DNA from: Parcubacteria group bacterium
GTDB lineage: Bacteria; Patescibacteriota; Minisyncoccia; Phycocordibacterales; DATDWN01
DNA: 64,000 bases
Direction: 5' to 3'
Assembly: GCA_039740895.1 (NCBI GenBank)
Contig: JBCLGS010000002.1
Location: forward strand, 258 to 64,257
Each line of letters opens with the position of its first letter. Within the stretch, counting starts at the first letter, position 1. This document shows positions 1 through 64,000 of this stretch, one piece after another. Below the pieces are notes generated by a model. It searched no databases. It was not told the origin of the DNA and worked only from the letters and a program-made list of their open reading frames with translations. The position numbers and the translations under genes were made by a program.

Positions 1-715
1 CTTCAACCAATTGTTTTAGAAGTTTATCTAAATCAATTTTCTTGAAAATATTGTAAATTGCCTCCGCACCAATTCCAGCTTCGAACATTGTTCCATACTT
101 CATTGAGAAGTTGTGGTACTCAATTTCATCAAAAACTTTTCCTTCTTGAATTGATTCGATTTCTCGTTTTGCTTTAAGAAGCATCTCCTTGATAGCATCC
201 TTTGTCTTTTCATCCTGAAGAGATTTAATTTTTGATTTATATTCTGAATCAAGATCCTTCAAATATCGGATTCTATCTTCCTCAGAAACTTTTGTAACGA
301 TATAACCAGCGAAGTAAATAACTTTTTCTAGGTCGCCAGTTGGAATACCCAAAACAAGACCGATTCTACTTGGCATTGATTTCAAGAACCAAATGTGTGA
401 GACAGGAGAAGCTAGTTCAATATGTCCCATTCTCTCTCGTCGAACAATTGACCTTGTAATTTCCACTCCACATTTTTCACAAACGATACCTTTGTACCTT
501 ATGCCTCGGTATTTTCCACAGTAACACTCGTAATCTTTATCTGGGCCGAAGATTTTCTCATCGAATAGACCAGATTTTTCACTTCTCTGTGTACGGTAGT
601 TGATTGTCTCTGGCTTTGTTATTTCACCAAATGACCATTCTCGAATGACTTCCGGCGAAGCGATTTTCAAAGCAATGGTCTCGAAGTCGTTAGAGTTTTG
701 TGTTTTTGTTTTCAT
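1..715 (-). CDS. rpoC: DNA-directed RNA polymerase subunit beta-prime, N-terminal ~238 aa (continues past window start)
   Basis: Reverse translation from ATG at 715 gives [93 protein letters not shown], the canonical RpoC N-terminus with zinc-binding Cys and the ERMGHI motif; immediately downstream of rpoB on the same strand. Confidence 0.93.
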
Positions 716-821
716 AAGTGTTTTAATTGTAAATTTCAAATTATAAATTATAAAACAATGATTTAATTTAAAATTATAAAATTATTTTGAAATTTGAAAT
801 TTATAATTTGTAATTATTTTA

Positions 822-3800
822 TTATCTTTCATCTCCCGCCTTTCTAATCTGAACATCCAATGCTAATCCTCGTAAATTGTTTAGTAACACATTAAATGAT
901 GCCGGTGTGTTCATTTCAGTAATTGGAAGACCTTTAACTATTGCGTCAAACGCTGCTGACCGTCCTGTGATATCGTCAGACTTAATAGTCAAAATTTCTT
1001 GCAATGTGTGAGCGGCTCCATGACCTAGAAGTGCCCAAACTTCCATTTCTCCAAATCTCTGTCCTCCTTTCTGTGCCTTTCCTCCAAGTGGCTGTTGAGT
1101 GATGAGAGAGTATGGTCCGGTTGAACGCATGTGAATCTTGTCTTCCACCATGTGGTGAAGCTTCATGATGTACATGTATCCAACAGAAATATCTCTTTCG
1201 AAAGCTTCTCCGGTGTGACCATCGTAAAGTTTCATTTTTCCATCTGGAGAAAATCCTGCTTTCTTCAATTCTTCTTTGATTTCATCTCCAGTAGCCCCTG
1301 CGAAGGGAGGAACAATAGCTTGATACCCTAGAGTGTGTGCGGCAAGGCCAAGGTGAAGTTCCAAAATCTGTCCCAAGTTCATACGCGATGGCACTCCAAG
1401 TGGTGTAAGAATAACATCAATAGGTGTACCGTCTGCCATGTATGGCATATCTTCTTCTGGAAGGATTCGAGAAATAACTCCTTTGTTTCCGTGTCGTCCA
1501 GCAAGCTTGTCCCCAACAGAGACATTTCTAAGCTCTGCTACTTCTATATATATAGTCTTGATGATACCTGACTCAAGTTTGTCTCCTTTCTCTCGAGAGA
1601 AAACTTTAACATTGATAACTCGACCTCTCTTTCCACCTTCCATTCTCTTTGATGTATCTTTGACATCGCGAGCTTTCTCACCGAATAATGACCTAAGTAG
1701 GCGCTCTTCAGGTGTAAGTTGTGTCTCACCCTTTGGTGTAATTTTTCCAACCAAGATATCTCCTGTTCGGACCTCTGCACCAATTCGGACTATACCGTCC
1801 TCTGCTAGATTTTTTAGTTTTCCTTCTCCAACATTTGGAATGTCACATGTTGTAACTTCAGGTCCAAGTTTTGTCTCTCGAACGTTCACTGTAAACTCCT
1901 CAATGTGGATTGATGTAAATTTACTATCCTTTACAACTCTTTCTGAAAGAATAATAGCGTCTTCATAGTTTGAACCATACCATGACATGAAAGCGACGAG
2001 CATATTTTGACCGATAGCTGACTGGCCATGTTCTGAAGCGGAAGTATCCGCTATAATGTCTCCGACTTTCACTTTGTCTCCTATATTAACTGATGGTCGC
2101 TGATTAAATATTGTAAATCCGTTTGTTCGTGAAAAATTAACAAATTTATATTCTGTTTCTTTTCCTTTTGAATTTTTTGTAACTGCTTTTGTACCATCAA
2201 CTGCTGTAACAACTCCTTCATCTGTAGCAATAACTAGTCTTCCTGTGTCCTTCAAAGCATCCTTCTCCATACCAGTAGCCACAAGTGGTGCTTCTGGAAT
2301 AATACAAGGTGTTGCTTGCTTCTGCATGTTTGAGGCCATCAACGCACGGCTTGCTTCATCGTGGTTTAGGAAAGGAATCATTGATGTAGCAATAGAAAAT
2401 GCTTGGTTTGTAGCTACATCTATATAATCAACTTTGTCTCTTGAAATTGTTTTAGGATCACCCTCGATTCTAACTTCAACTTCATCCACTGTAATCCTAC
2501 CGTCAACATCCACAGGAGTAGCGGCGTGAGCAATAGCAAAACCTTCTTCTTCAGAAGCGTTTAGGAAAACAATCTCGTCTGTGATTTTTCCATGTTTTAC
2601 TTTAGCATATGGAGTTTCAATCATTCCGAAATCATTTATTCGAGCATAAATAGCTAGACGCAACACAAGACCAATGTTTGGGCCTTCTGGTGTTTGAATG
2701 GGACAAAGTCTTCCGTAGTGAGATACGTGAACGTCACGAACTTCAAAACCTGCTCGAGATCGGTTCAAACCGCCGGGGCCAAGTGCGGATAACATCCTCA
2801 AATGTTCCATTTCGCAAAGCGGGTTGTACTGCTCCATAAATTGTGAAAGCTGATTGGTTGTGAAGAATTCTTTTATTCTTGCCTGAAGTGGTTTTGGTGA
2901 AATGAATTGAACTGGAAGAGTAACATCAGTGTCTATAGTAGACATCCTGTTCTGAATATTTCTCTTGATTTGTGCCATACCTTTTCGAATATTTTGTTGA
3001 AAAAGCTCCCCTACAAATCGAACTCGTCTTGAACCTAAGTGGTCAATATCATCCTCAACAGCATGAGGAGTATTGTTTAACATTGCGATATTACCAACGA
3101 TTGTAACTAAATCTGCAATAGAAAGTGTTTTTTGTTCAAGCTCTTTCTCTGACATGCTCTTATTAAATCTTTTGTTGAATCGGAAACGTCCAACACGAGA
3201 AAGGTCGTATCTTTCTTTATTAAATATTGAATTAACAAACTCTTTTGCGTTTTCTGCTGTGGCAAGGTCGCCATCTCGAAGTCTTTTGTGTATTTCTATA
3301 TATGCATCTTCAACTGTCTTTGCATGGTCCTTTAGAAGTGTTTTCTCAATTGCAGTCTTTGCAAACTCATCTTTATCAAACAATTTTATAATATCGGTAT
3401 CTTTGTGCGCTCCCAATACTCGAAGTAGTGTTGTACCAGCAAATTTTCGTTTTCTGTCGATTCGAACATAAATCACACCATTGACATCGGACTCTATTTC
3501 TACCCATGCTCCTCGTGAAGGGATAATCTTTGCACCAAAAAGCTTTCGTCCTTTAACTTCAGAAGCTGTGAAGAAAACTCCGTATGAACGAGCTAACTGA
3601 GGGACTATGATTCTCTCAATACCTGAAACAATGAAAGTTCCGTGGGAAGTCATAAGTGGAAAATCCGCCATAAAGATTTCCTGCTCCTTTTCTGTACCTA
3701 AAATTAGGTTCTTAAGCCTAACCTTAACCTTTAGTGATGCTTCGTATGTTAGTTTGTTTTCCTTAGCATGATATTCGTCATACTTTGGCTGTGCCAATTC

Positions 3801-4004
3801 AAATCCAGTGAAGTCCAATTGAAACTTCTTCTCAGAATAATCCTTTATTGATGAGAATTCACTGAAAACCTCCTTGATACCCTTTTCAATAAGCCATTTG
3901 AAAGAGTTCAATTGTGGCTCAACGAAGTTGGGGGTTGGAATAAGTGGCTTTCTAAAACGACCGAAAAATTTCTGTGGACGAGCAGACGTTATGTTTTTTG
4001 ACAT
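822..4004 (-). CDS. rpoB: DNA-directed RNA polymerase subunit beta
   Basis: 1060 aa ORF with conserved RpoB blocks (GLVLRLAIYARI, NMQKQA, MMYIMKLHHMVEDKIHMRSTGPYSLITQQPLGGKAQKGGQRFGEMEVWAL); TTGAAG-16-TATAAT promoter-like sequence directly upstream of the ATG. Confidence 0.97.
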   Translation of the reverse strand: MSKNITSARPQKFFGRFRKPLIPTPNFVEPQLNSFKWLIEKGIKEVFSEFSSIKDYSEKKFQLDFTGFELAQPKYDEYHAKENKLTYEASLKVKVRLKNLILGTEKEQEIFMADFPLMTSHGTFIVSGIERIIVPQLARSYGVFFTASEVKGRKLFGAKIIPSRGAWVEIESDVNGVIYVRIDRKRKFAGTTLLRVLGAHKDTDIIKLFDKDEFAKTAIEKTLLKDHAKTVEDAYIEIHKRLRDGDLATAENAKEFVNSIFNKERYDLSRVGRFRFNKRFNKSMSEKELEQKTLSIADLVTIVGNIAMLNNTPHAVEDDIDHLGSRRVRFVGELFQQNIRKGMAQIKRNIQNRMSTIDTDVTLPVQFISPKPLQARIKEFFTTNQLSQFMEQYNPLCEMEHLRMLSALGPGGLNRSRAGFEVRDVHVSHYGRLCPIQTPEGPNIGLVLRLAIYARINDFGMIETPYAKVKHGKITDEIVFLNASEEEGFAIAHAATPVDVDGRITVDEVEVRIEGDPKTISRDKVDYIDVATNQAFSIATSMIPFLNHDEASRALMASNMQKQATPCIIPEAPLVATGMEKDALKDTGRLVIATDEGVVTAVDGTKAVTKNSKGKETEYKFVNFSRTNGFTIFNQRPSVNIGDKVKVGDIIADTSASEHGQSAIGQNMLVAFMSWYGSNYEDAIILSERVVKDSKFTSIHIEEFTVNVRETKLGPEVTTCDIPNVGEGKLKNLAEDGIVRIGAEVRTGDILVGKITPKGETQLTPEERLLRSLFGEKARDVKDTSKRMEGGKRGRVINVKVFSREKGDKLESGIIKTIYIEVAELRNVSVGDKLAGRHGNKGVISRILPEEDMPYMADGTPIDVILTPLGVPSRMNLGQILELHLGLAAHTLGYQAIVPPFAGATGDEIKEELKKAGFSPDGKMKLYDGHTGEAFERDISVGYMYIMKLHHMVEDKIHMRSTGPYSLITQQPLGGKAQKGGQRFGEMEVWALLGHGAAHTLQEILTIKSDDITGRSAAFDAIVKGLPITEMNTPASFNVLLNNLRGLALDVQIRKAGDER

Positions 4005-4382
4005 ATATATTATAGTATTAAAATTTGAAACTTCAATCGTGAATAATAAAAAACCTAATAATGGAGTCCCTAAATCTATTTTTATACAAACAAAAAGTGA
4101 CTCCCTAAGAGCTTATTTTTTATTTACACAATTTTTTTAGCGATAGTTTCGCAAAATAGTTTTAGAGAACCAATAACCTTGTAATTCCCTTCTCTTTCGG
4201 TCGCAACTCAATCTATCGAAGATAAGAGTCAGCATACTCCCTATTCTCTAATCCGTCAACCCCCAAATAGGCAAATAGTTGTCAAGCACCGCTTGTGTAT
4301 ATCTTTTTTACCAATATATGGCTATAAATATAGCTTATATCGAAGTTAAAAGTCTATATTTTGTAAAGTAAAGTCAAGACAC

Positions 4383-4391
4383 TTATCCACA
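4383..4391 (+). promoter_or_regulatory. perfect DnaA-box 9-mer TTATCCACA
   Basis: Exact match to the DnaA box consensus; further perfect copies (as TGTGGATAA) at 4697-4705, 6069-6077, 13676-13684, 46904-46912. Confidence 0.3.
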
Positions 4392-4429
4392 GCTATCCCC
4401 TGAGAGCCTAATTGTGGTAGAATAAAAGT

Positions 4430-4591
4430 ATGGAAATAATCTTCGGAATACTAGCATTTATTTGGATGATAATAGGTTCTATAATTAAGTTTATTATCTA
4501 TATTGCTTACTTCTTTCCTCTAATAGGGGCACGGATTTTAGAATGGGCTAACTTATGGCCGACTACATGGCCATTCGGAATTATTTTATAA
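4430..4591 (+). CDS. possible small hydrophobic protein (53 aa, MEIIFGILAFIWMIIGSIIKFIIYIAYFFPLIGARILEWANLWPTTWPFGIIL)
   Basis: Short ORF found by eye in the 790-bp noncoding stretch upstream of rpoB; single predicted TM helix; no homology evidence. Confidence 0.15.
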   Translation: MEIIFGILAFIWMIIGSIIKFIIYIAYFFPLIGARILEWANLWPTTWPFGIIL

Positions 4592-4771
4592 AAGTTTATT
4601 GCTTATTTTTCTTTCTGCTATTACCCCATATGTGTATTTTAACATTATTTAATAAATAATTGCAAAACCTAACCAGTATCACACTCTTCTCTTTCCTTGT
4701 GGATAACTCACTTTGACATTTTATTACTAACTTGCTAATATAATTAAATTATGGCTTCGGCCTCCGAGAAA

Positions 4772-4799
4772 ATCCGCTTTATGCGGGTTTTCGTTTTAT
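4772..4799. terminator. rho-independent terminator-like hairpin (ATCCGC..GCGGGT + T-run), bidirectional
   Basis: aaaatccgctttatgcgggttttcgtttta immediately 3-prime of the minus-strand 129-aa gene stop (4796). Confidence 0.45.
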
Positions 4800-5185
4800 T
4801 GAGGGAAAAATTCCAAAACTCCTCTGATTATAGATTTAAAATCATCATTTGAGATTGTTCCAACCTTTCTTACAAATCTCTTCGTACTAACAGTTCTAAT
4901 CTGGGTCAAAACAACAAAATATTCATTTTTATCGAAAATAAATTTATAATGAAACTTGTCACTTTTCATCTTAGAAGTTATAGGTAAAACCCAAGTCATT
5001 TGTTTGTTAAACTTTCTCAAGACTAAAGCTGTTCTCTCATATTGATTATTTTTACCATCAATCTCAATTCCGATATTTAACCCGAGTGACATCCACCAAA
5101 TTTCTCTTTCATTAACTCCCAAATTATCAGATTTTTTATCTATTATTTTCTTTAACTTATTCCAACTATCAAAATCTTTTTCCAT
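4796..5185 (-). CDS. MazF/PemK-family mRNA interferase-like toxin
   Basis: 129 aa; EREIWWMSLGLNIGIEIDGKNNQYERTALVL...VLPITS...FVVLTQIRTVSTKRFVRKVGTISNDDFKSIIRGVL follows the MazF/PemK pattern (RGDIW.V.L.P..G.E..G.RP.LV.S......V.P.T......Q.R..D..R); lies 15 bp downstream of lexA in the same operon. Confidence 0.5.
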   Translation of the reverse strand: MEKDFDSWNKLKKIIDKKSDNLGVNEREIWWMSLGLNIGIEIDGKNNQYERTALVLRKFNKQMTWVLPITSKMKSDKFHYKFIFDKNEYFVVLTQIRTVSTKRFVRKVGTISNDDFKSIIRGVLEFFPQ

Positions 5186-5200
5186 TATAGTTAAACAATT

Positions 5201-5776
5201 TTAATACTTCCGTATGACCCCTTTGACGATTGCTGCGACGCGAAGTTCATATTGAGGGTAAATGGGTCGGTAATTTTTATTTGCTGGTAATAAATAAACT
5301 TTACCGTCTTTTTTCTTGTAGTATTTCATAGTCCAGCCCCCATCCACTTCGGCAATAACAATGTCACCGTCTTTTGGTTCTCCTTTTCTTTCTGCCACAA
5401 CTAAATCTCCTTCTTTAATTCCTTCATCAATCATTGAATCTCCTTTAACCTCCAATAGGTATGTGGAATCTTTATATCGTATTAAATAATCATCAATATT
5501 TATCATATTTAAAGTCTCTTCTTCTGCCAGTGTAGGAAACCCTGCTTCTACAAGACCGAGAAGTGGGATTTCTCCCATTAGTCTCTTCGGCGTAAGCTTT
5601 CCTCGCGAGTCTTTGTCTACCGTTCCGTCATCAACTAATTTATTTATGAGTTTGTAAACAGCATTTTTAGACTTGAAGTCGACAAGGTCCATGATTTCCT
5701 TGTAGCCAGGCATTCTTTTATTACTTTTATAGAAAGCAATAATTTTATTTTTTTGTCGTAAAAAATTATTTTCCAT
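5201..5776 (-). CDS. lexA: LexA repressor (SOS transcriptional repressor, S24 peptidase)
   Basis: 191 aa; N-terminal winged HTH, LVEAG cleavage region, GDSM serine and a downstream Lys (WTMKYYKK) typical of the LexA Ser-Lys dyad. Confidence 0.85.
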   Translation of the reverse strand: MENNFLRQKNKIIAFYKSNKRMPGYKEIMDLVDFKSKNAVYKLINKLVDDGTVDKDSRGKLTPKRLMGEIPLLGLVEAGFPTLAEEETLNMINIDDYLIRYKDSTYLLEVKGDSMIDEGIKEGDLVVAERKGEPKDGDIVIAEVDGGWTMKYYKKKDGKVYLLPANKNYRPIYPQYELRVAAIVKGVIRKY

Positions 5777-5781
5777 AGTAT

Positions 5782-6003
5782 TTAAAATATAAAAACATTA
5801 GAAAGACTAAGTGGTCGACCAAACCACCCAGAGTTTACTTCACGATTTATCTCGTTATCCAAACCTTTGAGACTACAAAGAATAAATTTATGTCTTTTGG
5901 CCTCCCGAATATATGAGAGACCCTTAATGATTTTCTCATCAATCTGATCATTTAAAACTTCTAACTCACTTCTCAATGTTTTTTCTAAATTTTGTTTACT
6001 CAT
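5782..6003 (-). CDS. hypothetical small protein (73 aa), first gene of the lexA operon; possible antitoxin partner of the MazF-like gene
   Basis: ORF ends 5 bp upstream of lexA; no recognisable family; the GAAC-N4-GTTC box lies just upstream of its start. Confidence 0.3.
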   Translation of the reverse strand: MSKQNLEKTLRSELEVLNDQIDEKIIKGLSYIREAKRHKFILCSLKGLDNEINREVNSGWFGRPLSLSNVFIF

Positions 6004-6038
6004 GGTTTTTTGCTGTTATTTATATATAGATAGTATAA

Positions 6039-6054
6039 GTGAACCCAAGTTCAC
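6039..6054. promoter_or_regulatory. putative LexA (SOS, Cheo-type) box GTGAACCCAAGTTCAC overlapping the promoter of the 73aa-lexA-mazF-like operon
   Basis: Perfect palindrome matching the Gram-positive-type SOS box GAAC-N4-GTTC; located about 35 bp upstream of the operon start, adjacent to TTGCTG ... TAGTAT/TATAAG promoter-like hexamers. Confidence 0.5.
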
Positions 6055-6069
6055 TGTCAAGAAAATACT

Positions 6070-6145
6070 GTGGATAAGGGAAACGAAGTGGATAAGGGAA
6101 ACGAAGTGGACACTTATGCATCAAGTACTCTTGAGGCCACTTATG
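6070..6145 (+). repeat. inverted copy (~76 bp, ~1 mismatch) of the tandem-repeat block that forms the C-terminal extension of rpsP (16403-16479)
   Basis: gtggataagggaaacgaagtggataagggaaacgaagtggacacttatgcatcaagtactcttgaggccacttatgc is the reverse complement of the rpsP 3-prime coding repeat; here intergenic with no start codon. Confidence 0.85.
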
Positions 6146-6361
6146 CCTGAAGTAAACTTCAGGCCAGCGAATATAGAAAACAAAAAATCACCTCTCGCAA
6201 GCCCTGTGGTGATTTATTGTTGTCTTACCTAGCTATATTTACTTAACCTTCTTTGGTTTCTTCTTCTCTTTTTTGTGTCCGTCTCCCTTTGCCATATATT
6301 TGTTTGATTAAAATTTATAATTGCACACTAATAAACGAGCATGGATTAATTATATCATCAT

Positions 6362-8038
6362 TTATGATTCAAGAAAAAGTCTAGCCAGTCGTATTTTCAA
6401 ATAACTTGGTTTCTTTTTTTGTTTCTGCAAAATATTATAAACTGGTGACAAAGTTTTTGTTCCTGCTTTTTCAAATGCTGACAAAATATCATCTAGCTCT
6501 GAACGCTTAAACTCACGACGAAGATATGCGAAGTCTGGACACTTGTCTTTTTCATCTTCTAGGATTTTTTCAATATGAGAAACAATTGTTTCTTGTTTCA
6601 ATCCCCTAACTTCAGCGAGTTTCTCAAGTGGCACTTCCAGCCTAAGCATATCTGCTGTAATCTGCTCTGTTGTTTTCTTCAAAAGTTTTTCTTTCTTTTT
6701 TATTTTAACTTTTTCTTCTGGCTCTATTGATTTCAAATATTTTTCTTGTTTTTCACGAAGCTCTGTTTTTAGTATTTCTTTTAATTTTTCCACGGCCTCT
6801 TGTGACATTTTCTGAAACTCTTTGTCATATTCCAAAACCTCTCCGTCCACTTGAAGTGACATATCATTAAACCCCAAAAGTTTCATTCCGTTCAGAGAAC
6901 GAACACGAGATAAAGCCACATATCCCATTCCTTTTACAAACGACTTGGACAAATCCACCTCCATAGCGTCCAGTGACATTCCTTGACTCTTGTGCACGGT
7001 AATAGCCCAGGCTAAGCGAAGCGGAAACTGCGTAATCTCAGCCTTCACTTTTCCATCTTCTTCTATCTGCCATGACTCATGTCTCGCATATATAGTCTTG
7101 CCATTTGTGGTGACTATGACGGGGTCACCGTATGCATTAAAACTATCTACTACTCCGAGCGTTCCGTTCACATATTCACCTTCTTTATCATTTTTGGTAA
7201 ACATCACGCGTGCTCCGATTTTTAAAACTAATTTCTCAGGTGACAAGCAACTTTTTTTCAGTGCTTCAATAATAAAACTTGAACCTCGTGAGGTCATCTC
7301 AAATTGATTTATATCCCCAGGAATTAAATCTAAGTGTCTGCGGTTAATGACATCCACATCTATATTGTGAGTGTGAAGCTTTGTCGGCTTTGCCCCGGAC
7401 TCCGGCTCTTTATTAAATCTAGTTTTTAAAAGTTCAATGGTTTCCTTCGTAACTTTATTCTCGCGAATCTGATTTAATATCGTGAGATATATGTCATCTT
7501 TCTGACGATGTTGTTCGGACAAATGACAAATAGTGAGCTTTGAGTTCTGCCATGAGTCTGCTTTGAAAGCAAATTCACTCTCTGAAATATCGCCTCGCGT
7601 AACAGGTGGGAGTTGAAAAAAATCCCCAGAAAGAATAACTTGCATTCCACCAAAAGGTTTTTCATTTCGTTTGAACTGTCTGCAAATCCATTCAATGAGG
7701 TCCAGTCGGTAATGGTGAAGCATTGAAACTTCGTCAATTATCAAAACTTTTGTTTTTTCAAAACGCTTGTAGAGATACTGTTTCTCCATCATATTTTCAA
7801 TATCATAATCCGTCAGAACATCTCTGATACCGAGCCCAGACCATGAGTGAATAGTCTGACCACCAAGGTGCGTTGCGGCAATACCAGTGGACGCTGTTAC
7901 GGCTACATCCACAGCATTTGATTTCAGATATTTTATATACTCATTTAAGACATGAGTTTTTCCGCTCCCAGCAGGTCCTGTAAGAAAAACATTTTTACCC
8001 AGTTTTAATATATCGAGTGCTTCGCTTTGTAACATCAC
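6362..8038 (-). CDS. Pif1/RecD-family ATP-dependent DNA helicase with C-terminal HTH-like domain
   Basis: 558 aa; Walker A TGPAGSGKTH, DEVSM Walker B, GGMQVILSGDFFQLPPV, and a C-terminal HKSQGMSLD motif typical of AAA_30/UvrD_C_2 (Pif1-like) helicases. Confidence 0.8.
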   Translation of the reverse strand: MMLQSEALDILKLGKNVFLTGPAGSGKTHVLNEYIKYLKSNAVDVAVTASTGIAATHLGGQTIHSWSGLGIRDVLTDYDIENMMEKQYLYKRFEKTKVLIIDEVSMLHHYRLDLIEWICRQFKRNEKPFGGMQVILSGDFFQLPPVTRGDISESEFAFKADSWQNSKLTICHLSEQHRQKDDIYLTILNQIRENKVTKETIELLKTRFNKEPESGAKPTKLHTHNIDVDVINRRHLDLIPGDINQFEMTSRGSSFIIEALKKSCLSPEKLVLKIGARVMFTKNDKEGEYVNGTLGVVDSFNAYGDPVIVTTNGKTIYARHESWQIEEDGKVKAEITQFPLRLAWAITVHKSQGMSLDAMEVDLSKSFVKGMGYVALSRVRSLNGMKLLGFNDMSLQVDGEVLEYDKEFQKMSQEAVEKLKEILKTELREKQEKYLKSIEPEEKVKIKKKEKLLKKTTEQITADMLRLEVPLEKLAEVRGLKQETIVSHIEKILEDEKDKCPDFAYLRREFKRSELDDILSAFEKAGTKTLSPVYNILQKQKKKPSYLKIRLARLFLES

Positions 8039-8074
8039 CCCATTGTACCAGCTCTGTACCTAAATGGACAAATA
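7616..8074. repeat. 459-bp exact direct repeat, copy 1 (helicase 5-prime coding region plus 36 bp of leader); copy 2 at 11681-12134
   Basis: Spot-checked identical sequence; identical 142-aa N-terminal translations in ORFs 6362..8038 and 11660..12103; offset 4065 bp. Confidence 0.9.
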
Positions 8075-8170
8075 AATACTTTGTACAGATTTAATATATG
8101 GTATACATACCTAGCCGACATCTGTTATTAAAGCTCTTCCTATGGAGATATTTTAGAACAATTACTTTTA

Positions 8171-8205
8171 AAATCAAAGGTACCTGACACCGATTCCTGA
8201 CACCG
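8171..8205. promoter_or_regulatory. promoter-proximal motif AAATCAAAGGTACCTGACACC followed by tandem GATTCCTGACACC repeats, upstream of the helicase gene; the same 21-mer recurs at 19311-19331
   Basis: On the minus strand the motif supplies a TTGATT -35 hexamer 16 nt from a TAAAAT -10; the shared 21-mer plus local direct repeats suggest a transcription-factor binding site. Confidence 0.35.
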
Positions 8206-8219
8206 ATTCTCACATAAGT

Positions 8220-9446
8220 TTATACAAGCGGATATTCTCCTTCAAGAAGTTTGTTCGTCACTTCACGCAATTTACTAAGTTTTTCTTTTACAATTTTTTG
8301 TACTATCTTTATATCAATAGATTTTACAGAATTTATGACGACAAATGCTGGATCATCAAGGGGACGATCAATTTCGCTTATCATAAAAACTTCACATGGA
8401 ACTTTTTGCTGTTCAAATATTTGTTGCGCGATATCCCAGGCTGCAACGGAATAAATCTTACCGGCATGATACGATGGATTTTTTCCACTTAATCCTTCAA
8501 TACTGAATGGTCTGCATGAAGAAATAACTCCGCCCAATCTATTCCCTCTGCTAACTTGTCCCTCGTCACCAGATTCAATGCATGATCCAGTGAAGCGGAG
8601 GTACAACATTTCCTTATCGGTGTTATCTCCCGGATTGAGGGTAACTAAGACATTTTTAAATTGAGACCCATCGATTATCTTGTTGATAATGGTGAGAGTT
8701 ACATTGTAATTTTCTTTATATTCAAAAATAGAATGTACATGTGTCGAAAGCTGCGGGATTGAGATGATTAAATTAATCTCTTCTTTTATGCGACAAGCCA
8801 TTATTTTACAATCGGATCCCATCCATGGATATTTCACCCACATATCATCGGAAGTTAAGGTTTTTTCAATATCAAGTACAAGTTTTTCAAGTGGAGTAAA
8901 CGGTGCCCACGCACAACCTACTGCAGTATCATTTGATATCGGATTTGATGACTCCGGCAAATCTTTCAAACTCCGAGGATGAAATCTATGGTGTATTGCC
9001 GAAGTACCACCATTTGCACCATCTATCATTCCACGTGTACTATTTGATGTATTTTCCCACATCACCCGACAATCAGTCAGAAAATTGAAATTTCTTAATT
9101 CCTTTTCTAAAAACTTAGTGGCAGTATTGATAAGCAAATCTCGAAAGTCAATATTTTCATCTCCAATTTTTGGAGTGGCTCTGCCGTTAATGAGAAGTCG
9201 AATCGGTGATCTGAAATTGCCTCCTCCAAATCTTATGTCGCATTTTCCACCCATAAGCGAGAGTTTATCAAACTGATGTCGCAATATTGCTCCATATTTG
9301 TCGCGAGTGAATTTACTGTATGTACGAGAAAAAAGTTCAGCTAACCGATCAGAAAGCGTATCAGGATGTCCACGACCTTTCCGCTCCACAATTTCAAAAT
9401 CATTATCTGCTGGATTTTTTATGTTATAAGTTATATTTACTTTCAT
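8220..9446 (-). CDS. mat: archaeal-type S-adenosylmethionine synthetase (methionine adenosyltransferase)
   Basis: 408 aa; N-terminal ERKGRGHPDTLSDRLAE matches the archaeal MAT signature (ERKGxGHPD); this class is known in CPR genomes. Confidence 0.8.
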   Translation of the reverse strand: MKVNITYNIKNPADNDFEIVERKGRGHPDTLSDRLAELFSRTYSKFTRDKYGAILRHQFDKLSLMGGKCDIRFGGGNFRSPIRLLINGRATPKIGDENIDFRDLLINTATKFLEKELRNFNFLTDCRVMWENTSNSTRGMIDGANGGTSAIHHRFHPRSLKDLPESSNPISNDTAVGCAWAPFTPLEKLVLDIEKTLTSDDMWVKYPWMGSDCKIMACRIKEEINLIISIPQLSTHVHSIFEYKENYNVTLTIINKIIDGSQFKNVLVTLNPGDNTDKEMLYLRFTGSCIESGDEGQVSRGNRLGGVISSCRPFSIEGLSGKNPSYHAGKIYSVAAWDIAQQIFEQQKVPCEVFMISEIDRPLDDPAFVVINSVKSIDIKIVQKIVKEKLSKLREVTNKLLEGEYPLV

Positions 9447-10498
9447 GATGCTGTATTAGTTAATTTCAATCGTTCACTTTCGACAATCCTACCAACTAGC
9501 TCAATTTGATTCTCAGAGGCTTTTGCTCTTTTTTCTTCATTATCAGGTCTAAATTTTATTATTTTTCTTACATCTTTTGAATACAAACTCTTCACATTAT
9601 CCATATCTAATTTTTCTTTTTCTGTCAGTCTAATATTCCAAAGCCTACTGACATTGAGTATAAAGTTTTTTGTTAAATCGTTGTAGTCTACAAATAAACT
9701 CTGATCTGATCCAAAATCACCAGCAATTTTACAAAAAACACCGAGCAGTCTTGCTACATATTCATCTTGACTCATTGTGCGTATAATCGCTACATCTATC
9801 TGCAATAGATTAGAAAAATATTCTATATACAAAGCACGGCTTCTAAGCCATCCCGGTGGTTTTTCCATAACTGACGGAAGCACCTCAAGGCCATAACGAT
9901 GAACAAACATCCATCTCACATCTGGAAATTCTGTAAGAATAAGATTAATAAAAAAGGTGTTCCAACTTCTGAATTTTATAAATACTCGTTCACACATAAC
10001 TGGCGAGCATTTAATTAACATAACCATGGAAGCTCTGAACAATGCCCTTCTATTCTCAGGTGATATTATTAACGCTGGATCCAAAACTGCGTTAATAATA
10101 GTGGGCTCTGATAAGACAAAAAATCTATCGCTCTGGGCAAGCATTTGTGTCATCAAAGTCGAGCCACATCGAGACATGTGAAAAATGAAACCAACCTCCT
10201 TTTTGATTTTTTCGTCCGAATACTCTGATATAAATTCATTTACAGGCGTATAAACGACTCGTTTATCATTTTGATCGTAATGAACAGGGTGCACAAGTAG
10301 TTCATCTTCTTTCGAAAGCTTAATTTCTGACTTTAAAATGTTGAAAGACTTAGCAAGAGAATCTATAAAAAATGGCTCTCTGAAATAAGTCCTTGGTAAC
10401 AGCAAAGATACAACAAATAAACCTTGTTCATTTCTCAACAAATCAACAGGAATTCTAATATTCTCGCTGGTTGTATATTCCTTATTGATATTGGACAT
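9443..10498 (-). CDS. sulfotransferase-family protein (putative)
   Basis: 351 aa; FIFHMSRCGSTLMTQMLA resembles the PAPS-binding P-loop (RSGSTLL) of bacterial Sulfotransfer_3/Stf0-like enzymes; a second motif VHRYGLEVLPS is plausible. Confidence 0.4.
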   Translation of the reverse strand: MSNINKEYTTSENIRIPVDLLRNEQGLFVVSLLLPRTYFREPFFIDSLAKSFNILKSEIKLSKEDELLVHPVHYDQNDKRVVYTPVNEFISEYSDEKIKKEVGFIFHMSRCGSTLMTQMLAQSDRFFVLSEPTIINAVLDPALIISPENRRALFRASMVMLIKCSPVMCERVFIKFRSWNTFFINLILTEFPDVRWMFVHRYGLEVLPSVMEKPPGWLRSRALYIEYFSNLLQIDVAIIRTMSQDEYVARLLGVFCKIAGDFGSDQSLFVDYNDLTKNFILNVSRLWNIRLTEKEKLDMDNVKSLYSKDVRKIIKFRPDNEEKRAKASENQIELVGRIVESERLKLTNTAS

Positions 10499-10509
10499 AA
10501 TAGTTAAGT

Positions 10510-11013
10510 CTATCTAATCTCTTTTAGTACATCTGCCCAGCTTTCTACCCTGGTAACTTTTGGTAAAAACTGTCTATATTCGTCAATCTCTGCTTGATCA
10601 GGTTGATATAAGAACAGATGCGATACGGTTTCAATCATATGACTTAATACCTCAAGACGATCATCAATAAAGTAGGTGATATTATTATCTTTACAAATTT
10701 TGTCTTTTTCATGCCTCTCTCTACAAAAGAACACATTTTTAGGATTAACTCCGGTTCCAGCATAAAAATTATTGTCTCTAAGCCAAGCAAGAATCTTTTC
10801 TTCTGCCCATGGGGTACATTTTGATATTAAGAAAATATTCCCATTAAATTTCGTGTCATTTAATTTTTTGATTACGTTAAACACATCTTCTGCGGCTGGA
10901 ATCGTGGAATAACGCTCTTCGTGCAAGGTTTTGTCGTCTTTGTCAGTAAGACGATGATTGATAATGACATTTCCTATATCAATACCTAATGCTTCATTGT
11001 TTTTTGTAGTCAT
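10510..11013 (-). CDS. hypothetical protein, possible HAD/NT5C-like fold; paralog of 11081..11578 (start taken at internal Met; ORF extends to 11103)
   Basis: Shares LG[IV]D[IL]GNVII, FNGNIF and HF[IV]DDRLEVLSH blocks with the neighbouring gene; the DDR block resembles a HAD motif but the N-terminal DxD is degenerate. Confidence 0.3.
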   Translation of the reverse strand: MTTKNNEALGIDIGNVIINHRLTDKDDKTLHEERYSTIPAAEDVFNVIKKLNDTKFNGNIFLISKCTPWAEEKILAWLRDNNFYAGTGVNPKNVFFCRERHEKDKICKDNNITYFIDDRLEVLSHMIETVSHLFLYQPDQAEIDEYRQFLPKVTRVESWADVLKEIR

Positions 11014-11080
11014 AGTATAATACATTATAAAGTAATTTAATAAAAAAATACAGCCCCCAAAAAAATCTGAGAGGCTGTAA

Positions 11081-11578
11081 CTATCTAAGCAGTAAACGTA
11101 CAATTTCGTTCCACGCGACAGTCTGTTGGACGTGAATGAGAAAATCCTGCTGATACTGCTCGACTTCTTTTTGTTGTGGCCGAAACAGATACAGGTTTCT
11201 CACTTTACCAACAAGGTGACTGAGAACCTCAAGGCGATCATCGACAAAGTGTGTGGCATGATACAGTTCACACACTGACAACTTGTTACGACCATTCTGT
11301 GTTCTTCTCACACAATCTGGAGAGATGCCTGTGCGATTAAAAAAATTGTGCGACTTCAGCCAAGAAACGATTTTTTGGTCGGCAACATCCGAGGAATTAT
11401 AGACCACGAAGATATTGCCATTAAACCGCTCTTGATTTAGACGTAACAAAGCATCAAAGACTCCTGACACGGGTGGAATGATGTTGTAATCACCTGTTTG
11501 AAAGAACTCAGGCGTTGTCCCAAATCCGACATGATCAATGATTACGTTTCCAAGGTCAACACCAAGACATTCTTGCAT
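11081..11578 (-). CDS. hypothetical protein, paralog of 10510..11013 (higher-GC copy)
   Basis: 165 aa with the same three conserved blocks; GC visibly higher than the adjacent paralog. Confidence 0.3.
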   Translation of the reverse strand: MQECLGVDLGNVIIDHVGFGTTPEFFQTGDYNIIPPVSGVFDALLRLNQERFNGNIFVVYNSSDVADQKIVSWLKSHNFFNRTGISPDCVRRTQNGRNKLSVCELYHATHFVDDRLEVLSHLVGKVRNLYLFRPQQKEVEQYQQDFLIHVQQTVAWNEIVRLLLR

Positions 11579-11659
11579 GTGATACCTCCTTTCTGGTTTT
11601 CTGTGTGTATAGTAACATAGCGAATTTGGTATGTAAATGTGTCTTACTTTCGGGTATTT

Positions 11660-12103
11660 CTAGTCAACTAAAATTGACTTAAAAAAATCCCCAGAAAGAA
11701 TAACTTGCATTCCACCAAAAGGTTTTTCATTTCGTTTGAACTGTCTGCAAATCCATTCAATGAGGTCCAGTCGGTAATGGTGAAGCATTGAAACTTCGTC
11801 AATTATCAAAACTTTTGTTTTTTCAAAACGCTTGTAGAGATACTGTTTCTCCATCATATTTTCAATATCATAATCCGTCAGAACATCTCTGATACCGAGC
11901 CCAGACCATGAGTGAATAGTCTGACCACCAAGGTGCGTTGCGGCAATACCAGTGGACGCTGTTACGGCTACATCCACAGCATTTGATTTCAGATATTTTA
12001 TATACTCATTTAAGACATGAGTTTTTCCGCTCCCAGCAGGTCCTGTAAGAAAAACATTTTTACCCAGTTTTAATATATCGAGTGCTTCGCTTTGTAACAT
12101 CAC
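11660..12103 (-). pseudogene. truncated duplicate of the Pif1-like helicase 5-prime end (first 142 codons, then frame runs into a stop)
   Basis: Lies within direct-repeat copy 2 (11681-12134); identical N-terminal 142 aa to the full-length gene; lacks the rest of the helicase. Confidence 0.8.
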
Positions 12104-12266
12104 CCCATTGTACCAGCTCTGTACCTAAATGGACAAATACTGCACTGGGTTAGTATACAATTGACACTGATTCTTAAATTAAGCACTCAAGAGAGGTTAC
12201 TTTTTTTGCTACCTGTGAATAGGTTGATGTTCCCTCTTAAAAAAAATCTCAAAAGATTTAAACAAA

Positions 12267-12300
12267 GAAAAGTCCCACCGTTCGCATTTCGCTACTAAGT
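12267..12300 (-). terminator. rho-independent terminator for the M16 peptidase gene (AGTCCCAC..GTGGGACT stem, T-run on minus strand)
   Basis: Hairpin 25 bp downstream of the stop at 12326, followed by ttttctttgttt on the minus strand. Confidence 0.5.
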
Positions 12301-12325
12301 GGGACTTAGATTCCATAGTTAATCC

Positions 12326-13576
12326 TTACGGATGTGCTATGAAAGTGTACTGCTGTTCTGGGTTAAGAAACTTGACTGCTTCCTCCATTTGGTCAAAAGT
12401 AACTTTGTGCAGATTGTCCCATACCTCCTGCATCGGAATGATTCGATGATGACCAATCAACTCCTCGGCAGATTCTCCACACAGATCCGCTCCAGAATGA
12501 TCGATCATTAAACACTGCTTGATGCAAGACTCGAGGTTGCGATCAAAGAGATCGTGTCGTGATGAAACCATCGAGATGCACTTGCGTACAAGATCGTTGA
12601 TGTATGGCGTAGCTTCTGGACTGATCTGTCCCACGATTTGATACTCGCACACATCTTGCCAATCTTGCAGATTGATACCGATACTGTATGCGAGTCCGCG
12701 TTTCTCGCGAACCTCATCAAACAGAATCTTCCCAAGAACCAAATTGAACACTCTGCGTGCTTGTTGAGGAAAATCTAACGGCCACGCCCATACTGCCCTG
12801 TAGCCCGTCTGGTCAACTTTGAAGTTGACATGATCAGACATTTTCACCGTTCGCGATTGTTCCATCGGGATTGCAAATTGATTGAACATGGGAGGAATAG
12901 GATTTCTCCGCCCCTCCTTTTTCTTTCCGAACGGACTCTGTTCAAGCTCAGCAATTACTTCTTTGGTTGTGAGACCTCCGAGAATTACCAAGCTTATGTT
13001 TGCTGGCGTGTAGTGCTCGTCGTAGAAACCTTGTAGGTCAGTTTCCATTGCCGAAAAAAAACCCTCAGGACGACCGAGTGGGCGATTATATGTTTCGAGA
13101 CGGTGCCCTTTGAAAAGCGATCTCCGTATTGCCATGTCCCATTCCAGTTTTTTCAGAAACGGGTACCCTTGATTAAACTCACAGTAGATGACTTTACGCT
13201 CTCTATCGATGTCTTTTTCCAGACGAGCCTCGAGAAGCATTGAACCGAAAATTGAAACTACTTCTCGAAATGTTGGCAGGTCTGCTGGAACAGCAAACTT
13301 GTATTGAGTCGAGAGATATGAGGTACTACCGTATTCGGCACGACCACCAACACTCTCTATAAACTGCTTCACCCAGTCGTGTGTACGATCGGGAATGTTT
13401 TGGCTGACACAGTGTTCAACGAAATGAGCGAGACCTGGCATAGTAACCTGATCCTCGCGAGCTCCGCTGTGAACGACTATTTCCATTCTGATCCATGGGC
13501 GATCCCATGACATCGAATGAACTTCAAGACCGTTCGGAAGAATGCACTTAGTGAATGCTGCATATGGATCGTACAT
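12326..13576 (-). CDS. M16-family (pitrilysin/insulinase-like) zinc peptidase
   Basis: 416 aa; inverted zincin motif HFVEH (HxxEH) near the N-terminus; GC clearly above the window average. Confidence 0.75.
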   Translation of the reverse strand: MYDPYAAFTKCILPNGLEVHSMSWDRPWIRMEIVVHSGAREDQVTMPGLAHFVEHCVSQNIPDRTHDWVKQFIESVGGRAEYGSTSYLSTQYKFAVPADLPTFREVVSIFGSMLLEARLEKDIDRERKVIYCEFNQGYPFLKKLEWDMAIRRSLFKGHRLETYNRPLGRPEGFFSAMETDLQGFYDEHYTPANISLVILGGLTTKEVIAELEQSPFGKKKEGRRNPIPPMFNQFAIPMEQSRTVKMSDHVNFKVDQTGYRAVWAWPLDFPQQARRVFNLVLGKILFDEVREKRGLAYSIGINLQDWQDVCEYQIVGQISPEATPYINDLVRKCISMVSSRHDLFDRNLESCIKQCLMIDHSGADLCGESAEELIGHHRIIPMQEVWDNLHKVTFDQMEEAVKFLNPEQQYTFIAHP

Positions 13577-13758
13577 TTTTTACTCTCCTATCAAAGAACT
13601 TTTAGCTTCGTTGCCATCATAACACACTAAGTATACCTTTGTCAAAACCTTTTCAGGAAGTGTGGACACTTACACTGTGGATAAGCAAGTTTCCAGGAGG
13701 GTACCCTCCGTGGACCCCTATAATTCTTTAACTTTCAAATCACCAAGCGAATCAATTT

Positions 13759-14259
13759 CTATAGGCATGATTTCTTTACAAATGTAAAAATTTCCTTTAT
13801 TTTCTCAGATGTTTCTTCTAGTTGGTTATCAAAAAGAAGATAATCTTTTAAATCTTCATAAGGAACCCATTTGTATGACCTGATTTCACCTTCTTGTAAT
13901 TTAATTTCGTTATCATTACCAATAAATTTAAATCCAAAAAAGTGACGCTCCATACCATCATATTCAATACCCTCACGATTTAATTTTCCTAGTTTAAATG
14001 TAATTTGTAAAGACTCTTTACTTTTACCAATTAAGTCTAGATTATTTTTAGTTATACCGAGTTCTTCTTCTATTTCTCTATAAACAGCATCTTCAAGTGT
14101 TTCTTTTAATTCTAGACCACCGCCTGGAATTGCGAAAAAATGAGTAATAAAAGCTTCTAAATTGACTAGCAAAAATTCGTTTTTGTTGTTAATTATTAAA
14201 GTTGAAACTCCCTTACGAAATTTAAGAATATTTTTTTCTGGTTGTTCAGATTTTTCCAT
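13759..14259 (-). CDS. NUDIX hydrolase
   Basis: Nudix box GGGLELKETLEDAVYREIEEELGI. Confidence 0.7.
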   Translation of the reverse strand: MEKSEQPEKNILKFRKGVSTLIINNKNEFLLVNLEAFITHFFAIPGGGLELKETLEDAVYREIEEELGITKNNLDLIGKSKESLQITFKLGKLNREGIEYDGMERHFFGFKFIGNDNEIKLQEGEIRSYKWVPYEDLKDYLLFDNQLEETSEKIKEIFTFVKKSCL

Positions 14260-14282
14260 ATTATTTTTTCTTTTTAAAAGAT

Positions 14283-14573
14283 TTAAAGTTTATAAGCATC
14301 TTTTCTATGCTTAACTCGTAAAACTATGAGAATATTTATAGAACCTTTATCATTTATTTCAAACAAAACTCGATAATCTCCTATTCTATATCTACATATA
14401 TTAGTAAACACACCAGAAAGTTGCTTAGCTCGAATGAGAGGATTTTTTAGTTCGCTGTTCTCTTTTATTTTTGCAACAATTCGAAGAGCTATTTTTTTAT
14501 CAATCTTTTTTAAATCGGAAAGCGCGTGCTCTGTATATTTAAGATTAAATATCCCAATCATATTAACTTGCAT
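14283..14573 (-). CDS. RelE/ParE-family type II toxin
   Basis: 96 aa; RIGDYRVLFEI...ILIVLRVKHRKDAYK pattern; start codon 1 nt after the upstream antitoxin stop. Confidence 0.6.
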   Translation of the reverse strand: MQVNMIGIFNLKYTEHALSDLKKIDKKIALRIVAKIKENSELKNPLIRAKQLSGVFTNICRYRIGDYRVLFEINDKGSINILIVLRVKHRKDAYKL

Positions 14574-14574
14574 A

Positions 14575-14817
14575 TTAACTTAATTGTGCCAATACTTCTT
14601 TATGTGAATAGAGTCGTCCTTTCTCTACATCTTTTTTAGCATCAATAATATCCTCAATTATACTATTAAGATTCACATTTTTCGCAAAAGGCTTAATCTC
14701 AAAGAGTGGAGTATTACGATTCATAATAATAAATCGCTCTTTCCCAAGTTGAGCATTCTCTGAATATTTAGCTATGTTTTGACGAAAATCTTTAATATTT
14801 ATGAATTTTGTAGTCAT
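14575..14817 (-). CDS. Phd/YefM-family antitoxin (start at internal Met MTTKF; the ORF as tracked extends into trmD)
   Basis: TKFINIKDFRQNIAKYSENAQLGKERFIIMNRNTPLFEIKP matches the Phd_YefM fold pattern; translationally coupled to the RelE-like gene. Confidence 0.6.
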   Translation of the reverse strand: MTTKFINIKDFRQNIAKYSENAQLGKERFIIMNRNTPLFEIKPFAKNVNLNSIIEDIIDAKKDVEKGRLYSHKEVLAQLS

Positions 14818-14863
14818 AGGTTTAGTGTATCTTAAGTGTACACCAAAGTCAAATACCAGCGTT

Positions 14864-15553
14864 TTACTTTTTCTCTTTCCAAGCTTCAATCTTCTTATGG
14901 TCGCCAGACAAAAGTACTTTTGGCACACGATATTTTTTACCTTTATATTCAAAAACTTCTGGTCTTGTATAAACATTATGAGAGGAGGCGCGTGACTCTT
15001 CTAGAGAATTAAAATTGCCGAGGACTCCTTCTATCTGGCGAGCCATGCAGTCTATAACAATCATCGCTGGCAATTCTCCGCCAGTTAGCACAAATGGACC
15101 GACAGAAATATTTTCGGTTTTAAAAATTTTTTGAACACGAGCATCAATACCTTCATACCTGCCGGAGATTAAAATAATGTCGGTGAATTTATGCACAGTC
15201 TTTTTTGCGTATTCAGTATCAAATTGTTTTCCACCAGGAGAGAACCATATAATCTTTACTCTCTTTGTGTCAAAAGATACCTTTGACACTTTTGAATTTG
15301 TAACTTTTTTTCTTTTTTCAATAATTTTCAGAGCCGCTTCTATTGCTTTGACCACAGGCAATGCCTGAATGACCATACCCGGACCTCCGCTATATGGCTT
15401 TTGGTCAATGTGTCTGAATTTGTTGTCAGAAAAATCTCGAGGATTATAAAATTTAACCTTGATTTTCTTATCCTCTATGGCTCGCGACATAATAGACTCG
15501 CCTAGGTACGAGTCAAATGCTACCGGAAACAGTGTTACTATATGAAATATCAT
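14864..15553 (-). CDS. trmD: tRNA (guanine37-N1)-methyltransferase
   Basis: 229 aa; SPOUT-knot blocks (ISGRYEGIDARV, GPFVLTGGELPAMIVIDC); classic position downstream of rpsP and the KH protein. Confidence 0.9.
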   Translation of the reverse strand: MIFHIVTLFPVAFDSYLGESIMSRAIEDKKIKVKFYNPRDFSDNKFRHIDQKPYSGGPGMVIQALPVVKAIEAALKIIEKRKKVTNSKVSKVSFDTKRVKIIWFSPGGKQFDTEYAKKTVHKFTDIILISGRYEGIDARVQKIFKTENISVGPFVLTGGELPAMIVIDCMARQIEGVLGNFNSLEESRASSHNVYTRPEVFEYKGKKYRVPKVLLSGDHKKIEAWKEKK

Positions 15554-15610
15554 AGTTTTTAATTCAAATTTGGCGCATTTCGTTGTTGGACTTCAAAAAA
15601 TTATTCTTTT

Positions 15611-15690
15611 CCTTACAGAAACAGTACACCTTTCACATTTTGATTACAAAATGCTCAAGGTCTTGCGAAGTGATAACATCACTTCTCACC
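15611..15690 (+). repeat. family A hairpin repeat, copy 1 (ccttacagNNNcagtacacctttcaca...gaagtgataacatcacttctcacc)
   Basis: ~80 bp unit with two internal hairpins; copy 2 at 15728-15807, inverted copy 3 at 22596-22674. Confidence 0.8.
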
Positions 15691-15727
15691 TTACAATGAG
15701 TAAGGCTTGAATTATTTTTATCGTCCG

Positions 15728-15807
15728 CCTTACAGGCGCAGTACACCTTTCACACTTTGACTACAAAGTATTCAAGGTTTTACGAAGTGATAAAATCACT
15801 TCTCACC
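15728..15807 (+). repeat. family A hairpin repeat, copy 2
   Basis: About 85% identical to copy 1, tandem with a ~37 bp spacer, inside the rpsP-KH-trmD operon spacer. Confidence 0.8.
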
Positions 15808-15908
15808 TAGAACTACACTCAAATCTGAATTAAAAACACAATAACACATTTTTTATAAAAAGAAAAGTCCTGATTTCTCAGAACTTTTTTTTTAAATATT
15901 TATTTAAA

Positions 15909-16235
15909 TTATAGCTTTAAGTCAGCCATTGCCTCGTCTACAGTTTTGCTAGCAGATACGGGTTTTACTTCCCCTTCTTCTCGTATACTTCCAGCTGGTT
16001 CATTAATTTTCAAATTAACTCGAGCGTTGTTTTTCATTCCAACAACTCGTAGTAATGTTCGGATAGCCTTTGCTGTGTTACCTTCTCGTCCGATAATCTT
16101 TCCCATATCTGCTGCATTGACATTTAATGTCATCAGTACACCCATCTCATCCACTGTTCTTGTGATTTTTACATCTTGTGGATACTCTACTAATGCCTTA
16201 ACAACAAACTCTAAAAATTGTACATCGTTTTCCAT
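15909..16235 (-). CDS. KH-domain RNA-binding protein (KhpA/YlqC-like)
   Basis: 108 aa with GKIIGREGNTAKAIRTL KH motif; conserved position between rpsP and trmD. Confidence 0.75.
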   Translation of the reverse strand: MENDVQFLEFVVKALVEYPQDVKITRTVDEMGVLMTLNVNAADMGKIIGREGNTAKAIRTLLRVVGMKNNARVNLKINEPAGSIREEGEVKPVSASKTVDEAMADLKL

Positions 16236-16293
16236 GAATTTCTATCTTAATGATAATAAATCTACCTGATATTATTTTAACAAAATACAACTA

Positions 16294-16803
16294 TTACGCA
16301 ATAGTTTCCTCCACAGATGGAGCAACGACTGGGACATCTTGAGCTGGAGTGACTGGCGCCTCAGGATTACCTGATGCGTAAGTGGCCTCAAGAGTACTTG
16401 ATGCATAAGTGGCCTCAAGAGTACTTGATGCATAAGTGTCCACTTCGTTTCCCTTATCCACTTCGTTTCCCTTATCCGCTTCGCTTTCCTTAGCTGGAGC
16501 AGTTACAACAGGAACTTCTTTTACAATGGCATTTTTCAAAGGAAGAACATTGACTTTCTTTCCTTCTATAATTTTCCTACTAACCAAAAGATTATGAACG
16601 GTGCCTGAAGTTTGTGCTCCTTGTAACATCCAATAATTTATTCTCTCTGCATTGAAGACAGCTTTCTCTCCGCTTCTTGAATCATAGTTACCCAAAATCT
16701 CAAGTGATTTACCACTTTTTGTAGAGTTCTTTGAATCAGTTAGAACAAGTCTAAAAACTGGTTCGTGTTTTCGTCCTACTCTTTGTAATCGTATTTTTAA
16801 CAT
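16294..16803 (-). CDS. rpsP: 30S ribosomal protein S16 with ~80-aa repetitive C-terminal extension
   Basis: Start at internal Met MLKIRLQRVGRKHEPVFRLVLTD (canonical S16 N-terminus); the tracked ORF runs further upstream antisense to rnr, which is probably not translated. C-terminus carries tandem DKGNEV x2 and TYASSTLEA x2 repeats. Confidence 0.85.
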   Translation of the reverse strand: MLKIRLQRVGRKHEPVFRLVLTDSKNSTKSGKSLEILGNYDSRSGEKAVFNAERINYWMLQGAQTSGTVHNLLVSRKIIEGKKVNVLPLKNAIVKEVPVVTAPAKESEADKGNEVDKGNEVDTYASSTLEATYASSTLEATYASGNPEAPVTPAQDVPVVAPSVEETIA

Positions 16804-16857
16804 GTGGCCATGATAACAGAATTGGTGAAAATGGTCAACTATGTTAGTATATTGGGC

Positions 16858-18936
16858 ATGAATAAAAATACTCCAGAAAAAAAACAACAAAACGAGAACG
16901 AGTCTTTGATAGGAACAATTAGCGTAAATACAAAAGGTGTTGGATTTTTTGATAGACTGGAAAAAGAAGCTACATTGGAGATTCAACCAGAGAATTTGAA
17001 CCGCGCTTTTCACGGGGATACTGTTGAAGTCACCTCCCTTGGCACAAAAGTGAAAGACAGGGAGCAAGGTAAAGTGGTCAAAATAATTTCAAGAATAAAA
17101 AACAAATTTGTCGGAATAATTCGAGAAACTGACGGCTTAGTTTTCCTCGTTCCTGACGACAGGAGAATGTACACCGATATCAGAATCGCAGACAAAGAAC
17201 TTCCCACTGATTTAGAAAATAAAAAAGTTTTGGTTGAAATAATAGACTGGGAGGGCGACCGAAATGGACCAATCGGCAAAATAGAAAAAGTGGTTGGAAC
17301 CATCGGCGAAAACAATACTGAAATGGAGTCTATCGTTTTGGAAAAAGGTTTCAATGTTGGTTTCCCCGCCGATGTTGAAGAAGAAGCACACAACTTGAAA
17401 ATTAAATTTGACGCTGAGGTAAAATCCGGATTTTCAGATTTGGATGCAGTTCAAGGCGCCGGCGAGGCTCGTGACCAAGCTGTACTTAATGGTACTGCGC
17501 GTGGAACGAACGCAGCCGGCAACGAAGAAATGCGCCAAATCTGGAAATCTGGTCGCAGGGATATGAGGGGAACGACTACAATGACCATCGACCCAGCTGA
17601 CGCCAAGGACTTTGACGACGCCATTTCTTTCAAAGAAATTAGTGAAAATTTATATGAAATTGGAATTCACATCGCCGATGTGTCTTACTTTGTTACACCA
17701 GGAACAGCTTTGGATCGTGAATCAGAAAAGCGAGGGCTTTCAGTGTATCTTGTAGACAGAACGATTCCCATGCTTCCAGAAGTGCTTTCAAATGACCTTT
17801 GTTCACTCAATCCAAATGAAGACAAGTACACTTTTTCAGCGGTATTCAAAATTAATTCTGAAGGTGTAGTGCAAGATAAATGGTTTGGACGAACTGTTAT
17901 ACATAGTGATAAGAGATTTTCATATGAAGAAGCTCAGGATGTTTTAAATGGAAAGTTAGAAAGTCCATACGGAAAACAGCTTCAGACACTCCAAGCTATC
18001 GCCAAAAAACTTGAAAAACAAAAATTCAGTAACGGTGCAATCGCCTTTGAAACAGAGGAAGTGAAGTTTGAGCTAGACGCGACAGGCAAACCTATCCGCG
18101 TTTACAAAAAAAGCCGACTTGATACACATAAACTTGTTGAGGAATATATGCTACTTGCAAACCGTGAGGTCGCAAAATACATTTTCCATTCACAAGGAAA
18201 TATAAATAAAAAAGGTTCGCAGTCCGTTTATCGTATCCACGGCTCACCAGACAAAGATAGAATTCAGAGCCTCGCAATATTTCTAAAAGCTTTAGGTTTT
18301 GATTTGACAAATAAAGATGGAGAGGTTACTTCCCGAGATATCAATAAACTTTTGAAAGAAGTTGAAGGAACACCAAACGAAGAACTTATTAAAACTGCCA
18401 CAATCCGCTCAATGCAGAAAGCTATTTATTCTACAAAAAATATTGGCCATTTTGGGCTTGCTTTCACATTTTACACACACTTCACTTCACCTATCCGCCG
18501 ATATCCAGACTTGCTCGTGCATCGATTCTTACAGCGAGAACTGACTGGCGGAAAAATAGAACAAAATGAATACGAAAAATTTGAACGCATTTGTATGTCC
18601 TCTTCAGAATCAGAAAAGAGAGCTTCAGACGCAGAGCGAGCAAGTATCAAATACAAACAAGTTGAATACATGCAGGGTCATATCGGAGAAAGTTTTGACG
18701 GTATAATTACAGGTGTCACGGAGTGGGGTATCTACATTGAAGAAAAAGAAACCAAATGCGAAGGTATGGCAAAACTTCGCGACCTTACAGACGACTTTTA
18801 TGTTTTAGATGAGAAAAATTACACGATCAGAGGTCAGAAAACTGGCAAAAAATACACCCTCGGCGACAGTGTCAGATTCAAAGTTGTCTCGGCAGACTTA
18901 GAAAGGCGAGTTTTGGATTATGTTTTAATAAGTTAG
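16858..18936 (+). CDS. rnr: ribonuclease R (RNB-family 3-prime to 5-prime exoribonuclease)
   Basis: Cold-shock-like N-terminus, RNB catalytic block MTIDPADAKDFDDAISF, C-terminal S1 domain; start placed at MNKNT (the ORF opens at 16804, abutting the rpsP start; 16831 is another candidate). Confidence 0.88.
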   Translation: MNKNTPEKKQQNENESLIGTISVNTKGVGFFDRLEKEATLEIQPENLNRAFHGDTVEVTSLGTKVKDREQGKVVKIISRIKNKFVGIIRETDGLVFLVPDDRRMYTDIRIADKELPTDLENKKVLVEIIDWEGDRNGPIGKIEKVVGTIGENNTEMESIVLEKGFNVGFPADVEEEAHNLKIKFDAEVKSGFSDLDAVQGAGEARDQAVLNGTARGTNAAGNEEMRQIWKSGRRDMRGTTTMTIDPADAKDFDDAISFKEISENLYEIGIHIADVSYFVTPGTALDRESEKRGLSVYLVDRTIPMLPEVLSNDLCSLNPNEDKYTFSAVFKINSEGVVQDKWFGRTVIHSDKRFSYEEAQDVLNGKLESPYGKQLQTLQAIAKKLEKQKFSNGAIAFETEEVKFELDATGKPIRVYKKSRLDTHKLVEEYMLLANREVAKYIFHSQGNINKKGSQSVYRIHGSPDKDRIQSLAIFLKALGFDLTNKDGEVTSRDINKLLKEVEGTPNEELIKTATIRSMQKAIYSTKNIGHFGLAFTFYTHFTSPIRRYPDLLVHRFLQRELTGGKIEQNEYEKFERICMSSSESEKRASDAERASIKYKQVEYMQGHIGESFDGIITGVTEWGIYIEEKETKCEGMAKLRDLTDDFYVLDEKNYTIRGQKTGKKYTLGDSVRFKVVSADLERRVLDYVLIS

Positions 18937-18967
18937 ATTCTCTTAATTGATTCCTCTTGGCATATTT

Positions 18968-19276
18968 TTATGAAAGGACCCTTTCTCCGAAACTGTAGAT
19001 TTGATATGGAGATTTTATTGGTTTAGGAGAATTTAATTTTTTCCAAAGATTTTCATACTCAATATCAGAAACTTGATTCAATATATAAGGACGAATTTTT
19101 GCTTTTTTTGCAGAAATAACATACCCACGAATAGCTTCGTCAAGCATAAGAAAAACTTCTCGAGGATCATCTCCTGTTTCAACAAGATTAAACTCTAGAG
19201 CAACTCCGACCCAAACATTTTTATCTTTAAAGATAATAGTCCGAACAGAGCCTTTTTGATATGTGTTCATATACAA
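18968..19276 (-). CDS. hypothetical protein, HicB-like (UPF0150) fold suspected
   Basis: 102 aa; WVGVALEFNLVETGDDPREVFLMLDEAIRGYV resembles the HicB/UPF0150 pattern; no partner toxin identified. Confidence 0.2.
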   Translation of the reverse strand: MYMNTYQKGSVRTIIFKDKNVWVGVALEFNLVETGDDPREVFLMLDEAIRGYVISAKKAKIRPYILNQVSDIEYENLWKKLNSPKPIKSPYQIYSFGERVLS

Positions 19277-19310
19277 AATATATCATAATTCCTTTGAATT
19301 GCGAAACTCG

Positions 19311-19331
19311 AAATCAAAGGTACCTGACACC
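19311..19331. promoter_or_regulatory. second copy of the AAATCAAAGGTACCTGACACC motif, followed by GGTATAGG-type direct repeats, upstream of the 102-aa gene
   Basis: 21/21 identity with 8171-8191; both sit 5-prime of minus-strand genes. Confidence 0.35.
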
Positions 19332-19390
19332 TATACCACCCCTATACCCAAATGTCTCACCTATATCCAAATTGGTATATACATAAAAGT

Positions 19391-19912
19391 TTAAAAAATT
19401 GGACTGATACCGCCTCCAATTTGTAAAAGCAAAAATGCATAAATAAAATCAAACCAGAAAAAACTTAACTTATTAGCAATCCAGATAAGAATAAAAAATG
19501 GGTAAGACAAATAATGTAAAGTAGATCCTTCATTTTTTAGATAATGTTTACTTGTTTCCAAAATATTTTTTGCATCATGATCACTAGGAAACGAGTGAGC
19601 TCCGATAGATAAAGCTAACCAAAGTAATAAATAATTTAAAAAACTTTGTGGTAATGTTTGAGAAGCAATGGCACTCAAAATTACACATCCGAGCGAATTT
19701 ACAACAAGTGGTCCGACAGATATCCAGAAAGTTTTTTTAAAAGTAGATGGAGCTTCATGTGTAACATACCCTGCTGTTTTTTGCCAAAATCTAAAATAAG
19801 CCACTTCGTAAACCTTAACCCCAAACCACTCACAGAATTTTTTGTGTGCCCATTCGTGAACTATCACTCCTGGAAAGGTTAAAAGTGATATTAATTGTCC
19901 TGGTAAAAACAT
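19391..19912 (-). CDS. polytopic membrane protein with HExxH motif (DUF3267-like putative zincin)
   Basis: 173 aa; HEWAH near the N-terminus, several predicted TM helices. Confidence 0.35.
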   Translation of the reverse strand: MFLPGQLISLLTFPGVIVHEWAHKKFCEWFGVKVYEVAYFRFWQKTAGYVTHEAPSTFKKTFWISVGPLVVNSLGCVILSAIASQTLPQSFLNYLLLWLALSIGAHSFPSDHDAKNILETSKHYLKNEGSTLHYLSYPFFILIWIANKLSFFWFDFIYAFLLLQIGGGISPIF

Positions 19913-20179
19913 AAATTTATTTTAAAAAATAATTAATATCCTTATTATAAATCCTCGAAAAAACTTGAAGTTCCACAACATCAACCATTTGCTGTCCCGA
20001 TTCGACATTAGAAATACGCGATTACGGACGCTTTAATTTATTTGCCACCTACACTTTAGTAAATCCTGCCTCCTTGCGAGCTTTCCGCAATCGCTCGACA
20101 AAGTATGCATATTCCTTTATTCTTATTGACCTTGTCATATATTACCATTGTCTATCTAAATATTCAATACAAAAAAATC

Positions 20180-22522
20180 CTACTTCGCTACGGAAACTGC
20201 TTGGTCAAAAGCGACAGAGAGAAGTTTTGAGCCGCCACCCATTCCCATTGTCACGCCGTATAAAATACCAGCGCGGGACATTGTTTCGCGGTTGTGAGTG
20301 ATAACAATAAGCTGAGAAAACTTGGAAAGATTTTCCACCATATCGGCATATTTTTTGGAATTGGCTTCGTCCAGTGCCGCATCTGTTTCGTCCAAAATAA
20401 TAAATGGCGGAGGATTGACTTGGGTCACGGCGAAAATTAAAGCGATGGATGTCAAAGCTCTTTCACCACCAGAAAGCATCATCAATCCCTTCACTTTCTT
20501 TTTTGGCAAACTAACTTCAATATCAATTCCCTCTTCGCTCAACAAAGCTTCTTCATACGCTTGTTCGCCATCGTCCAATAAACCACTTATGTCGTCGTCC
20601 TTTCCGCCAAAGGCGGATCCGTCCGATGAGGCGGACTTTTTTTTCTTTGGTGGATTTATTACAGACAAGTGTGCCTCTCCTCCTCCGAACATCATCGCAA
20701 AATATTCTTTGAATTGTACATTGATTTTCTCCACACCATTTTTAAATTCAGTTGAAAGTCTTTCGTCTAAATCTTTTATAAGCTCTGTCAGTGACACAGC
20801 CGATTGTTCCAAATCAATAATTTCCTTTGCAAGAAATTCATCTCTCTCAGTAGCATCTGTGTATTCTTTCATTGTTTCGGAACCGCCAATACCTCCAGCG
20901 TCTTCCAATCGGATTTTTATTTTCTCAATAGCCCGCCTGCGTTCTTCCTGGATATTACGTGGCTCATCATAATTAAAAGGAATACTTTCTCCGCCAAAGG
21001 CGGATCCGTCCGATGAGGCGGAAAATTGCAAAATACTCGTACCAAGCATCATCCCAAGCTCTGTAAGTTCCCGCTTGAAATCTTCTTTGATTAACCTAAG
21101 TGTTTCTTCTTCGGCAGAAACAGTATGAAGTTTTGACCGAGCTTCCTGTCCTCCCGCCATAATTCTGAAAATGTCTTTTTCTGCATCACGATTTGAATCT
21201 TTTTCTTTTTCTATTTTATTTTTCAGTGAATTATACTGCGTTGCAAGTTCTGTCTCACGAGATTTCATTCCATTTATTTTTGAATCAATTTCACCCTTTG
21301 AACTCTTCAGATTTTCAATATCCCTCTCCGCCTCAGCAAGAAGTGACACCTGCCCGACTACATTCAGGCGGGTGTCCACTCGGTCTTTATTATCATCAAC
21401 AAAATCTTGTAGGGCTCTACTTATTTCATCAATGACTCGCAAGAGTGTCTCAGTGTCTCTGGTCTCTCTAGCTTGAACTATTTTTTCCTCCAAACTTTTT
21501 TGCAAAGCTTCCACTGAAACTAGAGTAACTGTCTTGTGTAAATAAGATGAGGTGACTTCTTCTTGTTTTCGGACCATTCGTGCGAGGGAAGAAAGTTCAC
21601 CGTCAATTCTTCCAAACTCTTTGAAGAGCGAATCTTTTTCTTCGCGGATATCATGCAAAGATTTTTCAAGAATCATCAGTTCGTCACTGACCAAGTCTTT
21701 GTGCGTAACATTTTCTAAAACAGACCGAGCTTTCGTCAATTCTTCTTCAAGTTTTTTTATTTCTTTTTCCAGTGGTTCTTTTTCACTAGATATTTTTTCT
21801 GATTTACTTTTTATATATTGGCCTTCGCGATTGCAGTATTCCATTGCCCTCTGCTTTAAATCCTCTTTCATCTCTAATGTCTTCTGGACTTTCTCTACTT
21901 GTTTTCTCAAAAATTTAATATGAGGCATTATTTCGCGACGGAGCGATTCTACCTGAGCAATATTCTCCCGAGTTTTTTCTAACTTTCTCTGACTCTCATG
22001 TTTTTTATATTGATATAGTTTCAAGCCAAGTGCATCCTCTATCATTGCCTTACGCTCTTTGATACTAGCGTTCAAAATTCTATCCGCTTCACCTTGAGAA
22101 ATAATATGATGTCCAGAAGCTCCAATATGTGCTGAGTTCAAAAGCTCCACTACATCTCGAAGTCGCACATGGGAACCATTTATTAAATATTCATTTACAG
22201 AATCTCGATGGACCACTCGCTCTATAACAACCTCCTCAAAATCAACCGGTAAAAATCGTGAGGTATTGTCTAAGACAAGCTTAACGCTTGCCCGATTCGC
22301 CCGGGGTGAATCACCAGTGCCGTTGAATATCAAATCCTCACCCTTTTTTCCTCGAAGAGACTTGATAGACTGTTCGCCGAGCACAAATCGAAAGGCCTCA
22401 GCCACATTGGACTTGCCTGAGCCGTTTGGACCTACGATAGCAGAAATAGGAGATGAAAATGTCAGCTCGCTTTTCTTAGCAAATGATTTAAAACCAGTAA
22501 GCTCGATACTTTTCAGATACAT
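20180..22522 (-). CDS. smc: SMC-family chromosome segregation ATPase (short form)
   Basis: N-terminal Walker A GPNGSGKSN, long coiled coil, C-terminal signature LSGGERALTSIAL and Walker B ILDETDAALD; contains two in-frame 35-bp palindromic inserts. Confidence 0.85.
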   Translation of the reverse strand: MYLKSIELTGFKSFAKKSELTFSSPISAIVGPNGSGKSNVAEAFRFVLGEQSIKSLRGKKGEDLIFNGTGDSPRANRASVKLVLDNTSRFLPVDFEEVVIERVVHRDSVNEYLINGSHVRLRDVVELLNSAHIGASGHHIISQGEADRILNASIKERKAMIEDALGLKLYQYKKHESQRKLEKTRENIAQVESLRREIMPHIKFLRKQVEKVQKTLEMKEDLKQRAMEYCNREGQYIKSKSEKISSEKEPLEKEIKKLEEELTKARSVLENVTHKDLVSDELMILEKSLHDIREEKDSLFKEFGRIDGELSSLARMVRKQEEVTSSYLHKTVTLVSVEALQKSLEEKIVQARETRDTETLLRVIDEISRALQDFVDDNKDRVDTRLNVVGQVSLLAEAERDIENLKSSKGEIDSKINGMKSRETELATQYNSLKNKIEKEKDSNRDAEKDIFRIMAGGQEARSKLHTVSAEEETLRLIKEDFKRELTELGMMLGTSILQFSASSDGSAFGGESIPFNYDEPRNIQEERRRAIEKIKIRLEDAGGIGGSETMKEYTDATERDEFLAKEIIDLEQSAVSLTELIKDLDERLSTEFKNGVEKINVQFKEYFAMMFGGGEAHLSVINPPKKKKSASSDGSAFGGKDDDISGLLDDGEQAYEEALLSEEGIDIEVSLPKKKVKGLMMLSGGERALTSIALIFAVTQVNPPPFIILDETDAALDEANSKKYADMVENLSKFSQLIVITHNRETMSRAGILYGVTMGMGGGSKLLSVAFDQAVSVAK
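20601..20635. repeat. GC-rich palindromic element inserted in-frame in smc (copy 1; encodes SASSDGSAFGG)
   Basis: TTCCGCCAAAGGCGGATCCGTCCGATGAGGCGGA contains the TCCGCC-AAA-GGCGGA hairpin; identical copy at 20988-21022. Confidence 0.8.
20988..21022. repeat. GC-rich palindromic element inserted in-frame in smc (copy 2)
   Basis: 35/35 match to copy 1, 387 bp away, same frame. Confidence 0.8.
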
Positions 22523-22583
22523 TATATTTAGTATACCAAAAAAATGAACGGTCGTGGAAATTTTTTATAAATTTTCAGATTTG

Positions 22584-22745
22584 AGCCAAGGTCGAGTGAG
22601 AAATGATATTATCATTTCGCAAGACCTTGAGCATTTTGTAATCAAAATGTGAAAGGTGTACTGCTCCTGTAAGGAGGAAAATTAAAAAATGATTAGAGCC
22701 ATACTTAGTGGTATGGTGAGAATTATTTTTGTTTTTTAGACGATG
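22584..22745 (+). repeat. composite intergenic element: family B structured repeat (copy 1) with a nested inverted family A insertion (22596-22674)
   Basis: ccaaggtcg lead-in, then inverted family A, then the gagccatacttagtggtatggtgag inner hairpin flanked by an AT-rich outer stem. Confidence 0.75.
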
Positions 22746-22790
22746 CTCCCTGTTTGCTCAAGAGCGAAGCGATTGATTTGCAAACAGCAG
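22745..22790 (+). repeat. family D hairpin element gctccCTGTTTGCtcaagagcgaagcgattgatttGCAAACAGcag; inverted copy at 49884-49929
   Basis: 8-bp stem; the second copy carries a compensatory C:G to T:A change (ctgtttgt / acaaacag). Confidence 0.75.
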
Positions 22791-22805
22791 TCCTTTAGGG
22801 CTCCA

Positions 22806-22863
22806 TTATTTTCTTATGAGCGAAGCGAGTTAGAAAATAAGCAGTACCCTTGTGGTAAGATTG
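22806..22863 (+). repeat. family C element ttttCTTATgagcgaagcgagttagaaaATAAGcagtacccttgtggtaagattg; second copy 23738-23797
   Basis: ~58-bp near-identical copies in the smc-rnc and rnc-nusB spacers. Confidence 0.8.
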
Positions 22864-22882
22864 TCCAAATATGAAAGTTTAT

Positions 22883-23578
22883 TTAATTCCAGCCCCGAAC
22901 TTCAAGTGCCAATCGGGCCGCCACCTGTTCCGCATCTTGCTTTGAATCGCCTACACCTTCAGCAACCAAATTTCTGCCAATATAAACACCAACGGTGAAT
23001 TTCTTGTCATGGTCTGGACCAGTTTCTTTGATCGTTTTGTATGATGGAGTAACACCATCAAACTCTTGAGCTTTTTCCTGAAACAATGATTTTGAATCAA
23101 TAAAACTTTTTGCAGAAATAATATCATCAATAAGTGGAGTGAAATTTCTTTCGATAAAACCCTTGGCAGAATCATATCCTTGGTCAAGATAAATTGCTCC
23201 GATAAGTGCCTCTAAGACATTGGCTAAAATATATTGTCTAGCTCGTCCTATGTCCTTACTCTCACCTTTTGAAAGAAGTAGATAATCGTTTATAGAAAGT
23301 CTGGTGGCAATCTCTGAACATGTAGTAGCATTCACGAGCGAAGAACGATAAGCGGTCAACTCTCCTTCCGGCTTAGTTGGGTATTTTGCGTATAGGAAGT
23401 CTGTGATAACAAGCTCCAAAACAGCGTCGCCTAAAAACTCTAATCTCTCATTATGAGAAAGTCCTGATGCTTTGTTTTCGTTGATATATGAGCGGTGTAC
23501 AAAAGCTTGCGTCAAAAGACCAACATCTTTGAATGCTAGCCCCGCTTTCATTTGAAATTCTGTAAAATCTATAATCAT
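22883..23578 (-). CDS. rnc: ribonuclease III
   Basis: RNase III signature ERLEFLGDAVLELVITDFLY and C-terminal dsRBD; start taken at MIIDFTEF (the ORF extends to 23623). Confidence 0.9.
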   Translation of the reverse strand: MIIDFTEFQMKAGLAFKDVGLLTQAFVHRSYINENKASGLSHNERLEFLGDAVLELVITDFLYAKYPTKPEGELTAYRSSLVNATTCSEIATRLSINDYLLLSKGESKDIGRARQYILANVLEALIGAIYLDQGYDSAKGFIERNFTPLIDDIISAKSFIDSKSLFQEKAQEFDGVTPSYKTIKETGPDHDKKFTVGVYIGRNLVAEGVGDSKQDAEQVAARLALEVRGWN

Positions 23579-23651
23579 GTTTGTAATATAACACAAAACC
23601 AGCTTATTGCAAAAAACCCTCAATTCTTTGCCGAGCTCTGTGGATTTTTGA

Positions 23652-23726
23652 CCAAGGTCGCGTATAAAATTTAAAAATGTGCGAAGCCATACTTAGTAGT
23701 ATGGTGACAAACATTTTTAAATTTTA
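23652..23726 (+). repeat. family B structured repeat, copy 2
   Basis: Perfect 14-bp outer stem AAATTTAAAAATGT / ACATTTTTAAATTT enclosing the conserved GCCATACTTAGTAGTATGG inner hairpin; preceded by ccaaggtcg. Confidence 0.8.
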
Positions 23727-23737
23727 GACAATGCTCC

Positions 23738-23797
23738 ATTATTTTCTTATGAGCGAAGCGAGTTAGAAAATAAGCAGTACCCTTGTGGTAAGATTGG
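23738..23797 (+). repeat. family C element, copy 2
   Basis: See 22806-22863. Confidence 0.8.
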
Positions 23798-23812
23798 ACA
23801 AAAAGACCAGAG

Positions 23813-24706
23813 TTATTTTTTCAATAGAATGTTAATAGCTTTCGTGACCAGCGGCATAATGTCATTATAAAAATTCAAGTCAAGTATATCACCCATTTTA
23901 AACCACTTTGCGTCATCCAGTCCACCCGAGTTTTTTAATTTGATTTCTACATAAGGCGCTTCCACTAGATAATATGTAACATTCTTTTTTATCTTTCCTT
24001 TTTCTGGGTGGTATGTCAGATATTCATTCGAACCAAGTTTTTCTTTTACTTCCACAGGTAAGGAAATCTCATCCTCTATTACCTGAGCAACTTCTTTTTC
24101 TGGATCCGTTCCTGTGATGTGTCCCTTTGATAAAGTCCATCGCCCAAAAACATCATGGACAAGTGCAAGATAAACATCTTCTCCTTCTTTAGCGTAAACC
24201 ACAGCTCCTGCGAGATATTCAATAGGAATATTTACAGGACCCATCTCTTTGTTTTTCTTGTCTTTAGAAGTTTCGTCTTTGCCGGGCTCGCCAAGCTCTT
24301 TGTATACTGCTCCAAGAACTCCGTTTACAAACTTACTGGAAGTATCCCCTCCAAATGTTTTAGAAAGCTCAATAGCTTCATTGATAGCTACCTTTGGTGG
24401 CACTTGTCCTCTGTCGGAAAAAAGGAGCTCATAAAGGCCAATACGGAGAATATTTCGGTCCATCACAGAGATTTTATCTATTGGCCAGTCAGGGGCAGCC
24501 TTCTCTATTATTAAATCAATATCTTTTTGTTTGTCTATAACCCCTTTCATCAAATTTTCCATAAAAGAAAAATCGCCCATGCCAGCTCCAAATTCTTTGG
24601 CATTGCGATTAAATATCTCCACAGATTCTGAGGATGTTTTCTGATTGAAGTCCCATTCAAATAAGGACTGCAGAACTATGCTTCTGGAAAGGTGCCTGTT
24701 AGCCAT
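23813..24706 (-). CDS. nusB: transcription antitermination factor NusB fused to a C-terminal Nudix-like domain
   Basis: N-terminal ~140 aa is NusB-like (RSIVLQSLFEWDF, DRNILRIGLYELLF); C-terminal ~150 aa carries a degenerate Nudix-box-like segment (GHITGTDPEKEVAQVIEDEISL). Confidence 0.7.
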   Translation of the reverse strand: MANRHLSRSIVLQSLFEWDFNQKTSSESVEIFNRNAKEFGAGMGDFSFMENLMKGVIDKQKDIDLIIEKAAPDWPIDKISVMDRNILRIGLYELLFSDRGQVPPKVAINEAIELSKTFGGDTSSKFVNGVLGAVYKELGEPGKDETSKDKKNKEMGPVNIPIEYLAGAVVYAKEGEDVYLALVHDVFGRWTLSKGHITGTDPEKEVAQVIEDEISLPVEVKEKLGSNEYLTYHPEKGKIKKNVTYYLVEAPYVEIKLKNSGGLDDAKWFKMGDILDLNFYNDIMPLVTKAINILLKK

Positions 24707-24778
24707 TTATGTGTACAGTATAACAAAAATATTAAAAGAAAGTAAATGTACATCTCAAAAAAAGGCATAATCCTCTTT

Positions 24779-25000
24779 TTATTTTTTATTATTTGTTTTT
24801 TCCTTCTTGGCTTTCTTAGCTAGTTTTGCTGTTACATCAATAACTGTTCTGCCTTTATACTGACCAGTCTGAAGAGACGCTCGATGTCGCAAATGAGGAA
24901 CATTTGTAGTTTTGTCTAGAGTAACAGCAGGGTTGAACAATCTGTGGTGAGATCGTGTATTTCCTCGCTGGCTCCTTGTGTGTCGCATTCTTACAACCAT
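24779..25000 (-). CDS. rpmF: 50S ribosomal protein L32
   Basis: 73 aa; RMRHTRSQRGNTRSHHRL ... LRHRASLQTGQYKGRTVI matches the bL32 pattern (K/R-rich N-terminus, LRHH..G.Y.GR.VI). Confidence 0.7.
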   Translation of the reverse strand: MVVRMRHTRSQRGNTRSHHRLFNPAVTLDKTTNVPHLRHRASLQTGQYKGRTVIDVTAKLAKKAKKEKTNNKK

Positions 25001-25039
25001 AATATTAGAACATTATCATATTCCTTCTAAAATCACAAG

Positions 25040-25062
25040 CGAATTTGCCACCAGCAAATTCG
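25040..25062. promoter_or_regulatory. operator-like palindrome CGAATTTGC-CACCA-GCAAATTCG upstream of rpmF; a second copy at 35142-35163 lies between the divergent gyrB and pheS
   Basis: 9-bp perfect arms with a 5-bp spacer; both copies sit 40-45 bp upstream of gene starts. Confidence 0.4.
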
Positions 25063-25213
25063 TGCATGAAATAATGTTTGCTGTAAGCAGAACATTTTTC
25101 AAGCCTATGTTTTTAGAACTGCATAAAATAAAGTGTTTTCGGAGCACGGATAAATCGTTGGTACGATTTTCCTCAAGTCTCGGCTACCCGCCTGCGAAGT
25201 CTCCTAAAATACT

Positions 25214-25852
25214 TTATTTTATGCAATTCTTACAAAAAGACTTTCTGTGGAGTTTTGACAAACCAAATTTCTTTATAGCTTCTCTGTGTTTTTTCGTTCC
25301 ATAACCTTTGTGTTCATGGAAACCATACTCTGGAAATTTTTTGTGGGATTTGACCATAATAGCGTCGCGAGAAACTTTTGCCAAAATACTTGCCCAAGCA
25401 ATAATCTGCTCCTTTTCATCACCTTTAATTATTGTTTTCTGATTTACAAATTCCTTCGGAGCTTTTAGCCCTCCATCAAGAAGAATCTGATAACTATCCA
25501 AGGACCGCTCTTGGATAACTTTTTTTATACCTTTCTCAATCGCATATTTAATAGCAAATGAAAGACCTTTTTTATCAATTATTGTATTTGAAATATGTAC
25601 AATCTGAATCTGCAGATGGTCCCCATCTGCAGATTCTGCAGATGGGGACCATCTGCAGATTTCATTTAAATAGTTTGAATACTTTTGACGGGATTCGAGA
25701 GAGAGTTTTTTGCTGTCTTTTCCCAGTGGTGGTAGGCGTTTGTCTTTCTTTAGTTTGGTATAAAACTTTGACTGACAAACAACCACACAGACTGAAACTG
25801 GACCCGCCAGTGGCCCTCTCCCAACTTCATCTATTCCGACAATATATTTCAT
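25214..25852 (-). CDS. rnhB: ribonuclease HII, carrying an in-frame palindromic insertion
   Basis: N-terminal GIDEVGRGPLAGPV RNase HII motif; two adjacent copies of CTGCAGATGG(TCC/GGGA)CCATCTGCAG at 25610-25659 encode SAESADGDHLQIQ inside the protein. Confidence 0.85.
   Translation of the reverse strand: MKYIVGIDEVGRGPLAGPVSVCVVVCQSKFYTKLKKDKRLPPLGKDSKKLSLESRQKYSNYLNEICRWSPSAESADGDHLQIQIVHISNTIIDKKGLSFAIKYAIEKGIKKVIQERSLDSYQILLDGGLKAPKEFVNQKTIIKGDEKEQIIAWASILAKVSRDAIMVKSHKKFPEYGFHEHKGYGTKKHREAIKKFGLSKLHRKSFCKNCIK
25610..25659. repeat. two abutting 23-bp perfect palindromes CTGCAGATGGTCCCCATCTGCAG inserted in-frame within rnhB; a third copy at 55335-55357 inside another gene
   Basis: Exact palindrome; the same 23-mer recurs within the CDS 55158..55556, in both cases encoding SADGDHLQ. 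Confidence 0.85.
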
Positions 25853-25880
25853 TTCGCTATTTTAGCATAAGAATTAAGAC

Positions 25881-26831
25881 CTATTTAGTCAGGTGTGGGC
25901 GCATACGGTCAATGTAGTAAGTGAGTGCTTCGTATGTTTGTGTTCCATCGTCTTTTAGAATTACATGAGCAATGATTCCCTTTTTTCCATTTTCATCTGT
26001 TTGGTCAAATATAAAATTGCCAAGTGAATAAAAAATGGTTTTACCTTTGTACACTTCAATTGGTTCTATAACATGAGGATGATGCCCAAAAATAACATCT
26101 GCTCCAGCATCTACAAGTGCGTGTCCTGTTTCTATTTGTTTTTGAGTTGGTAGAGCTAAATATTCTTCACCCCAATGAATATTTATCAAAACATAATCAT
26201 TCCTCTTTTTCAATTCCGTAATTTTCAAACCGATTTCAGATATGTTTGGATTTGAAAGTGTCATATCTATTCCCACAAGTGCTATGGTGTGACCTTTTAC
26301 AACAACCTCTTTTGTATTTTCAGCATTTTCAAATCCACCAAAACCAACTACCCCTGCCTCTTCCAAATATTTTTTAGTATCTTCAAAACCTTTCTGAAAA
26401 CAATCCATTGAATGATTGTTCGCCATGTTGACAGCATCAATACCATTTTTCTTCAAAAGAAATCCTGTGGTGGTAGCGAATTTAAACGAATATGCTTTAA
26501 CCTGACAATTTGTAGCATCTGTAATCGGACCCTCAAGATTTCCCATTACAAAATCCACTTTTACTTTAAAACTATTATTATTAAAATGTATAAATTCAAA
26601 AGGATTTGTGCCTTTGTTCATCGCCTGTTCCACCCCTCTGTCAAACATCATATCTCCGAGAGAGATAATGGAAATCCCTAAATCCTCTGTTTGATTATTT
26701 TTTATTACTAAAATAGACGCCCGCTCTATATCTGGCACTTTCTTAAAATCATCCTTGTTGTATATTAAATATGCCCACGATATCAACGCAAGAAATATAA
26801 CAAAACACACAGCTGGAAATCTCCAAGTCAT
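25881..26831 (-). CDS. CapA/PGA_cap-family metallophosphoesterase-like membrane-anchored protein
   Basis: Conserved blocks GNLEGPITD, VNMANNHSMD, GHHPHV and N-terminal TM anchor; start taken at MTWRF (the ORF extends to 26903, overlapping the dnaE start). Confidence 0.6.
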   Translation of the reverse strand: MTWRFPAVCFVIFLALISWAYLIYNKDDFKKVPDIERASILVIKNNQTEDLGISIISLGDMMFDRGVEQAMNKGTNPFEFIHFNNNSFKVKVDFVMGNLEGPITDATNCQVKAYSFKFATTTGFLLKKNGIDAVNMANNHSMDCFQKGFEDTKKYLEEAGVVGFGGFENAENTKEVVVKGHTIALVGIDMTLSNPNISEIGLKITELKKRNDYVLINIHWGEEYLALPTQKQIETGHALVDAGADVIFGHHPHVIEPIEVYKGKTIFYSLGNFIFDQTDENGKKGIIAHVILKDDGTQTYEALTYYIDRMRPHLTK

Positions 26832-26896
26832 TAGACTAATTTTAGCATAAAAAGCAACAGAGCTGAAAAGTAAAATCATGCTACAATTGTGGCAAC

Positions 26897-29800
26897 ATGA
26901 CATCCAAATTTACTCACCTACATACGCACTCACACTATTCCCTACTCAATGCTCTACCGAAAATTCCAGAGTTGGTAAAAACAGCCAAGAAAATGGGTAT
27001 GACTTCTCTTGCTTTGACTGACAATTGCAACTTATACGGAGCGATTGAATTCTATAAAGAATGTCGGAAACATGAAATCAAACCAATCATCGGTATTGAT
27101 GCCTATGTCGCCTATCGCTCACGGCACGACAAACAAGGTATCGACAAGGAGAGATATCGACTTGTGCTACTTGCAGAAAATGAAACCGGTTATAGGAATT
27201 TAATAAAACTGGTGACAGAGGCGCATCTAGAGGGTTTTTATTACAAGTCTCGTGTGGACAAAGAAATTTTGGAAAAATACCACGAAGGTCTTATCGCTAT
27301 AATTCCATCTTTTTCAAATGATATTTTACAATCATTAAGCACTTCACATGAGGAACAAGCTCTTGAAAGACTAAATTGGTATAAAAAAACTTTTGGAGAA
27401 AATAATTTTTTCATTGAAGTGACTCATCATCCTGAAATGAAAGGTCATACGGAAAAAATGGCTTTGATGATTGATTTTGCAAAAAGAACAAAAACTCAGG
27501 TAGTGGCAGCACATGATGTGTATTATCTTCTTCCAGAAGACAGGCTGGCTCGTGAGACACTAATGGCTGTGCAATCAAACGGTGATATTTCAGAAAAAAT
27601 TAATTCTGGAGATATTGATGATTTTTCTTTCATCTCCCCAGAACTAGCGAAAAAATATTTCAAAGATTTACCAGAGGCATTGGAGAACACGGAAAAAATC
27701 GCTGAGAGATGTAATTTCACACTAAAACTTGGTAGTTGGGTTTTTCCAAACTTCATTGTAGAAAGTGGTCTATCATACGACGATGAGCTTCGTAGGATGA
27801 CACTTCTGGGCATTGAAAAGCGTGGTCTCGAAAAAACGGATGAAGTGACGAAGCGTATGGAATATGAACTTAAGGTTATTAAAGATAAGGGTTACTCACC
27901 TTACTTTCTCGTGGTGTCTGACCTCCTAAAATTTGCTGATGAAAATGGAATCTTCACAAACATTCGAGGGTCTGTCGCAGGCTCCCTTGTCACCTACCTC
28001 TGTGGAATTACAAAAGTTAATCCTCTTGTTTACAAACTTCCGTTCGAGCGATTCCTAAATCCCGAAAGACCTTCTGCTCCCGATATCGACATGGATTACG
28101 CCGACAACCGTCGTGATGAAGTGATTGAATATGCCAGACGAAAATATGGAAATGATAAAGTGGCTCAAATAGGAACATTCGGCACCATGGCCGCTCGTGG
28201 CTCTGTCCGTGATGTGACGCGTGCAATGGGTCTTCCATACGGTACAGGAGACAATATCGCCAAATTAATACCTATGGGCGCTCAGGGTTTTCCCATGACT
28301 ATTGAGCGTGCAGTCAAAGAAGTTCCAGAACTAAAAGAGCTGTATAAAAAAGATGCCGATGTCAAAAAAATTATTGATATGGCAAAAAAAATTGAAGGTT
28401 CTGCTCGCCATATTTCTGTACACGCCGCTGGTGTGGTTATTTCCCCCACACCACTTACTGACTTCATTGCACTGCAATACGACACGAAAGGAGACAACAA
28501 AATTATTACTCAGTACGATATGTATGCTGTAGAGGACGCAGGTCTTTTAAAGTTTGACTTCCTTGGTATTAGAAACCTTTCCATTCTGGCTGATGCAGTA
28601 CATAGAGTTGAAAAAATTGAAGGAATTAAAATGGATATTGAAGCCATACCGCTAGACGACAAAAAAACTTTTGCCATGCTTGCTCGAGGAGAAACTATTG
28701 GTCTTTTTCAGCTCAACGGTGATGGTATGACACGATGGCTCAAAGAACTCAGACCCACGACAATTTTTGATATTAACGCCATGGTCGCACTTTATCGCCC
28801 TGGTCCAATGGAATGTATTCCTCAGTATATTGAGAGAAAACACAATCCAAAGCTCATCAAATTTCTTGATCCGAGAATGAAAAATATTTTGGACCAATCT
28901 TTTGGAGTTATTACCTACCAAGACGATGTTATGCTTATTGCTATTGAGCTAGGTGGGTATTCTTGGCTTGAAGCTGATAAGCTCCGAAAAGCCATGGGAA
29001 AGAAAATCCCAGCCGTGATGCAAGCTGAAAAAGAAAAGCTTCTGGCTGGTCTTATTAAGAACGGAATGACAGAAGCAAAGGCAAATGAGCTCTGGAAACT
29101 GATTGAGCCTTTTGCTGCGTACGGATTCAACAAAGCTCACGCCGCCAGCTATGGCAGAGTGTCGTATCAGACTTCGTACATGAAAGCCAACTTCCCTGCT
29201 ATATATATGTCTGCAGTACTTACGGCTGAGTCAGGCGATATAGAAAAAATCGCCGAAATAATCAACGAGTGTAAGCGTATGAATATTCCAGTTCTTCCTC
29301 CAGATATAAATCAATCATTCAGTGGATTTTCTGTTGTTAAGGGAAGTCAGATGAGCGAAGCGAAAACTGACGGACACTTAGGCACGATGTACTCATCGGA
29401 CAGTAACCACAAAAATTCTGCAGAAGAGATCCTTCTGCAAAAAAATTCAACTGAAAAAAAAGATTCCATCCGCTTCGGGCTTACTACTATCAAAAACTTT
29501 GGTGAAGGTATCGGGCAATCCATAATTACAGAAAGAAAAACAAATGGTGAATTCAAATCACTGTCAGATTTTTTACGAAGAATAAAAGATAAAAATTTAA
29601 ATAAAAAATCTCTTGAGTCACTTATCAAAGTTGGAGCGATGGATGCTTTTAGAGACAGAGCCACGCTCTTATTTAATTTGGAAAAATTACTTCAATTCAA
29701 CAAAGAGGAACGAAACAAAGAAAATGCTCAAGACTCACTTTTCGGATTACTCCCAACACACGACAGTAGTGAAGACATACATTTGGAAAAAGCTCCGGAA

Positions 29801-30187
29801 ACAAATCCGACCGACAGATTGGTCTGGGAAAAGGAACTTCTTGGTTTGTATATTTCTGGTCATCCACTAGACAGTTTCAAAAACAAACTTGAAGGAAGAG
29901 GTTTAGATATAAAAAAACTTAAGGAAACAGCTAAAGACAAACAGCCAATTGTTGTAGCAGGTATTATAGAAGAAGTCAGAGATGTAATGACAAAAAAAGG
30001 TGACAAAATGATTTTCATGCGACTAGCAGATTTGTCTGACTCTATTGAATGCGTGGTTTTTCCAAAAATATTTGAAGAATTTCAGGATATCCTAATCCCC
30101 GAGAGTTGCGTAGTGGTCAAAGGGTCTTTCTCTACAAGAAATGAGGGGAAGAGTATCGTGGTAGATAAATTAAAAGCGTTGGAGTAA
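26897..30187 (+). CDS. dnaE: DNA polymerase III alpha subunit
   Basis: 1096 aa; N-terminal PHP domain HLHTHSHYSLL, polymerase core blocks and C-terminal OB fold; low-complexity insert around residue 815-850. Confidence 0.95.
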   Translation: MTSKFTHLHTHSHYSLLNALPKIPELVKTAKKMGMTSLALTDNCNLYGAIEFYKECRKHEIKPIIGIDAYVAYRSRHDKQGIDKERYRLVLLAENETGYRNLIKLVTEAHLEGFYYKSRVDKEILEKYHEGLIAIIPSFSNDILQSLSTSHEEQALERLNWYKKTFGENNFFIEVTHHPEMKGHTEKMALMIDFAKRTKTQVVAAHDVYYLLPEDRLARETLMAVQSNGDISEKINSGDIDDFSFISPELAKKYFKDLPEALENTEKIAERCNFTLKLGSWVFPNFIVESGLSYDDELRRMTLLGIEKRGLEKTDEVTKRMEYELKVIKDKGYSPYFLVVSDLLKFADENGIFTNIRGSVAGSLVTYLCGITKVNPLVYKLPFERFLNPERPSAPDIDMDYADNRRDEVIEYARRKYGNDKVAQIGTFGTMAARGSVRDVTRAMGLPYGTGDNIAKLIPMGAQGFPMTIERAVKEVPELKELYKKDADVKKIIDMAKKIEGSARHISVHAAGVVISPTPLTDFIALQYDTKGDNKIITQYDMYAVEDAGLLKFDFLGIRNLSILADAVHRVEKIEGIKMDIEAIPLDDKKTFAMLARGETIGLFQLNGDGMTRWLKELRPTTIFDINAMVALYRPGPMECIPQYIERKHNPKLIKFLDPRMKNILDQSFGVITYQDDVMLIAIELGGYSWLEADKLRKAMGKKIPAVMQAEKEKLLAGLIKNGMTEAKANELWKLIEPFAAYGFNKAHAASYGRVSYQTSYMKANFPAIYMSAVLTAESGDIEKIAEIINECKRMNIPVLPPDINQSFSGFSVVKGSQMSEAKTDGHLGTMYSSDSNHKNSAEEILLQKNSTEKKDSIRFGLTTIKNFGEGIGQSIITERKTNGEFKSLSDFLRRIKDKNLNKKSLESLIKVGAMDAFRDRATLLFNLEKLLQFNKEERNKENAQDSLFGLLPTHDSSEDIHLEKAPETNPTDRLVWEKELLGLYISGHPLDSFKNKLEGRGLDIKKLKETAKDKQPIVVAGIIEEVRDVMTKKGDKMIFMRLADLSDSIECVVFPKIFEEFQDILIPESCVVVKGSFSTRNEGKSIVVDKLKALE

Positions 30188-30215
30188 AAAATCAAAATAT
30201 AATATAAAAAGAAAA

Positions 30216-30252
30216 CCGCCTCACCTGAGAAAACGACGAGGCGTTTCTCTTG
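30216..30252 (+). terminator. rho-independent terminator after dnaE (GCCTC..GAGGC stem + T-run)
   Basis: ccgcctcacctgagaaaacgacgaggcgtttctctt 30 bp after the dnaE stop. Confidence 0.45.
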
Positions 30253-30272
30253 GTGTGGCGGTTTGGGCAACT

Positions 30273-30659
30273 CTAGGAGACAGTTGCGAGGATCTTCGCC
30301 AAGATGGACTCGGCGTTGTCTATCCCTTTGTCAGCAAATGGTAATTTCATAAGCTTTCCTTTGGGAAAAGTGAAGTCGACTCCAAATTCTGGATGTCTCC
30401 CAATCTCCCTCAGAAAGCCATCGTCAACGGATACTGCTACAACTTTTGATTTCAGCGACCCAAGTCGCTTGAAATTTGAGACGTAGTCTGAACCACCCGT
30501 GAGGATGTTCATTCCTGAGAGAAAGAACAAGTCAATTGTTACACCCTCAGGAACATTGTCTTTGTGGCAGACGACCTTTTTGCCAAAATAGGCACGAAGG
30601 TTTTCTGCGATTGTGTCCGTGTGATAACTATCACGGACAAGAATGTGAATAAGGCTCAT
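30273..30659 (-). CDS. hypothetical protein, possibly a degenerate CheY-like receiver domain
   Basis: 128 aa; alternating hydrophobic beta/alpha pattern with ILVRD and IDLFFLSG reminiscent of receiver domains; weak. Confidence 0.2.
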   Translation of the reverse strand: MSLIHILVRDSYHTDTIAENLRAYFGKKVVCHKDNVPEGVTIDLFFLSGMNILTGGSDYVSNFKRLGSLKSKVVAVSVDDGFLREIGRHPEFGVDFTFPKGKLMKLPFADKGIDNAESILAKILATVS

Positions 30660-30754
30660 AGAGCCCTCCTTTTTTTATCTCCATTAGCAATTATATACCC
30701 TTTTTAACTAATTGTCAAGCATACACATAGCGAAAAAACTGTTATGATAAATAA

Positions 30755-32512
30755 ATGGAACAAACACAAATTCAACAAAATAGACACTCGCTCGCCCATT
30801 TATTAGCGGCTGCCATTTTAAAAATTTGGCCAGATGCATTACCCACTCTTGGACCTGCTATAGACACAGGTTTTTACTATGACTTTGATTTTAAGACCCC
30901 AATCTCGGATAAGGATTTTGAAAAGATAGAAAACAAGATGCGAGAAATTGCAAAAAAATGGAAAGGTTTTGAGAAAAAAGAAATTTCTATAGACGAAGCT
31001 AGAAAACTTTTTGCTGGAAATCCGTACAAACTAGAGCTCATTGAGGAAATTAATAAGAAAAAAGAATCAATCACTCTATACACATCCGGAACTGGCGACA
31101 CAGAATCCACTGACCTTTGTCGTGGAGGTCACACCGATGACATGGCAAGGACGGTCCTTGCCATGGGGTGGAAACTCGAACGAGTTGCTGGTGCATACTG
31201 GCGAGGTGACGAGAAAAACAAAATGCTCACTCGTGTTTATGGATTGGCTTTTGAGTCAAAAGAAAAATTAGAAGAATATATAAAACTTCGAGAAGAAGCG
31301 GAAAAACGAGATCATAAAAAAATAGGAAAAGAAATGGGTCTTTTCACTGTTTCGGATTTGGTCGGCAAAGGATTACCAATGTATCTTCCAAAAGGAAATA
31401 TAATCAGAACTGAATTGGAAAAAATGATCCGATATGAAAAAGAAAAACTTGGATATTCGTTTGTTACGATTCCACATATTGCTAGAAAAGAGTTGTACAT
31501 CCGTAGCGGTCATATGGGTAAATATGATGCAATGATGCCAACTATGACAGACGAAAATGGTGATGAGTTTGTAATGAAAGCTATGAATTGTCCTCACCAC
31601 TTTGAGATATACAATGCTGAGCAACATACATACAAGGACTTACCTCTTCGACTTGCCGAAAATACAACAGTATATCGAAACGAAAAAAGTGGTGAACTTT
31701 CTGGACTTTTGCGGGTAAAAAATCTTACACAAGATGACACTCACCATTTTATAAGACAAGACCAAATTCAATCAGAAATAAAAATGATTATTGGTCTAAT
31801 GCAAAAAGTTTATAGTATGTTTGGTTTTAATGATTACAAAGTTAAAATTTCAATCCGGGATCCAAAAAATAAAGAAAAATATTTTGGCAGTGATGAAGTC
31901 TGGGAAAAAGCTGAAGGAATTTTGATTGATGAAGTAAAAAAATGGGGTGTGAAATATAGTGTTGAAGAAGGTGAAGCCGCATTTTATGGTCCTAAAATTG
32001 ATATTGGGGTGAAAGACTCAATTGGTCGTGATTGGCAGTTAACGACTATCCAACTTGATTTCAACCAACCAGAAAACTTTGAAATGGACTATATCGGTGA
32101 TGATGGAAAAAAACATCGAGTGGTTGTTCTACATGTTGCCATCTTTGGATCATTTGAAAGATTTATGGGAATTATTATTGAACACTATGCCGGAAACTTC
32201 CCTGTTTGGCTTGCACCAGTACAAGTCAAAGTCATTCCTGTCAGAACAAGTCACAATGAATATGCTAAAAAGGTTTATGAGACACTTCGCGCAAATGACA
32301 TTCGCGCAGAGTTTGATGATGATGATGAAAACCTGGGTAAAAAAGTCCATGCTACAAAAAATGATAGAACTCCGTATTGGATTGTACTAGGTGATAAAGA
32401 GGTTGAGGCAAACACTGTCACACTCGAATCCCGTGACTCCGGTCAGCTCGGCCAGATGACGGTTAATGAACTTGTCGCAAAACTCACCACAGAGATTAAA
32501 GACAGAAAATAA
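30755..32512 (+). CDS. thrS: threonyl-tRNA synthetase (lacking N-terminal TGS domain)
   Basis: 585 aa; second additional domain HSLAHLLAAAI, class II core motifs and C-terminal anticodon-binding domain. Confidence 0.93.
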   Translation: MEQTQIQQNRHSLAHLLAAAILKIWPDALPTLGPAIDTGFYYDFDFKTPISDKDFEKIENKMREIAKKWKGFEKKEISIDEARKLFAGNPYKLELIEEINKKKESITLYTSGTGDTESTDLCRGGHTDDMARTVLAMGWKLERVAGAYWRGDEKNKMLTRVYGLAFESKEKLEEYIKLREEAEKRDHKKIGKEMGLFTVSDLVGKGLPMYLPKGNIIRTELEKMIRYEKEKLGYSFVTIPHIARKELYIRSGHMGKYDAMMPTMTDENGDEFVMKAMNCPHHFEIYNAEQHTYKDLPLRLAENTTVYRNEKSGELSGLLRVKNLTQDDTHHFIRQDQIQSEIKMIIGLMQKVYSMFGFNDYKVKISIRDPKNKEKYFGSDEVWEKAEGILIDEVKKWGVKYSVEEGEAAFYGPKIDIGVKDSIGRDWQLTTIQLDFNQPENFEMDYIGDDGKKHRVVVLHVAIFGSFERFMGIIIEHYAGNFPVWLAPVQVKVIPVRTSHNEYAKKVYETLRANDIRAEFDDDDENLGKKVHATKNDRTPYWIVLGDKEVEANTVTLESRDSGQLGQMTVNELVAKLTTEIKDRK

Positions 32513-32730
32513 TGAAAATTGTTTTCACTAATCATGCAAAATACCGAATTATGAAACGAGGTATTTCAGCAGTGTTAGTGAAAAATGTAATTAAAAATCC
32601 AGATAGCCAAAGCCTATCTGAAAATGGTATGATGGTAGTAAGAAAATCGATTGAAAGAAAAGTAATAGAAGTAGTGTATAAAGTGGACAGATCAAACTAT
32701 GTTATAATAACTGCATATTATGGAAATTAA
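32512..32730 (+). CDS. DUF4258-family protein (toxin-like)
   Basis: 72 aa; HAKYRIMKRGIS ... VVYKVDRSNYVIITAYY pattern of DUF4258; overlaps the next gene by 11 nt. Confidence 0.45.
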   Translation: MKIVFTNHAKYRIMKRGISAVLVKNVIKNPDSQSLSENGMMVVRKSIERKVIEVVYKVDRSNYVIITAYYGN

Positions 32731-32935
32731 TTACGACAAAACAGCAGATGCTGTTTACATAAGAATAAAGAAAGGAGTTGTTAAAAAAACAGCCCGTCTT
32801 GCTAATCTCGTACTCGCAGATATGGATAAAGATGGTAATGTGCTTGGTGTGGAGATACTCAATGCTTCACTAAAATTTTCAAAGAAAGAAATATCGAACT
32901 CTCTGTTTACAATACCAGTTTCAATAACTGCTTAA
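32720..32935 (+). CDS. DUF2283-family protein (antitoxin-like partner of DUF4258)
   Basis: 71 aa; YDKTADAVYIRI ... DMDKDGNVLGVEILNAS matches the DUF2283 pattern. Confidence 0.45.
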   Translation: MEINYDKTADAVYIRIKKGVVKKTARLANLVLADMDKDGNVLGVEILNASLKFSKKEISNSLFTIPVSITA

Positions 32936-32962
32936 AAAATATCCAGACAATGATTTTTTAAA

Positions 32963-35077
32963 TTATATATCCAATGTAGCGATTTTGGCGTTGGATTGTA
33001 TGAAGGATTTTCTGGCTGGCACATCAGAGCCCATCAGAATACCAAATACCTTGTCGGCAGCCACAGTACTATCAACTTTGACTTGAAGCAGAATTCGTCT
33101 AGCGGGATCCATTGTTGTTTCCCAAAGTTCTTCGGCGTTCATTTCTCCGAGACCTTTGTAGCGTTGTATGTTTACTTTTTGGTTTTTCGGTTTGTCACCT
33201 TTCTGCGAAGGACTAACCTTCGCAGAATCATCATCTTCATTGTTTAATTCTTCATCTACATTCTCTAGAGTATCTGATATATCAATGTTCATTACACTTC
33301 CATTATCCTTTTTGAAAGTTTCCATTTCTCCCTCAGTATAGACATAATGAATTTCCTTACCAATTTTTATTTTGAAAAGTGGGGGTTGAGCTATGTAAAC
33401 AAATCCGCCATCAATAAGTGGTCGGAAAAATCTATACAACAAAGTCAAAATAAGTGTACGAATATGAGCACCGTCCACATCGGCATCTGTTGCTATGATT
33501 ATTTTGTGATATCGAAGTTTTTCAATATTGAATGTGTCGCCAATCGCAGTGCCGAGTGCAAGAACCAAGTTTTTGATTTGTTCTGATTCAAGCATTCTAT
33601 CAAGTCGTGCTCTCTCAATGTTTAAAATCTTTCCTCGAAGCGGCAAAATGGCCTGAGTCTTTCGGTCGCGACCAGCTTTCGCTGTACCACCGGCAGAATC
33701 TCCCTCCACAATGAAGAGTTCTGAATCTGATGGTGAATTTGATTGACAGTCAGCTAGCTTTCCTGGAAGAGTCATTCCTTCGAGTGCCCCCTTGCGAAAT
33801 ACAGAGTCCTTAGCAGCTTTTGCTGCCTTGCGGGCTTTGAGTGCAAGCACCACCTTTCCTATGATGGCTCTGGCGTCTTCTGGGTTTTCTTCTAGAAAGT
33901 AATTAAAAGCCTCAGAAAAAACAGCATTAACTGATGCCTGTGCCTCCACAGTTCCGAGCTTAGCCTTTGTCTGGCCTTCAAATTGAATCTCTTGAAGCTT
34001 TATGGAAATTACCGCAGTCAAACCTTCGAGTACATCATCTCCAGTGAAGTTGTCATCACTTTCTTTAATCAAATTATTTTTTCGTCCATAAGCATTTAGC
34101 GTGCGAGTCAGAGCTGTTTTGAAACCAGTGACATGTGTTCCTCCTTCTGAGTTGTAAATGTTGTTTGCAAAAGGCAGTATACGAGATGAAATATCATCCA
34201 CATATTGTAGAGAAACTTCCACGGACTCCCATTCATTTGTTTTCTTTTCAATATAGAAAACATTTTTGTGAATTGGTTTGAAATCGTGATTGTAAAATTT
34301 CACAAGTGAGAGTAACCCCCCTTCAAAATAGAAAGACATACTTGGAATTTCTAAGCCGAGCTCAGCAAAAGAATCAGACAGTTTAAAAACATCGTCGTCT
34401 TTTATTTTTCCTGTATAAGCGCTAGCATCATTTATAGTAATATGTAAACCTTTAACTAAATATGCCTGCTGTCTTAAGTGGTCAATAACTTTATTGAAGT
34501 CAAAAATAATTTCAGGGAAGATTGCTTTGTCTGGTTCAAAAGTAACAATAGTACCTTTTAATTTTGTGTTTCCAATTTTCTTTACACTAGTTTTCTTTTT
34601 TCCTTGCGAATATTCTTGTACATAAATACCGCCATCTTTGTGAACGACAACCTTACAATAAATAGAAAGTGCATTCACCACTGATGCTCCCACTCCGTGT
34701 AAACCTCCGGAAACTTTGTAGCCACCCTCACCGCCAAATTTTCCTCCAGCGTGAAGTGTGGTCATAATAGTTTCAAGAGCAGAAACTTTTGTTTGTTTGT
34801 GTATATCAACTGGAATACCGCGACCGTTGTCTGTTACTCGAATACGATTACCAGGTAAAAGTGTTACCTCAATTTCATCAGCAAAACCACCCATGGCCTC
34901 ATCACGAGCGTTATCAAAAATTTCCCAAATAAGGTGATGCAGACCGTCTTGTCCCGTGGTACCAATGTACATTCCGGGTCGCTTTCTAACAGGCTCCAAA
35001 CCCTCCAGCACCTGGATCGCATCCGCTCCGTATCCGTCTCCATTCTTAACCTTCTTTTCTGCTTGTTTTTTAGCCAT
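32963..35077 (-). CDS. gyrB: DNA gyrase subunit B
   Basis: 704 aa; GHKL ATPase block, Toprim block and C-terminal GLGEMN motif; gyrA is not adjacent. Confidence 0.97.
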   Translation of the reverse strand: MAKKQAEKKVKNGDGYGADAIQVLEGLEPVRKRPGMYIGTTGQDGLHHLIWEIFDNARDEAMGGFADEIEVTLLPGNRIRVTDNGRGIPVDIHKQTKVSALETIMTTLHAGGKFGGEGGYKVSGGLHGVGASVVNALSIYCKVVVHKDGGIYVQEYSQGKKKTSVKKIGNTKLKGTIVTFEPDKAIFPEIIFDFNKVIDHLRQQAYLVKGLHITINDASAYTGKIKDDDVFKLSDSFAELGLEIPSMSFYFEGGLLSLVKFYNHDFKPIHKNVFYIEKKTNEWESVEVSLQYVDDISSRILPFANNIYNSEGGTHVTGFKTALTRTLNAYGRKNNLIKESDDNFTGDDVLEGLTAVISIKLQEIQFEGQTKAKLGTVEAQASVNAVFSEAFNYFLEENPEDARAIIGKVVLALKARKAAKAAKDSVFRKGALEGMTLPGKLADCQSNSPSDSELFIVEGDSAGGTAKAGRDRKTQAILPLRGKILNIERARLDRMLESEQIKNLVLALGTAIGDTFNIEKLRYHKIIIATDADVDGAHIRTLILTLLYRFFRPLIDGGFVYIAQPPLFKIKIGKEIHYVYTEGEMETFKKDNGSVMNIDISDTLENVDEELNNEDDDSAKVSPSQKGDKPKNQKVNIQRYKGLGEMNAEELWETTMDPARRILLQVKVDSTVAADKVFGILMGSDVPARKSFIQSNAKIATLDI

Positions 35078-35141
35078 ATTTTAGATATTTTTTGTAAATA
35101 ATGTAATCTACATTATAGCAAAAAAAACTATCAACAGCAAC

Positions 35142-35163
35142 CGAATTTGCCACCAGCAAATTT
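35142..35163. promoter_or_regulatory. second copy of the GAATTTGC-CACCA-GCAAATT palindrome in the divergent gyrB/pheS promoter region
   Basis: See 25040-25062. Confidence 0.4.
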
Positions 35164-35181
35164 TTTACATATACTGTCTTT

Positions 35182-36348
35182 ATGAATGAAATATACCAAT
35201 CAAAAGATTTGTTACGAACTAAATTTTTAATATCTCGAGATGAAGAAAATGCCCTTAAAGAAGAACTTGCGAGGAGAACTGATGCCGAAGCAGTCCGTAT
35301 TAGACACTATATTGATATGCCTGACCTTAGCAGGACGGAAGGTAATCCTCTATACGAAATAAAAGAAAAAGTAATTTCCCTTCCAATTCTAAAAGAATTT
35401 GACCATATTGATATTCCAGAAATTATTGGGACTGATATTCTTTTTGATTTATTTGACTTTGCCCCAGACCATGTTGCCCGTAGTAAATCTGATACATACT
35501 ATGTAGATGAAAAAAATGTTCTCCGTACACACGACACTGTCATGTGGTACTACTATTTAAACCTTCCAGAAATCAAACAAAAGATTGCGGAAAATAAAGT
35601 CCTTGGGGTTATGTGTTACGGAAAAGTGTATAGAAAAGATGAGATTGACCGTAGACACATGAATATCTTTCACCAGATGGGCGGGCTTTTTCTTCAGCCA
35701 GATAGTATGGGTATAATACCAGTTGATGAACTCCGAAATATACTAACTGAAATTGTCCATAATACATTTGGAAAAGATGTAAAATATCGTTTTCTAGATG
35801 ATACTTTCCCCTATACAGACCCATCGCTTCAGATAGAAGTTGAAATCAACGGCAACTGGGTAGAAATTATGGGCGGAGGAATGCCTAAAAAAAACATACT
35901 CGAAAAGATGGGGCTCACTGGCTATAACGGCTGGGCATTCGGATTTGGTTTGGAGAGACTTGCAATCATCAGCATGGAGCTTCCTGACATTCGACTACTC
36001 TGGTCAAAAGATTCTCGCGTCACAAAACAATTAAAACTTGGACAAAAATTTATTGATGTTTCAAAATATCCTCCAATCGTTAGAGACATTTCATTTATAG
36101 TAAAAAACGATTTCATTCCAAACAATTATTTTGACCTAGTTCGAGATATTGCAGGTGATATGGCCGAAGAAGTTGAACTGCTAGATAAATATGAAAATGT
36201 AGCAAAATTTGGCGAGGGAAATATAAGCTACGCATATCGCATCACTTACAGATCCCTCGATCGGACTCTTACAGCAGAAGAAATCAACGCTTTACACAAA
36301 AAACTCGAGGAAACTACCGTCTCAATATATAGTGCCACCATTAGATAA
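35182..36348 (+). CDS. pheS: phenylalanyl-tRNA synthetase alpha subunit
   Basis: 388 aa; class II core (GLERLAIISMELPDIRLLW); pheT does not follow. Confidence 0.88.
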   Translation: MNEIYQSKDLLRTKFLISRDEENALKEELARRTDAEAVRIRHYIDMPDLSRTEGNPLYEIKEKVISLPILKEFDHIDIPEIIGTDILFDLFDFAPDHVARSKSDTYYVDEKNVLRTHDTVMWYYYLNLPEIKQKIAENKVLGVMCYGKVYRKDEIDRRHMNIFHQMGGLFLQPDSMGIIPVDELRNILTEIVHNTFGKDVKYRFLDDTFPYTDPSLQIEVEINGNWVEIMGGGMPKKNILEKMGLTGYNGWAFGFGLERLAIISMELPDIRLLWSKDSRVTKQLKLGQKFIDVSKYPPIVRDISFIVKNDFIPNNYFDLVRDIAGDMAEEVELLDKYENVAKFGEGNISYAYRITYRSLDRTLTAEEINALHKKLEETTVSIYSATIR

Positions 36349-36405
36349 AAAGTGATAAAAACTCTTGAAATACTTGGGTAAGGGTGGTATGATACGAAAA
36401 CAAAG

Positions 36406-37653
36406 ATGACAGACGCGACAAACATGGTTATATATGTGTTTCTTTTTATATCCCTCTATTTTGAGGTGTTTATTCTTATAACATATTTTGAAAATCGACT
36501 TGGAATTAAAGAGGATAGCGAAAAAGCAAAACGCGGGGTAAAGAAATATCCAACCGTTACCATTATGGTTCCTTGTTGGAATGAAGAGCTCACCATATCA
36601 AAAACCATTCATTCTTTACTTAATCTTGATTACCCAAAAAATAAATTAAAAATTATTATTATTGATGACGGATCCACAGACAATACTTGGGAAATAATTC
36701 AGAAATTTAAAAACAAAGAACAAATAGAAATTTATCACAAGGAAAACGGGGGAAAATATACGGCACTTAATTTTGGTTTAACCAAAGTTACATCAGAGTT
36801 GGTCGGCTGTTTAGACGCTGATTCGTATGTTGACAAAGATGCACTGAAAAATATTGTGACATATTTCCAAGACAAGAAAACTATGGCAGTGATACCGTCC
36901 ATCAAAATCTGGCAACCAAAAACAATCGTCCAGTTAATTCAGAAAGTTGAATACATCTGGAATATATTCATAAAAAAAATATTATCATATATTGGGGCAA
37001 TATATGTTGCTCACGGAGCATTCTCTATTTTCCGCAAAGAAGTTTTTGAGAACCTTGGAGGCTACCGCTTCGCCCATCAAACTGAGGATATGGAAATGGC
37101 ACTTAGAATGCAATCAAACCATTATAAAATAGTCATCTCGCACGACGCTTATGTTTACACTGTCGCCCCGTCAACAGTTAGAAAACTCTACAAACAAAGA
37201 CTGCGTTGGGCTTACGGCTTTATAAAAAATTCCATAGATTACCGCTTTCTTTTCTTCAAGAAAAAATATGGAAATCTCGGGATACTTATTCTTCCCGTTG
37301 CTAGCTTATCCATTATTTCTGCGGTTTATCTTGTCCTAATGATATTAATTGGTTTCGGAAAAGCTGTTTTAAAAGGATATACCAAATTCCAAACTGTGGG
37401 ATTTAATTTCAGACTACCACAATTTAATCTTGATTGGTTCTCTATCAATACAGAATTTTTAGCAATTATCAGCCTTATGGTTTTTATAGGCACATTAGCT
37501 ATAATCCTATTATCTAGAAAAATGTCTGAGGGCAAAATAACACTTGGTATGGATTTGTTTTACTTTTTAACTCTATACACTTTTCTTGCACCATTATGGC
37601 TAGGAAAAGCACTTTATAACGCGGTCTTTTCTGTTAAAACCAACTGGAGATAA
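36406..37653 (+). CDS. family 2 glycosyltransferase, membrane-integrated (processive GT2-like)
   Basis: IIIIDDGSTDNT and DADS motifs, multiple TM helices at both ends. Confidence 0.8.
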   Translation: MTDATNMVIYVFLFISLYFEVFILITYFENRLGIKEDSEKAKRGVKKYPTVTIMVPCWNEELTISKTIHSLLNLDYPKNKLKIIIIDDGSTDNTWEIIQKFKNKEQIEIYHKENGGKYTALNFGLTKVTSELVGCLDADSYVDKDALKNIVTYFQDKKTMAVIPSIKIWQPKTIVQLIQKVEYIWNIFIKKILSYIGAIYVAHGAFSIFRKEVFENLGGYRFAHQTEDMEMALRMQSNHYKIVISHDAYVYTVAPSTVRKLYKQRLRWAYGFIKNSIDYRFLFFKKKYGNLGILILPVASLSIISAVYLVLMILIGFGKAVLKGYTKFQTVGFNFRLPQFNLDWFSINTEFLAIISLMVFIGTLAIILLSRKMSEGKITLGMDLFYFLTLYTFLAPLWLGKALYNAVFSVKTNWR

Positions 37654-37663
37654 TAATAAAACT

Positions 37664-38365
37664 ATGCAAAACGAAATAAATTGGAAAAAATACTTCTTCT
37701 CATTTGTCATCACTGCGATTATATTCGCTACAGCAATTTATCTAAGCAGTTATTTCAGCCAGAAAAAAATCGACGAAATTAGAGGGATTCAGGATAAAAT
37801 ATATATTGATATTTTATCCAGTGAAACTCAATTTGCTTTGTTAGAAGAATCTGTTTGCAAAGATGTTGGTTCTGAAACTTTATCCAAAGAGCTTGGTATA
37901 TTGGAAGAAAAGCTATCTTCCACAGAGCGAGAGCGAGGTTTTGATGACCCAGAAGTACAGAATCTAAAAAAATACTACTCCCTATTAGAAATAAAAGATT
38001 ATCTTTTAATGAATAAGATAAGTCAAAAATGTAATAAAACACCCTTATCAATTATATATTTCTACTCAACAGATCCCACTTGCTCTGACTGTGAAAGACA
38101 GGGCTATGTCCTGACAAAGCTAAGGCAAGATTATCCTGATCTTCGTGTATATTCATTTGACTACAATATTGATTTATCTGCAGTTAAAACTTTAATTTCT
38201 ATCAATAAAGTCAAAAATAATTTACCGGCATTAATTATAAAGGATAAATCTTATTATGGTTTTCAAAGCATTGAGATGCTAGAAAAATCTGTACCAGAAC
38301 TAAAAGCTCTTAAGGATGCAAAAATTGCAAGTACGACAAAAGCATCTTTGATTCCAAAGAAATAA
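37664..38365 (+). CDS. membrane-anchored hypothetical protein with CxxC (thioredoxin-like) motif
   Basis: N-terminal TM helix; FYSTDPTCSDCERQGYVL resembles a thioredoxin-fold CxxC active site. Confidence 0.25.
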   Translation: MQNEINWKKYFFSFVITAIIFATAIYLSSYFSQKKIDEIRGIQDKIYIDILSSETQFALLEESVCKDVGSETLSKELGILEEKLSSTERERGFDDPEVQNLKKYYSLLEIKDYLLMNKISQKCNKTPLSIIYFYSTDPTCSDCERQGYVLTKLRQDYPDLRVYSFDYNIDLSAVKTLISINKVKNNLPALIIKDKSYYGFQSIEMLEKSVPELKALKDAKIASTTKASLIPKK

Positions 38366-38414
38366 TTCACTAATTTATAAGATTAGTAATAAACTTCCAA
38401 ATCTGGATGCAGTT

Positions 38415-38510
38415 CTAGGCGGAAAGTGAAAAATAATCCGAGCCTTACTTTTTGTAAGGTGAGGATAATTTTTTGCTTTCCAACGACGAAATGCGCCAGA
38501 TTTGGAAGTT
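38415..38510 (+). repeat. family B structured repeat, copy 3 (between convergent genes)
   Basis: gaaagtgaaaaataat-ccgaGCCTTACtttttGTAAGGtgagg-ataattttttgc ... ccaacgacgaaatgcgccagatttggaagtttt; the inner stem CCTTAC/GTAAGG covaries with CCATAC/GTATGG in the other copies. Confidence 0.75.
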
Positions 38511-39749
38511 TTAAACAAAGGTCAGAGCTTTACCCATCTTGCCGGCTCTACCAGTTCGTCCTATTCGGTGAACATAGTCCTCGTAAGTAGCTGGTAAGTC
38601 AAAGTTTATTACATGTGAGACATCGTTGATATCCAAACCTCTAGCAGCTACATCTGTAGCTACAAGAACCTGAACACGATTGTCTTTAAAAAGCCCCAGT
38701 GCTCGTTGTCGTCCAGACTGGTTTTTATTTCCATGAATTGACTCGGCCTTGAATCCTCTTTTCGTCAGATTTTCAGAAAGCTTTTCTACGCCGTGTTTTG
38801 TTCGTCCGAATATAAGAACTTTGTTGAATTCTTTTTGAATAAGCAAGGAGTGAAGAATGTCCATTTTATCATCACCGTGTTTGACACGGACAACATCTTG
38901 GTCAATATTTTTTGCAGTATCTTGCGTTTTCACTGAAATCATTACAGGGTTATTTAAAAATTCTTTAATGAGCCCTTGAATTTCTTGTGAAAAAGTCGCT
39001 GAGAAAAATAATGTATGTCTATCTTTGGGCATCTGAGCCATCATAAAACGCATATCGTTTATAAATCCCATATCGAGCATTCTATCTGCTTCGTCCAACA
39101 CAACAGTTTTGAAGTGTATAAGGTTTAGAACTCTTCGCTCTATCAAATCCTTTATTCTTCCTGGAGTACCTATAACAAATTCATTTCTAAATTTAAGGTC
39201 TCGGATTTGCTTACCGATGGGTGAACCACCGACAACGCAAGTTGAAAATAAATTGAGACCAATAATGAAGTCTTTCAACTCTTCTTGAATCTGAATTGCT
39301 AATTCTCTTGTAGGAACAACAATGAGAGCATTCTCATTTGGCTGTGAGAGTATCTTATGAATTAAAGGAATAAGAAATGCCGCAGTCTTGCCTGTACCGG
39401 TGTTGGCAATACCAACAACATCTCTTCCAGTCAAAACATTTGGAATAGCCTTATCCTGAATTGGAGTTGGTAGTACATAACCCTTTTTAATAATGTTTGT
39501 CTTTAACCTTTGGTCTATGACGAAGTCAGCAAATTTATTTTCTGGTATGTATTTTGGAGCAGATTCGATAGCTACCGCTCTGTTTACAAATCGAGCGTGA
39601 TCAATTCTGGCTGTTTTTCCACCACCAAATCCTCCACGAGAATGACTTCGTGAATTTCTTGAAGAAAATCCCTGAGATCTTCCTCCACCATTAAAACTGG
39701 GTTTTCTAAAAACCCGTCCTTTCGGACTATTATTTCTTCTTGTTTCCAT
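38511..39749 (-). CDS. DEAD-box ATP-dependent RNA helicase with RG-rich N-terminus
   Basis: Q-motif, ANTGTGKT Walker A, VLDEADRMLDMGF DEAD box, SAT, HRIGRTGR. Confidence 0.9.
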   Translation of the reverse strand: METRRNNSPKGRVFRKPSFNGGGRSQGFSSRNSRSHSRGGFGGGKTARIDHARFVNRAVAIESAPKYIPENKFADFVIDQRLKTNIIKKGYVLPTPIQDKAIPNVLTGRDVVGIANTGTGKTAAFLIPLIHKILSQPNENALIVVPTRELAIQIQEELKDFIIGLNLFSTCVVGGSPIGKQIRDLKFRNEFVIGTPGRIKDLIERRVLNLIHFKTVVLDEADRMLDMGFINDMRFMMAQMPKDRHTLFFSATFSQEIQGLIKEFLNNPVMISVKTQDTAKNIDQDVVRVKHGDDKMDILHSLLIQKEFNKVLIFGRTKHGVEKLSENLTKRGFKAESIHGNKNQSGRQRALGLFKDNRVQVLVATDVAARGLDINDVSHVINFDLPATYEDYVHRIGRTGRAGKMGKALTFV

Positions 39750-40034
39750 TTTATTATTAATTGAGATTTTTACTTTCTCCTAGTTCAAATAAAGACTTAA
39801 TTGCCTCTAACAGTTGGAGAAATAAAATCTCAAACAGAAACTTCGAGTTTGGCTCAATTACAGACACTATATACTATCTTGGTTTATTTGTCAAATTTTG
39901 CCCTTCAAAATTTGTGTCGATAATAAAATCTCGCTTTTGTGAGGATTTTTTATCGACCAAAATTTGCCACTTAAAAAAATGTGTATCACAGATTTTTTGC
40001 CGTAGGCAGAAAAATTGTGGGACCAAATTTTGGA

Positions 40035-40454
40035 TTACTCAGAAGTAATAAAACTTTTTATTGTTGGTAAAATATTTGTGTAATATTCCCTTAGATTGTC
40101 ATAACTAAGTTTTGAAATAACATCTGTGTACGAAACCCATTCTATACTGTCATTATCAGATTCATTTTTCAAAGTTGAATCATCTTCAGATTGAACTAGG
40201 AACATTTTAGTTGAAACTATTTCTCCAGTTGAAGAGGTATAAGATAGGTCATTAAGTGATGTCAATATCTTTATAGATAAACCAGTTTCTTCTTTTATCT
40301 CACGAATCATTGCTTGAGTCGGCTCTTCTCCTGCATCTATATGGCCTTTAGGAAAGGACCAATCTTTTTGCTTACCACGATAAAGTAATGCAATGTTGTT
40401 TTTATTTTCATTGCTTAAAATAATAGCCCCAGCTTTTTGTGTTATTGTATTCAT
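40035..40454 (-). CDS. NUDIX hydrolase
   Basis: Nudix box GHIDAGEEPTQAMIREIKEETGL. Confidence 0.7.
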   Translation of the reverse strand: MNTITQKAGAIILSNENKNNIALLYRGKQKDWSFPKGHIDAGEEPTQAMIREIKEETGLSIKILTSLNDLSYTSSTGEIVSTKMFLVQSEDDSTLKNESDNDSIEWVSYTDVISKLSYDNLREYYTNILPTIKSFITSE

Positions 40455-40486
40455 GTTTATTTATGAAAAAGTGGCACTTTATTTAT

Positions 40487-41734
40487 TTAAACATCTTGCT
40501 GGGTATTTTCGGGGGTGACATCTATTTTTCCAGCTATTGTGTTCATAATCTTAGGAAGATTTTTAAGTTTTATACGCTTAAGAAAATCAGTTGTTCCTTC
40601 ACTTAATTTGTCTTGATTCATTAATTCTATTGCTTTTTTTAAATGATCTTTAGTAAACGTCTCTCCGTACTTCCAGATACCTTTTTGTTCCAATTCATAT
40701 TCAAGTACACGCTTACGAGCGTTCATTTCTGTAGGATTAGAAAAATATTCATTATCCTCTTTTGCATCCGAGGATAATGGACGATATGCTTCTTTGTACA
40801 AATTTTTAGCATACCTTGACATATATTTGTTATCATCTGTAATTGCATGCTCTCCCTCATGAATAGCCACGGGTTCATTCATTAAATAAGTATGAGGACT
40901 AAGAATATATTTACCTTCTAATTCAGGTCTTCCAGAATTATAAGGAGTATACTCCCCAGCAACTCCTGCATCCAGAGGGTGATGTTGATCCTGAATTCTT
41001 ACCTTGTCAGATACTGCAATATCTCTTCTACGTTCTATTTCCTTATCAGATAGACCCTCAAATTTTTTACCTTTATCAGCATATTCTTTAGAGTGTACTA
41101 TTCCTGCCAACCACTCTCTTTGTTCATCAGCATCTATATAATTAAGTTCAGCTTCAATCTTAAGTTTATCAAATTCAGATTCCCCTTCTAAATTATATGT
41201 AGGATGAGCTTTTACATATTTTTGATACTCATCATAACTTTCAAATGCTTTTCGTTGAGGATTATCCTTTTTAACTTCTATATGTGCTCTTTCATTACTT
41301 GAAGGTGTCCCCGCAACAACCTGTTCTTGTGCAGAAGTAGTTTGCAACTCCTCAGTAGGATTTTTTGCTGATTGTGCTTCTGCGGTGGTTGCCATGGAAG
41401 CTAGTACTCCAACAGCCATAATTTTTTTAAAACTTTTATATAATTCACTAGCTGAATCTTTGATGCCACTTAGTGCAGAATTTGTGCCACTTGATTCCAT
41501 GCGTGATGTAACCTCATCAGAAGTAAATCCTAACTTTTCGCCAAAACCAATCACATTTGGAGTTACAGTGTCTGCTTTTTCGTCAAATGAAGCTATTTCC
41601 GCATCAGATTTTAGATCTAATTCTTTTATTTCTTCTGTTTCTGTTAAGGGTAATGCTTCGGGTGATACTTCGGGCAGTACGGTACCCTCTTTTAAAGACA
41701 AGTCATCTTCTTTTTGTTTTTGTTCAAAATTCAT
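40487..41734 (-). CDS. hypothetical membrane-anchored protein with HEGEH (HExxH) motif; possible zincin-like
   Basis: 415 aa; acidic N-terminal region, one TM helix, C-terminal domain with AIHEGEHAITDD. Confidence 0.3.
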   Translation of the reverse strand: MNFEQKQKEDDLSLKEGTVLPEVSPEALPLTETEEIKELDLKSDAEIASFDEKADTVTPNVIGFGEKLGFTSDEVTSRMESSGTNSALSGIKDSASELYKSFKKIMAVGVLASMATTAEAQSAKNPTEELQTTSAQEQVVAGTPSSNERAHIEVKKDNPQRKAFESYDEYQKYVKAHPTYNLEGESEFDKLKIEAELNYIDADEQREWLAGIVHSKEYADKGKKFEGLSDKEIERRRDIAVSDKVRIQDQHHPLDAGVAGEYTPYNSGRPELEGKYILSPHTYLMNEPVAIHEGEHAITDDNKYMSRYAKNLYKEAYRPLSSDAKEDNEYFSNPTEMNARKRVLEYELEQKGIWKYGETFTKDHLKKAIELMNQDKLSEGTTDFLKRIKLKNLPKIMNTIAGKIDVTPENTQQDV

Positions 41735-41736
41735 AA

Positions 41737-41895
41737 TTACATTTTTAAATCTTTACGCAACCTTTCTATTTTTTCTTTTTCAAGCTGTCGTCTAAAATTA
41801 GAAATTATTTTTTCTTGCTCTTCACTCAATTCACCTAATTGCTCTTTGAATTTTAGAAAAGCTATTTTAATTTTTGATATGTTATCTTGAGACAT
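41737..41895 (-). CDS. possible small coiled-coil protein (52 aa, MSQDNISKIKIAFLKFKEQLGELSEEQEKIISNFRRQLEKEKIERLRKDLKM)
   Basis: Found by eye; start-stop overlaps the start of the downstream 415-aa gene, suggesting coupling. Confidence 0.2.
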   Translation of the reverse strand: MSQDNISKIKIAFLKFKEQLGELSEEQEKIISNFRRQLEKEKIERLRKDLKM

Positions 41896-41988
41896 TTGAA
41901 TTATATTATTTCACATTTACTTCTATATGAAAAGAGGTATCGGAAATTACTTTAAGTCATTTTCCATACCATGTGATAGGATTGAACA

Positions 41989-43254
41989 ATGACAAACAAA
42001 GAAGAAACAGTCTGGGATGTGGCTGTAATAGGCGGTGGTCCTGCAGGATTGATGGCGGCTGGGCGAGCAGGAGAAAATGGCTCTCGTGTCATTTTGCTTG
42101 AAAAAAACTCTATTTTGGGCAAAAAACTCCTTATAACAGGTGGTGGGCGATGCAACATGACAAATGCCGAGATGGACATTCGTAAGCTCCTTGAAAAATT
42201 TGAGGAGGCTGGCAAATTTCTATTTTCTACATTCTCACAATTTAGTAGCAAAGAAACTCTAGAATTTTTCAATACCCGAGGACTCCAAACAAAAGTAGAG
42301 CCAGGTCTCCGTGTCTTCCCTATCACGGACAAATCGCAATCTGTTTTAGATGTTTTGGAAAAATATATACAAGATAATAATGTAACAATTCAGTGCAACT
42401 CGGCTGTTTCTGGATTTAAAACTTCTGAAAATAAAATTATTTCAGCCACATTAGAAGATGGACGAGAAATAAAAGCCAAAAACTTTATACTCGCAACTGG
42501 CGGAAAATCCCGACCAGAAACTGGTTCAACAGGTGAAGGATTTTCGTGGCTTCGAAAAATTGGTCATACTATAATTGAACCGAGCTCAGCCTTAGTGCCA
42601 ATTGCTATTCTAGACGAATGGGTCAAAAAACTTCAAGGATTAAGTCTGTCAGATGTAAAAATCTCACTAGTTCAATATGAAAAAAAAGTAGAAGCAAAAA
42701 AAGGAAAGATGCTTTTCACTCACTTTGGCATAAGTGGCCCAACCATTTTAAATATGAGTAAACATGTTGGAGATCTTTTGAAACATGATGATGTTACTAT
42801 TTCTATCGATTTATTTCCCCAATATGGTTTGGACAAAATGAATACAGAGCTTCAAGAACTTTTTAAAAAACAAAACAAAAAACAATTAAAAAATTGTCTA
42901 CCAGATATTATTCCAAGCACATTGGTCCCTGTAATTCTTGAACTTACCGACATCAATCCAAAAACCCCAGCTAATAGCGTGACCAGAGAAGACAGAATAA
43001 AACTTATGGAAATTCTCAAATCACTTAATATGAAAGTTAAAGGTCTTCTAGGCGTTGAAAACGCGATTGTCTCTAGTGGAGGTGTAAGTTTGGACGAAGT
43101 TGATTTTAAAACTATGTCCTCTCGCCTATTTCCAAATCTCTATCTTGTGGGTGATATACTAAATGTAAACCGTCCATCTGGTGGCTTCAGTCTACAGCTT
43201 TGCTGGACTACAGGATTTGTCGCAGGCACATCTGCAAGTAAAAATAATAATTAA
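41989..43254 (+). CDS. FAD-dependent oxidoreductase, HI0933/YhiN (aminoacetone oxidase-like) family
   Basis: N-terminal DVAVIGGGPAGLMAA dinucleotide-binding motif and GGGRCN block. Confidence 0.75.
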   Translation: MTNKEETVWDVAVIGGGPAGLMAAGRAGENGSRVILLEKNSILGKKLLITGGGRCNMTNAEMDIRKLLEKFEEAGKFLFSTFSQFSSKETLEFFNTRGLQTKVEPGLRVFPITDKSQSVLDVLEKYIQDNNVTIQCNSAVSGFKTSENKIISATLEDGREIKAKNFILATGGKSRPETGSTGEGFSWLRKIGHTIIEPSSALVPIAILDEWVKKLQGLSLSDVKISLVQYEKKVEAKKGKMLFTHFGISGPTILNMSKHVGDLLKHDDVTISIDLFPQYGLDKMNTELQELFKKQNKKQLKNCLPDIIPSTLVPVILELTDINPKTPANSVTREDRIKLMEILKSLNMKVKGLLGVENAIVSSGGVSLDEVDFKTMSSRLFPNLYLVGDILNVNRPSGGFSLQLCWTTGFVAGTSASKNNN

Positions 43255-43315
43255 ACCCTATTAACAAAAAAATTATTTAGGGTTATAATTGTATTGATAT
43301 TAATAATTTTTTATT

Positions 43316-43804
43316 ATGAGCCCAGCACCTATTATTTCTTTCGAGGATTTTAATCTTATTAAAAATGGTTTAGGAAAAATAGTTTGTACCTCAGGAGGAT
43401 TTGACCCAATACACCCTGGGCACGCATCCTATCTTTTTGAGTCAAAAAAATATGGAGATGTCTTAGTAGTTGTGGTAAAAGGAGATACTTTTCTGAAAAA
43501 TAAAAAAGGAAAACCTTTCATGGACTTACAAACAAGGTGCTATCTAGTCTCTCATATAATAGGAGTGGATTTCGTTATCCCTTTTGAAATAGAGAATGAT
43601 CAGACTGTTTGTGAAGCGTTAAAGAAAATAAAACCTCATGTTTTTACGAGGGGAGGAAATAGAGTAGACGCTACATCAATTCCGGAATGGAACATCTGCG
43701 AAGAACATAATATTGAAATAATTTTTGGCGTTGGACTACAAAAACTTTGGAGTAGCACTGATTTCTTGGAAGAGTGGGGAGAATTTTGGGTTACAAAAAA
43801 ATAG
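43316..43804 (+). CDS. cytidylyltransferase-like nucleotidyltransferase (HxGH family)
   Basis: CTSGGFDPIHPGH matches the HIGH-type motif of the CTP-transferase / RfaE domain II family. Confidence 0.55.
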   Translation: MSPAPIISFEDFNLIKNGLGKIVCTSGGFDPIHPGHASYLFESKKYGDVLVVVVKGDTFLKNKKGKPFMDLQTRCYLVSHIIGVDFVIPFEIENDQTVCEALKKIKPHVFTRGGNRVDATSIPEWNICEEHNIEIIFGVGLQKLWSSTDFLEEWGEFWVTKK

Positions 43805-43850
43805 CCTCACTCCAGACCAACTCTAGGAGTGAAGCTATTTTTTATTTTTT

Positions 43851-44144
43851 CTAATTCTTCAAAACTGCTGGTGCTGGTTGCGCAGTAGCAGTAGGAGTTA
43901 CAACATCCCATTGTCCACCACGCATCATTTTTCCATATCCATGTCGATATGAACCACCACCATACTCACCTCCAAGCATACCTTTGAATTCTCCGACTTT
44001 CATACCTAGGGAGAAAATCATATAAACAACTACGATGACAAGTACCCATCTCAAAAGACCGTATTGATGATGATACTTACCACTGCAATTTCCCATGTGA
44101 CCTTTGCAAACTTCACATGAATTTTGATTCGTATTCTGCTCCAT
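43851..44144 (-). CDS. hypothetical small membrane protein with N-terminal Cys/His cluster and Gly-rich tail
   Basis: 97 aa; CEVCKGHMGNC, one TM helix. Confidence 0.25.
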   Translation of the reverse strand: MEQNTNQNSCEVCKGHMGNCSGKYHHQYGLLRWVLVIVVVYMIFSLGMKVGEFKGMLGGEYGGGSYRHGYGKMMRGGQWDVVTPTATAQPAPAVLKN

Positions 44145-44226
44145 TAGTTTGATGCAAGTTATTAATAATTCAACATGTAAATTATACTACATACTATTTT
44201 TGTTGTCATCATCACACTGGGGAAAA

Positions 44227-45420
44227 CTAAGAAGTAATTTTTGATGGAATGATTTTATATCTAAATATTACAAAAAAACAAAGTGCTACTGAAGTTATTA
44301 CCGCAGCAAAAAGAAAAGCGTAAGTAGGATGAAGTGCCCATAGAAGACCTGCGATAATCGAAGCTGGAAGATATGCTAAACCAGTAATAAAATTATACAC
44401 ACCAATAGCAGTGGCGCGTCTGTCTGTTTCAATGTCTGCGATGAAGGCCTTGCTCTGTGCTTCATCAATACTGTAAAAAATTCCAAACAAAACAAATAAA
44501 TAAATAACTTGCCATTTGTTTGTGGCGAAAATAAAACCAAAAGACATTATAATATAAATCAAATAACCTAAAACAACTATGTATTTTCTACCCACCCAAT
44601 CCCCTAGCTTGCCAATAGGAATTGAAACGATAACAAACACAATATTAAATAGTGCGTAAAGTAAAACAACATCCTTAATTGCGAAACCAACAGTGTATGC
44701 TCTCAAAAGAAGAAAACCGAAACTAAAATATGCCAAGGAGAATATGCTGGCTGGAATAAGATAAAATTTAAACCCATCATTTAAAGTCGTCCAGGCTTTG
44801 AAAATGTTCTCTCTTTCGTGCGGTGTTCCCGGTCTATCTTTCATAAAAGAAAGGACAATCACTGAAAGTATTGCCAAAACAATTGCGATAATGAAAATAA
44901 TATGGAAAGTGCTTAGTTTCTCCCCTAGTGTGGTCAAAAGTGCATAAGCAAGTAGTGGACCAAGAATTGCACCAAATTTGTCCATTGCTTTATGTAATCC
45001 AAAAGCATACCCACGGTTCCTCTGCTCAGTCACATCTGAAAGCCATGCATCTCGCGGTGGGCCATGAAAACTTTTTCCCAGGCGTTCTATCACTCTAAAA
45101 AGAGCAAGTGAGGTAACAGAACTTGCTATGAGCAAGGAGACTTTTGCTAAAGTAGAAAAACCGTAGCCGACAAGAACTAGTGGCTTTCTCTTGCCAGACC
45201 TATCAGAAAACCAGCCCGCAAAATAGTCAAGTGATGATGATGAAAAGTCTGCAAGCCCTTCTATTATTCCCAAAAGAGCCGAGGACGCTCCCATAATTAC
45301 TGTAAAGAAAATTGAAAATACAGAAAAAATAGCTTCCGAGCTTACGTCAGTAAGAAAACTTACAACTCCCAATTTCAGTACGTCTGGATGAACATCTAAA
45401 AATCTTTTTTCTTCTTCCAT
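44227..45420 (-). CDS. MFS transporter
   Basis: 397 aa, 12 predicted TM helices, GRKY/R loop motifs. Confidence 0.75.
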   Translation of the reverse strand: MEEEKRFLDVHPDVLKLGVVSFLTDVSSEAIFSVFSIFFTVIMGASSALLGIIEGLADFSSSSLDYFAGWFSDRSGKRKPLVLVGYGFSTLAKVSLLIASSVTSLALFRVIERLGKSFHGPPRDAWLSDVTEQRNRGYAFGLHKAMDKFGAILGPLLAYALLTTLGEKLSTFHIIFIIAIVLAILSVIVLSFMKDRPGTPHERENIFKAWTTLNDGFKFYLIPASIFSLAYFSFGFLLLRAYTVGFAIKDVVLLYALFNIVFVIVSIPIGKLGDWVGRKYIVVLGYLIYIIMSFGFIFATNKWQVIYLFVLFGIFYSIDEAQSKAFIADIETDRRATAIGVYNFITGLAYLPASIIAGLLWALHPTYAFLFAAVITSVALCFFVIFRYKIIPSKITS

Positions 45421-45442
45421 AGCATAAGTATAACAAAAATTA

Positions 45443-45730
45443 TTATTTTAAAGGAATTTTAGTGCTTTTTATTAGTTGCAATTTTTGTTCCCTGCTCAAC
45501 ATTTTTATCTCACCTTCCCGGCGGCGAGATTCACTATATGTTTCAAATTTTTCTGAGTGCATCAAAACAGTCGGCCTGCGAATTTTTGTGTAGTGCGCTC
45601 CAGATTTTAAATTGTTATGTTGATGCAGTCTCTTTTTAAGATTATTCGTGGACCCGATATAGAAAGTTTTATCTGCACATTGAAGGATGTAAACGAAATA
45701 AGGTATTTTAACTAAAATTTTTTCGCTCAT
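45443..45730 (-). CDS. GIY-YIG nuclease-domain protein
   Basis: KIPYFVYILQCADKTFYIGSTNNLKKRLHQHN; start taken at MSEKI (the ORF extends to 45766). Confidence 0.7.
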   Translation of the reverse strand: MSEKILVKIPYFVYILQCADKTFYIGSTNNLKKRLHQHNNLKSGAHYTKIRRPTVLMHSEKFETYSESRRREGEIKMLSREQKLQLIKSTKIPLK

Positions 45731-45818
45731 ATTTATATTATATCGTAAATGGCGGCTGACCCCCATTTCCCTTGCTACTTTTACATGGAGAAGTGTTTTA
45801 TTTGTGCTAGAATACTAA

Positions 45819-46631
45819 ATGGAGGTTCCAATGGAACAAGACAAAAACTTCCCCTTAAACAAGGGAATAGCAGTGATTATGGGGCTGTTCCACATCGGAG
45901 CCGTCCTCGCTTTGTTCTTTACAACCCCAAACAGAATCCTTCTTGGATTCACTGTTTGGGCAATCGTAAGCAGTGTCGGCATCGGAGTCTGCTACCATCG
46001 TCTACTCACCCATAGGGGATACGAGACATATAAATGGCTAGAGTATTTGATGGCGACAATCGCTGCACTCGGTCAACAAAGCTTGGCAATCATCTGGGTG
46101 GCTCTTCATAGGATTCACCATAAGTTCACCGAACAACCAGGCAAAGACCCGCACACACCTCGAGATGGTCGCTGGTGGAGCCATATGGATTGGATTCTGC
46201 ATCCAAATCCAGAGTTCCAAAATAGCGTCTTCCTGAACAAGTGGGTACCTGACCTCATCCGACAACCATTCTACCGGAAACGCTACATTCAGTGGTTACC
46301 GACTGTAGTACTAGCTACACTCTGCCTTATCTTTGGTGGAGTTCCTGCTGTACTGTGGGGAGTCACATTACCGGTTGTGGTCGGCTGGCACCAAACATGG
46401 CTTGTCAATTCGGCAACTCATATCTGGGGTAAAAGACGCTTCGATACACCAGACGATTCTCGCAATCTCTGGTGGGTCGGGTTGCTGGCTTGGGGCGAGG
46501 GGTGGCATAACAACCATCATTACGACCCAGTTCGGGCACGGCATGGTATTGTTTGGTACGAGTTCGATGTGAACTGGTACTTCATCAAAACCCTTCAGTT
46601 CTTTGGGTTAGTATGGAAGGTAAAAGACTAA
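45819..46631 (+). CDS. acyl-CoA/acyl-lipid delta-9 fatty acid desaturase (membrane, three His boxes)
   Basis: HRLLTH, HRIHHKF and GEGWHNNHHYDP match the stearoyl-CoA desaturase His-box signature; GC near 50%, well above the window average. Confidence 0.8.
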   Translation: MEVPMEQDKNFPLNKGIAVIMGLFHIGAVLALFFTTPNRILLGFTVWAIVSSVGIGVCYHRLLTHRGYETYKWLEYLMATIAALGQQSLAIIWVALHRIHHKFTEQPGKDPHTPRDGRWWSHMDWILHPNPEFQNSVFLNKWVPDLIRQPFYRKRYIQWLPTVVLATLCLIFGGVPAVLWGVTLPVVVGWHQTWLVNSATHIWGKRRFDTPDDSRNLWWVGLLAWGEGWHNNHHYDPVRARHGIVWYEFDVNWYFIKTLQFFGLVWKVKD

Positions 46632-46647
46632 CTCGGTATCAATCGCA

Positions 46648-46690
46648 ATCCGCTTCACAACAAAATCTGTTGGAGGAGCGGATTTTGTTT
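46648..46690 (+). terminator. rho-independent terminator after the desaturase gene (ATCCGCT..AGCGGAT + TTTTGTTT)
   Basis: Hairpin 17 bp after the desaturase stop. Confidence 0.5.
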
Positions 46691-46916
46691 AGTTAGCAAG
46701 GGCGACATTTGCGAAGTTCGTCAGAATGCTCGAGTACACAATTAGGGCAACAAATTATTTTGTATTTCATATAGTAAATAACTCACCTTTTGAATTCTTC
46801 CGTGCGGTAAGTATACCAGAGTTTGCGTCCAAAGTATTTAATACTCTATACCCCTCGTTACCTATGGGTATAAATTTATCGTTTAGATTTATAAAATATG
46901 GATGTGGATAACTTAG

Positions 46917-46958
46917 CTTTGCCTTTCGGCTTCCGTTCGGTTATAATCAAATGGTAGC
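46917..46958 (+). promoter_or_regulatory. sigma70-like promoter TTGCCT-17-TATAAT for the LexA-methyltransferase gene
   Basis: Near-consensus hexamers ending 25 bp upstream of the ATG at 46981; the spacer contains a TTCGG direct repeat and is followed by the ATTGCAAT palindrome. Confidence 0.45.
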
Positions 46959-46980
46959 GTAAATTGATCTTAATTGCAAT

Positions 46981-48558
46981 ATGTCAAACCTCACAAAAAA
47001 GCAAAAACAAGTCTTCGACTTTATAAATACCTATATTGCCGAAAATGGCATATCTCCGACCATAGAAGAAATACGAAAAAAACTGAAACTCAAAGCAGTT
47101 TCTACTATTCACGAACATATCAATTCCCTCAGAGATAAGGGATATCTCTCAAAGTCTGAAAATTCAGCTAGAAGTCTATTGTTAAAGAAAGAAATCAAGT
47201 CTGTTGTTGAGATTCCTATTGTTGGGCGAATTACTGCGGGATATCCAATAGAAGCGATTGAAAATACAGAAGACACAATTTCCATAATCAATCCTAGTAT
47301 AAAAACTGCCGAGGGATACTATGCTTTGCGTGTTGTTGGGGACAGTATGATTGGTGAAGGAATTTTTGATAACGATATCGTGATAATCAAAAAACAATCG
47401 GTGGCTGAAAATGGACAAACAGTGGTTGCTATTATTGACGATAATGAAGCAACTTTAAAGAAATTGTATCGAGATAAAAATAGATTTAGATTGGAACCTA
47501 GAAATCAATCGATGCTTCCTTTTTACAGAAAAGAAGTAGAGGTCAGAGGTGTTGTCGTTCAAATAATAAGTAATATAAATAATGAAACAGTAGATATTCC
47601 TTCTAAAAAGACTAAGCATGGATTCAAAACAATCGATCTTTTTGCTGGAGTCGGTGGTATACGATTAGGTTTTGAAAATGCCGGATTCAAAACAGTTTTT
47701 GCAAATGATTTTGAGCCAAAATGTAAAGACACTTATGACCTTAATTTTAAAGATTCAAAGTTGGTTATTGAGGATATTAGAAAAATCGGGATTGACGATT
47801 TACCAAAGTTTGATTTCTTGCTCGGAGGATTCCCTTGTCAGGCTTTTTCTATTGCAGGATATAGGCAAGGTTTTAATGATGAGAAAGGCAGAGGCAATTT
47901 ATTTTTTGATATTGTAAGAATTCTTGATGCACGAAAACCTGAAGGTTTTCTACTTGAAAATGTAAAAAACTTGAAAAGCCATGATGGAGGTAAAACATTT
48001 CAAATAATTCTAGACACCTTAGAAAGTCTTGGCTATTATGTCAAAACAAAAGTTTTAAATAGTATGGAGTACGGAAATATCCCGCAAAATAGAGAGCGTA
48101 TTTATATCATAGGTTTTAGAAATAAAGACTATTCAGATAAATTTGAGTTTCCTAGCCCAGTAAAATTAACTGTAAAAATTACTGATTTATTAGAGAAAAA
48201 TGTACCTGAAAAATACTATTACAATGGCAAGCCATTGTTCGAAAAATTAAAAGGCTCTATAAAAGAAGAAGGAAAAGTATATCAATGGCGTAGGCAGTAT
48301 GTCCGAGAAAACAAAAGAGGTGTTTGTCCGACACTAACCGCAAATATGGGTACAGGTGGACATAATGTGCCAATCATAAAAGATAAAAAAGGTATCAGAA
48401 AATTAACCCCGCTTGAATGTGCACGAATACAAGGTTTTCCAAGTAGTTATAAAATACCTAAACTTGCAGATTCTGCTTTATATAAGCAATTTGGGAACTC
48501 TGTTAGTGTCCCAGTTATTGAAGCTGTCGGAAAACAGATGATGAAAGCAATGGAATAA
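46981..48558 (+). CDS. fusion protein: full LexA-like repressor (wHTH + S24 self-cleaving peptidase) joined to a C5 cytosine-specific DNA methyltransferase
   Basis: Residues 1-~200: LexA DNA-binding domain (QVFDFINTYIAENGISPTIEEIRKKL), cleavage-site region GRITAGYPIEA, catalytic GDSM Ser and TLKKLY Lys, C-terminal VRGVVVQIIS. Residues ~215-525: MTase motif I DLFAGVGG, IV GFPCQAFS, VI ENV, VIII QNRERIY, X GNSVSVPV. Single uninterrupted frame verified across the junction (47521-47700). Confidence 0.85.
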   Translation: MSNLTKKQKQVFDFINTYIAENGISPTIEEIRKKLKLKAVSTIHEHINSLRDKGYLSKSENSARSLLLKKEIKSVVEIPIVGRITAGYPIEAIENTEDTISIINPSIKTAEGYYALRVVGDSMIGEGIFDNDIVIIKKQSVAENGQTVVAIIDDNEATLKKLYRDKNRFRLEPRNQSMLPFYRKEVEVRGVVVQIISNINNETVDIPSKKTKHGFKTIDLFAGVGGIRLGFENAGFKTVFANDFEPKCKDTYDLNFKDSKLVIEDIRKIGIDDLPKFDFLLGGFPCQAFSIAGYRQGFNDEKGRGNLFFDIVRILDARKPEGFLLENVKNLKSHDGGKTFQIILDTLESLGYYVKTKVLNSMEYGNIPQNRERIYIIGFRNKDYSDKFEFPSPVKLTVKITDLLEKNVPEKYYYNGKPLFEKLKGSIKEEGKVYQWRRQYVRENKRGVCPTLTANMGTGGHNVPIIKDKKGIRKLTPLECARIQGFPSSYKIPKLADSALYKQFGNSVSVPVIEAVGKQMMKAME

Positions 48559-48563
48559 GAAAA

Positions 48564-49655
48564 TTATTTTATATATTTCCTTATATTATCAAGCATAACA
48601 TTCTCCTTATTTGGGATTTTATCTATAATAGATTTATGCATAAAATATTCACCATTTTTTGAACTAGACCTATCTAATAACTGGAACTTGATGATATAGG
48701 TTTTATTTGTTTCTAATTCTATGTCATTTATTTTTGCCTTACCTATTGTATATATTGTAATTGAGCTTTTACTGTTTTTCAAAACCTGAATTTTGTCTGC
48801 ATTTTCAACATATATATCAATTAATTTGTGCTTTCTATTGTTATCCAATTTATTTTCTTTCCAACTATATAAATTATCTATTTTTTTATTTACCCAATCT
48901 GAAAAAGACGCGGTTCGTGGTAGTATTCTTGGTGTTCGAGTTTCGTTTATTCCCTTTATGTAAAATGGACTTTCTCCTTCATTGCATAAGTTGGAATACT
49001 GCATAAAATCACTCGCTAAACAAACTGTAATAAGTCTCAGGGAGCCTAAATTCGTGTTATCCCGTCTAATCTTTGTAACTGATGATAGATCTTTATCTAC
49101 ATTTGTCTTTATAAAAACACTGTCGTCCATTTTTAATTTATCATAAACATCTTCACTTATAACTGTTTTCTCAAAAAAAGGCAGTAAATAATCACTATCA
49201 AGATCTGTCTCAACCATTACAAGATATTGCTTGTCGTAACCTTGATTTCTCAAACTAACCATATACTGTCCTTTTTTGAATGATTTAACTTCAATTTGCG
49301 GAGCATTATCTAAGGCACACCATTTATTCACATACTCGACAAATGGTATTGCCTTTGTTCCAATTTTTACACCCAGAACATCTGGGGCAATACCAGATTT
49401 TTTAGGGTTATATTCATAATAATCAGATATAACTTCTAGATTATCTGCTATTTTAGGAAGAAAATATTTATTAAAAATAATACTTTCAGGAATGATATTA
49501 ATCCAACGATCAAATACGCCTCCAATATAATCGCTTTTCCCACTAAGACCCCCGTACATTCTGCCTCGCTGAGCCATTGAGCAGACAAAATAGATGTATG
49601 GAACGACATCTTGTTTACTGATTATAATTTTATTGATTTTTGGCATCATTTTCAT
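48564..49655 (-). CDS. putative type II restriction endonuclease cognate to the adjacent C5-MTase (hypothetical protein by sequence)
   Basis: 363 aa; convergent with the MTase gene and 5 bp from it, the typical R-M arrangement; candidate PD...EVK catalytic residues (IAPDV ... LDNAPQIEVK); no family-level similarity recognised. Confidence 0.4.
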   Translation of the reverse strand: MKMMPKINKIIISKQDVVPYIYFVCSMAQRGRMYGGLSGKSDYIGGVFDRWINIIPESIIFNKYFLPKIADNLEVISDYYEYNPKKSGIAPDVLGVKIGTKAIPFVEYVNKWCALDNAPQIEVKSFKKGQYMVSLRNQGYDKQYLVMVETDLDSDYLLPFFEKTVISEDVYDKLKMDDSVFIKTNVDKDLSSVTKIRRDNTNLGSLRLITVCLASDFMQYSNLCNEGESPFYIKGINETRTPRILPRTASFSDWVNKKIDNLYSWKENKLDNNRKHKLIDIYVENADKIQVLKNSKSSITIYTIGKAKINDIELETNKTYIIKFQLLDRSSSKNGEYFMHKSIIDKIPNKENVMLDNIRKYIK

Positions 49656-49753
49656 ATTACTTAACGAAATAGTCTAAAGGCTTTTTGTAAAGTTTTGCGA
49701 ATTCTTTCAACTGTAAAACATCAAATCGTCTTTATCCTGATTCTATTTTTTGG

Positions 49754-49822
49754 CTGCGGGACTTGGGGTCGAACCAAGATTCACGCTTTCAGAGAGCGTT
49801 TGCCTACCATTAGCAGATCCCG
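49754..49822 (-). tRNA. tRNA-Gln (anticodon CUG)
   Basis: Cloverleaf: acceptor GCGGGAT/GTCCCGC, anticodon stem ACGCT/AGCGT with loop CTCTGAA (CUG), T-arm CTTGG-TTCGACC-CCAAG; no encoded CCA. Confidence 0.7.
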
Positions 49823-49883
49823 CAATATTTTATTATCAAACTTACTAATCCCCCTCTATTTTAAGTAATATTTAGTTGCGTTA

Positions 49884-49929
49884 CTGCTGTTTGTATTCAA
49901 TCGCTTTGCTCTTGAACAAACAGGGAGCC
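49884..49929 (-). repeat. family D hairpin element, inverted copy 2
   Basis: ctgctgtttgtattcaatcgctttgctcttgaacaaacagggagcc is the reverse complement of 22745-22790 with a compensatory stem change. Confidence 0.75.
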
Positions 49930-49977
49930 TTACCCGCCCGCCACGCAAGCCGAAGTGTGCGAGGCGTTGCGGGCGGG

Positions 49978-49999
49978 CCATTAGCAGATCCCGCAATAC
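49978..49999. repeat. 21-bp duplicate of the 5-prime end of tRNA-Gln (ccattagcagatcccgcaata), 155 bp beyond the intact tRNA
   Basis: Exact repeat of 49806-49826; the intervening segment holds a family D hairpin and a GC-rich inverted repeat (cccgcccgc...gcgggcggg). Confidence 0.8.
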
Positions 50000-50170
50000 A
50001 AACACTTATCAGAATACCCGAAAAACGGCATTTTTACAAGGAAAAAAGACATAAAAAAAGGCGTCGACTGAGTGGAGAAGGATGTCAGCGCCTTTGAACA
50101 GCTGGAGTTCCGTTACTCAGCAGTTCGTCATAATAATTCTAGACCTTTGCAAAACAAAGTCAAGCAAAAA

Positions 50171-51850
50171 TTATTTCTTCCCTTTTATACAAGCCAACAC
50201 GAATGCAGAAAAAAGAGGGTGGGGGTGAAGTGGGCGAGCTTTAAACTCTGGATGGAATTGTGTGCCAAGGAAAAATGGGTGAACTTCTTTTGGCAATTCT
50301 ACGATTTCCATAAGTCGTCCATCAGGTGAAGTGGCTGAGAAAATCATTCCAGCTTTTTCTATTTCGGCGATGTATTCTGGATTTACTTCGTAGCGATGTC
50401 GATGTCTCTCGGATATCTCACAAACACTAGGTGTCTGTAAATAATTGTATGATCCGTACGCGATAGTCCCTTCTTTCAAAATTGCAGGATAAGCTCCGAG
50501 TCGCATGGTTGCACCGTATTTGTTTTCTTCCAAAAGTTTTTTCTGCTCTGGCATAATATCAATAACAACATGCGAAGAGTTTGGATTTATTTCCGCTGTG
50601 TGTGCATCCTCCCATCCGACAACATTTCTGGCATATTCAATGACAGCGAGCTGCATACCATAGCAAAGTCCAAAATATGGAATTTTATTTTTTCGAACAT
50701 ATTCAATAGCCATGAGAACACCTTCAATACCACTTTCTCCGAAACCTCCAGGAACAATCACTCCATCATATTTTTTTAATTCTGCAATTTTATTTCCTGG
50801 TTTCTTTGGGTCAGTTTCATACTCTTTGGAATTTATCCATGTTAGATTTGTATTTGCGTCATTCCAGTATGAAGAAAACTTCACAGCCTCAATGACAGAA
50901 ACATAAGCGTCCGAGAGAACAAAATCCCCTGTGTCAAAATATTTTCCAACAACAGCAATGTTTAATTCTTTCTTTCCATTTTTTGATTTCTGAACAAATT
51001 TTCTCCATTCATATAAATCACCATTGTGTGATTTGGTTCTCATGTGGAGCGCCTTCATTATTACGCTAGCTATTTTATCTTTCTCAAAGTTTAGCGGTAC
51101 ATCATACACACTTTCTATATCAGGAGCAGAAATAACATTTTCTGTTGGAAGAGCACAAGAAAAAGCTATTTTTTCTTTTCTCTTGTAGTCCAGTGGCAAT
51201 GCGCTACGAGCAATGATGATGTCTGGTTGAACACCGTATGAATTTAGCTGTCGAACAGCATTCTGTGTAGGTCGTGTTTTCATCTCACCGAGAGAGCCTG
51301 GAATAGGAAGATAGGAAACCATGACAAAAGCCACATCATGCGGAGATTTTATTTTCAAAATTCTGGACGCCTCGATAAACATGATATTTTGATAATCCCC
51401 AATCGTTCCTCCGATTTCAATAAGTGATACATCGGACTGGTGGTCGTTTGCGGACTTTCTCCAACGACGAATAATTTCTTCTGTAATGTGTGGAATAGCT
51501 TCTACACACTTACCTTTGTAACCAAGATTTCTTTCTTTCTCAATAACATATTTATAGACCATACCAGATGTAATGTAGTCATCTGGACCAAGCTCGATCT
51601 CCATAAATCGCTCATAGTTTCCCATGTCCTGATCTGTCTCAAGTCCAGAATCAAGCACAAAAACTTCACCATGCTCAGTAGGGTTCATGTTTCCAGCATC
51701 CACATTTAAATAAGGGTCAACCTTTATTGGGTTGACCTTGAAGCCCTTGCTCTGAAGAATTTTTCCGATTGATGCTGATGCTATACCTTTGCCGACTCCT
51801 GACATTACTCCCCCAACAATAAATATGAATTTGTGATTTTTCTTTTTCAT
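50171..51850 (-). CDS. pyrG: CTP synthase
   Basis: N-terminal synthetase domain (FIFIVGGVMSGVGKG) and C-terminal class I glutamine amidotransferase (GLCYGMQLAVIEYARN, HPEF); start taken at MKKKN. Confidence 0.95.
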   Translation of the reverse strand: MKKKNHKFIFIVGGVMSGVGKGIASASIGKILQSKGFKVNPIKVDPYLNVDAGNMNPTEHGEVFVLDSGLETDQDMGNYERFMEIELGPDDYITSGMVYKYVIEKERNLGYKGKCVEAIPHITEEIIRRWRKSANDHQSDVSLIEIGGTIGDYQNIMFIEASRILKIKSPHDVAFVMVSYLPIPGSLGEMKTRPTQNAVRQLNSYGVQPDIIIARSALPLDYKRKEKIAFSCALPTENVISAPDIESVYDVPLNFEKDKIASVIMKALHMRTKSHNGDLYEWRKFVQKSKNGKKELNIAVVGKYFDTGDFVLSDAYVSVIEAVKFSSYWNDANTNLTWINSKEYETDPKKPGNKIAELKKYDGVIVPGGFGESGIEGVLMAIEYVRKNKIPYFGLCYGMQLAVIEYARNVVGWEDAHTAEINPNSSHVVIDIMPEQKKLLEENKYGATMRLGAYPAILKEGTIAYGSYNYLQTPSVCEISERHRHRYEVNPEYIAEIEKAGMIFSATSPDGRLMEIVELPKEVHPFFLGTQFHPEFKARPLHPHPLFSAFVLACIKGKK

Positions 51851-51911
51851 TCTGATTTCTGAGTTCTGATTAATTAAATAATAAAACATCATCCCAACCA
51901 AATTGGAAAGC

Positions 51912-52841
51912 TTAAACTTTTAAATACTTGCGTATGGCGAAATAACTGGAAACCGCTCCGAGGGCAATACCAGAACCAACTAATATCATGAAAATTTGTC
52001 CGAAGTTTGCCGTGTAATAGTGGAAAATATTTAGACCGACGAAAAAGTCCTCTGTCTTGCTTCCAAGCCAAATGGTGACAGGGTAGAAAATAATCAGAGT
52101 GATTATGGCTGATATAAATCCGTAAATAACACCGGCTACGAAAAATGGCCCACGGATGTAGCTGGCCGAAGCCCCCACAAGACGCATAACAGAAATCTCA
52201 TCTCTAGACATATAAATAACTAATCTAATTGTGTTAAATGTGATTAACAAAGAAATAACAATAAGGAAAATAGTCAATGCAAAACCAAGACTATTGGCAG
52301 AATTTATAATTTTTGTTAGACGGTCAATAGCATCTTTGTTCTGCAAATAATTTACCTTATCTATCAGATTCCCACCATCTGAGGGGAGTGCATTCTTACC
52401 CTGCAAAAACTGAGCGATACTTTCATACTGTGAAGGGTCTTTTGCTTTTATATTTAAAGTTGCACCAAGTGGATTGTCTCCGAGTTCGTCTAGTGCTTGA
52501 AGGGTGAACTGGTCATTCTGATGGCGTTGTTTGAAAGTAGCCAAAGCATCTTCTCGAGATACATATATTACAGGAGGGGCAACCTCAGCAAGTTGTTCTA
52601 GATTTTTCTTCAGTGACATTATATCGTCCTCTCCAGCTGTGTTAACAAAATAAACATTTATATCAACTTTGTTTTTTATTTCTGTTAGGGTCGATTTCAA
52701 TATTGCTCCAGAAAAAATAGTTGAGCCGATGACAAAAAGAGTTACCACCATAACCAGTACGGAAGAAAGTGAAACAAATCCGTTACGCCAAAAACTAAAA
52801 AAGCCCGCACGAATTATTCTTTTTGTATTTACCCAAATCAT
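51912..52841 (-). CDS. ftsX: cell division protein FtsX-like permease
   Basis: 309 aa, four TM helices with a large extracellular loop, immediately downstream of ftsE. Confidence 0.8.
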   Translation of the reverse strand: MIWVNTKRIIRAGFFSFWRNGFVSLSSVLVMVVTLFVIGSTIFSGAILKSTLTEIKNKVDINVYFVNTAGEDDIMSLKKNLEQLAEVAPPVIYVSREDALATFKQRHQNDQFTLQALDELGDNPLGATLNIKAKDPSQYESIAQFLQGKNALPSDGGNLIDKVNYLQNKDAIDRLTKIINSANSLGFALTIFLIVISLLITFNTIRLVIYMSRDEISVMRLVGASASYIRGPFFVAGVIYGFISAIITLIIFYPVTIWLGSKTEDFFVGLNIFHYYTANFGQIFMILVGSGIALGAVSSYFAIRKYLKV

Positions 52842-52902
52842 GTTATGTATATATATTATCTTAAAAATCTATCTAAGTCACTATTGAAACTTTCTAATTT
52901 TA

Positions 52903-53008
52903 GCCAAGGTCAAGGCGAAATGTGAAAAATAATTCGAGCCATACTTGTCGTATGGTGAGGATTATTTTTCACATTTCAACGCAGAGATTGGCCAAATTTG
53001 GAAGTTTC
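52903..53008 (+). repeat. family B structured repeat, copy 4
   Basis: ccaaggtcaaggc-GAAATGTGAAAAATAAT-tcgaGCCATACttgtcGTATGGtgagg-ATTATTTTTCACATTTC-aacgcagagattggccaaatttggaagtttcag; 17-bp perfect outer stem. Confidence 0.8.
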
Positions 53009-53687
53009 AGATTATGTATTTTCCTTGCTTATCATCTCGCACAATACGACCATTCTCCATAGTAATCACTCTTTTCCCTAGTGAATCAATTACCCCCTTA
53101 TTATGTGTAGTCAGAATCACTGTCGTTCCAAGGTCGTTTATTTTCTTCAATATCTGGACAATATCATATGTATTATGTGGGTCTAGGTTTCCAGTGGGTT
53201 CGTCGGCAATAATGACATCTGGCTGGTTCACTATGGCTCGTGCAATAGCCACTCTCTGCTTCTCTCCTCCAGAAAGCTCGTGTGGGAAGTTCCATATTTT
53301 CTTTCCTATATCAACCAATTCCAAAACATGTGGCACATCTGCTTCTATTTCGTCATCAGATCGTCCCGCTGCTTCCATAGCAAAAGCAATGTTTTCATAA
53401 ACATTTTTATTTGGAATAAGCCGAAAATCTTGAAAAACTACGCCAATTTTTCGACGAAATTCGTTTATCTGATTTTTATTTAGAGTGTGAATATCTGTTG
53501 ATTCAAAAAATATTTTACCCTCGCTTGGCTTTTCCTCAGCCAAAAACATTTTAAGAAGAGTTGTCTTGCCAGCACCAGAATGTCCCACAATAGAAACAAA
53601 TTCCTTTGGCTCAACTGAGAAAGAAATGTTTTCCAAAGCTATTGAATTGTCCGCGTAAATTTTAGATACTTTATCAAAATAAATCAT
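53007..53687 (-). CDS. ftsE: cell division ABC transporter ATP-binding protein FtsE
   Basis: Walker A GHSGAGKTT, signature LSGGEKQRVAIARA, Walker B IIADEPTGNLD; start taken at MIYFDKV. Confidence 0.85.
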   Translation of the reverse strand: MIYFDKVSKIYADNSIALENISFSVEPKEFVSIVGHSGAGKTTLLKMFLAEEKPSEGKIFFESTDIHTLNKNQINEFRRKIGVVFQDFRLIPNKNVYENIAFAMEAAGRSDDEIEADVPHVLELVDIGKKIWNFPHELSGGEKQRVAIARAIVNQPDVIIADEPTGNLDPHNTYDIVQILKKINDLGTTVILTTHNKGVIDSLGKRVITMENGRIVRDDKQGKYII

Positions 53688-53826
53688 ACTTTCATTATAC
53701 TCTAAATGCCACAATGCACCAAATACTTTTTGCAGACTATTTCCGCACAACGGAAATCGAACAGAAATAATGTTTTGTCGTAGACAAGAACATTTTTCTG
53801 AAGGCAGAAAAGTTTTGGGACCAAAA

Positions 53827-54711
53827 TTATTTTAAGTCTTTTTCGGCTTCAATAAACTCGTCTAGGTCGCCATCAAGAACTTTATCTACATTCCCTGTCT
53901 CTACGCCTGTACGGTGGTCTTTGACCATTTTGTATGGATGGAGGACATATGAGCGAATCTGATTACCCCATTCTATCTGGGTTGTTTTGGAAACATACAT
54001 ACCCTTTTCTTTGGAAATTCTGTCCTCCTCAAGAGCTTTGTATATCTTGCCGTACAAAATCTGCATAGCCTTCTCCTTGTTCTGTGCCTGGCTTCTTTGA
54101 TTATCACTCTGAGCAGAAAGATTTGTAGGAATGTGAACTACTCGAACAGCAGTCTCTCGTTTGTTTACATTTTGCCCACCAGGACCACTAGACTTTGAAA
54201 ATTCAACTCGAATATCATCGTCTGGAATATCGTTTTCCATTTCTTTTGCAGTCATTTTTTCAAATTCTGGGATTACCTCAACCATTGAAAAAGATGTGTG
54301 GCGAAGTGATTTGGCATTGAAAGGTGAGATGCGAACGAGACGGTGGACACCTGACTCATGCTTTAATGTTCCGTACGCATTTTTTCCAGAAATCTCTATG
54401 GTGACATTTCTGTATCCTCCGTGGTCATTGTCGTTTTTGTGCAATATAGAAACACTGAAATTTTTCCTATCGCAAAATTTTAAATACATATTAAGAAGTA
54501 TTGCTGAAAAATCCTCTGCGTCGTCCCCCCCTGCTCCAGAAAAAATAGTCATTAAAGCATTACCTTTATCATATTTTCCCTCACCAGCAATTTCTGTTTT
54601 AAGTTCGGCAATTCTGCGCAAGGTCGCTTGTGCCCTATCTTTGTCACTCCAAAAATCCGCGCTGTTCATAGCTTCTTCTAGAGTTTCCAGTTCTATTTTT
54701 AATTCGTCCAT
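53827..54711 (-). CDS. prfB: peptide chain release factor 2 (short N-terminal domain, no programmed frameshift)
   Basis: SPF tripeptide (RISPFNAKS) and GGQ motif; start taken at MDELKIE because the tracked ORF's first 9 codons overlap tRNA-Thr. Confidence 0.88.
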   Translation of the reverse strand: MDELKIELETLEEAMNSADFWSDKDRAQATLRRIAELKTEIAGEGKYDKGNALMTIFSGAGGDDAEDFSAILLNMYLKFCDRKNFSVSILHKNDNDHGGYRNVTIEISGKNAYGTLKHESGVHRLVRISPFNAKSLRHTSFSMVEVIPEFEKMTAKEMENDIPDDDIRVEFSKSSGPGGQNVNKRETAVRVVHIPTNLSAQSDNQRSQAQNKEKAMQILYGKIYKALEEDRISKEKGMYVSKTTQIEWGNQIRSYVLHPYKMVKDHRTGVETGNVDKVLDGDLDEFIEAEKDLK

Positions 54712-54713
54712 TG

Positions 54714-54784
54714 AGCCAAGGGTGAGAATCGGACTCACGTTCCTGCTTTACGAAAGCAGTGTTCTACCACTGAACTACTTTGGC
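54714..54784 (-). tRNA. tRNA-Thr (anticodon CGU)
   Basis: Acceptor GCCAAAG/CCTTGGC (one A-C mismatch), D-arm GTTC-AGTGGTA-GAAC, anticodon stem CTGCT/AGCAG loop TTCGTAA, T-arm GTGAG-TCCGATT-CTCAC (unusual T-loop). Confidence 0.55.
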
Positions 54785-54852
54785 ACTGGCTAAAAACAAT
54801 TTTTATTAAAAAATTGTTCGCCTGAACATTTTGTACTCAAAATGTTTTAGGG

Positions 54853-54924
54853 AGCCATTGATGGGGATCGAACCCATGGTCTCGTCATTACCAATGACGT
54901 GCTTTACCGCTAAGCTACAATGGC
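54853..54924 (-). tRNA. tRNA-Thr (anticodon GGU)
   Basis: Acceptor GCCATTG/CAATGGC, D-arm GCTT-AGCGGTAA-AAGC, anticodon stem CGTCA/TGACG loop TTGGTAA, T-arm ATGGG-TTCGATC-CCCAT. Confidence 0.75.
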
Positions 54925-55104
54925 TACTGCCTTTTATATATTATTATAAAAATCGATTATATCATATTCATTGCAAAATTTGGAGTTTATTCGAAAAATA
55001 CCTCGCTGCTGATTGAACACAATCACCTACTGGGTCATCAGCGAGGATTGGTAAAACAGTATCGGCGGTGGCCGATACTTCTACGAACATAAGAGCCCTG
55101 GTTC

Positions 55105-55150
55105 CTGTCGTCCATCCTCGCTAGCCTCGCTGACGAGGATGGACGACAGG
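55105..55150. terminator. 17-bp-stem GC-rich hairpin (CCTGTCGTCCATCCTCG..CGAGGATGGACGACAGG) followed by a T-rich tract; candidate bidirectional terminator or structured RNA
   Basis: Lies 8 bp 3-prime of the minus-strand gene 55158..55556; additional hairpins at 55000-55100. Confidence 0.4.
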
Positions 55151-55157
55151 ACTGCTT

Positions 55158-55556
55158 TTATTTCAATCCCTTACAGTTTCTGCCTGCAACAAATCCTGCT
55201 TTTTTTGCTTCTTCAATCGATGCAAATTTAATCTGATTTTCTGGCTTTATCATCTTCACTGTTCCACACCACGGAAAATAATACTTTTTACCATTTTTGG
55301 ACCCAATCACTTCCCCGCTCGTATTATTTGACTTCTGCAGATGGTCCCCATCTGCAGAAGTCAAAGGAGTGCTATTCACCACGGTGGCAGATTGGTCGCT
55401 GTTGGGGTAAATAATTTTAATAGGAGATTTGTGCTCTTCCAAAGCTGAAAGTCGGCCCAAAGCGAAGAAAAGACTGGCTATTACAAGAATTAGTACCAGT
55501 GTGTAGAATTGTTTGATTTGGAGCTTTACTTTTTCTACAATATCCTTTATACTCAT
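55158..55556 (-). CDS. membrane-anchored hypothetical protein with an Ada-like metal-binding C-terminus; carries an in-frame 23-bp palindrome
   Basis: N-terminal TM helix; C-terminal KKYYFPWCGTVKMIKPENQIKFASIEEAKKAGFVAGRNCKG resembles the Ada N-terminal zinc-binding domain pattern (weak); the palindrome at 55335-55357 encodes SADGDHLQ. Confidence 0.3.
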   Translation of the reverse strand: MSIKDIVEKVKLQIKQFYTLVLILVIASLFFALGRLSALEEHKSPIKIIYPNSDQSATVVNSTPLTSADGDHLQKSNNTSGEVIGSKNGKKYYFPWCGTVKMIKPENQIKFASIEEAKKAGFVAGRNCKGLK

Positions 55557-55613
55557 GACATTGTAATTTTAACAATTATTCGGAATAAATACGAGGCACA
55601 CAGATACGGATGC

Positions 55614-55705
55614 GATTCAAGGCGGATAAGAAAAAGAATTGGAGACATACTTAGTGGTATGTTGACAATTATTTTTTGAAATCCAACGCAGAAGCACGCC
55701 GGATA
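55614..55705 (+). repeat. family B structured repeat, copy 5 (upstream of rpmA)
   Basis: attcaaggcggataag-AAAAAGAATT-ggaGACATACttagtGGTATGTtgac-AATTATTTTT-tgaaatccaacgcagaagcacgcc. Confidence 0.7.
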
Positions 55706-55727
55706 TGTGAGCCGTAACACAAAAAAA

Positions 55728-56000
55728 ATGGCACATAAAAAAAGCGCAGGAACAACAAAAAATGGTAGAGATTCAAACCCAAAATACCTTGGAATTAAAA
55801 TCACTGAAGGAGATGTAGCGCAAGCTGGATCAGTTATTATCCGACAACGAGGTACAGATGTACTTCCTGGCAAAGGCGTAGGTATGGGAAAAGATCATAC
55901 TATCTTTTCACTCATTGACGGAAAAGTTATGTTTGGAATAAAGCGACAGAAACATTTTGACAATACTATGGTTATCAAGAAGATCGTCTCGGTCGTCTAA
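55728..56000 (+). CDS. rpmA: 50S ribosomal protein L27
   Basis: [24 protein letters not shown] canonical bL27 N-terminus; start at the internal Met of the tracked ORF. Confidence 0.9.
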
Positions 56001-56029
56001 CTAAAAAATCCCCTCGGGGATTTTTTAGT

Positions 56030-56473
56030 TTATTGAGCTTCGATATTTAGTGTAAATTCTACTTTCTTTTTCATGGCCTCAACAGTAATCTTGTGTTCCC
56101 CAACAGTTTTTATTGGCTTTTCCAATTTAATAAAATCTGCATCTAAATTTAGTCTTGTGGCTTTAAGTATTTCTGAAGCCAAGATTTCTTTTGTTACTCC
56201 AGCAAACAAGTGACCCTTTTCGTTTGCCTTTTCTTTCAAAGTCAGTGTTAGGTTTTTAATTGTATCTAAATTCTTGAAAAGTAATGCTTCTTGTATTTTC
56301 TCCTCAGCACTTATCTTGTCTTTTTGCTGGCCTACCTTAACAATAGCTTGTGGAGTAGCTACCATAGCCAAACCTTTAGGAATAAGGAAATTCAAGGCGT
56401 GACCCTCGGCCACCTCTTTCACATCAAACTTCTTACCAACTTTTTGTATGTCTTTAAGTAATATTATTTTCAT
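56030..56473 (-). CDS. rplI: 50S ribosomal protein L9
   Basis: MKIILLKDIQKVGKKFDVKEVAEGHALNFLIPKGLA canonical bL9 N-domain. Confidence 0.85.
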   Translation of the reverse strand: MKIILLKDIQKVGKKFDVKEVAEGHALNFLIPKGLAMVATPQAIVKVGQQKDKISAEEKIQEALLFKNLDTIKNLTLTLKEKANEKGHLFAGVTKEILASEILKATRLNLDADFIKLEKPIKTVGEHKITVEAMKKKVEFTLNIEAQ

Positions 56474-56510
56474 CCAGTTATCTTAGCATAACTACTTAAA
56501 GTTGAGTAGT

Positions 56511-57791
56511 TTATTTTGAAAGTATCTCCAGAGCCTTATTCATTTGGGTATCATTGCCTTTCAAAAATTCTTTTGGGTCAAACTTCACCACAACATCAGG
56601 AGTAAGACCTCCGTTAGAAATGGATGTGCCATTTGGAGTAAGCCATCTTGCTATTGTTACTTTGATTGAAGTGTCTGATGTCACTGGAATAAGTTCTTGC
56701 ACCGAACCCTTACCAAATGACTGTGAGCCGACAAGAGTCGCTACACCATTTTCATGAAGGGCACCGGCTAGAATTTCAGAAGCACTAGCAGAACCGCCGT
56801 CAATAAGAACTACCATTTTCAAATTACTGTTGAATATATTGTAACCTTTACTTCTATAAACCTTCGCGTCCTCTGCGTTTCTGAAATCTTCTTTTACAAC
56901 TGTCTTGCCAGCTGGTAAGAACCAACTAGCCATGTCTATTGCAGCCTCCAAGTATCCTCCAGGATTTCCACGAACATCGAGAATTAGTTTAGTTTTTCCT
57001 GACTCTACAAACTTTCTAAGTGACTCTCTAAAAAGATTAGCTGATATGGCAGAGAAATTATAAAGTCGAATTATAAAAACATCATTTTTAATATCAGCCA
57101 GCTTTGGCGGAGTACTGCTACTTACAGCTATACTGCTTTTTACTTCAGTATCAATAGTAGGTATATCTATGACATCACGCACTATACTTATATCAAATAG
57201 GTCTGGCACTCCCTCCCGAATAATGGAAAGTTTTACTTCTGTTCCTTTTTTACCACGAATAAGTTTTATGGCTTCCTCAGAACTCAACTTGAGCGTCAAA
57301 GTATCGTTGATTTTAATTATTTTATCACCAGATTTTATACCGGCTCTGTATGCTGGAGTGCCTTTGAGTGGAGCCACGACGGTCAAGATATTATCGCGAA
57401 TTCCAACTTCCATTCCAACACCTTCAAAATTTCCGTTTATCGTCTCAGCAAAATTTTTTGATTCAACAGGAGGAAGGAATGTGGTATATGGGTCACCAAG
57501 AGAACTTGTCATTCCAGAAATAGCTCCCCAAACTCTAGTCTGGTCAGAAACCCGATCAGTAGTGGTGCTGTTGGTCGATACATACTTATCGTTAATTATC
57601 TGCCAAGCTCTCCAGAAAGGTGCGAAATCTGTTTTGGACCCTGTAGTGTCTGCTTTATTCAAGATGGAAGCTAGTTTACTTTCATCCGACTGAGTATATC
57701 TACCAAAATAAAAACCTGTGTAGAATAAACCGCCGATCGCAATAACAACTATTAATACCAGATGATATCTTTTAGAAAAAAATTCTTTCAT
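56511..57791 (-). CDS. ctpA: carboxy-terminal processing protease (S41 family, PDZ domain)
   Basis: PDZ segment, S41 catalytic block LDVRGNPGGYLEAAIDMASWFL and TASASE; N-terminal TM anchor; start taken at MKEFF. Confidence 0.85.
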   Translation of the reverse strand: MKEFFSKRYHLVLIVVIAIGGLFYTGFYFGRYTQSDESKLASILNKADTTGSKTDFAPFWRAWQIINDKYVSTNSTTTDRVSDQTRVWGAISGMTSSLGDPYTTFLPPVESKNFAETINGNFEGVGMEVGIRDNILTVVAPLKGTPAYRAGIKSGDKIIKINDTLTLKLSSEEAIKLIRGKKGTEVKLSIIREGVPDLFDISIVRDVIDIPTIDTEVKSSIAVSSSTPPKLADIKNDVFIIRLYNFSAISANLFRESLRKFVESGKTKLILDVRGNPGGYLEAAIDMASWFLPAGKTVVKEDFRNAEDAKVYRSKGYNIFNSNLKMVVLIDGGSASASEILAGALHENGVATLVGSQSFGKGSVQELIPVTSDTSIKVTIARWLTPNGTSISNGGLTPDVVVKFDPKEFLKGNDTQMNKALEILSK

Positions 57792-57887
57792 TCGTGTTAT
57801 TATCTCAAAAAAAATCAGTAAGGTCAATCAAAGAATTACCCGACTATTTAATTTTATTTATATGGAATAAAGATATATAATGTATGT

Positions 57888-58802
57888 ATGATTAATACAT
57901 ACAAATATAATAATGAAACTTGGGTTGATATTGACCATGGAACACCTGAGGAAATCCATGAAATAATGAACACTTACAATGTTCACCCCTTGGTAGCCAA
58001 AGAATTAACTTCAAGAACTCCGAAGCAAAGGCTGGAATTTCACGAAGGTTACATTTACTGCATTCTTCATTTTCCCGCTTTCAAACACACTCATTCAGAC
58101 GAAAAAAACCAAGAGGTTGATTTTGTTATAGGAAAAAATGTATTGATCACAGCGAGATACGACACTATTGATGCTCTCCATAAGTTTGGTAAGGTGCTTG
58201 AGGTGAAAGAAATCTTGGAAAAGAAAAATGGTTACCTTCCAAGCCACTCCATTTTTGTCGGAATGCTTCATGAGTTATACGGCTCACTTTTTGAAGAATT
58301 GGAATATATAGAAAATCTTACAGAAAATATAACAAGTAAAATTTTCAAAGGGGAAGAGAAAAAAATGGTTATTTCACTTTCTGAAGTGACACGAACACTT
58401 CTTGATTTCAAAAAAGTGACGGACGGTCACCACGAAATTCTTGAGATGTTAAAACACCGAGGAAAAGAGATGTTCGGCGAATCATTTTGGAGCGAAATGG
58501 AATTGGTCACTTTGGAATACTTAAAAATAAATACTGCAATAAGGTCAAACTTGGATACTTTACATGAATTGAGAGATACAAATAATTCCCTTCTGACGAA
58601 TAAACAAAACGAAACCGTAATACAATTGACCGTGATTAATTTCATTATATTACCCCTAAATGTCATCGCCTTCATCTTTTCAATGAGAACAGAAGGTATG
58701 CCTATAATAAGTAACCCTAATGCATTTTGGATTATTATTGGTATAATGCTGACTTCTGCAGCTATTACCCTAGCTTATGTGATTCATAAGAAATGGGCAT
58801 AG
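57888..58802 (+). CDS. CorA-family divalent cation transporter-like protein with degenerate GMN motif
   Basis: Cytoplasmic domain plus two C-terminal TM helices; the signature position reads FSMRTEGMP instead of YGMNF. Confidence 0.5.
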   Translation: MINTYKYNNETWVDIDHGTPEEIHEIMNTYNVHPLVAKELTSRTPKQRLEFHEGYIYCILHFPAFKHTHSDEKNQEVDFVIGKNVLITARYDTIDALHKFGKVLEVKEILEKKNGYLPSHSIFVGMLHELYGSLFEELEYIENLTENITSKIFKGEEKKMVISLSEVTRTLLDFKKVTDGHHEILEMLKHRGKEMFGESFWSEMELVTLEYLKINTAIRSNLDTLHELRDTNNSLLTNKQNETVIQLTVINFIILPLNVIAFIFSMRTEGMPIISNPNAFWIIIGIMLTSAAITLAYVIHKKWA

Positions 58803-58809
58803 AAAGATT

Positions 58810-60219
58810 ATGGACATTTATTTACACAACACACTGACGGGAAAAAAGGAAATTTTCAAGCCAATCAGCAAAGATGAGGTGGGTATTTATTCTTGCGGGC
58901 CAACAGTTTACTGGAACCAACACATCGGCCATATGTACGCCTATGTGCAGTGGGACACTCTTGTCCGTTCTCTAAACTATCTTGGCTATAAAACAAAATG
59001 GGTTATGAACCTGACTGATGTCGGACATCTGACTGGAGACAATCTTGGCGATGCTGACACAGGTGAAGACAAAATGGAAAAAGGTGCAGAACGCGAAGGT
59101 ATTACCGTCTGGGAAATTGCTGACAAATATATTGAGCAGTTTAAAGAAAGTTTAAGATTTCTGAACATCATAGAACCAGATATTTTGTGTCGTGCCACAG
59201 AGCATATTCCAGAGCAAATTAATTTAATAAAAAAAATTGAAGAAAATGGTTTTACATACATGACAAAAACTGGACTGGTTTTTGATACTGAAAAATTTCC
59301 AGACTACGCAAAATTCGGACATCTCAATTTAGAAAACCAAGAAGCCGGAAGTCGCGTGACTGTAGACCCAGAAAAGAAAAAACCATGGGACTTTCTGCTC
59401 TGGATTACAAACCAACCAAATCATATTATGAAATGGGAAACTCCATGGGGCATGGGTTTCCCTGGCTGGCATATAGAATGTACTGCAATGTCTATAAAAT
59501 ATCTTGGAGAAACTTTCGATATTCACACTGGAGGAAATGAGCACATCCCAGTACACCATACAAATGAAATTGCCCAGGCGTTTGGGGCTTTTGGCCACCA
59601 GACTGCTAACTACTGGCTACACAATGAATGGCTGCTTTTAGATGGTCAAAAAATCAGTAAGTCTCTCGGAAATTCAATCCTAGTATCTGACCTGCAAGCA
59701 AAAGGCTTTGATCCTTTAATTCTCCGATACCTGATACTTACAACACATTATAAAACCGGTTTGAATTTCACCTGGGAAAGTCTCGAGGCAATACAGACTG
59801 CATACAACAAACTGAAAGAAACGATTCAAAATATAAAAAAAGAGAGCACTGACTCCCATTCACTCGACCAAAAAATATTTGACGAAAATAAAAAAGCATT
59901 TTCAGAATGTGTTGCAGATGATTTAAATATTGCAAAAGGTATAGGCTTGTTGTGGCAGATAGTAAAATCAAAAGAAATAAATTCTAAAACAAAACTCGCC
60001 CTTATTTTTGACTTTGACCAAGTGCTTGGTTTGAAACTGGATGAAGCCATGACCTCAAATTTTGAAATTTCTGAAAATATTCAAAAATTAATTGACCAGA
60101 GAGAGAAAGCTCGAACTGAAAAAGATTTTGTAAAAAGTGATGAACTTCGTCTAGAAATAGAATCTCTTGGGTTTGAAATCAAAGACACTTCTGAGGGAAC
60201 AAAAATTACTAAAAAATAA
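58810..60219 (+). CDS. cysS: cysteinyl-tRNA synthetase
   Basis: HIGH-type motif ([10 protein letters not shown]), KMSKS as KISKSLGN, zinc-binding Cys/His residues. Confidence 0.93.
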
Positions 60220-60346
60220 CTCTCTAAAAAAGTATTATTCAGAGAGTTATAATTTTAAATCAATAGTAACAATCCCCATCTTACCCACAGTTTCTACACT
60301 TTCTGTCTAGTAGCAAATAAAAAGCCTCGCATGATACAATCTCTTA

Positions 60347-61741
60347 ATGACTCAACAAATCAACCCACAGACAAATGTAACCCGATTTAGAATCCCCCCA
60401 CACAACCTCGATGCGGAGATGGCACTTCTCGGATCTGTCATGCTACGGCCAGATTGTCTTCACGACATTACTGATGTTGTTTCAATGGATTCATTTTACT
60501 CGGACAAGCACCGAATAGTTTTCGAAACCATGATGGAACTATTCTCAAAACATTCCCCTATTGATTTACTTTCTGTTTCCGCAAAATTAAAGGAAAAAGG
60601 TTGGCTTGACCAAATCGGCGGAAACACATACCTGACGGAAATCGTAAATGTCGTACCATCATCGGCAAATGTTGTTTATTATGCAGAAATAGTTCAAAAA
60701 AAATACATGATGAGGCGACTGATTGAGGCTTCAGACCACATCTCACACATTGGTTATGACGAAAATGCAGAACTAGAAGAAATGTTAGACGGTGCAGAAA
60801 AAAAACTTTTTGAAGTAACAAACTTTAATACCTCTCACAAATTCGTTCCACTAAAAGATGAGTTGGCAGAAGCTTGGGAAAGATTAGATAAACTTCACTC
60901 TGGTGGCCAAGGTCTTCGCGGAATTCCCACTGGCTTTTATGATTTAGATTTAAAACTTTCTGGTTTTCAAAAATCAGACTTGATTATTCTTGCAGCTAGA
61001 CCATCAATGGGAAAAACTGCACTGGCACTAGACATAGCTAGGCAAACAGCCGTAAACCACAATATACCAGTCGGTATTTTCTCACTGGAAATGAGTAGTC
61101 AGCAATTGGTAGATAGAATGCTTGCTGCTCAAGCCAATGTGGATGCTTGGAAAATGCGTACTGGAAAACTTTCCCGGCAGGATGATTTTGACGCTATCAA
61201 AGAAGCTTTAGATAAACTAAATAAAGCACCCATTTTCATTGATGACCAGCCTGGAAACAGTATTTTGAAAATGCGTTCTGTTGCCCGCAGAATGAAAAGT
61301 GAGCATGGTTTAGGACTTCTCATTGTGGACTACTTGCAACTGATGGTTCCATCAAACACAAAAGGAAATGACAACCTAGTCCAACAAGTTACTGAAATAT
61401 CTAGATCTCTAAAAAATCTAGCTCGTGAGTTTGATGTGCCTGTACTAGCCCTCTCTCAGCTCAATAGACAAGTTGAACAAAGAGGTGGCCGACCAAGACT
61501 CTCTGACCTACGAGACTCAGGTTCTATCGAGCAGGACGCCGATGTGGTTATGTTTATTCATCGCGAGGATAAATACAAAGATGAAGCAGAGAAAACAAAC
61601 ATTGCTGATATATTGATTGAGAAACACCGAAACGGCGAAACTGGAAAAGTTGAATTGTTTTTCAACGAGAAAAAAGCCACTTTCCAGAATATGGATAAGT
61701 CGCGTTATGGTGGTGTTGAAAAAGAATTTTCGGATTTTTAA
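60347..61741 (+). CDS. dnaB: replicative DNA helicase DnaB
   Basis: N-terminal DnaB domain ([15 protein letters not shown]), RecA-like core with Walker [13 protein letters not shown]. Confidence 0.95.
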
Positions 61742-61749
61742 TATACGAA

Positions 61750-61779
61750 AATAAAAATTTACGAATATTACGAATGACT
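61750..61779. repeat. left flank of the GxxExxY gene: TACGAAT-type short repeats (atatacgaaaat..ttacgaatattacgaatg)
   Basis: Inverted relative to 62133-62179 (cattcgtatacattcgtaa ... attcgcatattcgtatc) on the right flank. Confidence 0.6.
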
Positions 61780-62154
61780 ACAAATAAAACAGTAAACAAA
61801 AAAGTTTTATATCCAGAATTATCCTACATTATTACTGGTATTATATTTAGTGTCCATAATGAATTAGGACAATATGCTAAGGAAAAACAATATGGTGACT
61901 TAATTGAAAAAAAATTAAAGGAATTAAATATCCAATATCAAAGAGAGATAAATATTGGTGATAGCGGAAACATCTTAGATTTTATAATAGATAATAAAAT
62001 AGTTATTGAATTAAAAGCAACAAGAATAATTACCCAAGAACATTTCCGTCAAATACAAAATTATTTACAACAAACACATTTGGATCTTGGCATATTGGTA
62101 GATTTTAGGTATAAATATATAAAACCAATCAGAATTATTCGTATACATTCGTAA
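61774..62154 (+). CDS. GxxExxY-family protein (PD-(D/E)xK nuclease superfamily, PDDEXK_3)
   Basis: 126 aa; [15 protein letters not shown] ... [43 protein letters not shown] matches the GxxExxY family layout. Confidence 0.65.
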
Positions 62155-62179
62155 TTACCTTTATTCGCATATTCGTATC
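62133..62179. repeat. right flank of the GxxExxY gene: ATTCGTA-type repeats, inverted relative to the left flank
   Basis: See 61750-61779; together they bracket a 430-bp single-gene cassette between dnaB and recR. Confidence 0.6.
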
Positions 62180-62181
62180 TC

Positions 62182-62817
62182 ATGGACAACACACAAAAAC
62201 TTATAGAACTATTCAAAGAATTCCCCGGCATCGGACCAAGACAAGCAAAAAGGTTTGTTTATTTTTTACTAATGCGAAATAATGGCTACTCCGGCGAGCT
62301 AGCTCGGTTGATTTCAGAAATCAAATCAAATGTGACTGTCTGCAAATCATGTTTCCGATTTTATACGAAAAGCAGTTCAAAAAGTGATGTATGTCCTGTA
62401 TGCCTAGATGAAAATCGCGACAAATCGCTTCTTATGATTGTTTCCCACGATGTTGATTTTGAAAATATAGAGAAAACAAAATTTTTTAATGGCTATTATT
62501 TCGTACTCGGTGGAACTGTCCCAATATTGGAAAAAAATCCAGAGAAACGAATTCGTCAAACAGAATTATTGGGTATTGTTAAGAAAAAAATTTCTGAAGG
62601 TTTGAAAGAAATTATAATCGCCTTGAGTTACAACCCTGAAGGTGAAAATTCGTTGACTTACCTAAAACAAATTTTGTCGCCACTAACTAATCACGGAGGG
62701 GAACCCTCCGTAGTAAAAATAAAAATATCCACACTCGGCCGAGGTCTGTCCACAGGCACAGAGTTGGAATACTCCGACAGTGACACAATAAAAAACGCTT
62801 TGAAAAATAGACAGTAA
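62182..62817 (+). CDS. recR: recombination protein RecR (with palindromic in-frame element)
   Basis: HhH motif FPGIGPRQAKR, C4 zinc finger CKSCFRF..CPVC, Toprim domain; carries CGGAGGGGAACCCTCCG at 62695-62714 encoding NHGGEPSVV. Confidence 0.93.
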   Translation: MDNTQKLIELFKEFPGIGPRQAKRFVYFLLMRNNGYSGELARLISEIKSNVTVCKSCFRFYTKSSSKSDVCPVCLDENRDKSLLMIVSHDVDFENIEKTKFFNGYYFVLGGTVPILEKNPEKRIRQTELLGIVKKKISEGLKEIIIALSYNPEGENSLTYLKQILSPLTNHGGEPSVVKIKISTLGRGLSTGTELEYSDSDTIKNALKNRQ

Positions 62818-62995
62818 AAATTGATTTAAAATCTCATTGAAACATTTTCTTTTTGGAGCATCCGCAGGCCGTGAGCATGGTCTTGTCAACGACTCGAGTG
62901 CAACAAGAGCTCATTGACAAGTCACGGCCGAGGACCGAGAGAACTTTTCGCCGGAAAAGTGAACATCTCCAAAAAGGAAATACTGAGAAGAGATT

Positions 62996-63643
62996 TTATA
63001 CAACCTTATATTCAACAATCTTCCCTGCTTGAATTTCAATCTTATCTGCCTTACGCAGATTTTTTATTTGTTCACGAGAAAGTATAGGGTAATGTTTTAT
63101 TCCGTCCAAATATTCTGGGATTTCAAATAAATCTTTTTCAGAAGTTCTCCAATCAAATCGGTTAAAATAATTTAAATCCAAAAGTTTTGAATATTCCCTT
63201 AATGTTTTCTGTCCATTACTATTCAAGAAATACTCATGAAAATATGACAAAACCAACTCTTGAACGGTCTTATAAACTGGCTCGCGATACCTTAAAACTG
63301 CATGGTTGGTCTTTGAAATGGCTCCAAAATAGCCAAATTGCTTAAATACGGCCACTATATGGTCAAAGTCGTATGGCTTCTCGGTAGAGCGCAAATCCAA
63401 GATTAAGGGCTTATGTCCATGGAACTCCAAAACCGCGGACGCAAATACAGCTCCCTCCACACAATGAGCAGTCTTTGTTGTCAAAACTTTTCTTGGGGAA
63501 AAACATGTCCCTCCTTTCTCTTCAAAATTAAAAGGCAGGGTATTCAAATAATCTTGAATCTTTGCTGGTGTATTAAGTTTCTTAAAAATCCCTATTTCTT
63601 GCTTTGTATATCCAAAATTCTTCATAAAAAAATCATACCACAA
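62996..63643 (-). CDS. hypothetical protein, possibly transglutaminase-like cysteine protease fold
   Basis: 215 aa; Cys in TAHCVEGAVFASAVLEFHG and His/Asp in DFDHIVAVF spaced as in transglutaminase-like catalytic triads; weak. Confidence 0.25.
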   Translation of the reverse strand: MWYDFFMKNFGYTKQEIGIFKKLNTPAKIQDYLNTLPFNFEEKGGTCFSPRKVLTTKTAHCVEGAVFASAVLEFHGHKPLILDLRSTEKPYDFDHIVAVFKQFGYFGAISKTNHAVLRYREPVYKTVQELVLSYFHEYFLNSNGQKTLREYSKLLDLNYFNRFDWRTSEKDLFEIPEYLDGIKHYPILSREQIKNLRKADKIEIQAGKIVEYKVV

Positions 63644-63696
63644 TTAACTATTTTTCTATAAAGGCATCGATCATGGAGAGGGAACCCTCCGTGGAA

Positions 63697-64000
63697 TCAC
63701 TGATTCGTGTATATCATCTTCATAATCGGCAATTGAACTCCACTACTTTGCATTTTTTCTTCAGCTTGGTATCTTTCTCCCGTATCAACGAATCCTAATT
63801 TAGTATAAAAATCTATTGATTTTGTATGCTGTACTGGTTCGGTAAAAATCGTTTTATTAGATGGTAAAAATTTAAGTACTTCTTGCCACAGATTTGTGCC
63901 CACTCCTTTTCCTGTATATTCGGGATGTACATACATGCTCATCAATTCAATATCATCCGCATGAATTTTTAAACGAATAAAACCGACCACTTTTTCCTCA
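63697..64000 (-). CDS. GNAT-family N-acetyltransferase, C-terminal part (N-terminus beyond window end)
   Basis: Acetyl-CoA binding motif A (MYVHPEYTGKGVGTNL) within the last ~100 aa; ORF is open to the window edge. Confidence 0.55.
   Translation of the reverse strand, partial: EEKVVGFIRLKIHADDIELMSMYVHPEYTGKGVGTNLWQEVLKFLPSNKTIFTEPVQHTKSIDFYTKLGFVDTGERYQAEEKMQSSGVQLPIMKMIYTNQ

Follow-up and report, generated by a model that had tools for sequence, protein, structure and literature searches.

MazF is a textbook type II toxin, whose partner is a protein antitoxin. SymE, which has an AbrB/MazE-like fold, cleaves RNA and is expressed from a LexA-repressed promoter with a LexA box of its own. SymR is a constitutive, cis-encoded antisense small RNA (sRNA) that overlaps the 5' end and start codon of symE, and it is outrun upon DNA damage. 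In the par RNA I/RNA II system of pAD1, and in txpA/RatA and bsrG/SR4 of Bacillus subtilis, the two genes converge with a 3' overlap or a shared terminator, and the toxins are small hydrophobic membrane peptides. The ToxI RNA of ToxIN is an array of tandem repeats, encoded upstream of toxN in the same orientation, and the toxin processes it. The SymE/SymR pair of Escherichia coli is described as an SOS-induced type I toxin-antitoxin system (Kawano et al. 2007, as cited in PMC2701414). A comparative-genomics study has addressed a LexA-governed regulon in Patescibacteria (Sanchez-Osuna, Barbe, Erill 2017, Environ Microbiol 19:3465; as cited in PMC8565304).

Our analysis of a 64,000-nucleotide stretch of DNA from a Parcubacteria group bacterium, termed the window, suggests that a MazF-like toxin is induced by the SOS response and restrained by an RNA antitoxin that is made constitutively, in analogy to SymE/SymR. 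We estimate the probability of this reading at roughly 60%. On the minus strand, a gene for a 73-aa protein (orf73) is followed by lexA and then by a PemK/MazF gene, with gaps of 5 and 15 nt, and an sRNA gene runs toward the toxin gene from the opposite strand. The features of the locus are these:

4401-5200, no strand: strain-specific 800-bp segment that begins right after the lexA stop codon, from comparison with the related genome L089
4430-4591, plus strand: 53-aa hydrophobic ORF, without a homologue in any fetched locus
4713-4741, plus strand: predicted sRNA promoter, TTGACA, 17 nt containing TGC, TAATAT (10 of 12 consensus matches plus the TG extension)
4746-4803, plus strand: convergent sRNA of about 53 nt, from covariance model R1
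4796-5185, minus strand: PemK/MazF toxin gene, 129 aa (ORF)
5201-5776, minus strand: lexA, 191 aa (ORF)
5782-6003, minus strand: orf73, 73 aa (ORF)
6032-6060, minus strand: predicted promoter of orf73-lexA(-pemK), TTGACA, 17-nt spacer, TATACT (11 of 12 consensus matches; same layout in related loci)
6039-6054, no strand: predicted LexA operator (SOS box) GTGAAC-N4-GTTCAC, here GTGAACCCAAGTTCAC, which fills the promoter spacer
6070-6110, no strand: 18-nt tandem array of DnaA-box-like GTGGATAA units, just upstream of the -35 element

The palindrome lies exactly between the -35 element TTGACA (6060) and the -10 element TATACT (ending at 6032), and GTGAACTTGGGTTCAC occupies the whole spacer of the TTGACA-17-TATACT promoter. 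The single GAAC-N4-GTTC in 64 kb carries no significance alone, as chance predicts 0.86 and at least one turns up in 57 of 100 shuffles; the reality of the operator thus rests on conservation. Of 80 related genomes, 79 have a perfect GTGAAC-N4-GTTCAC ahead of orf73-lexA. In these 79 loci the arms are invariant and the central four nucleotides vary freely, and TAnnnT follows within 0-2 nt of the operator in 78 of the 79 cases. The relative L089 (GCA_039740855.1), with a LexA that is 98% identical, also carries the operator, with another centre. The initial annotation had placed a palindrome at the predicted promoter and expected it at the lexA promoters of relatives; it is found at both, and the conserved palindrome in the spacer is predicted to be the autoregulatory operator at lexA's own promoter. 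A search of the window for further LexA boxes with up to two mismatches yielded only one chance-level site, at 62642, so that the window tells nothing further about the regulon.

No terminator-like site was found between lexA and the PemK gene, and one is present behind the PemK stop codon, at 4768-4792. A promoter motif within 150 nt upstream of the PemK gene was found in none of 70 homologous loci, and the toxin gene appears to have no recognisable promoter of its own. From the spacing and the absence of an intervening terminator or promoter, we infer that lexA and the PemK gene are co-transcribed. The gene order, both gaps and the single transcription unit under a LexA site that the initial annotation had proposed agree with this layout. 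A further terminator-like hairpin, inside orf73 (5831-5807), was set aside as incidental; L089 does not retain it, and it is part of a conserved coding region.

With 121.3 bits, the 191-aa protein exceeds the cut-off (110.95) of the NCBIfam LexA equivalog TIGR00498; it also passes Peptidase_S24, and the Pfam LexA_DNA_bind domain scores weakly (13.5 bits). Its Ala-Gly cleavage site, catalytic Ser (in GDSM) and catalytic Lys align with those of E. coli LexA. On the basis of these matches, the lexA product is predicted to be a self-cleaving SOS repressor.

A homologue of orf73 is found directly upstream of lexA in all 80 related genomes, and a PemK gene directly behind lexA in only 4 of the same 80 loci. 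Together with the operator, the orf73-lexA pair thus looks to be the standard LexA operon of Paceibacteria. The 42 database homologues of orf73 are all named 'hypothetical', and the protein belongs to no Pfam family. Its AF2 model consists of two helices (residues 3-27 and 32-57) that form a small helical hairpin, and a fold search with the model returned only generic helical hairpins (E > 0.6), none of them informative. The 73-aa protein was at first considered a candidate antitoxin or regulator, so that orf73-lexA-pemK would be a three-part toxin-antitoxin operon. It is small, belongs to the toxin's apparent transcription unit and has no assigned function. However, because 80 of 80 loci carry orf73 and only 4 have PemK directly behind lexA, orf73 is part of the LexA operon and not a toxin-specific antitoxin. 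Moreover, orf73 is near PemK homologues elsewhere in 1 of 80 loci, where lexA is again present; L089 keeps orf73 and has no toxin; and the predicted hairpin matches no antitoxin fold. This proposal is therefore extremely unlikely.

The 129-aa protein passes Pfam PemK_toxin PF02452 (46.3 bits against a cut-off of 23.1) and matches the PHROG 'MazF-like growth inhibitor' with E = 3e-15. Its AF2 model (pLDDT 83, pTM 0.78) has as best Foldseek matches the MazF proteins of Staphylococcus aureus, Mycobacterium tuberculosis, B. subtilis and E. coli. MazF/PemK-type toxins make up all of the top 50 PDB matches (target-normalised TM-scores 0.62-0.80). The model thus predicts the SH3-like barrel of the MazF/Kid/CcdB type. 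R51, which is invariant, and T70, which is at least 90% conserved, align with the Arg of GVRPV and the Thr of AIT, which we take to be the catalytic residues of MazF (Arg25 and Thr48 in the B. subtilis and S. aureus proteins). Beside the catalytic Arg, the window protein has Thr and 90% of the family have Pro. The window protein also carries an N-terminal helix extension, MxKDFDxWNxxKK. An exact look-up of the protein in a contig index gave nothing. By profile and model, the gene encodes a putative MazF/PemK-family endoribonuclease-like toxin; both the family and the MazF/Kid fold suggested for it in the initial annotation are borne out, the first by a profile score above the cut-off and the second by solved MazF structures at the top of the Foldseek matches.

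A gene for a MazE/PemI protein antitoxin (AbrB or RHH) was not found in the window, in keeping with the earlier remark that none is adjacent. Among 57 upstream neighbours of PemK homologues, no recurrent partner family emerged; these neighbours are varied housekeeping genes (aaRS, rpoC, infB, obg and others). As a positive control, a canonical MazF on Piscirickettsia plasmids, which has no N-terminal extension, does have AbrB/MazE upstream. The adjacent protein antitoxin that characterises type II MazEF-like systems is thus missing from this locus.

The partner that does recur, and that the initial annotation did not include, is the conserved convergent sRNA, a putative antitoxin. From its 5' end, it comprises a GGC-UUCG-GCC hairpin, a UCCGA linker, a 10-bp terminator hairpin and a U-run, and it adjoins the PemK stop codon (4796-4798) and overlaps it. 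Its minimum free energy is -19.1 kcal/mol (z = -3.4). The 64-kb window contains a single match to covariance model R1, at 63 bits and E about 1e-18. Of the 77 PemK genes with sufficient 3' flank, the model matches 73; visible variants are seen in the remaining 4. In these 73 loci, an sRNA gene that has a promoter and a terminator converges on the PemK gene and abuts or overlaps its 3' end. By regular expression, 54 homologous loci have, on the strand opposite the toxin gene, an equivalent promoter together with the two hairpins and a U-run. Among 84 lexA loci (621 kb), R1 finds only L078, L040 and L033, which have PemK, and L025, which is read as a remnant.

The structure of the sRNA covaries among 79 distinct homologues. 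Paired cells amount to 91.9% versus 69.3% in shuffled alignments; the covariation score of 0.539 falls to 0.153 on shuffling and does not exceed 0.085 on sliding. As a bidirectional terminator would covary too, covariation by itself is no proof of a regulatory RNA. Tetraloops of the UUCG or GNRA type occur in 85 of 121 cases on the sRNA strand and in 6 of 112 on the toxin strand, and the CCGAG linker of the sRNA is invariant and single-stranded.

These data bear on a different account, in which the PemK-like protein acts alone, as a non-addictive RNase or an accessory protein, and the 3' element that accompanies its gene serves only as a bidirectional terminator, an insulator or a cassette boundary. 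The second hairpin and U-run are a terminator by form, PADLOC found no defence-system model for any of the four local proteins, and over half of the toxin homologues in genomes seem to be 'solo' (PMC2701414). Furthermore, a homologue from Campylobacter prophage CJIE4 is detectable as protein in growing cells (PMC3995785). However, a terminator has no need of a near-consensus promoter that faces inward and is kept at one distance in at least 54 loci, or of the conserved UUCG hairpin and invariant CCGAG linker that precede it, and the loop types are strand-specific in the manner of an antisense RNA. Against this account stand also the discrete and very abundant 77-nt counterpart CJpv3 on plasmid pVir and the remnants that retain the sRNA while the toxin decays, both described below. 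We regard it as unlikely, yet deserving of serious weight.

The 3' element might also be coding, as a C-terminal toxin tail 'NENPxxSGSxRRPKP' from which the window gene has been cut off by truncation. About a quarter of homologues do have an ORF that reads through the element and gives this tail. In most loci, however, a stop codon precedes the element, a few nucleotides from the sRNA 3' end, and in the window the element is kept behind a TAA stop codon in a shifted frame. Moreover, compensatory changes, for example in L040 and L078, keep the hairpins but alter the would-be peptide, which leaves little room for a coding role. A short ORF within the sRNA itself (MASASE...) was also rejected; its start codon and peptide are unconserved, and the hairpins are conserved.

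No Rfam family corresponds to the sRNA. Permissive searches give chance-level matches, and the best overlapping one, RF01772, scores 24.5 bits against a gathering score of 55. The sRNA is single-copy, with no tandem repeats nearby. A scan of viral contigs with the 16-mer GGCTTCGGCCTCCGAG hit more than 120 loci, which are chance matches in phage DNA with a median GC content of 56%; these loci hold only 2 weak covariance-model matches and no PemK gene. The scan thus provides no evidence of a phage-borne module in Patescibacteria.

L089 and the window share the same Pif1-orf73-lexA-rpoB synteny, and in L089 just 70 unrelated bases replace the 800-bp segment, which contains the PemK gene, the sRNA gene and the unconserved 53-aa hydrophobic ORF. 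By this comparison, the toxin appears to be strain-specific cargo, and its link to lexA a strain-level insertion with no fixed operon design. The lexA-toxin operon of the initial annotation therefore holds as an arrangement in the window but not as a fixed design, since L089 has no such segment; yet the link recurs elsewhere.

Of the five PemK genes found in the lexA loci (603 kb), four begin no more than 21 nt from the lexA stop codon (binomial P = 1.5e-4, or 1.6e-3 with near-identical loci merged), and the PemK genes behind lexA belong to different subclades. Toxin modules or their remnants thus appear to have arisen behind lexA repeatedly, in several independent lineages. In L110, the sRNA is kept beside an internally deleted PemK gene, 17 nt after lexA, and L025 keeps an sRNA remnant alone; an intact PemK gene without the sRNA was not found. 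This asymmetry of decay, in which the sRNA outlasts the toxin, is as expected for a toxin-antitoxin pair.

The nearest relatives of the toxin, which are 60-67% identical, reside behind genes other than lexA. None of the 77 metagenomic PemK homologues is directly behind lexA, and one has lexA 1.2 kb downstream of it. Therefore, SOS coupling is not a property of the family. The same counts matter for the idea that LexA itself is the antitoxin and that its self-cleavage frees the toxin, as a damage-triggered type II pair. LexA is encoded directly upstream, which is the usual antitoxin position, and PemK genes do recur behind lexA. However, this LexA is a housekeeping orthologue with 72-98% identity to the LexA proteins of Paceibacteria, toxin-less ones included; none of the 77 metagenomic homologues is directly downstream of a lexA gene; and the toxin has another, universally conserved partner in the sRNA. 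This idea is very improbable.

A similar layout is found on plasmid pVir of Campylobacter jejuni. The pair concerned, pVir0047/CJpv3, may be the type I system CjrA/CjpT described by Shen et al. 2016 (Mol Microbiol 101:909). pVir0047 (30634-31038, plus strand) is an N-extended PemK homologue with 35.7% identity (E = 3e-11), and it faces the 77-nt sRNA CJpv3 (31119 to 31043). CJpv3 has been detected by Northern blot, and its transcription start signal is 16164 versus 28 for pVir0047 (PMC3656092, Tables S12 and S5). CJpv3 is convergent, as is the sRNA of the window; it starts ~80 nt beyond the pVir0047 stop codon, ends 5 nt from it and is far more abundant than the toxin's RNA. Unlike the window toxin, pVir0047 is plasmid-borne and has its own transcription start (30608) and no LexA link. 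The R1 model does not detect the sRNAs of Campylobacterota, so the likeness is one of layout and not of sequence. The detection by proteomics of the CJIE4 homologue argues against a pure block of translation and may mean that the family is not strongly toxic.

According to the reading that we favour, an SOS-induced toxin under a constitutive RNA antitoxin, LexA would bind GTGAAC-N4-GTTCAC in the promoter spacer and block RNA polymerase, so that the operon represses itself. DNA damage would cause LexA to cleave itself, and the operon would be derepressed. The inserted 800-bp segment would bring a two-part module, made up of a promoterless MazF/PemK gene and a convergent sRNA gene, and the sRNA would be made from its own strong, LexA-independent promoter. 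Because the sRNA ends at the toxin stop codon, any transcript of the toxin gene would be complementary to it at the 3' end. The sRNA might thus act as an antisense RNA through duplex formation, RNase III decay or transcriptional collision, as in type I systems. Alternatively, it might bind the toxin protein directly, as in type III systems, which is suggested by the invariant single-stranded CCGAG linker and the UUCG hairpin. If the toxin is transcribed from the LexA-repressed promoter, damage is expected to lift its mRNA above the threshold set by the constitutive sRNA, and excess toxin would cleave RNA and arrest growth. Toxicity, antitoxin function and the physiological outcome of the module are what we infer from the locus as a whole.

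The proposed pair would share with SymE/SymR a predicted RNA-cleaving toxin, a LexA-repressed promoter and a cis-encoded antisense sRNA; it differs in the MazF fold, in the position of the sRNA at the 3' end and in that the toxin rides on the lexA operon. With MazEF, PemIK and Kis-Kid it has in common the Pfam family, the fold and the positions of the catalytic Arg and Thr, but it has neither an upstream MazE/PemI nor the autoregulated operon of two genes, and its toxin has an extra N-terminal helix and an sRNA as partner. As in par of pAD1, txpA/RatA and bsrG/SR4, toxin and RNA genes converge with overlapping 3' ends. However, the toxin is no small hydrophobic, membrane-active peptide of the type I kind but a 129-aa soluble protein with a predicted MazF (RNase) fold. 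If the sRNA is the antitoxin, an endoribonuclease would be neutralised by a structured RNA as in ToxIN, and the conserved linker hints at protein recognition. In contrast to ToxIN, and to the tandem-repeat RNA upstream of a ToxN/AbiQ toxin that marks type III, there is one non-repeated convergent sRNA, and the toxin is a PemK protein.

A broader proposal can be put forward tentatively, at less than even odds. The N-extended PemK/MazF subfamily, present in Patescibacteria and on plasmids and prophages of Campylobacterota, could be a distinct class in which a MazF-fold toxin is neutralised by a structured sRNA, possibly bound via the CCGAG linker and the N-terminal helix. Promoterless modules of this class might have been captured repeatedly behind lexA because selection favoured SOS-coupled release; in these largely CRISPR-less bacteria, it could be an abortive response to phage or prophage induction, for instance.

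To our knowledge, the frequency of 'solo' toxins has never been explained. For one large subfamily, the locus offers a testable answer, namely that the partner may be a small RNA overlooked by gene callers, and pVir0047/CJpv3 provides a culturable counterpart of the module. A streamlined, uncultured lineage appears to have wired a toxin to its SOS repressor operon several times independently, and this wiring would tie DNA damage to growth arrest at the level of RNA.

The DnaA-box-like array next to the promoter has 2.3 copies of its 18-nt unit in the window and 3 in L089. It is possibly an additional regulatory input.

The lexA locus consists of three ORFs on the minus strand that are tightly packed within 4796-6060, with gaps of 5 nt (orf73-lexA) and 15 nt (lexA-PemK), as described in the initial annotation. 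The palindrome that was noticed at the predicted promoter does fall inside the spacer of a promoter-like sequence. The features are as follows.

5782-6003, minus strand: orf73, an ORF of 73 aa
5201-5776, minus strand: lexA, 191 aa (TIGR00498, Peptidase_S24)
4796-5185, minus strand: PemK gene, 129 aa (Pfam PemK_toxin)
6060-6032, minus strand: near-consensus promoter TTGACA-17-TATACT, upstream of orf73
6039-6054: palindrome GTGAACTTGGGTTCAC, candidate LexA operator, filling the promoter spacer

The 191-aa protein scores 121.3 bits against the TIGR00498 equivalog model (threshold 110.95) and also matches Peptidase_S24. In an alignment to E. coli LexA, the cleavage site (Ala-Gly) and both catalytic residues, the Lys and the Ser of GDSM, are kept. 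No terminator-like site is present in the lexA-PemK gap; the sole one lies 3' of the PemK stop codon, at 4768-4792. The pattern GAAC-N4-GTTC occurs once in the 64 kb, versus 0.86 copies expected. Because a single palindrome is at chance level, the case for an operator must rest on comparison with relatives.

LexA homologues number in the thousands, and the closest, which are 72-98% identical, come from Zambryskibacteria, Taylorbacteria and other Paceibacteria and bear the name LexA. We fetched 80 genome loci around LexA orthologues for comparison. All 80 have an orf73 homologue immediately upstream of lexA, and in 79 a perfect GTGAAC-N4-GTTCAC is found at most 200 nt upstream of that homologue; in the one exception, the copy differs at one or two positions. 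In the 79 loci, the operator arms are invariant and the four central bases are free to vary, and a TAnnnT -10 box follows the palindrome by 0-2 nt in 78. The proposed SOS box is thus clearly retained in relatives, and its pattern of conservation is the classic phylogenetic footprint of what is predicted to be a promoter-occluding operator.

The 42 database homologues of orf73 are all annotated as "hypothetical," and none has a Pfam family. Its predicted structure (pLDDT 80) consists of a hairpin of two helices plus a disordered tail, and a fold search with this model gave no informative match. The comparison indicates that orf73 is a real conserved gene tied by distribution to LexA. Because its distribution tracks LexA (80/80 loci) and not the toxin, the earlier suggestion that the 73-aa protein is an antitoxin or regulator of the toxin is disfavored. 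The orf73-lexA layer and its SOS box are ordinary for the lineage and of a known kind; the SOS network of Patescibacteria has been analyzed comparatively (Sanchez-Osuna et al. 2017, as cited in PMC8565304).

L089 (GCA_039740855.1), a relative with a 98% identical LexA, has the same Pif1 helicase-orf73-lexA-rpoB synteny, and its 467-bp lexA-rpoB interval contains no PemK gene. At the level of single bases, homology ends at the lexA stop codon and restarts at window position 4400, with 800 bp in the window (4401-5200) opposite 70 unrelated bases in L089. Thus, the lexA-toxin arrangement was gained or lost recently, within a lineage at species level, and the toxin gene is, on this comparison, strain-specific cargo. 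The same segment contains a strongly hydrophobic 53-aa ORF (4430-4591, plus strand), located upstream of the promoter of a convergent small RNA (sRNA) gene discussed below, for which no homologue was found in any fetched locus and no family match.

A PemK gene resides directly behind lexA in only 4 of the 80 loci (L019, L031, L033 and L040), starting 5-21 nt past the end of the lexA match, and L078 has a convergent copy 1.3 kb from lexA. The lexA-linked toxins are mutually 30-51% identical, except for the near-identical L019/L033 pair, and 33-40% identical to the window toxin. The L031 and L040 toxins have their best relatives (44-76% identical) away from lexA, which speaks for separate captures. 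Decayed modules also occur: L110 has an internally deleted PemK (MQKDFDNWNKV...) 17 nt past lexA with the sRNA kept, and in L025 an sRNA remnant alone survives. Within 603 kb of lexA loci, four of five PemK genes lie within 600 nt 3' of lexA, a zone comprising 7.5% of the sequence (binomial P = 1.5e-4; 1.6e-3 with L019 and L033 merged). None of 77 metagenomic PemK homologues is directly behind lexA. SOS coupling would therefore be an occasional option for the toxin module and not the rule.

Downstream of lexA in other Paceibacteria (L009-L088) are often small co-directional genes that resemble alkylation or base-repair genes. Reading of the sequences by eye, and not Pfam, gave the names MGMT/ATL-like (19 loci), DUF167-like (17), DUF1905-like (15) and 3-methyladenine glycosylase-like (5). 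The position 3' of lexA thus seems to serve as a slot for SOS cargo that varies between genomes.

The MazF-like identity proposed for the 129-aa protein held up in both an HMM search and a structure prediction. The protein scores 46.3 bits against Pfam PemK_toxin (cut-off 23.1). An AlphaFold model from 56 homologues (pLDDT 83, pTM 0.78) was compared with the PDB by using Foldseek, and the top matches are all MazF/PemK-type toxins (S. aureus, M. tuberculosis MazF-mt1, B. subtilis YdcE, B. anthracis MoxT and E. coli MazF), with target-normalised TM-scores up to 0.80. In a profile alignment, the invariant R51 falls on the arginine of GVRPV and T70 on the threonine of AIT, the two residues of the MazF catalytic pair. 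Unlike canonical MazF, the family carries an additional helix at the N terminus, MxKDFDxWNxxKK, that is highly conserved.

Patescibacteria metagenomes contain many homologues of the toxin (45-67% identical), and the genes ahead of them are varied, including infB, DUF5674, rpoC, several aminoacyl-tRNA synthetases, obg, rnc and pilB. The 57 upstream neighbours include no recurrent antitoxin family, in agreement with the earlier remark that no MazE-like gene is adjacent. As a positive control, a canonical MazF of Piscirickettsia plasmids that lacks the N-terminal extension has an AbrB/MazE gene immediately upstream. The model and these contexts indicate a true MazF-fold toxin that has no protein antitoxin. 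No promoter motif comparable to that of the convergent sRNA gene was found in the 150 nt ahead of the PemK start in any of 70 loci; thus, the toxin gene seems to depend on read-through from the preceding gene. In L117 (40-2523), the gene upstream of the PemK module encodes a PEP-utilising enzyme and is split by an intein that has a LAGLIDADG domain.

When the 3' flanks of the homologues were compared, every PemK stop codon proved to have a conserved nucleotide element at it or just behind it. The opposite-strand reading of this element gives a near-consensus promoter, TTGAC(A/T)-16/17-(TGC)TAnnAT, a spacer of ~11 nt, a short hairpin that is mostly GGC-UUCG-GCC, a linker, (U/C)CCGA, that is single-stranded and invariant, a GC-rich hairpin of ~10 bp and CG(A/U)UUUU. 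A regular expression for the pattern from promoter to U-run matched in 54 loci. A covariance model (R1), built from 46 sequences, has exactly one match in the 64-kb window (4746-4803, plus strand, 63 bits). R1 matches 73 of the 77 PemK genes with enough 3' flank, on the opposite strand every time, and the other four have visibly related sRNA variants. The 3' end of the sRNA lies a few nucleotides from the PemK stop or, where the ORF runs on through the element, ~55 nt inside that ORF. Across the 621 kb of lexA loci, R1 matches only where there is a PemK gene or a likely remnant, and additional matches in L104 and L106 go with additional PemK paralogues. Rfam contains no matching family.

Paired cells make up 91.9% of the sRNA alignment, versus 69.3% in shuffles, and the covariation score is 0.539, versus 0.153 in shuffled and at most 0.085 in slid controls. 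Of the nine pairs in the second helix, seven show compensatory changes, and the window sRNA folds into exactly the two R1 hairpins (-19.1 kcal/mol, z = -3.4). UUCG or GNRA tetraloops occur in 85/121 cases on the antisense strand versus 6/112 on the toxin strand, and the U-run and promoter are also on the antisense strand. This comparative evidence indicates that the conserved partner of the toxin is a convergent small RNA gene. A peptide-coding function was rejected for the element: most ORFs stop ahead of it, in the window it is behind the TAA stop and out of frame, and divergent loci retain the hairpins while the would-be peptide changes.

L104 (2361-5609) and L106 have three to four PemK paralogues clustered within ~3 kb. 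R1 finds the convergent RNA beside two of them; the sRNA of a third is a class-2 variant, GGCUUCGGCC-U(C/U)G-CCCUCGCAAGAGGG-AGAA..., with no obvious U-run. Class-2 sRNAs accompany a distinct PemK subclade, to which L019, L031 and L168 also belong.

The N-extended subfamily is also found in Campylobacterota, on a Nitratiruptor plasmid (48% identity), a Helicobacter suis plasmid and C. jejuni pVir-type plasmids (35.7%, E = 3e-11), and in prophage CJIE4 (34%). No MazE accompanies these homologues, an absence explicitly remarked on for CJIE4 (PMC3995785). In each case, the antisense strand past the stop has an extended -10 promoter and then hairpins, the last of which abuts the stop. In strain 81-176, pVir0047 (405 nt) is at pVir 30634-31038 (plus strand), and the 77-nt sRNA CJpv3, detected by Northern blot, maps to the minus strand from 31119 to 31043 (Dugar et al. 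2013; PMC3656092 Table S12). The transcription start site signal is 16164 at the start of CJpv3 versus 28 at the toxin's own start, 30608 (TSS table, PMC3656092). Thus, an RNA of the predicted type exists beside a homologue, in large excess over the toxin transcript, as would be expected for an antitoxin. A type I system on pVir, CjrA/CjpT, has been described (Shen et al. 2016, as cited in PMC10470494 and PMC7826846); it may be the pVir0047/CJpv3 pair, in which case the principle would already be established. In CJIE4-3 (L174, 2480-2914), the MazF-like gene is a moron between the terminase large subunit and portal genes, and the antisense strand at its 3' end has an extended -10 promoter, a GC hairpin and a U-run.

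The initial annotation was correct in what it observed, and its interpretation, an SOS-inducible lexA-toxin operon with orf73 as candidate antitoxin or regulator, is supported in part only. We propose that the transcript from the LexA-repressed promoter runs via orf73 and lexA into the PemK gene, and that a constitutive sRNA, transcribed toward the toxin gene, would neutralise basal toxin expression. DNA damage and LexA cleavage would then raise toxin mRNA above the capacity of the sRNA, and the endoribonuclease would arrest growth. An SOS-induced toxin kept down by an antisense RNA is a known arrangement, as in SymE/SymR. What appears to be new is a MazF-fold toxin with a small convergent RNA as conserved partner in two phyla, and the repeated capture of this module by the lexA operon in Patescibacteria. 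The novelty of the MazF-fold toxin with an RNA partner hinges mainly on the Campylobacter CjrA/CjpT work.

Neutralisation could occur in two ways. The sRNA might act as an antisense RNA at the toxin 3' end, by duplex decay or polymerase collision, a mode that follows directly from the convergent layout. Alternatively, it might bind the toxin protein directly. This mode is suggested by the near-invariance of the linker and first hairpin, although a cis-antisense RNA needs no sequence conservation, by the extra basic helix of the toxin, and by the detection of the CJIE4 protein in growing cells (PMC3995785).

The DnaA-box-like perfect 9-mer TTATCCACA occurs five times in the window (4383-4391, 4698-4706, 6069-6077, 13676-13684 and 46903-46911), versus 0.63 expected. 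Most copies precede a -35 box by 5-8 nt: those of the lexA and sRNA promoters and of a promoter-like site ahead of rpoB. In other loci, 8 of 51 sRNA promoters have TTATCCACA within 30 nt (background ~0.01). The 9-mer may be a regulator site close to promoters, perhaps for DnaA or a replication-stress input. At the lexA promoter, it forms a tandem array of 18-nt units (6070-6110; 2.3 copies, and 3 in L089). A segment of ~75 nt upstream of this promoter (CATAAGTGGCCTCAAGAGTACTTGATGCATAAGTGTCCACTTCGTTTCCCTTATCC..., ~6085-6160) has a second copy ~10 kb away, at 16404-16480, and a tiny, very basic ORF, MAKGDGHKKEKKKPKKVK (~6240-6296, minus strand), lies between the lexA promoter and the Pif1 helicase gene. 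The Pif1-like gene (6362-8038) includes the first copy of an exact 300-nt direct duplicate (7616-7915 and 11681-11980), which could be a paralogue or an assembly artefact. A 46-nt hairpin element between A- and T-runs (AAAAAT..GCCATACTTAGTGGTATGG..ATTTTT) is present at 22685, 23673, 38429, 52924 and 55631; these five elements look like dispersed bidirectional terminators.

Follow-up and report, generated by a model that had tools for sequence, protein, structure and literature searches.

A perfect direct repeat of the pif1 5′ end in a Patescibacteria genome as a plausible scar of illegitimate recombination in a gene-gain hotspot

A perfect 459-bp direct repeat, made of the promoter and the opening quarter of a pif1 helicase gene, brackets a 4,065-bp unit of four genes in a metagenome-assembled genome (MAG) of Patescibacteria (Parcubacteria-type). 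On balance, our analysis favours reading this repeat as the scar of homology-anchored illegitimate recombination between two variants of an accessory island, in a gene-gain hotspot, and not as part of a mobile element. This is ordinary biology, and neither a new type of element nor a new system emerges from it. The evidence base is the sequence of a single MAG contig, of which a 64-kb stretch (64,000 nucleotides, hereafter the window) was analysed. The features discussed are listed in Table 1.

Table 1 Features of the repeat, the bracketed unit and the surrounding island (window coordinates).
Feature	Position	Strand	Remarks
Full-length Pif1-family SF1B helicase	6362..8038	-	558 aa from GTG; 557 aa in NCBI call (P0001); C-terminal HTH_40
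Repeat copy R1	7616..8074	-	pif1 core promoter and codons 1-141, running on into the full-length gene
pif1 promoter TTGTCC-18-TACAAT, TG-extended	8042..8071 (in R1)	-	identical copy 12107-12136 (in R2)
Accessory tract, whole, 6.8 kb	8075..14860	-	fills trmD-pif1 slot; absent from closest relatives L039, L040
Spacer V	8075..8212	-	between cargo and R1; 13-nt tandem GAATCGGTGTCAG x2
Archaeal-type S-adenosylmethionine synthetase (MAT)	8220..9446	-	Pfam E = 3e-90
Sulfotransferase-like protein	9443..10498	-	weak Pfam match; always adjoins MAT in relatives
parA-like paralogue	10510..11103	-	probable start near 11013, ~167 aa; HAD fold via homology to parB
parB-like gene, 165 aa	11081..11578	-	HAD fold, atypical motif I (DLGN); first cargo gene
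Truncated pif1 ORF	11660..12103	-	147 aa: 141 shared residues + KSILVD; NCBI: 146-aa gene (P0122)
Joint J2	11678..11690	-	pif1 GGATTTTTTT joined to AAG-TCAATTTT, which natively lies upstream of parB
Repeat copy R2	11681..12139	-	identical promoter and codons 1-141; ends at oligo-T run
Spacer U	12140..12235	-	directly upstream of R2; no match in window or any relative locus compared
TTTGAGATTTTTTTTAAG	12236..12253	-	second copy of oligo-T site natively preceding parB; 17/18 identical to L041/L042
Other half of island	12326..14817	-	absent from L039 and L040
M16 peptidase; Nudix	12326-13576; 13759-14259	-	
RelE-type toxin; antitoxin	14283-14573; 14575-14817	-	
trmD	14864..15553	-	core gene on slot's far side; 85% nt identity to L040 vs 99.5% just beyond

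The two copies form a maximal exact repeat, 100% identical, in direct orientation and offset by 4,065 bp, and the long perfect repeat of the original prediction is confirmed in its essentials. Its dimensions are slightly corrected: the second copy had been ended at 12134, 5 bp too short, and the copies share not 142 codons but 141 counted from the GTG at 8038 (140 from the NCBI ATG). The boundaries are sharp, because the 100 bp outside each end match only at the random level (25% and 20%) and are thus unrelated. A perfect 459-mer cannot be of chance origin, and the next-longest repeats of the 64-kb window (70-121 nt at 65-97% identity) are nowhere close to this pair. The copies show 0 differences over 459 bp, and the nearest relative, L040, has 10 over the same stretch; the sequence thus supports a duplication that is either young or homogenized, in line with the recent event first proposed. 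Exact-protein look-ups of the window's genes in a positional index returned no matching contig, and the truncated pif1 ORF is the single member of its 90% protein cluster and occurs in no second assembly. The comparison with close relatives that had been suggested places the repeat in this genome alone among those scanned: L040 and L039 are without the island, and the genome, metagenome and viral collections contained no relative nearer than L040, and no relative there carries an additional piece of pif1.

The full-length gene is a Pif1-family helicase by Pfam (PIF1, E = 4e-37; Pif1_2B_dom, E = 1.6e-5; HTH_40), with GPAGSGKT, LIIDEVSM and GDFFQLPPV (Walker A, Walker B and the GDxxQLPPV motif) in its translation and thousands of orthologues in Patescibacteria. 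Copy 2 is, as had been recognized, a truncated helicase fragment: it keeps both Walker motifs and is broken inside GDFFQLPPV, with nothing after GDFF. Its six terminal codons, previously taken to be out of frame, are an in-frame read-through into the flanking DNA. The 36 bp that precede the GTG at 8038 are present in the repeat as claimed, but they constitute a complete core promoter and not a mere leader; this promoter ends ~6 nt upstream of the start codon, and its -35 and -10 elements are conserved in L001, L002, L003 and L040. Though promoter-bearing, the truncated copy is probably inert, a point of note for the annotation of the 146-aa 'AAA ATPase' fragment as a gene. Two further features proposed for this promoter were rejected, namely control by LexA (the window's only GAACN4GTTC box is that of the lexA operon promoter) and a third, diverged promoter copy just past trmD (its local alignment score ranks at the 87th percentile among controls taken across the window).

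R2 is located in the middle of the accessory tract that separates the core genes trmD and pif1. The equivalent site is empty in L040, a close relative (97.5% aa identity in Pif1 and 99.4% nt identity in the flanking rpoB region), in which the trmD stop lies 7 nt from the -35 of pif1 and homology jumps from window position 14861 to 8073 (L040 1263|1267). It is likewise empty in L039, with a trmD-pif1 gap of 24 bp. In 14 more distant relatives the gap measures 0.6-4.3 kb and holds varying genes, giving a range over 16 relatives of 24 bp to 4.3 kb; ABC-transporter and MBL-fold genes occur there, as do unknown ones. On the promoter side, each copy ends within 1-2 nt of the point at which homology to L040 stops, as expected if the repeat is bounded where two island variants cease to be homologous. 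Divergence from L040 is raised in the core genes around the slot (85% identity in trmD, 96% in pif1 and 89.5% in the lexA region, against 99.4-99.5% in the backbone), which fits repeated recombination at the flanks of a hotspot; the mismatch profile against L040 runs across the repeat boundary without a step. The original prediction tentatively placed an entry point of foreign DNA at copy 2, next to a higher-GC block (11081-13600). The part concerning acquired DNA holds, as 8075-14860 is absent from L039 and L040, but accessory DNA lies on both sides of copy 2 and not on its far side only. Nor is the block one unit, being composed of parB (43% GC), the repeat and the unrelated M16 gene (46%); parA, the cluster partner of parB, has 33% and the rest of the island 28-29%.

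The bracketed genes are those originally named, MAT, a sulfotransferase and two paralogues, with the qualification that the sulfotransferase is weakly assigned (Sulfotransfer_3, 25.5 bits, under the 27-bit cutoff). The paralogues share 36-39% identity; the HAD fold of parB comes from an alignment-based structure model, the single-sequence prediction reaching only pLDDT 36, and parB has its own conserved promoter at 11609-11637. This cargo is collinear with part of a cluster located away from pif1 in other Parcubacteria, matching that of L051 at 77% nt identity across 3.4 kb and also found in L043-L050. Homology to the native cluster ends at 8213, one codon (ATG) into the kinase gene that elsewhere follows MAT. 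PADLOC assigned the cargo to no defence system, and Rfam and tRNA scans were negative for the island, its vicinity and the GC-rich stretch that precedes parB in L042.

The joint between cargo and R2 (J2) lies in an oligo-T run. The GGATTTTTTT at J2 (pif1 codons 138-141) is the sole run of at least six T in the 1.7-kb pif1 region, and at the equivalent position L041 and L042 have TTTGGATTTTTTTTAAGTCAATTTT, the native parB upstream sequence carrying T8 at that exact point. The microhomology between pif1 and the parB upstream sequence of these relatives amounts to T7 without gaps (7 nt), or to GGAT7 (10 nt) if the T run is allowed to slip by 1 nt. A wider 40-nt similarity around J2 including GGAATGC was not significant, being matched by 5% of random windows, and the J2 evidence is restricted to the T-run match. 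An oligo-T joint with the cargo's native upstream sequence argues for illegitimate joining combined with homologous recombination in pif1, more than for the earlier idea that foreign DNA recombined in by way of a helicase homologue of its own. In the whole window, GAT(7+)AAG is found at two sites only, J2 and 12236-12253. BLAST of the upstream flanks of both copies against all relatives did not identify the ancestral flank.

Under the scar interpretation, the pif1 promoter would ancestrally have stood directly after trmD, and the slot would then have been filled with accessory DNA in this lineage. Two versions of the slot, one reading ...M16-U|pif1 and the other ...parB-parA-sulfotransferase-like-MAT-V|pif1, would have been joined in series. 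The illegitimate joint would have formed when the oligo-T run of pif1 annealed to that natively preceding parB, and the second joint by homologous recombination in sequence common to both versions (pif1, or trmD and the M16 side). Shared sequence for the latter exists in the repeat itself and in trmD; we infer the crossover, as well as the two parental variants, the uptake of DNA and the side that supplied the homologous anchor. The process could have followed one of two routes. In the first, a linear fragment of a sibling strain would have been taken up and inserted by homology-facilitated illegitimate recombination; in the second, the cargo and the pif1 5′ end would already have been closed into a 4,065-bp circle at the oligo-T microhomology, and this circle would then have integrated in the Campbell manner. 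Each of them would double the pif1 promoter and 141 codons, leaving one intact pif1 and one truncated, promoter-bearing copy. Natural competence has been demonstrated for Saccharibacteria (PMC10633639), a lineage other than that of the host. Several points count against a scar: perfect identity requires that donor and recipient were the same over 459 bp, or a later gene conversion, in flanks that are otherwise the most divergent of the region; and the oligo-T site also lies 96 nt upstream of R2, for which the simplest two-variant model needs an extra, earlier step. Furthermore, the databases searched contained no genome with just one of the proposed parental arrangements, U|pif1 or V|pif1, the nearest genomes having an empty site or being at least 25% diverged.

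The perfect identity would follow naturally if both copies came from one genome, as in an intragenomic templated insertion by replication template switching (MMBIR-like), an origin that we regard as rather unlikely. The island would first have been contiguous (M16 - oligo-T site - parB ... MAT - V - pif1), and ~550 nt (U and the pif1 5′ end) would have been copied into the oligo-T site, the T run offering microhomology for the switch back. Consistent with such copying, GAT(7-8)AAG stands on both sides of the U+R2 segment and nowhere else in the window, the left copy being 17/18 identical to the native parB upstream sequence. However, the present upstream flank of pif1 is V and not U, and U occurs nowhere else in the window, so that one template or more would have to come from outside the window or from a different strain; in addition, the U|R2 joint is without microhomology, and the copied segment would have had to begin, by chance, precisely at the boundary between island and promoter. 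Mis-resolution of a repeat-cargo-repeat loop in the assembly graph is improbable. The true structure would then be a chromosome reading M16-U-pif1 with a separate 4,065-bp circle, a tandem array of more than one cargo unit, or two co-occurring strain variants threaded together. A 459-bp exact repeat does exceed the length of short reads and of the k-mers in common use, the sequence comes from a 66-kb metagenome-assembled contig, the truncated ORF is a singleton, and a relative's contig breaks ~0.5 kb upstream of trmD, ~0.6 kb from the slot. Yet the overlap at J2 is just 7-10 nt, far below what an assembler needs to create the joint, and thus a molecule linking the cargo to pif1 codon 141 must exist; moreover, such a circle would be without a replication gene or plasmid similarity, and the region contains neither Ns nor further marks of scaffolding.

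An integrative or transposable element, which would have duplicated its target on insertion or carried a gene end restoring the gene (att-type), might be suspected where direct repeats bracket a discrete gene set beside a core gene whose full-length copy is intact. We nevertheless consider it very improbable. Searches with Pfam, NCBIfam and PADLOC found no integrase or transposase among the island genes or the window ORFs of at least 150 aa, and neither these ORFs nor the unit include a relaxase, which speaks against a site-specific element with att repeats. A transposon with target-site duplication is further contradicted by the lack of terminal inverted repeats at the ends of the 4,065-bp unit and by the 459-bp duplication, which far exceeds those made by transposases and is long for att cores. 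A plasmid or episome was rejected because the unit encodes only MAT, the sulfotransferase-like protein, two HAD-fold proteins and the helicase fragment, and plasmid and phage similarity searches gave no meaningful matches. The cargo is instead part of a metabolic cluster, truncated one codon into the next gene.

Patescibacteria are almost all uncultured, and accessory gene gain in their tiny genomes is known mainly by inference. A recombination scar of this kind, whose junction can be read nucleotide by nucleotide because a sister genome has the site empty, the cargo's native setting is known, the joint lies at an oligo-T microhomology and the homologous anchor is duplicated, shows directly in the sequence that genes can be gained without mobile elements, the route likely being DNA uptake and recombination at a hotspot flanked by core genes. 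From the arrangement of the repeats, it is a sound expectation that recombination between R1 and R2 should delete or amplify the four-gene unit, whose copy number should therefore be unstable, a matter of consequence for binning and coverage-based analyses. More speculatively, and with little confidence, the promoter-bearing 5′ end of pif1 might be a reusable, recombinase-free docking site that captures pif1-anchored DNA serially at the same nucleotide, because this end is common to all strains and the trmD-pif1 spacer is a few nt. If so, composite islands would carry duplicated promoter fragments able to drive newly captured genes, an integron-like outcome of transformation, RecA and microhomology alone in never-cultured Parcubacteria.

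Among known processes, homology-facilitated illegitimate recombination produces 3-10-bp joints in transformable bacteria (PMC6382021) and, according to the summary there of de Vries and Wackernagel (2002), is documented in Acinetobacter baylyi, Streptococcus pneumoniae and Pseudomonas stutzeri. The present case would likewise combine a putative homologous anchor with one microhomology joint, J2 falling within 3-10 nt, in a site that is empty in close relatives and without mobile-element functions. It differs in that the process is deduced from one genome and not observed, and in that the illegitimate joint lies inside the 5′ part of the anchor gene, so that 459 bp were duplicated instead of recipient DNA simply being replaced. 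The microhomology is also an A/T homopolymer; the joints of homology-facilitated illegitimate recombination are usually reported as GC-rich. With Campbell (single-crossover) integrants and duplication-amplification units the locus shares direct repeats that are long and identical, a gene present in one truncated and one intact copy, and a predicted loop-out or amplification by RecA-dependent recombination; it differs in that the putative circle would carry no replication or selection function. Finally, hotspots of horizontal gene transfer free of mobile elements have been described between core genes, with raised divergence and recombination in their flanks (Oliveira et al. 2017, PMC5635113). 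The trmD-pif1 slot resembles them in being flanked by core genes, in cargo that differs by relative, in the absence of mobility genes, in its diverged flanks and in adjoining a helicase of the recombination/repair type, a kind of neighbour that the same paper reports for hotspots. In contrast to the scarless double homologous recombination of that model, one illegitimate joint here appears to have left a visible duplication.

The start of pif1 is present twice in direct orientation, as an exact 459-bp match at an offset of 4,065 bp, according to a seed-and-extend search and base-by-base comparison. The original prediction had the identity, orientation and spacing right and ended the second copy at 12134, 5 bp short. 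The repeat ends are sharp, with only 25% and 20% of the 100 bases outside each end matching, and no comparable second repeat occurs elsewhere in the 64-kb window. Between about 4.8 and 16 kb every gene is on the minus strand; read in that direction, the repeat extends from 36 nt ahead of the GTG at 8038 to the end of codon 141. Copy 2 therefore yields a truncated ORF (a 146-aa gene in the public record) that retains GPAGSGKT and LIIDEVSM and breaks off within GDFFQLPPV. The absence of differences in 459 bp bounds divergence between the copies at about 0.65% (95%), and the close relative L040 differs from this stretch at 10 of 458 positions. Such identity had been taken to imply a recent event; a very recent event is one explanation, homogenising gene conversion the other.

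Coordinates of the repeat and associated features (window positions unless another locus is named)
Feature	Coordinates	Strand	Description
Repeat copy 1	7616-8074		start of full-length pif1
Repeat copy 2	11681-12139		start of truncated pif1
Full-length Pif1-family SF1B helicase	6362-8038	-	PIF1 (E = 4e-37), Pif1_2B, C-terminal HTH_40
Truncated pif1 ORF (copy 2)	11660-12103	-	147 aa: 141 shared residues plus KSILVD
Accessory tract	8075-14860		6.8 kb between pif1 and trmD
Spacer V	8075-8212		upstream of copy 1
Spacer U	12140-12235		upstream of copy 2
Cargo-type cluster	8220-11578		four genes between the copies
Predicted cargo promoter	11609-11637		conserved
GAATC(G/A)GTGTCA(GG)	8183-8209; 12162-12175		tandem duplicate in V; once in U (12/13 identical)
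Second site of 21-nt stretch of V	19311-19331		motif site 19311-19336, downstream of DUF3267 gene
MazF/PemK-like segment	4401-5196		800 bp; 129-aa ORF at 4796-5185
Conserved 73-aa ORF with its promoter	5782-6052		ahead of lexA
Cheo-type LexA box	6041-6052		GAACCCAAGTTC
95-nt inverted repeats	6072-6166; 16383-16477		95% complementary, 10.2 kb apart
81-90-nt elements	15611-15691; 15728-15808; 22596-22682; L040 3111-3175		third copy inverted
LexA-methyltransferase fusion	46981-48558	+	525 aa
Convergent ORF	48564-49655	-	363 aa
tRNA-Gln	49751-49824		

The window derives from a 66-kb NCBI contig and, outside the repeat region, is core chromosome (rpoB, lexA, trmD, RNase R, SMC, RNase III, NusB, DnaE, GyrB, tRNA synthetases, DnaB and RecR), with no integrase or transposase among its ORFs of at least 150 aa. 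Helicase orthologs are present in Patescibacteria/Parcubacteria MAGs, and the order trmD ... pif1 - 73-aa ORF - lexA is kept across relatives. The gap between trmD and pif1 measures 24 bp in L039, 45 bp in L040 and 0.6-4.3 kb in 14 other relatives, with contents that differ by relative (ABC-transporter pairs, MBL-fold proteins or unknown genes). In L040, whose Pif1 protein is 97.5% identical and whose rpoB-side DNA is 99.4% identical over 4.4 kb, homology jumps from trmD (14861) directly to the pif1 promoter (8073, equally 12138), so that the whole intervening tract, copy 2 included, is accessory. Core genes beside this slot are 85% (trmD), 96% (pif1) and 89.5% (lexA region) identical to those of L040, against 99.4-99.5% for the backbone, the pattern described for hotspots that lack mobile elements and whose turnover proceeds by recombination in the neighbouring core genes (PMC5635113).

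Further small features surround the slot. A second small indel, on the border of the diverged tract, is the MazF/PemK-like segment, in whose place L040 has 66 bp. The 95-nt inverted repeats, which enclose the entire pif1-island-trmD tract, consist of 27-nt tandem units with the DnaA-box-like TTATCCAC, and in L040 one copy separates pif1 from the 73-aa ORF; DnaA-box counts over the whole window showed no significant enrichment. The 81-90-nt intergenic elements, with an internal hairpin (GAAGTGATAACATCACTTC), stand in tandem upstream of trmD at the very point where L040 identity falls from 99.5% to 85%. L040 lacks one of the copies there and has an additional one downstream of pif1; these elements could be small mobile repeats or mark recombination breakpoints. 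The LexA box of the 73-aa ORF lies between the -35 and -10 elements and is kept in four relatives (L039, L040, L001 and L002), all with a TTATCCACA motif just upstream. Elsewhere, residues 1-193 of a fusion protein form a complete LexA (DNA-binding domain and S24 peptidase) and residues 215-521 a C-5 cytosine DNA methyltransferase (E = 2.6e-95). Fusion of a self-cleaving repressor to a methylase is unusual. The convergent 363-aa ORF that follows has no Pfam match and is possibly a restriction enzyme.

In the direction of transcription, the part of the island ahead of copy 2 encodes a RelE-type toxin-antitoxin pair, a Nudix hydrolase and an M16 peptidase, and GC content across the genes of this half ranges from 28% to 46%. 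The higher-GC block noted originally is only the M16 gene and parB with the repeat between them. The cargo between the copies comprises parB (165 aa), parA (about 167 aa), a sulfotransferase-like gene and an archaeal-type MAT; parA and parB are paralogs with a confidently predicted HAD fold (pLDDT 94) matched by Foldseek to deoxyribonucleotidase-like and heptose-bisphosphate phosphatase structures. These genes are collinear with part of a larger Parcubacteria cluster (L051 and L043-L050; 77% nucleotide identity over 3.4 kb), in which an APS-kinase-like gene always follows MAT and which occupies unrelated contexts, for example beside HisRS, neither pif1 nor trmD occurring in the sequence recovered around it. 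In the window, cluster homology ends at 8213, just past the ATG of the kinase-like gene, and is followed by a stop codon, the 138-nt V and copy 1; the cargo is therefore a fragment of a foreign cluster. The conserved cluster, whose HAD-fold paralogs have an atypical motif I (DLGN) and whose sulfotransferase-like protein is of the P-loop type, adds Fe-ADH_2, histidine phosphatase, AdoMet decarboxylase and Nudix genes in some genomes. The whole resembles a small-molecule pathway related to SAM or nucleotides, and PADLOC made no defence assignment for it.

The 36-nt leader in the repeat is the core promoter TTGTCC-18-TACAAT, with TG ahead of the -10; its elements and spacing are common to the L001, L002, L003 and L040 orthologs, and it ends about 6 nt before the start codon. 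Since the repeat contains this core promoter, both copies hold it complete. Judged from sequence, the intact pif1 probably retains its own promoter, and the truncated copy would be transcribed from an identical predicted one towards parB, parA, the sulfotransferase-like gene and MAT, which also keep a predicted promoter of their own. The pif1 promoter has no LexA box, GAACN4GTTC occurring in the window only at the lexA operon.

The two edges of the repeat differ in kind. Where the truncated end of copy 2 meets the cargo (J2, 11678..11690), CTGGGGATTTTTTT runs directly into AAGTCAATTTT, whereas intact pif1 continues from CTGGGGATTTTTTT into CAACTCC and native parB, on two short contigs from other metagenomes (83-91% nucleotide identity in parB), is preceded by TTCGGATTTGGATTTTTTTT joined to AAGTCAATTTT, its T run being the tail of a GC-rich terminator hairpin. 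On one of these contigs (L042, 1-525) the sequence upstream of parB is GC-rich, ORF-free and has many inverted repeats (for example GGCGGTGGTGAGGCGAGGG and CCCTCGCCTCGCCACC), with no Rfam match at gathering thresholds. Because J2 falls in a T7 common to pif1 and native parB upstream sequence, or in GGAT7 (10 nt) with a one-T slip, it carries the signature of an illegitimate, microhomology-mediated joint; the 1.7-kb pif1 region has no other run of at least six T. At the promoter-side edge the sequences lying upstream are all different (the trmD stop in L040, U ahead of copy 2, V ahead of copy 1), and each reaches the promoter within 1-2 nt of a common position, TA|TTTGTCC. About 7 nt separate this point from the trmD stop in L040, and the -35 lies inside trmD in L039, so an insertion sparing both genes must land almost exactly there. 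V and U also share the tabulated GAATC motif, and a 21-nt stretch of V (GTGTCAGGTACCTTTGATTTT) recurs exactly downstream; such sequence may bind a regulator or represent a short repeat.

With the promoter-side edge lying where island variants stop being homologous, and the other edge being a microhomology joint, recombination between two slot versions sharing pif1 is the simplest class of explanation. We favour, with moderate confidence, such an exchange between a version ending in U and one ending in cargo and V, in which one side would have been joined by homologous exchange and the other illegitimately, at the T run. Homology-facilitated illegitimate recombination of a linear fragment would give exactly the observed product, as would a 4,065-bp circle, closed at the T-run microhomology, that entered by Campbell integration. 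Joints of 3-10 bp from the former process are documented in transformable bacteria (PMC6382021), and natural competence has been demonstrated in Saccharibacteria, a lineage other than that of the window (PMC10633639). The window has GAT(7-8)AAG at two places only, one being J2 and the other (TTTGAGATTTTTTTTAAG) a site 96 nt upstream of copy 2 that agrees in 17 of 18 positions with the sequence natively preceding parB; U and copy 2 therefore look like an insert of about 550 nt at the oligo-T site of an M16-parB island that was contiguous at first and that, without the pif1 fragment, would read M16 - TTTGAGAT8AAG-TCAATTTT-parB. This favours either an extra earlier step in the exchange or an intragenomic template switch that placed U and copy 2 in the island. 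The template switch is unlikely on balance: U is not the present pif1 flank and has no other match within the window, and the copied segment would have to start, by coincidence, exactly at the island boundary.

Less likely still is an assembly ambiguity, in which a chromosome reading M16-U-pif1 coexists with a separate circle, or the array is a longer tandem; either would give the same assembly graph, and the contig by itself leaves linkage through the 459-bp repeat ambiguous. No assembler could have made J2 from an overlap of 7-10 nt, so a molecule with that joint exists. The unit contains no gene for replication and showed no similarity to plasmids or phages, which makes a self-replicating circle unlikely. 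As the source of the repeat, a site-specific or transposable element can effectively be excluded.

RecA-dependent recombination between the copies should delete the four genes, leaving M16-U-pif1, or amplify them. Apart from its GC argument, the original interpretation was largely right; the locus offers a well-resolved instance of a process already known and does not amount to a new system.

Follow-up and report, generated by a model that had tools for sequence, protein, structure and literature searches.

The window, the whole 64,000-nucleotide stretch of Parcubacteria group DNA that was analysed, carries on its minus strand smc (20180-22522), rnc (22883-23578) and a nusB gene fused to a NUDIX domain (23813-24706), and the Pfam assignments agree with the gene names given in an earlier, sequence-only reading of this region. 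The smc-rnc spacer occupies 22523-22882 (360 nt) and the rnc-nusB spacer 23579-23812 (234 nt). The earlier figures were 360 and 190 bp; the former holds, whereas the latter has to be replaced by 234 nt, counted from the ATG start, because the longer ORF with a TTG start (22883-23623) had been taken as rnc. The start of rnc is the ATG at 23578, and the proteins of relatives align from residue 1 there. Both spacers are indeed unusually long, as had been claimed: in 80 orthologous rnc loci the nusB-rnc spacer mostly measures -7 to ~90 nt (median ~30 nt), and in one relative, L054, the corresponding spacers are only -5 and 45 nt. Whole-spacer folds lie far below those of shuffled sequences, with z=-7.2 for smc-rnc and z=-5.7 for rnc-nusB. 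A conserved AGTATANCAAAAA is located upstream of smc in the window and in relatives.

The two spacers were proposed to be homologous through the string ccaaggtcg, a hairpin of family B and a sequence of family C, the longer one carrying in addition an inverted family A unit and a family D hairpin. All of these correspondences were recovered, at levels well above chance. The string ccaaggtcg is found in both spacers, the B hairpins (22678-22749 and 23666-23737) are 81% identical over 72 nt, and module C at 22801-22857 is identical to 23734-23790 in 57/57 positions, or 64/64 counting the flanks. In the longer spacer, the A unit (22596-22675) matches the reverse complement of 15610-15689 with 94% identity over 80 nt (E=2e-29) and that of 15728-15806 with 86% identity, and the D unit (22745-22776) matches the reverse complement of 49897-49928 with 94% identity over 32 nt. 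Two points escaped the earlier reading: a dispersed element that has a closing stem makes up the shared 'scaffold', one copy in each spacer, and the repeat family occurs away from rnc too.

Each spacer contains a single long hairpin element with its own closing terminal stem: E1 (22569-22880, plus strand) and E2 (23636-23812, plus strand). As read from the sequence, E1 is a composite element filling the smc-rnc spacer. Its closing stem is formed by 22569-22583 and 22866-22880, and its 3' end stops 2 nt short of the rnc stop codon (22883-22885). The 5' junction, agccaaggtcga (22584-22595), is the counterpart of the canonical GGATGCAGTTCAAGGCG in an alignment with E2, with E4 and with the copies at two loci from other genomes, L002 and L029. 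Module A (22596-22677) is nested in this junction; it is followed by the core hairpin of family B (22678-22745), which comprises the second stem, the tip GAGCCATACTTAGTGGTATGGTGAG and then agacgatg. Module D (22746-22800) is nested in the 3' junction, and module C (22801-22857), the sequence shared with E2, comes in tandem after it; all these parts are on the plus strand. In the predicted fold of E1, which reaches -102 kcal/mol on the forward strand vs -78 on the reverse, AAGGTGTACTGC of A pairs with GCAGTACCCTT of C, and the covariance model described below matches the core (22678-22743) with 38 bits. In E2, 23636-23650 pairs with 23799-23812 on the plus strand to close the element, the core (23666-23731) is matched with 43 bits, module C (23734-23790, plus strand) is nested in the 3' junction, and the 3' end abuts the nusB stop codon (23813-23815). 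A promoter-like site is present on the minus strand at 23612-23585, inside the 57 nt between E2 and the rnc ATG.

Cutting A, D and C out of E1, and C out of E2, leaves canonical units of 118 and 120 nt, which bears out the nested, modular structure suggested earlier. The two stripped units are 75% identical to each other and show 57-77% identity to the other five copies in the window, except for a lone 30% pair that involves the ORF-embedded copy E6. Module-free units were also found in relatives: positions 3262-3374 of L002 correspond to E2 without C, with the same junction reading agacgatg|agattgcc, and L055 has a plain unit, devoid of A, D or C, at the position of E1, to which it is probably orthologous. 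Since the two copies of module C are identical, this module is recent or homogenised, and the base copies are old, as their 57-77% identity within the window (apart from the lower E6 pair) indicates.

The canonical unit is an imperfect palindrome over its whole length of ~115-125 nt and consists, in order, of a closing stem, a conserved 5' junction, a second stem, a tip, the return strand and a conserved 3' junction. The sequences of both stems vary between copies. The 5' junction is GGATGCAGTTCAAGGCG or its variant CCAAGGTCG, and the 3' junction is CAACGAAGAAATGCGCC, or AGACGATG...AGATTGG. The tip has the form GAGCCATAC-loop-GTATGGTGAG (GAG-CCATAC-loop-GTATGG-TGAG) and is predicted to form tandem G.A pairs and a G.U pair. 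Terminal inverted repeats are present, reading TAGGACTT...AAGTCCTA in one subfamily, and many copies are flanked by the self-complementary TA.

With filters off, the covariance model matched exactly seven copies in the 64 kb of the window; they span 115-312 nt and together make up ~1.9% of it. Besides E1 and E2, these are three canonical plus-strand copies, one copy inside an ORF and one with A modules. E3 (38391-38512, 101 bits, fold z=-11.3) overlaps with its 3' stem the stop codon of an opposite-strand gene at 38511-39749. E4 (52885-53009, 97 bits, fold z=-10.1) has TG...CA in place of the flanking TA, which lengthens the palindrome; its terminal palindrome TGAAAC...GTTTCA includes the TGA stop of the minus-strand gene 53007-53750. 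E5 (55596-55714, 92 bits) is in sense orientation, 14 nt before the ATG (55729) of rpmA, encoding L27. E6 (17432-17547, plus strand, 77 bits) lies in frame within the RNase R ORF, between the CSD2 and RNB domains assigned by Pfam. E7 (15562-15830, minus strand, 35 bits) is a base element with two A modules, located in sense orientation in the spacer between a KH-domain gene and trmD, with its 3' end 8 nt from the trmD ATG. Six of the seven copies thus lie on the C-rich plus strand, and the GC skew of the window never switches sign. The model is strand-specific, as it scores E3 with 101 bits forward vs 13 bits in reverse.

Across 46 copies, 88% of the cells fall into standard pairs vs 64% in shuffles, and compensatory changes were found at 25 of the 28 stem pairs (23 of 28 according to RNAalifold). 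When the partner columns were slid as a control, pairing fell to 31-43%. The forward strand is more stable than its complement in 38/38 copies, with a mean difference of 11.3 kcal/mol (Wilcoxon p=8e-8), and holds about three G.U pairs vs about one on the reverse strand; the G.U pair of the tip is kept in 41 of the 46 copies. The structure of the element is under selection, on one strand. Its best-conserved parts are the internal loops, while the stems covary and the termini are variable.

Module A comprises three hairpins and extends from GTGAGAA (5') to CCTGTAAGGAGG (3'). The A module of E1, over its full 22596-22677, shares 91% and 85% identity with the two A copies of E7. The latter are located on the minus strand at 15725-15806 and 15608-15689, and compensatory changes distinguish the three A copies of the window. 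In an alignment of seven A copies, hairpins 1 and 2 covary, and the covarying hairpins are separated by the conserved single-stranded blocks TTCGCAAGACCTTGA and AAAGGTGTACTG...CCTGTAAGG. Elsewhere, A was found in L015 (twice, within ttttttaagag...ctcttaaaaaa hairpins), L029, L027 and L011; in L027 and L029 it occupies the same junction as in E1. Its insertions are always of one polarity, beside GTGAGAA or an AAGG-like sequence. Module D is composed of CTCC, a stem with a GAGCGAAGCGA loop, GCAGTCC and a small hairpin. Its 72% identity to C marks the two as the same type of module, present in tandem in E1. A free-standing D-type module lies on the minus strand beside tRNA-Gln (49880-49927), and a D copy is also present in L035; A and D therefore occur independently of the base element.

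The occurrence of the family outside the window was assessed by an exact scan for the tip pattern in 185,579 species genomes, which gave 50 loci. The pattern has 18 fixed bases and was run over 596 Gb, for which ~35 chance matches were estimated; true loci were told from chance by their hairpin context and by covariance model R1. About 28 true loci were retained, in metagenome-assembled genomes (MAGs) nearly all labelled Patescibacteria, including Saccharibacteria, Parcubacteria/Paceibacterota, Taylor-, Yanofsky- and Azambacteria; the exceptions are a few unclassified MAGs and one labelled Gammaproteobacteria. Within 372 kb of tip-pattern loci the model found 37 matches, seven of which had not been picked by the pattern. 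Other genomes contain several copies per 8-kb locus, and the density is uneven, with seven per 64 kb in the window vs one per 20 kb in L165. A covariance model of the copies and a search for more of them, both suggested in the sequence-only reading, have thereby yielded the seven window copies and the ~28 Patescibacteria loci. At the Rfam gathering thresholds the whole window gave tRNAs only, and no relevant Rfam match was obtained over 22400-23950 at E<=10 or, in E-value mode, for the L004 copy, L013/L025 and the L045 spacer; the best match, RtT to the L004 copy (16.8 bits vs a threshold of 45, E=0.64), was set aside as a generic long-hairpin match. Plasmid and phage BLAST with E1 gave no match. 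In viral contigs the tip pattern had 0 matches, and the 34 matches of the junction pattern were all rejected by the covariance model as chance. In the literature searched on repeats or MITEs of CPR, Parcubacteria or Saccharibacteria, no description of such elements was found.

Three results support the view that the element inserts: most rnc loci are empty, RNase R orthologues have a gap at the site of E6, and copies occur in frame inside genes. Among the 80 orthologous rnc loci (577 kb), two carry a copy, both beside rnc: L055 has one just past the rnc stop, the position of E1, and L093 one just past the nusB stop, the position of E2. L053 retains only a 3' remnant, and L054 and L057 are empty sites, that of L054 holding a small terminator hairpin. 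A syntenic relative, L045 (an uncultured Candidatus Saccharibacteria MAG with 83% identity in RNase III, 79% in TrmD, 68% in SMC and 65% in RNase R), has unrelated sequence and no copy in its smc-rnc spacer; a copy directly adjoins its smc stop, a site that lacks one in the window. The idea that the element is tied to the autoregulation of rnc was considered and dropped: both filled relatives have their copy beside rnc, but this is not significant (roughly p=0.07) given the few spacers per locus, and L055 is probably orthologous to E1.

Every RNase R orthologue shown lacks the E6 segment, the gap being 36-45 residues long (mostly 38). In-frame units of other genomes interrupt the Pfam domain of RNase HI (at position 57/58), separate the two domains of an Fe/Mn superoxide dismutase (SOD) and lie within RsmA/KsgA. 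The in-frame copies in these four proteins are all in sense orientation and use the same reading frame, LDAVQGA...NEEMRQ. An exhaustive profile search with the encoded peptide gave 64 matches among 1.84 billion representatives; one of them, P0029, is an ARM/HEAT-repeat false positive. Since most are short spurious ORFs of 36-156 aa over intergenic copies, or ORFs ending within a copy, copies inside real ORFs are rare. No transposase or other mobilising gene was found near any copy, with 18 window proteins scanned, and none of these 18 is a Y1_Tnp-type or RAYT protein. No unambiguous target-site duplication was seen at the examined copies. The base copies are diverged within the genome and do not indicate a recent burst.

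The copies are placed in a polar manner. Of 43 copies, 23 have an opposite-strand ORF whose stop codon begins between -7 and +8 nt from the element's 3' end, and for 12 of these the stop is a TAG supplied by the CTA with which the element ends; in five further copies an opposite-strand stop lies 27-55 nt from the 3' end. At the 5' end, a stop on the same strand lies no more than 10 nt away in two copies only, both near short dubious ORFs. The median gap to the neighbouring gene is 6 nt at the 3' end vs 96 nt at the 5' end, and the smaller gap is at the 3' end in 29 copies and at the 5' end in 8 (p=7.5e-4, a conservative value, as two neighbours were mis-called). Antisense copies outnumber sense copies ~4-5 to 1. 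The usual setting is between two tandem genes of the opposite strand, flush with the upstream stop, and the remaining 45-60 nt of such spacers hold the promoter of the next gene, as illustrated by the conserved AGTATANCAAAAA ahead of smc and the promoter-like site ahead of rnc. A minority of copies, in sense orientation, directly adjoin a start codon, as at rpmA, trmD, recG and RNase Y. No conserved promoter motif was visible in the 5' flanks of the copies. Purifying selection acting on a compact genome can account for where the copies lie; a symmetric mechanism cannot account for the antisense bias.

We consider that these repeats probably constitute a new family of nested, non-autonomous palindromic elements similar to MITEs, RPEs and Correia elements. 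The MITE-like repeated insertion proposed in the sequence-only reading is supported by the two filled sites among 80 rnc loci, the gap in RNase R orthologues, the in-frame copies and the nested modules. The elements are short, non-coding and multicopy, with terminal inverted repeats and insertion polymorphism at orthologous sites, and those in functional genes are inserted in frame and keep the ORF open. Each rnc spacer holds one copy of a dispersed non-coding imperfect palindrome of ~115-125 nt, common in Patescibacteria (CPR), which behaves like an insertion element that comes and goes at orthologous sites and occasionally lands in frame in genes. According to this model, the junction loops would serve as landing sites for modules A and C/D, which would have invaded old base units later, and the nesting of modules in these loops produces the mosaic of the rnc spacers. 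The spread, now or once, may have been mediated by a trans-acting enzyme recognising the folded single strand, presumably by the conserved junction and the tandem-GA tip rather than by the termini. Given the compactness of the genome, an insertion might persist only if it lies immediately after a stop codon, the remainder of the spacer being occupied by the promoter of the next gene. The antisense bias could be due to strand-specific insertion or to selection that removes the more stable strand from mRNAs. If transcribed, the long hairpins would be expected to be substrates of RNase III, by analogy with Correia elements. There are observations that go against a mobile element: no mobilising gene among the scanned proteins, no clear target-site duplication, diverged copies, the rarity of copies in real ORFs, and a polarity unexpected for symmetric selfish DNA.

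Several known repeat systems resemble this family in part. RPEs are palindromic elements inserted in frame in unrelated housekeeping genes of Rickettsia and translated as an extra peptide, with no known transposase (PMC10969869). The likeness, which concerns features and not sequence, lies in palindromes of ~100-150 bp, a reduced genome and in-frame insertion in housekeeping genes (here RNase R, RNase HI, SOD and RsmA); however, the host clade is different, and copies within ORFs are exceptional here and unusually frequent for RPEs. To our knowledge, polarity relative to stop codons has not been described for RPEs. The Correia elements (nemis) of Neisseria are foldback MITEs that are co-transcribed with genes and whose long hairpins are cleaved by RNase III (PMC10969869). 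They share with the present family the length of ~100-150 bp, the adjacency to genes and TA at both ends, but their conserved part is the termini, in contrast to the internal junction and tip here. ERIC/IRU elements are imperfect palindromes of ~127 bp in transcribed intergenic regions, which affect mRNA stability when at gene 3' ends, as in Yersinia (PMC10969869). Compared by description only, the present elements are likewise imperfect palindromes in intergenic positions at gene 3' ends, whereas their nested modules are atypical for ERIC.

Mosaics of a few module types inserted into one another downstream of genes are formed by BIME/REP in E. coli and by BOX, RUP and SPRITE in pneumococcus. 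Variable module combinations, elements within elements and location downstream of genes are common to these systems and to the present family. REP units, however, measure 20-40 nt and are tied to RAYT transposases, unlike the 115-nt unit described here, and BOX has a linear A-Bn-C arrangement, whereas the modules here are nested in a hairpin. Membership in REP/RAYT was rejected on the length of the unit, compared with a 20-40-nt palindrome with a GTAG-type head, and on the lack of a RAYT-type protein among the scanned proteins. In typical MITEs the termini are conserved. The combination of conserved loops, covarying stems and a single-strand fold is characteristic of a functional structured RNA and not of a typical MITE. 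Other candidate classes were discarded by inspection: integron attC sites (RYYYAAC at the 5' and GTTRRRY at the 3' side), because on either strand of the consensus the 5' arm has GTT and the 3' arm AAC, the wrong order; K-turns, as there is tandem GA yet no 3-nt bulge; hammerhead and other small ribozymes, whose core motifs are absent and which gave no Rfam match; a group II intron remnant, which the GTGAG at the start of A and a GAGCC...GG tip resembling domain V might suggest, although the size is far too small and a bulged helix is lacking; and a TIGR or CRISPR-like array, as the copies are not tandem.

The rival with the most in its favour, possible although rather unlikely in our judgement, is that the elements are structured RNAs in multiple copies, acting in cis or encoded as small RNA genes (the latter being the other option of the sequence-only reading), in which the junction and tip bind a protein or form an active site. 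A and C/D would then be optional RNA domains and not insertions, and the placement at gene ends would serve mRNA processing, 3'-end formation or antisense control. The base element and module A alike have conserved unpaired nucleotides and covarying stems, which speaks for such RNAs, as do the strand-specific stability with its conserved G.U pairs, the polar placement flush with stop or start codons, the same position of module A in L027 and L029, its predicted contact with module C in E1, and the conservation across several Patescibacteria lineages. Their well-folding strand, however, is mostly antisense to the flanking genes and would require a promoter of its own, for which no conserved motif is visible; moreover, some copies lie in frame inside ORFs and are translated, orthologous sites are mostly empty, and the density varies as widely as between the window and L165. 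A more far-reaching synthesis, which we advance as an unlikely speculation, is that the base unit is more than selfish DNA, namely a mobile structured nucleic-acid module conserved across Patescibacteria. The invariant junction and the tandem-GA tip would be its specific core for binding or catalysis, and A and C/D would be docking accessory domains. The polar, mostly antisense placement flush with stop codons would stem from a novel strand-specific insertion that targets gene ends, or from a gene-end regulatory RNA system particular to these ultra-small genomes.

It is improbable that the elements are single-stranded DNA hairpin sites for an HUH/Y1-type enzyme of the IS200/IS605, REP-RAYT or attC kind, with strand, orientation and target set by replication and not by transcription. 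This explanation would fit the folding of one strand with G.T-tolerant stems, the internal rather than terminal position of the conserved features, the bias of the window copies (6/7) to the C-rich plus strand under a GC skew of constant sign, and the insertion of module A in one polarity beside GTGAGAA or AAGG-like sequence. It is opposed by the GC skew itself, according to which the folding strand is the leading-strand template and is exposed only briefly, by the lack of a Y1 or RAYT gene among the scanned proteins, by the absence, on inspection, of attC core sites in the required order, and by the size of REPs, 20-40 nt against a 115-nt unit. Ordinary intrinsic (bidirectional) terminators or mRNA 3'-end stabilisers, or a local duplication of spacers around rnc, are very improbable. 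The location right after stop codons, the T-rich sequence following the closing stem in the window copies and the small terminator hairpin at the empty L054 site would suit terminators, but GC-richer copies have no T-runs on either strand, a terminator scan finds none at the element ends, and copies are also located inside ORFs and upstream of start codons. The recurrence of the core sequence in dozens of unrelated loci and genomes argues against local duplication.

Patescibacteria genomes are among the smallest and most streamlined of bacteria. Despite this streamlining, ~2% of the window consists of nested hairpin repeats, which lengthen spacers and add 38-residue segments to RNase R, RNase HI, SOD and RsmA. 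In public databases they give rise to dozens of 'hypothetical protein' entries that are spurious. A covariance model for this family, which has no Rfam match, would clean up annotation and provide a marker for strain comparison. Three features are left unexplained by a simple MITE model, namely the conservation of the core, the folding of a single strand and the antisense position of copies flush with stop codons; they may indicate a novel mode of insertion or an RNA function at gene ends.

In the composite element E1, which lies in the smc-rnc spacer (22569-22880, plus strand) and carries the nested modules A, C and D together with the core hairpin, the segment AAGGTGTACTGC of the three-hairpin module A (22650-22662) is complementary to the segment GCAGTACCCTT of the small hairpin module C (22840-22851). 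In the predicted minimum-energy fold of E1, these two segments pair with each other and enclose both the core hairpin and module D. A common frame, CTCC...GCAGTAC, is shared by C, D and module A when the latter is read in reverse.

The conserved tip of the second stem of the base element, GCCATACTTTGTGTATGGTGA, was also found within a long hairpin in two Oscillospirales MAGs (L013, 4685-4779; L025, 6352-6464). These hairpins score 39 and 32 bits, respectively, against the covariance model built from the copies of the base element, and neither of them has a match in Rfam; they are either distant relatives of the base element or products of convergence. In L045, the syntenic locus of an uncultured Candidatus Saccharibacteria MAG that is the closest titled relative, the 335-nt smc-rnc spacer lacks the hairpin element. 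In antisense orientation to smc and rnc, this spacer contains a promoter of consensus sequence (TTGACA-17-TATAAT), downstream of which lie approximately 230 structured nucleotides and a terminator-like hairpin. The whole feature (L045, 7060-7362), for which neither an Rfam match nor a homologue elsewhere among the loci or in the window was found, is a candidate small RNA of no recognised family.

A D-type module (49880-49927) and a GC-rich hairpin (~49931-49977) occupy the approximately 150 nt that separate tRNA-Gln(ctg) (49751-49824, minus strand) from a 20-nt exact duplicate of its own 5' part, located ahead of the gene at ~49979-49998. The arrangement, which spans 49751-49998, resembles the outcome of an insertion event within the tRNA gene by which the 5' end of the gene was regenerated.

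Small palindromes were also observed within coding sequences. The smc gene contains two in-frame copies of a 33-nt palindromic unit, TCCGCCTCATCGGACGGATCCGCCTTTGGCGGA (minus strand; 20603-20635 and 20990-21022), which are identical at 33 of 33 positions and both encode SASSDGSAFGG. The 25-nt palindrome TCTGCAGATGGTCCCCATCTGCAGA, present as a tandem pair inside the RNase HII gene (25608-25664) and as a single copy (55333-55363) inside the ORF 55158-55556, is a further small palindromic repeat located in coding sequence.

Among the other repeats in the window, the PIF1-like helicase gene (6362-8038) and its truncated 147-aa copy (11660-12103) are a recent partial duplication; they share 300 identical nucleotides (7616-7915 versus 11681-11980), as well as upstream sequence. 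A 27-nt unit is repeated three times in tandem (16358-16438) within a 568-nt stretch upstream of RNase R, and the 297-aa protein encoded at 23813-24706 is NusB with a C-terminally fused NUDIX domain.
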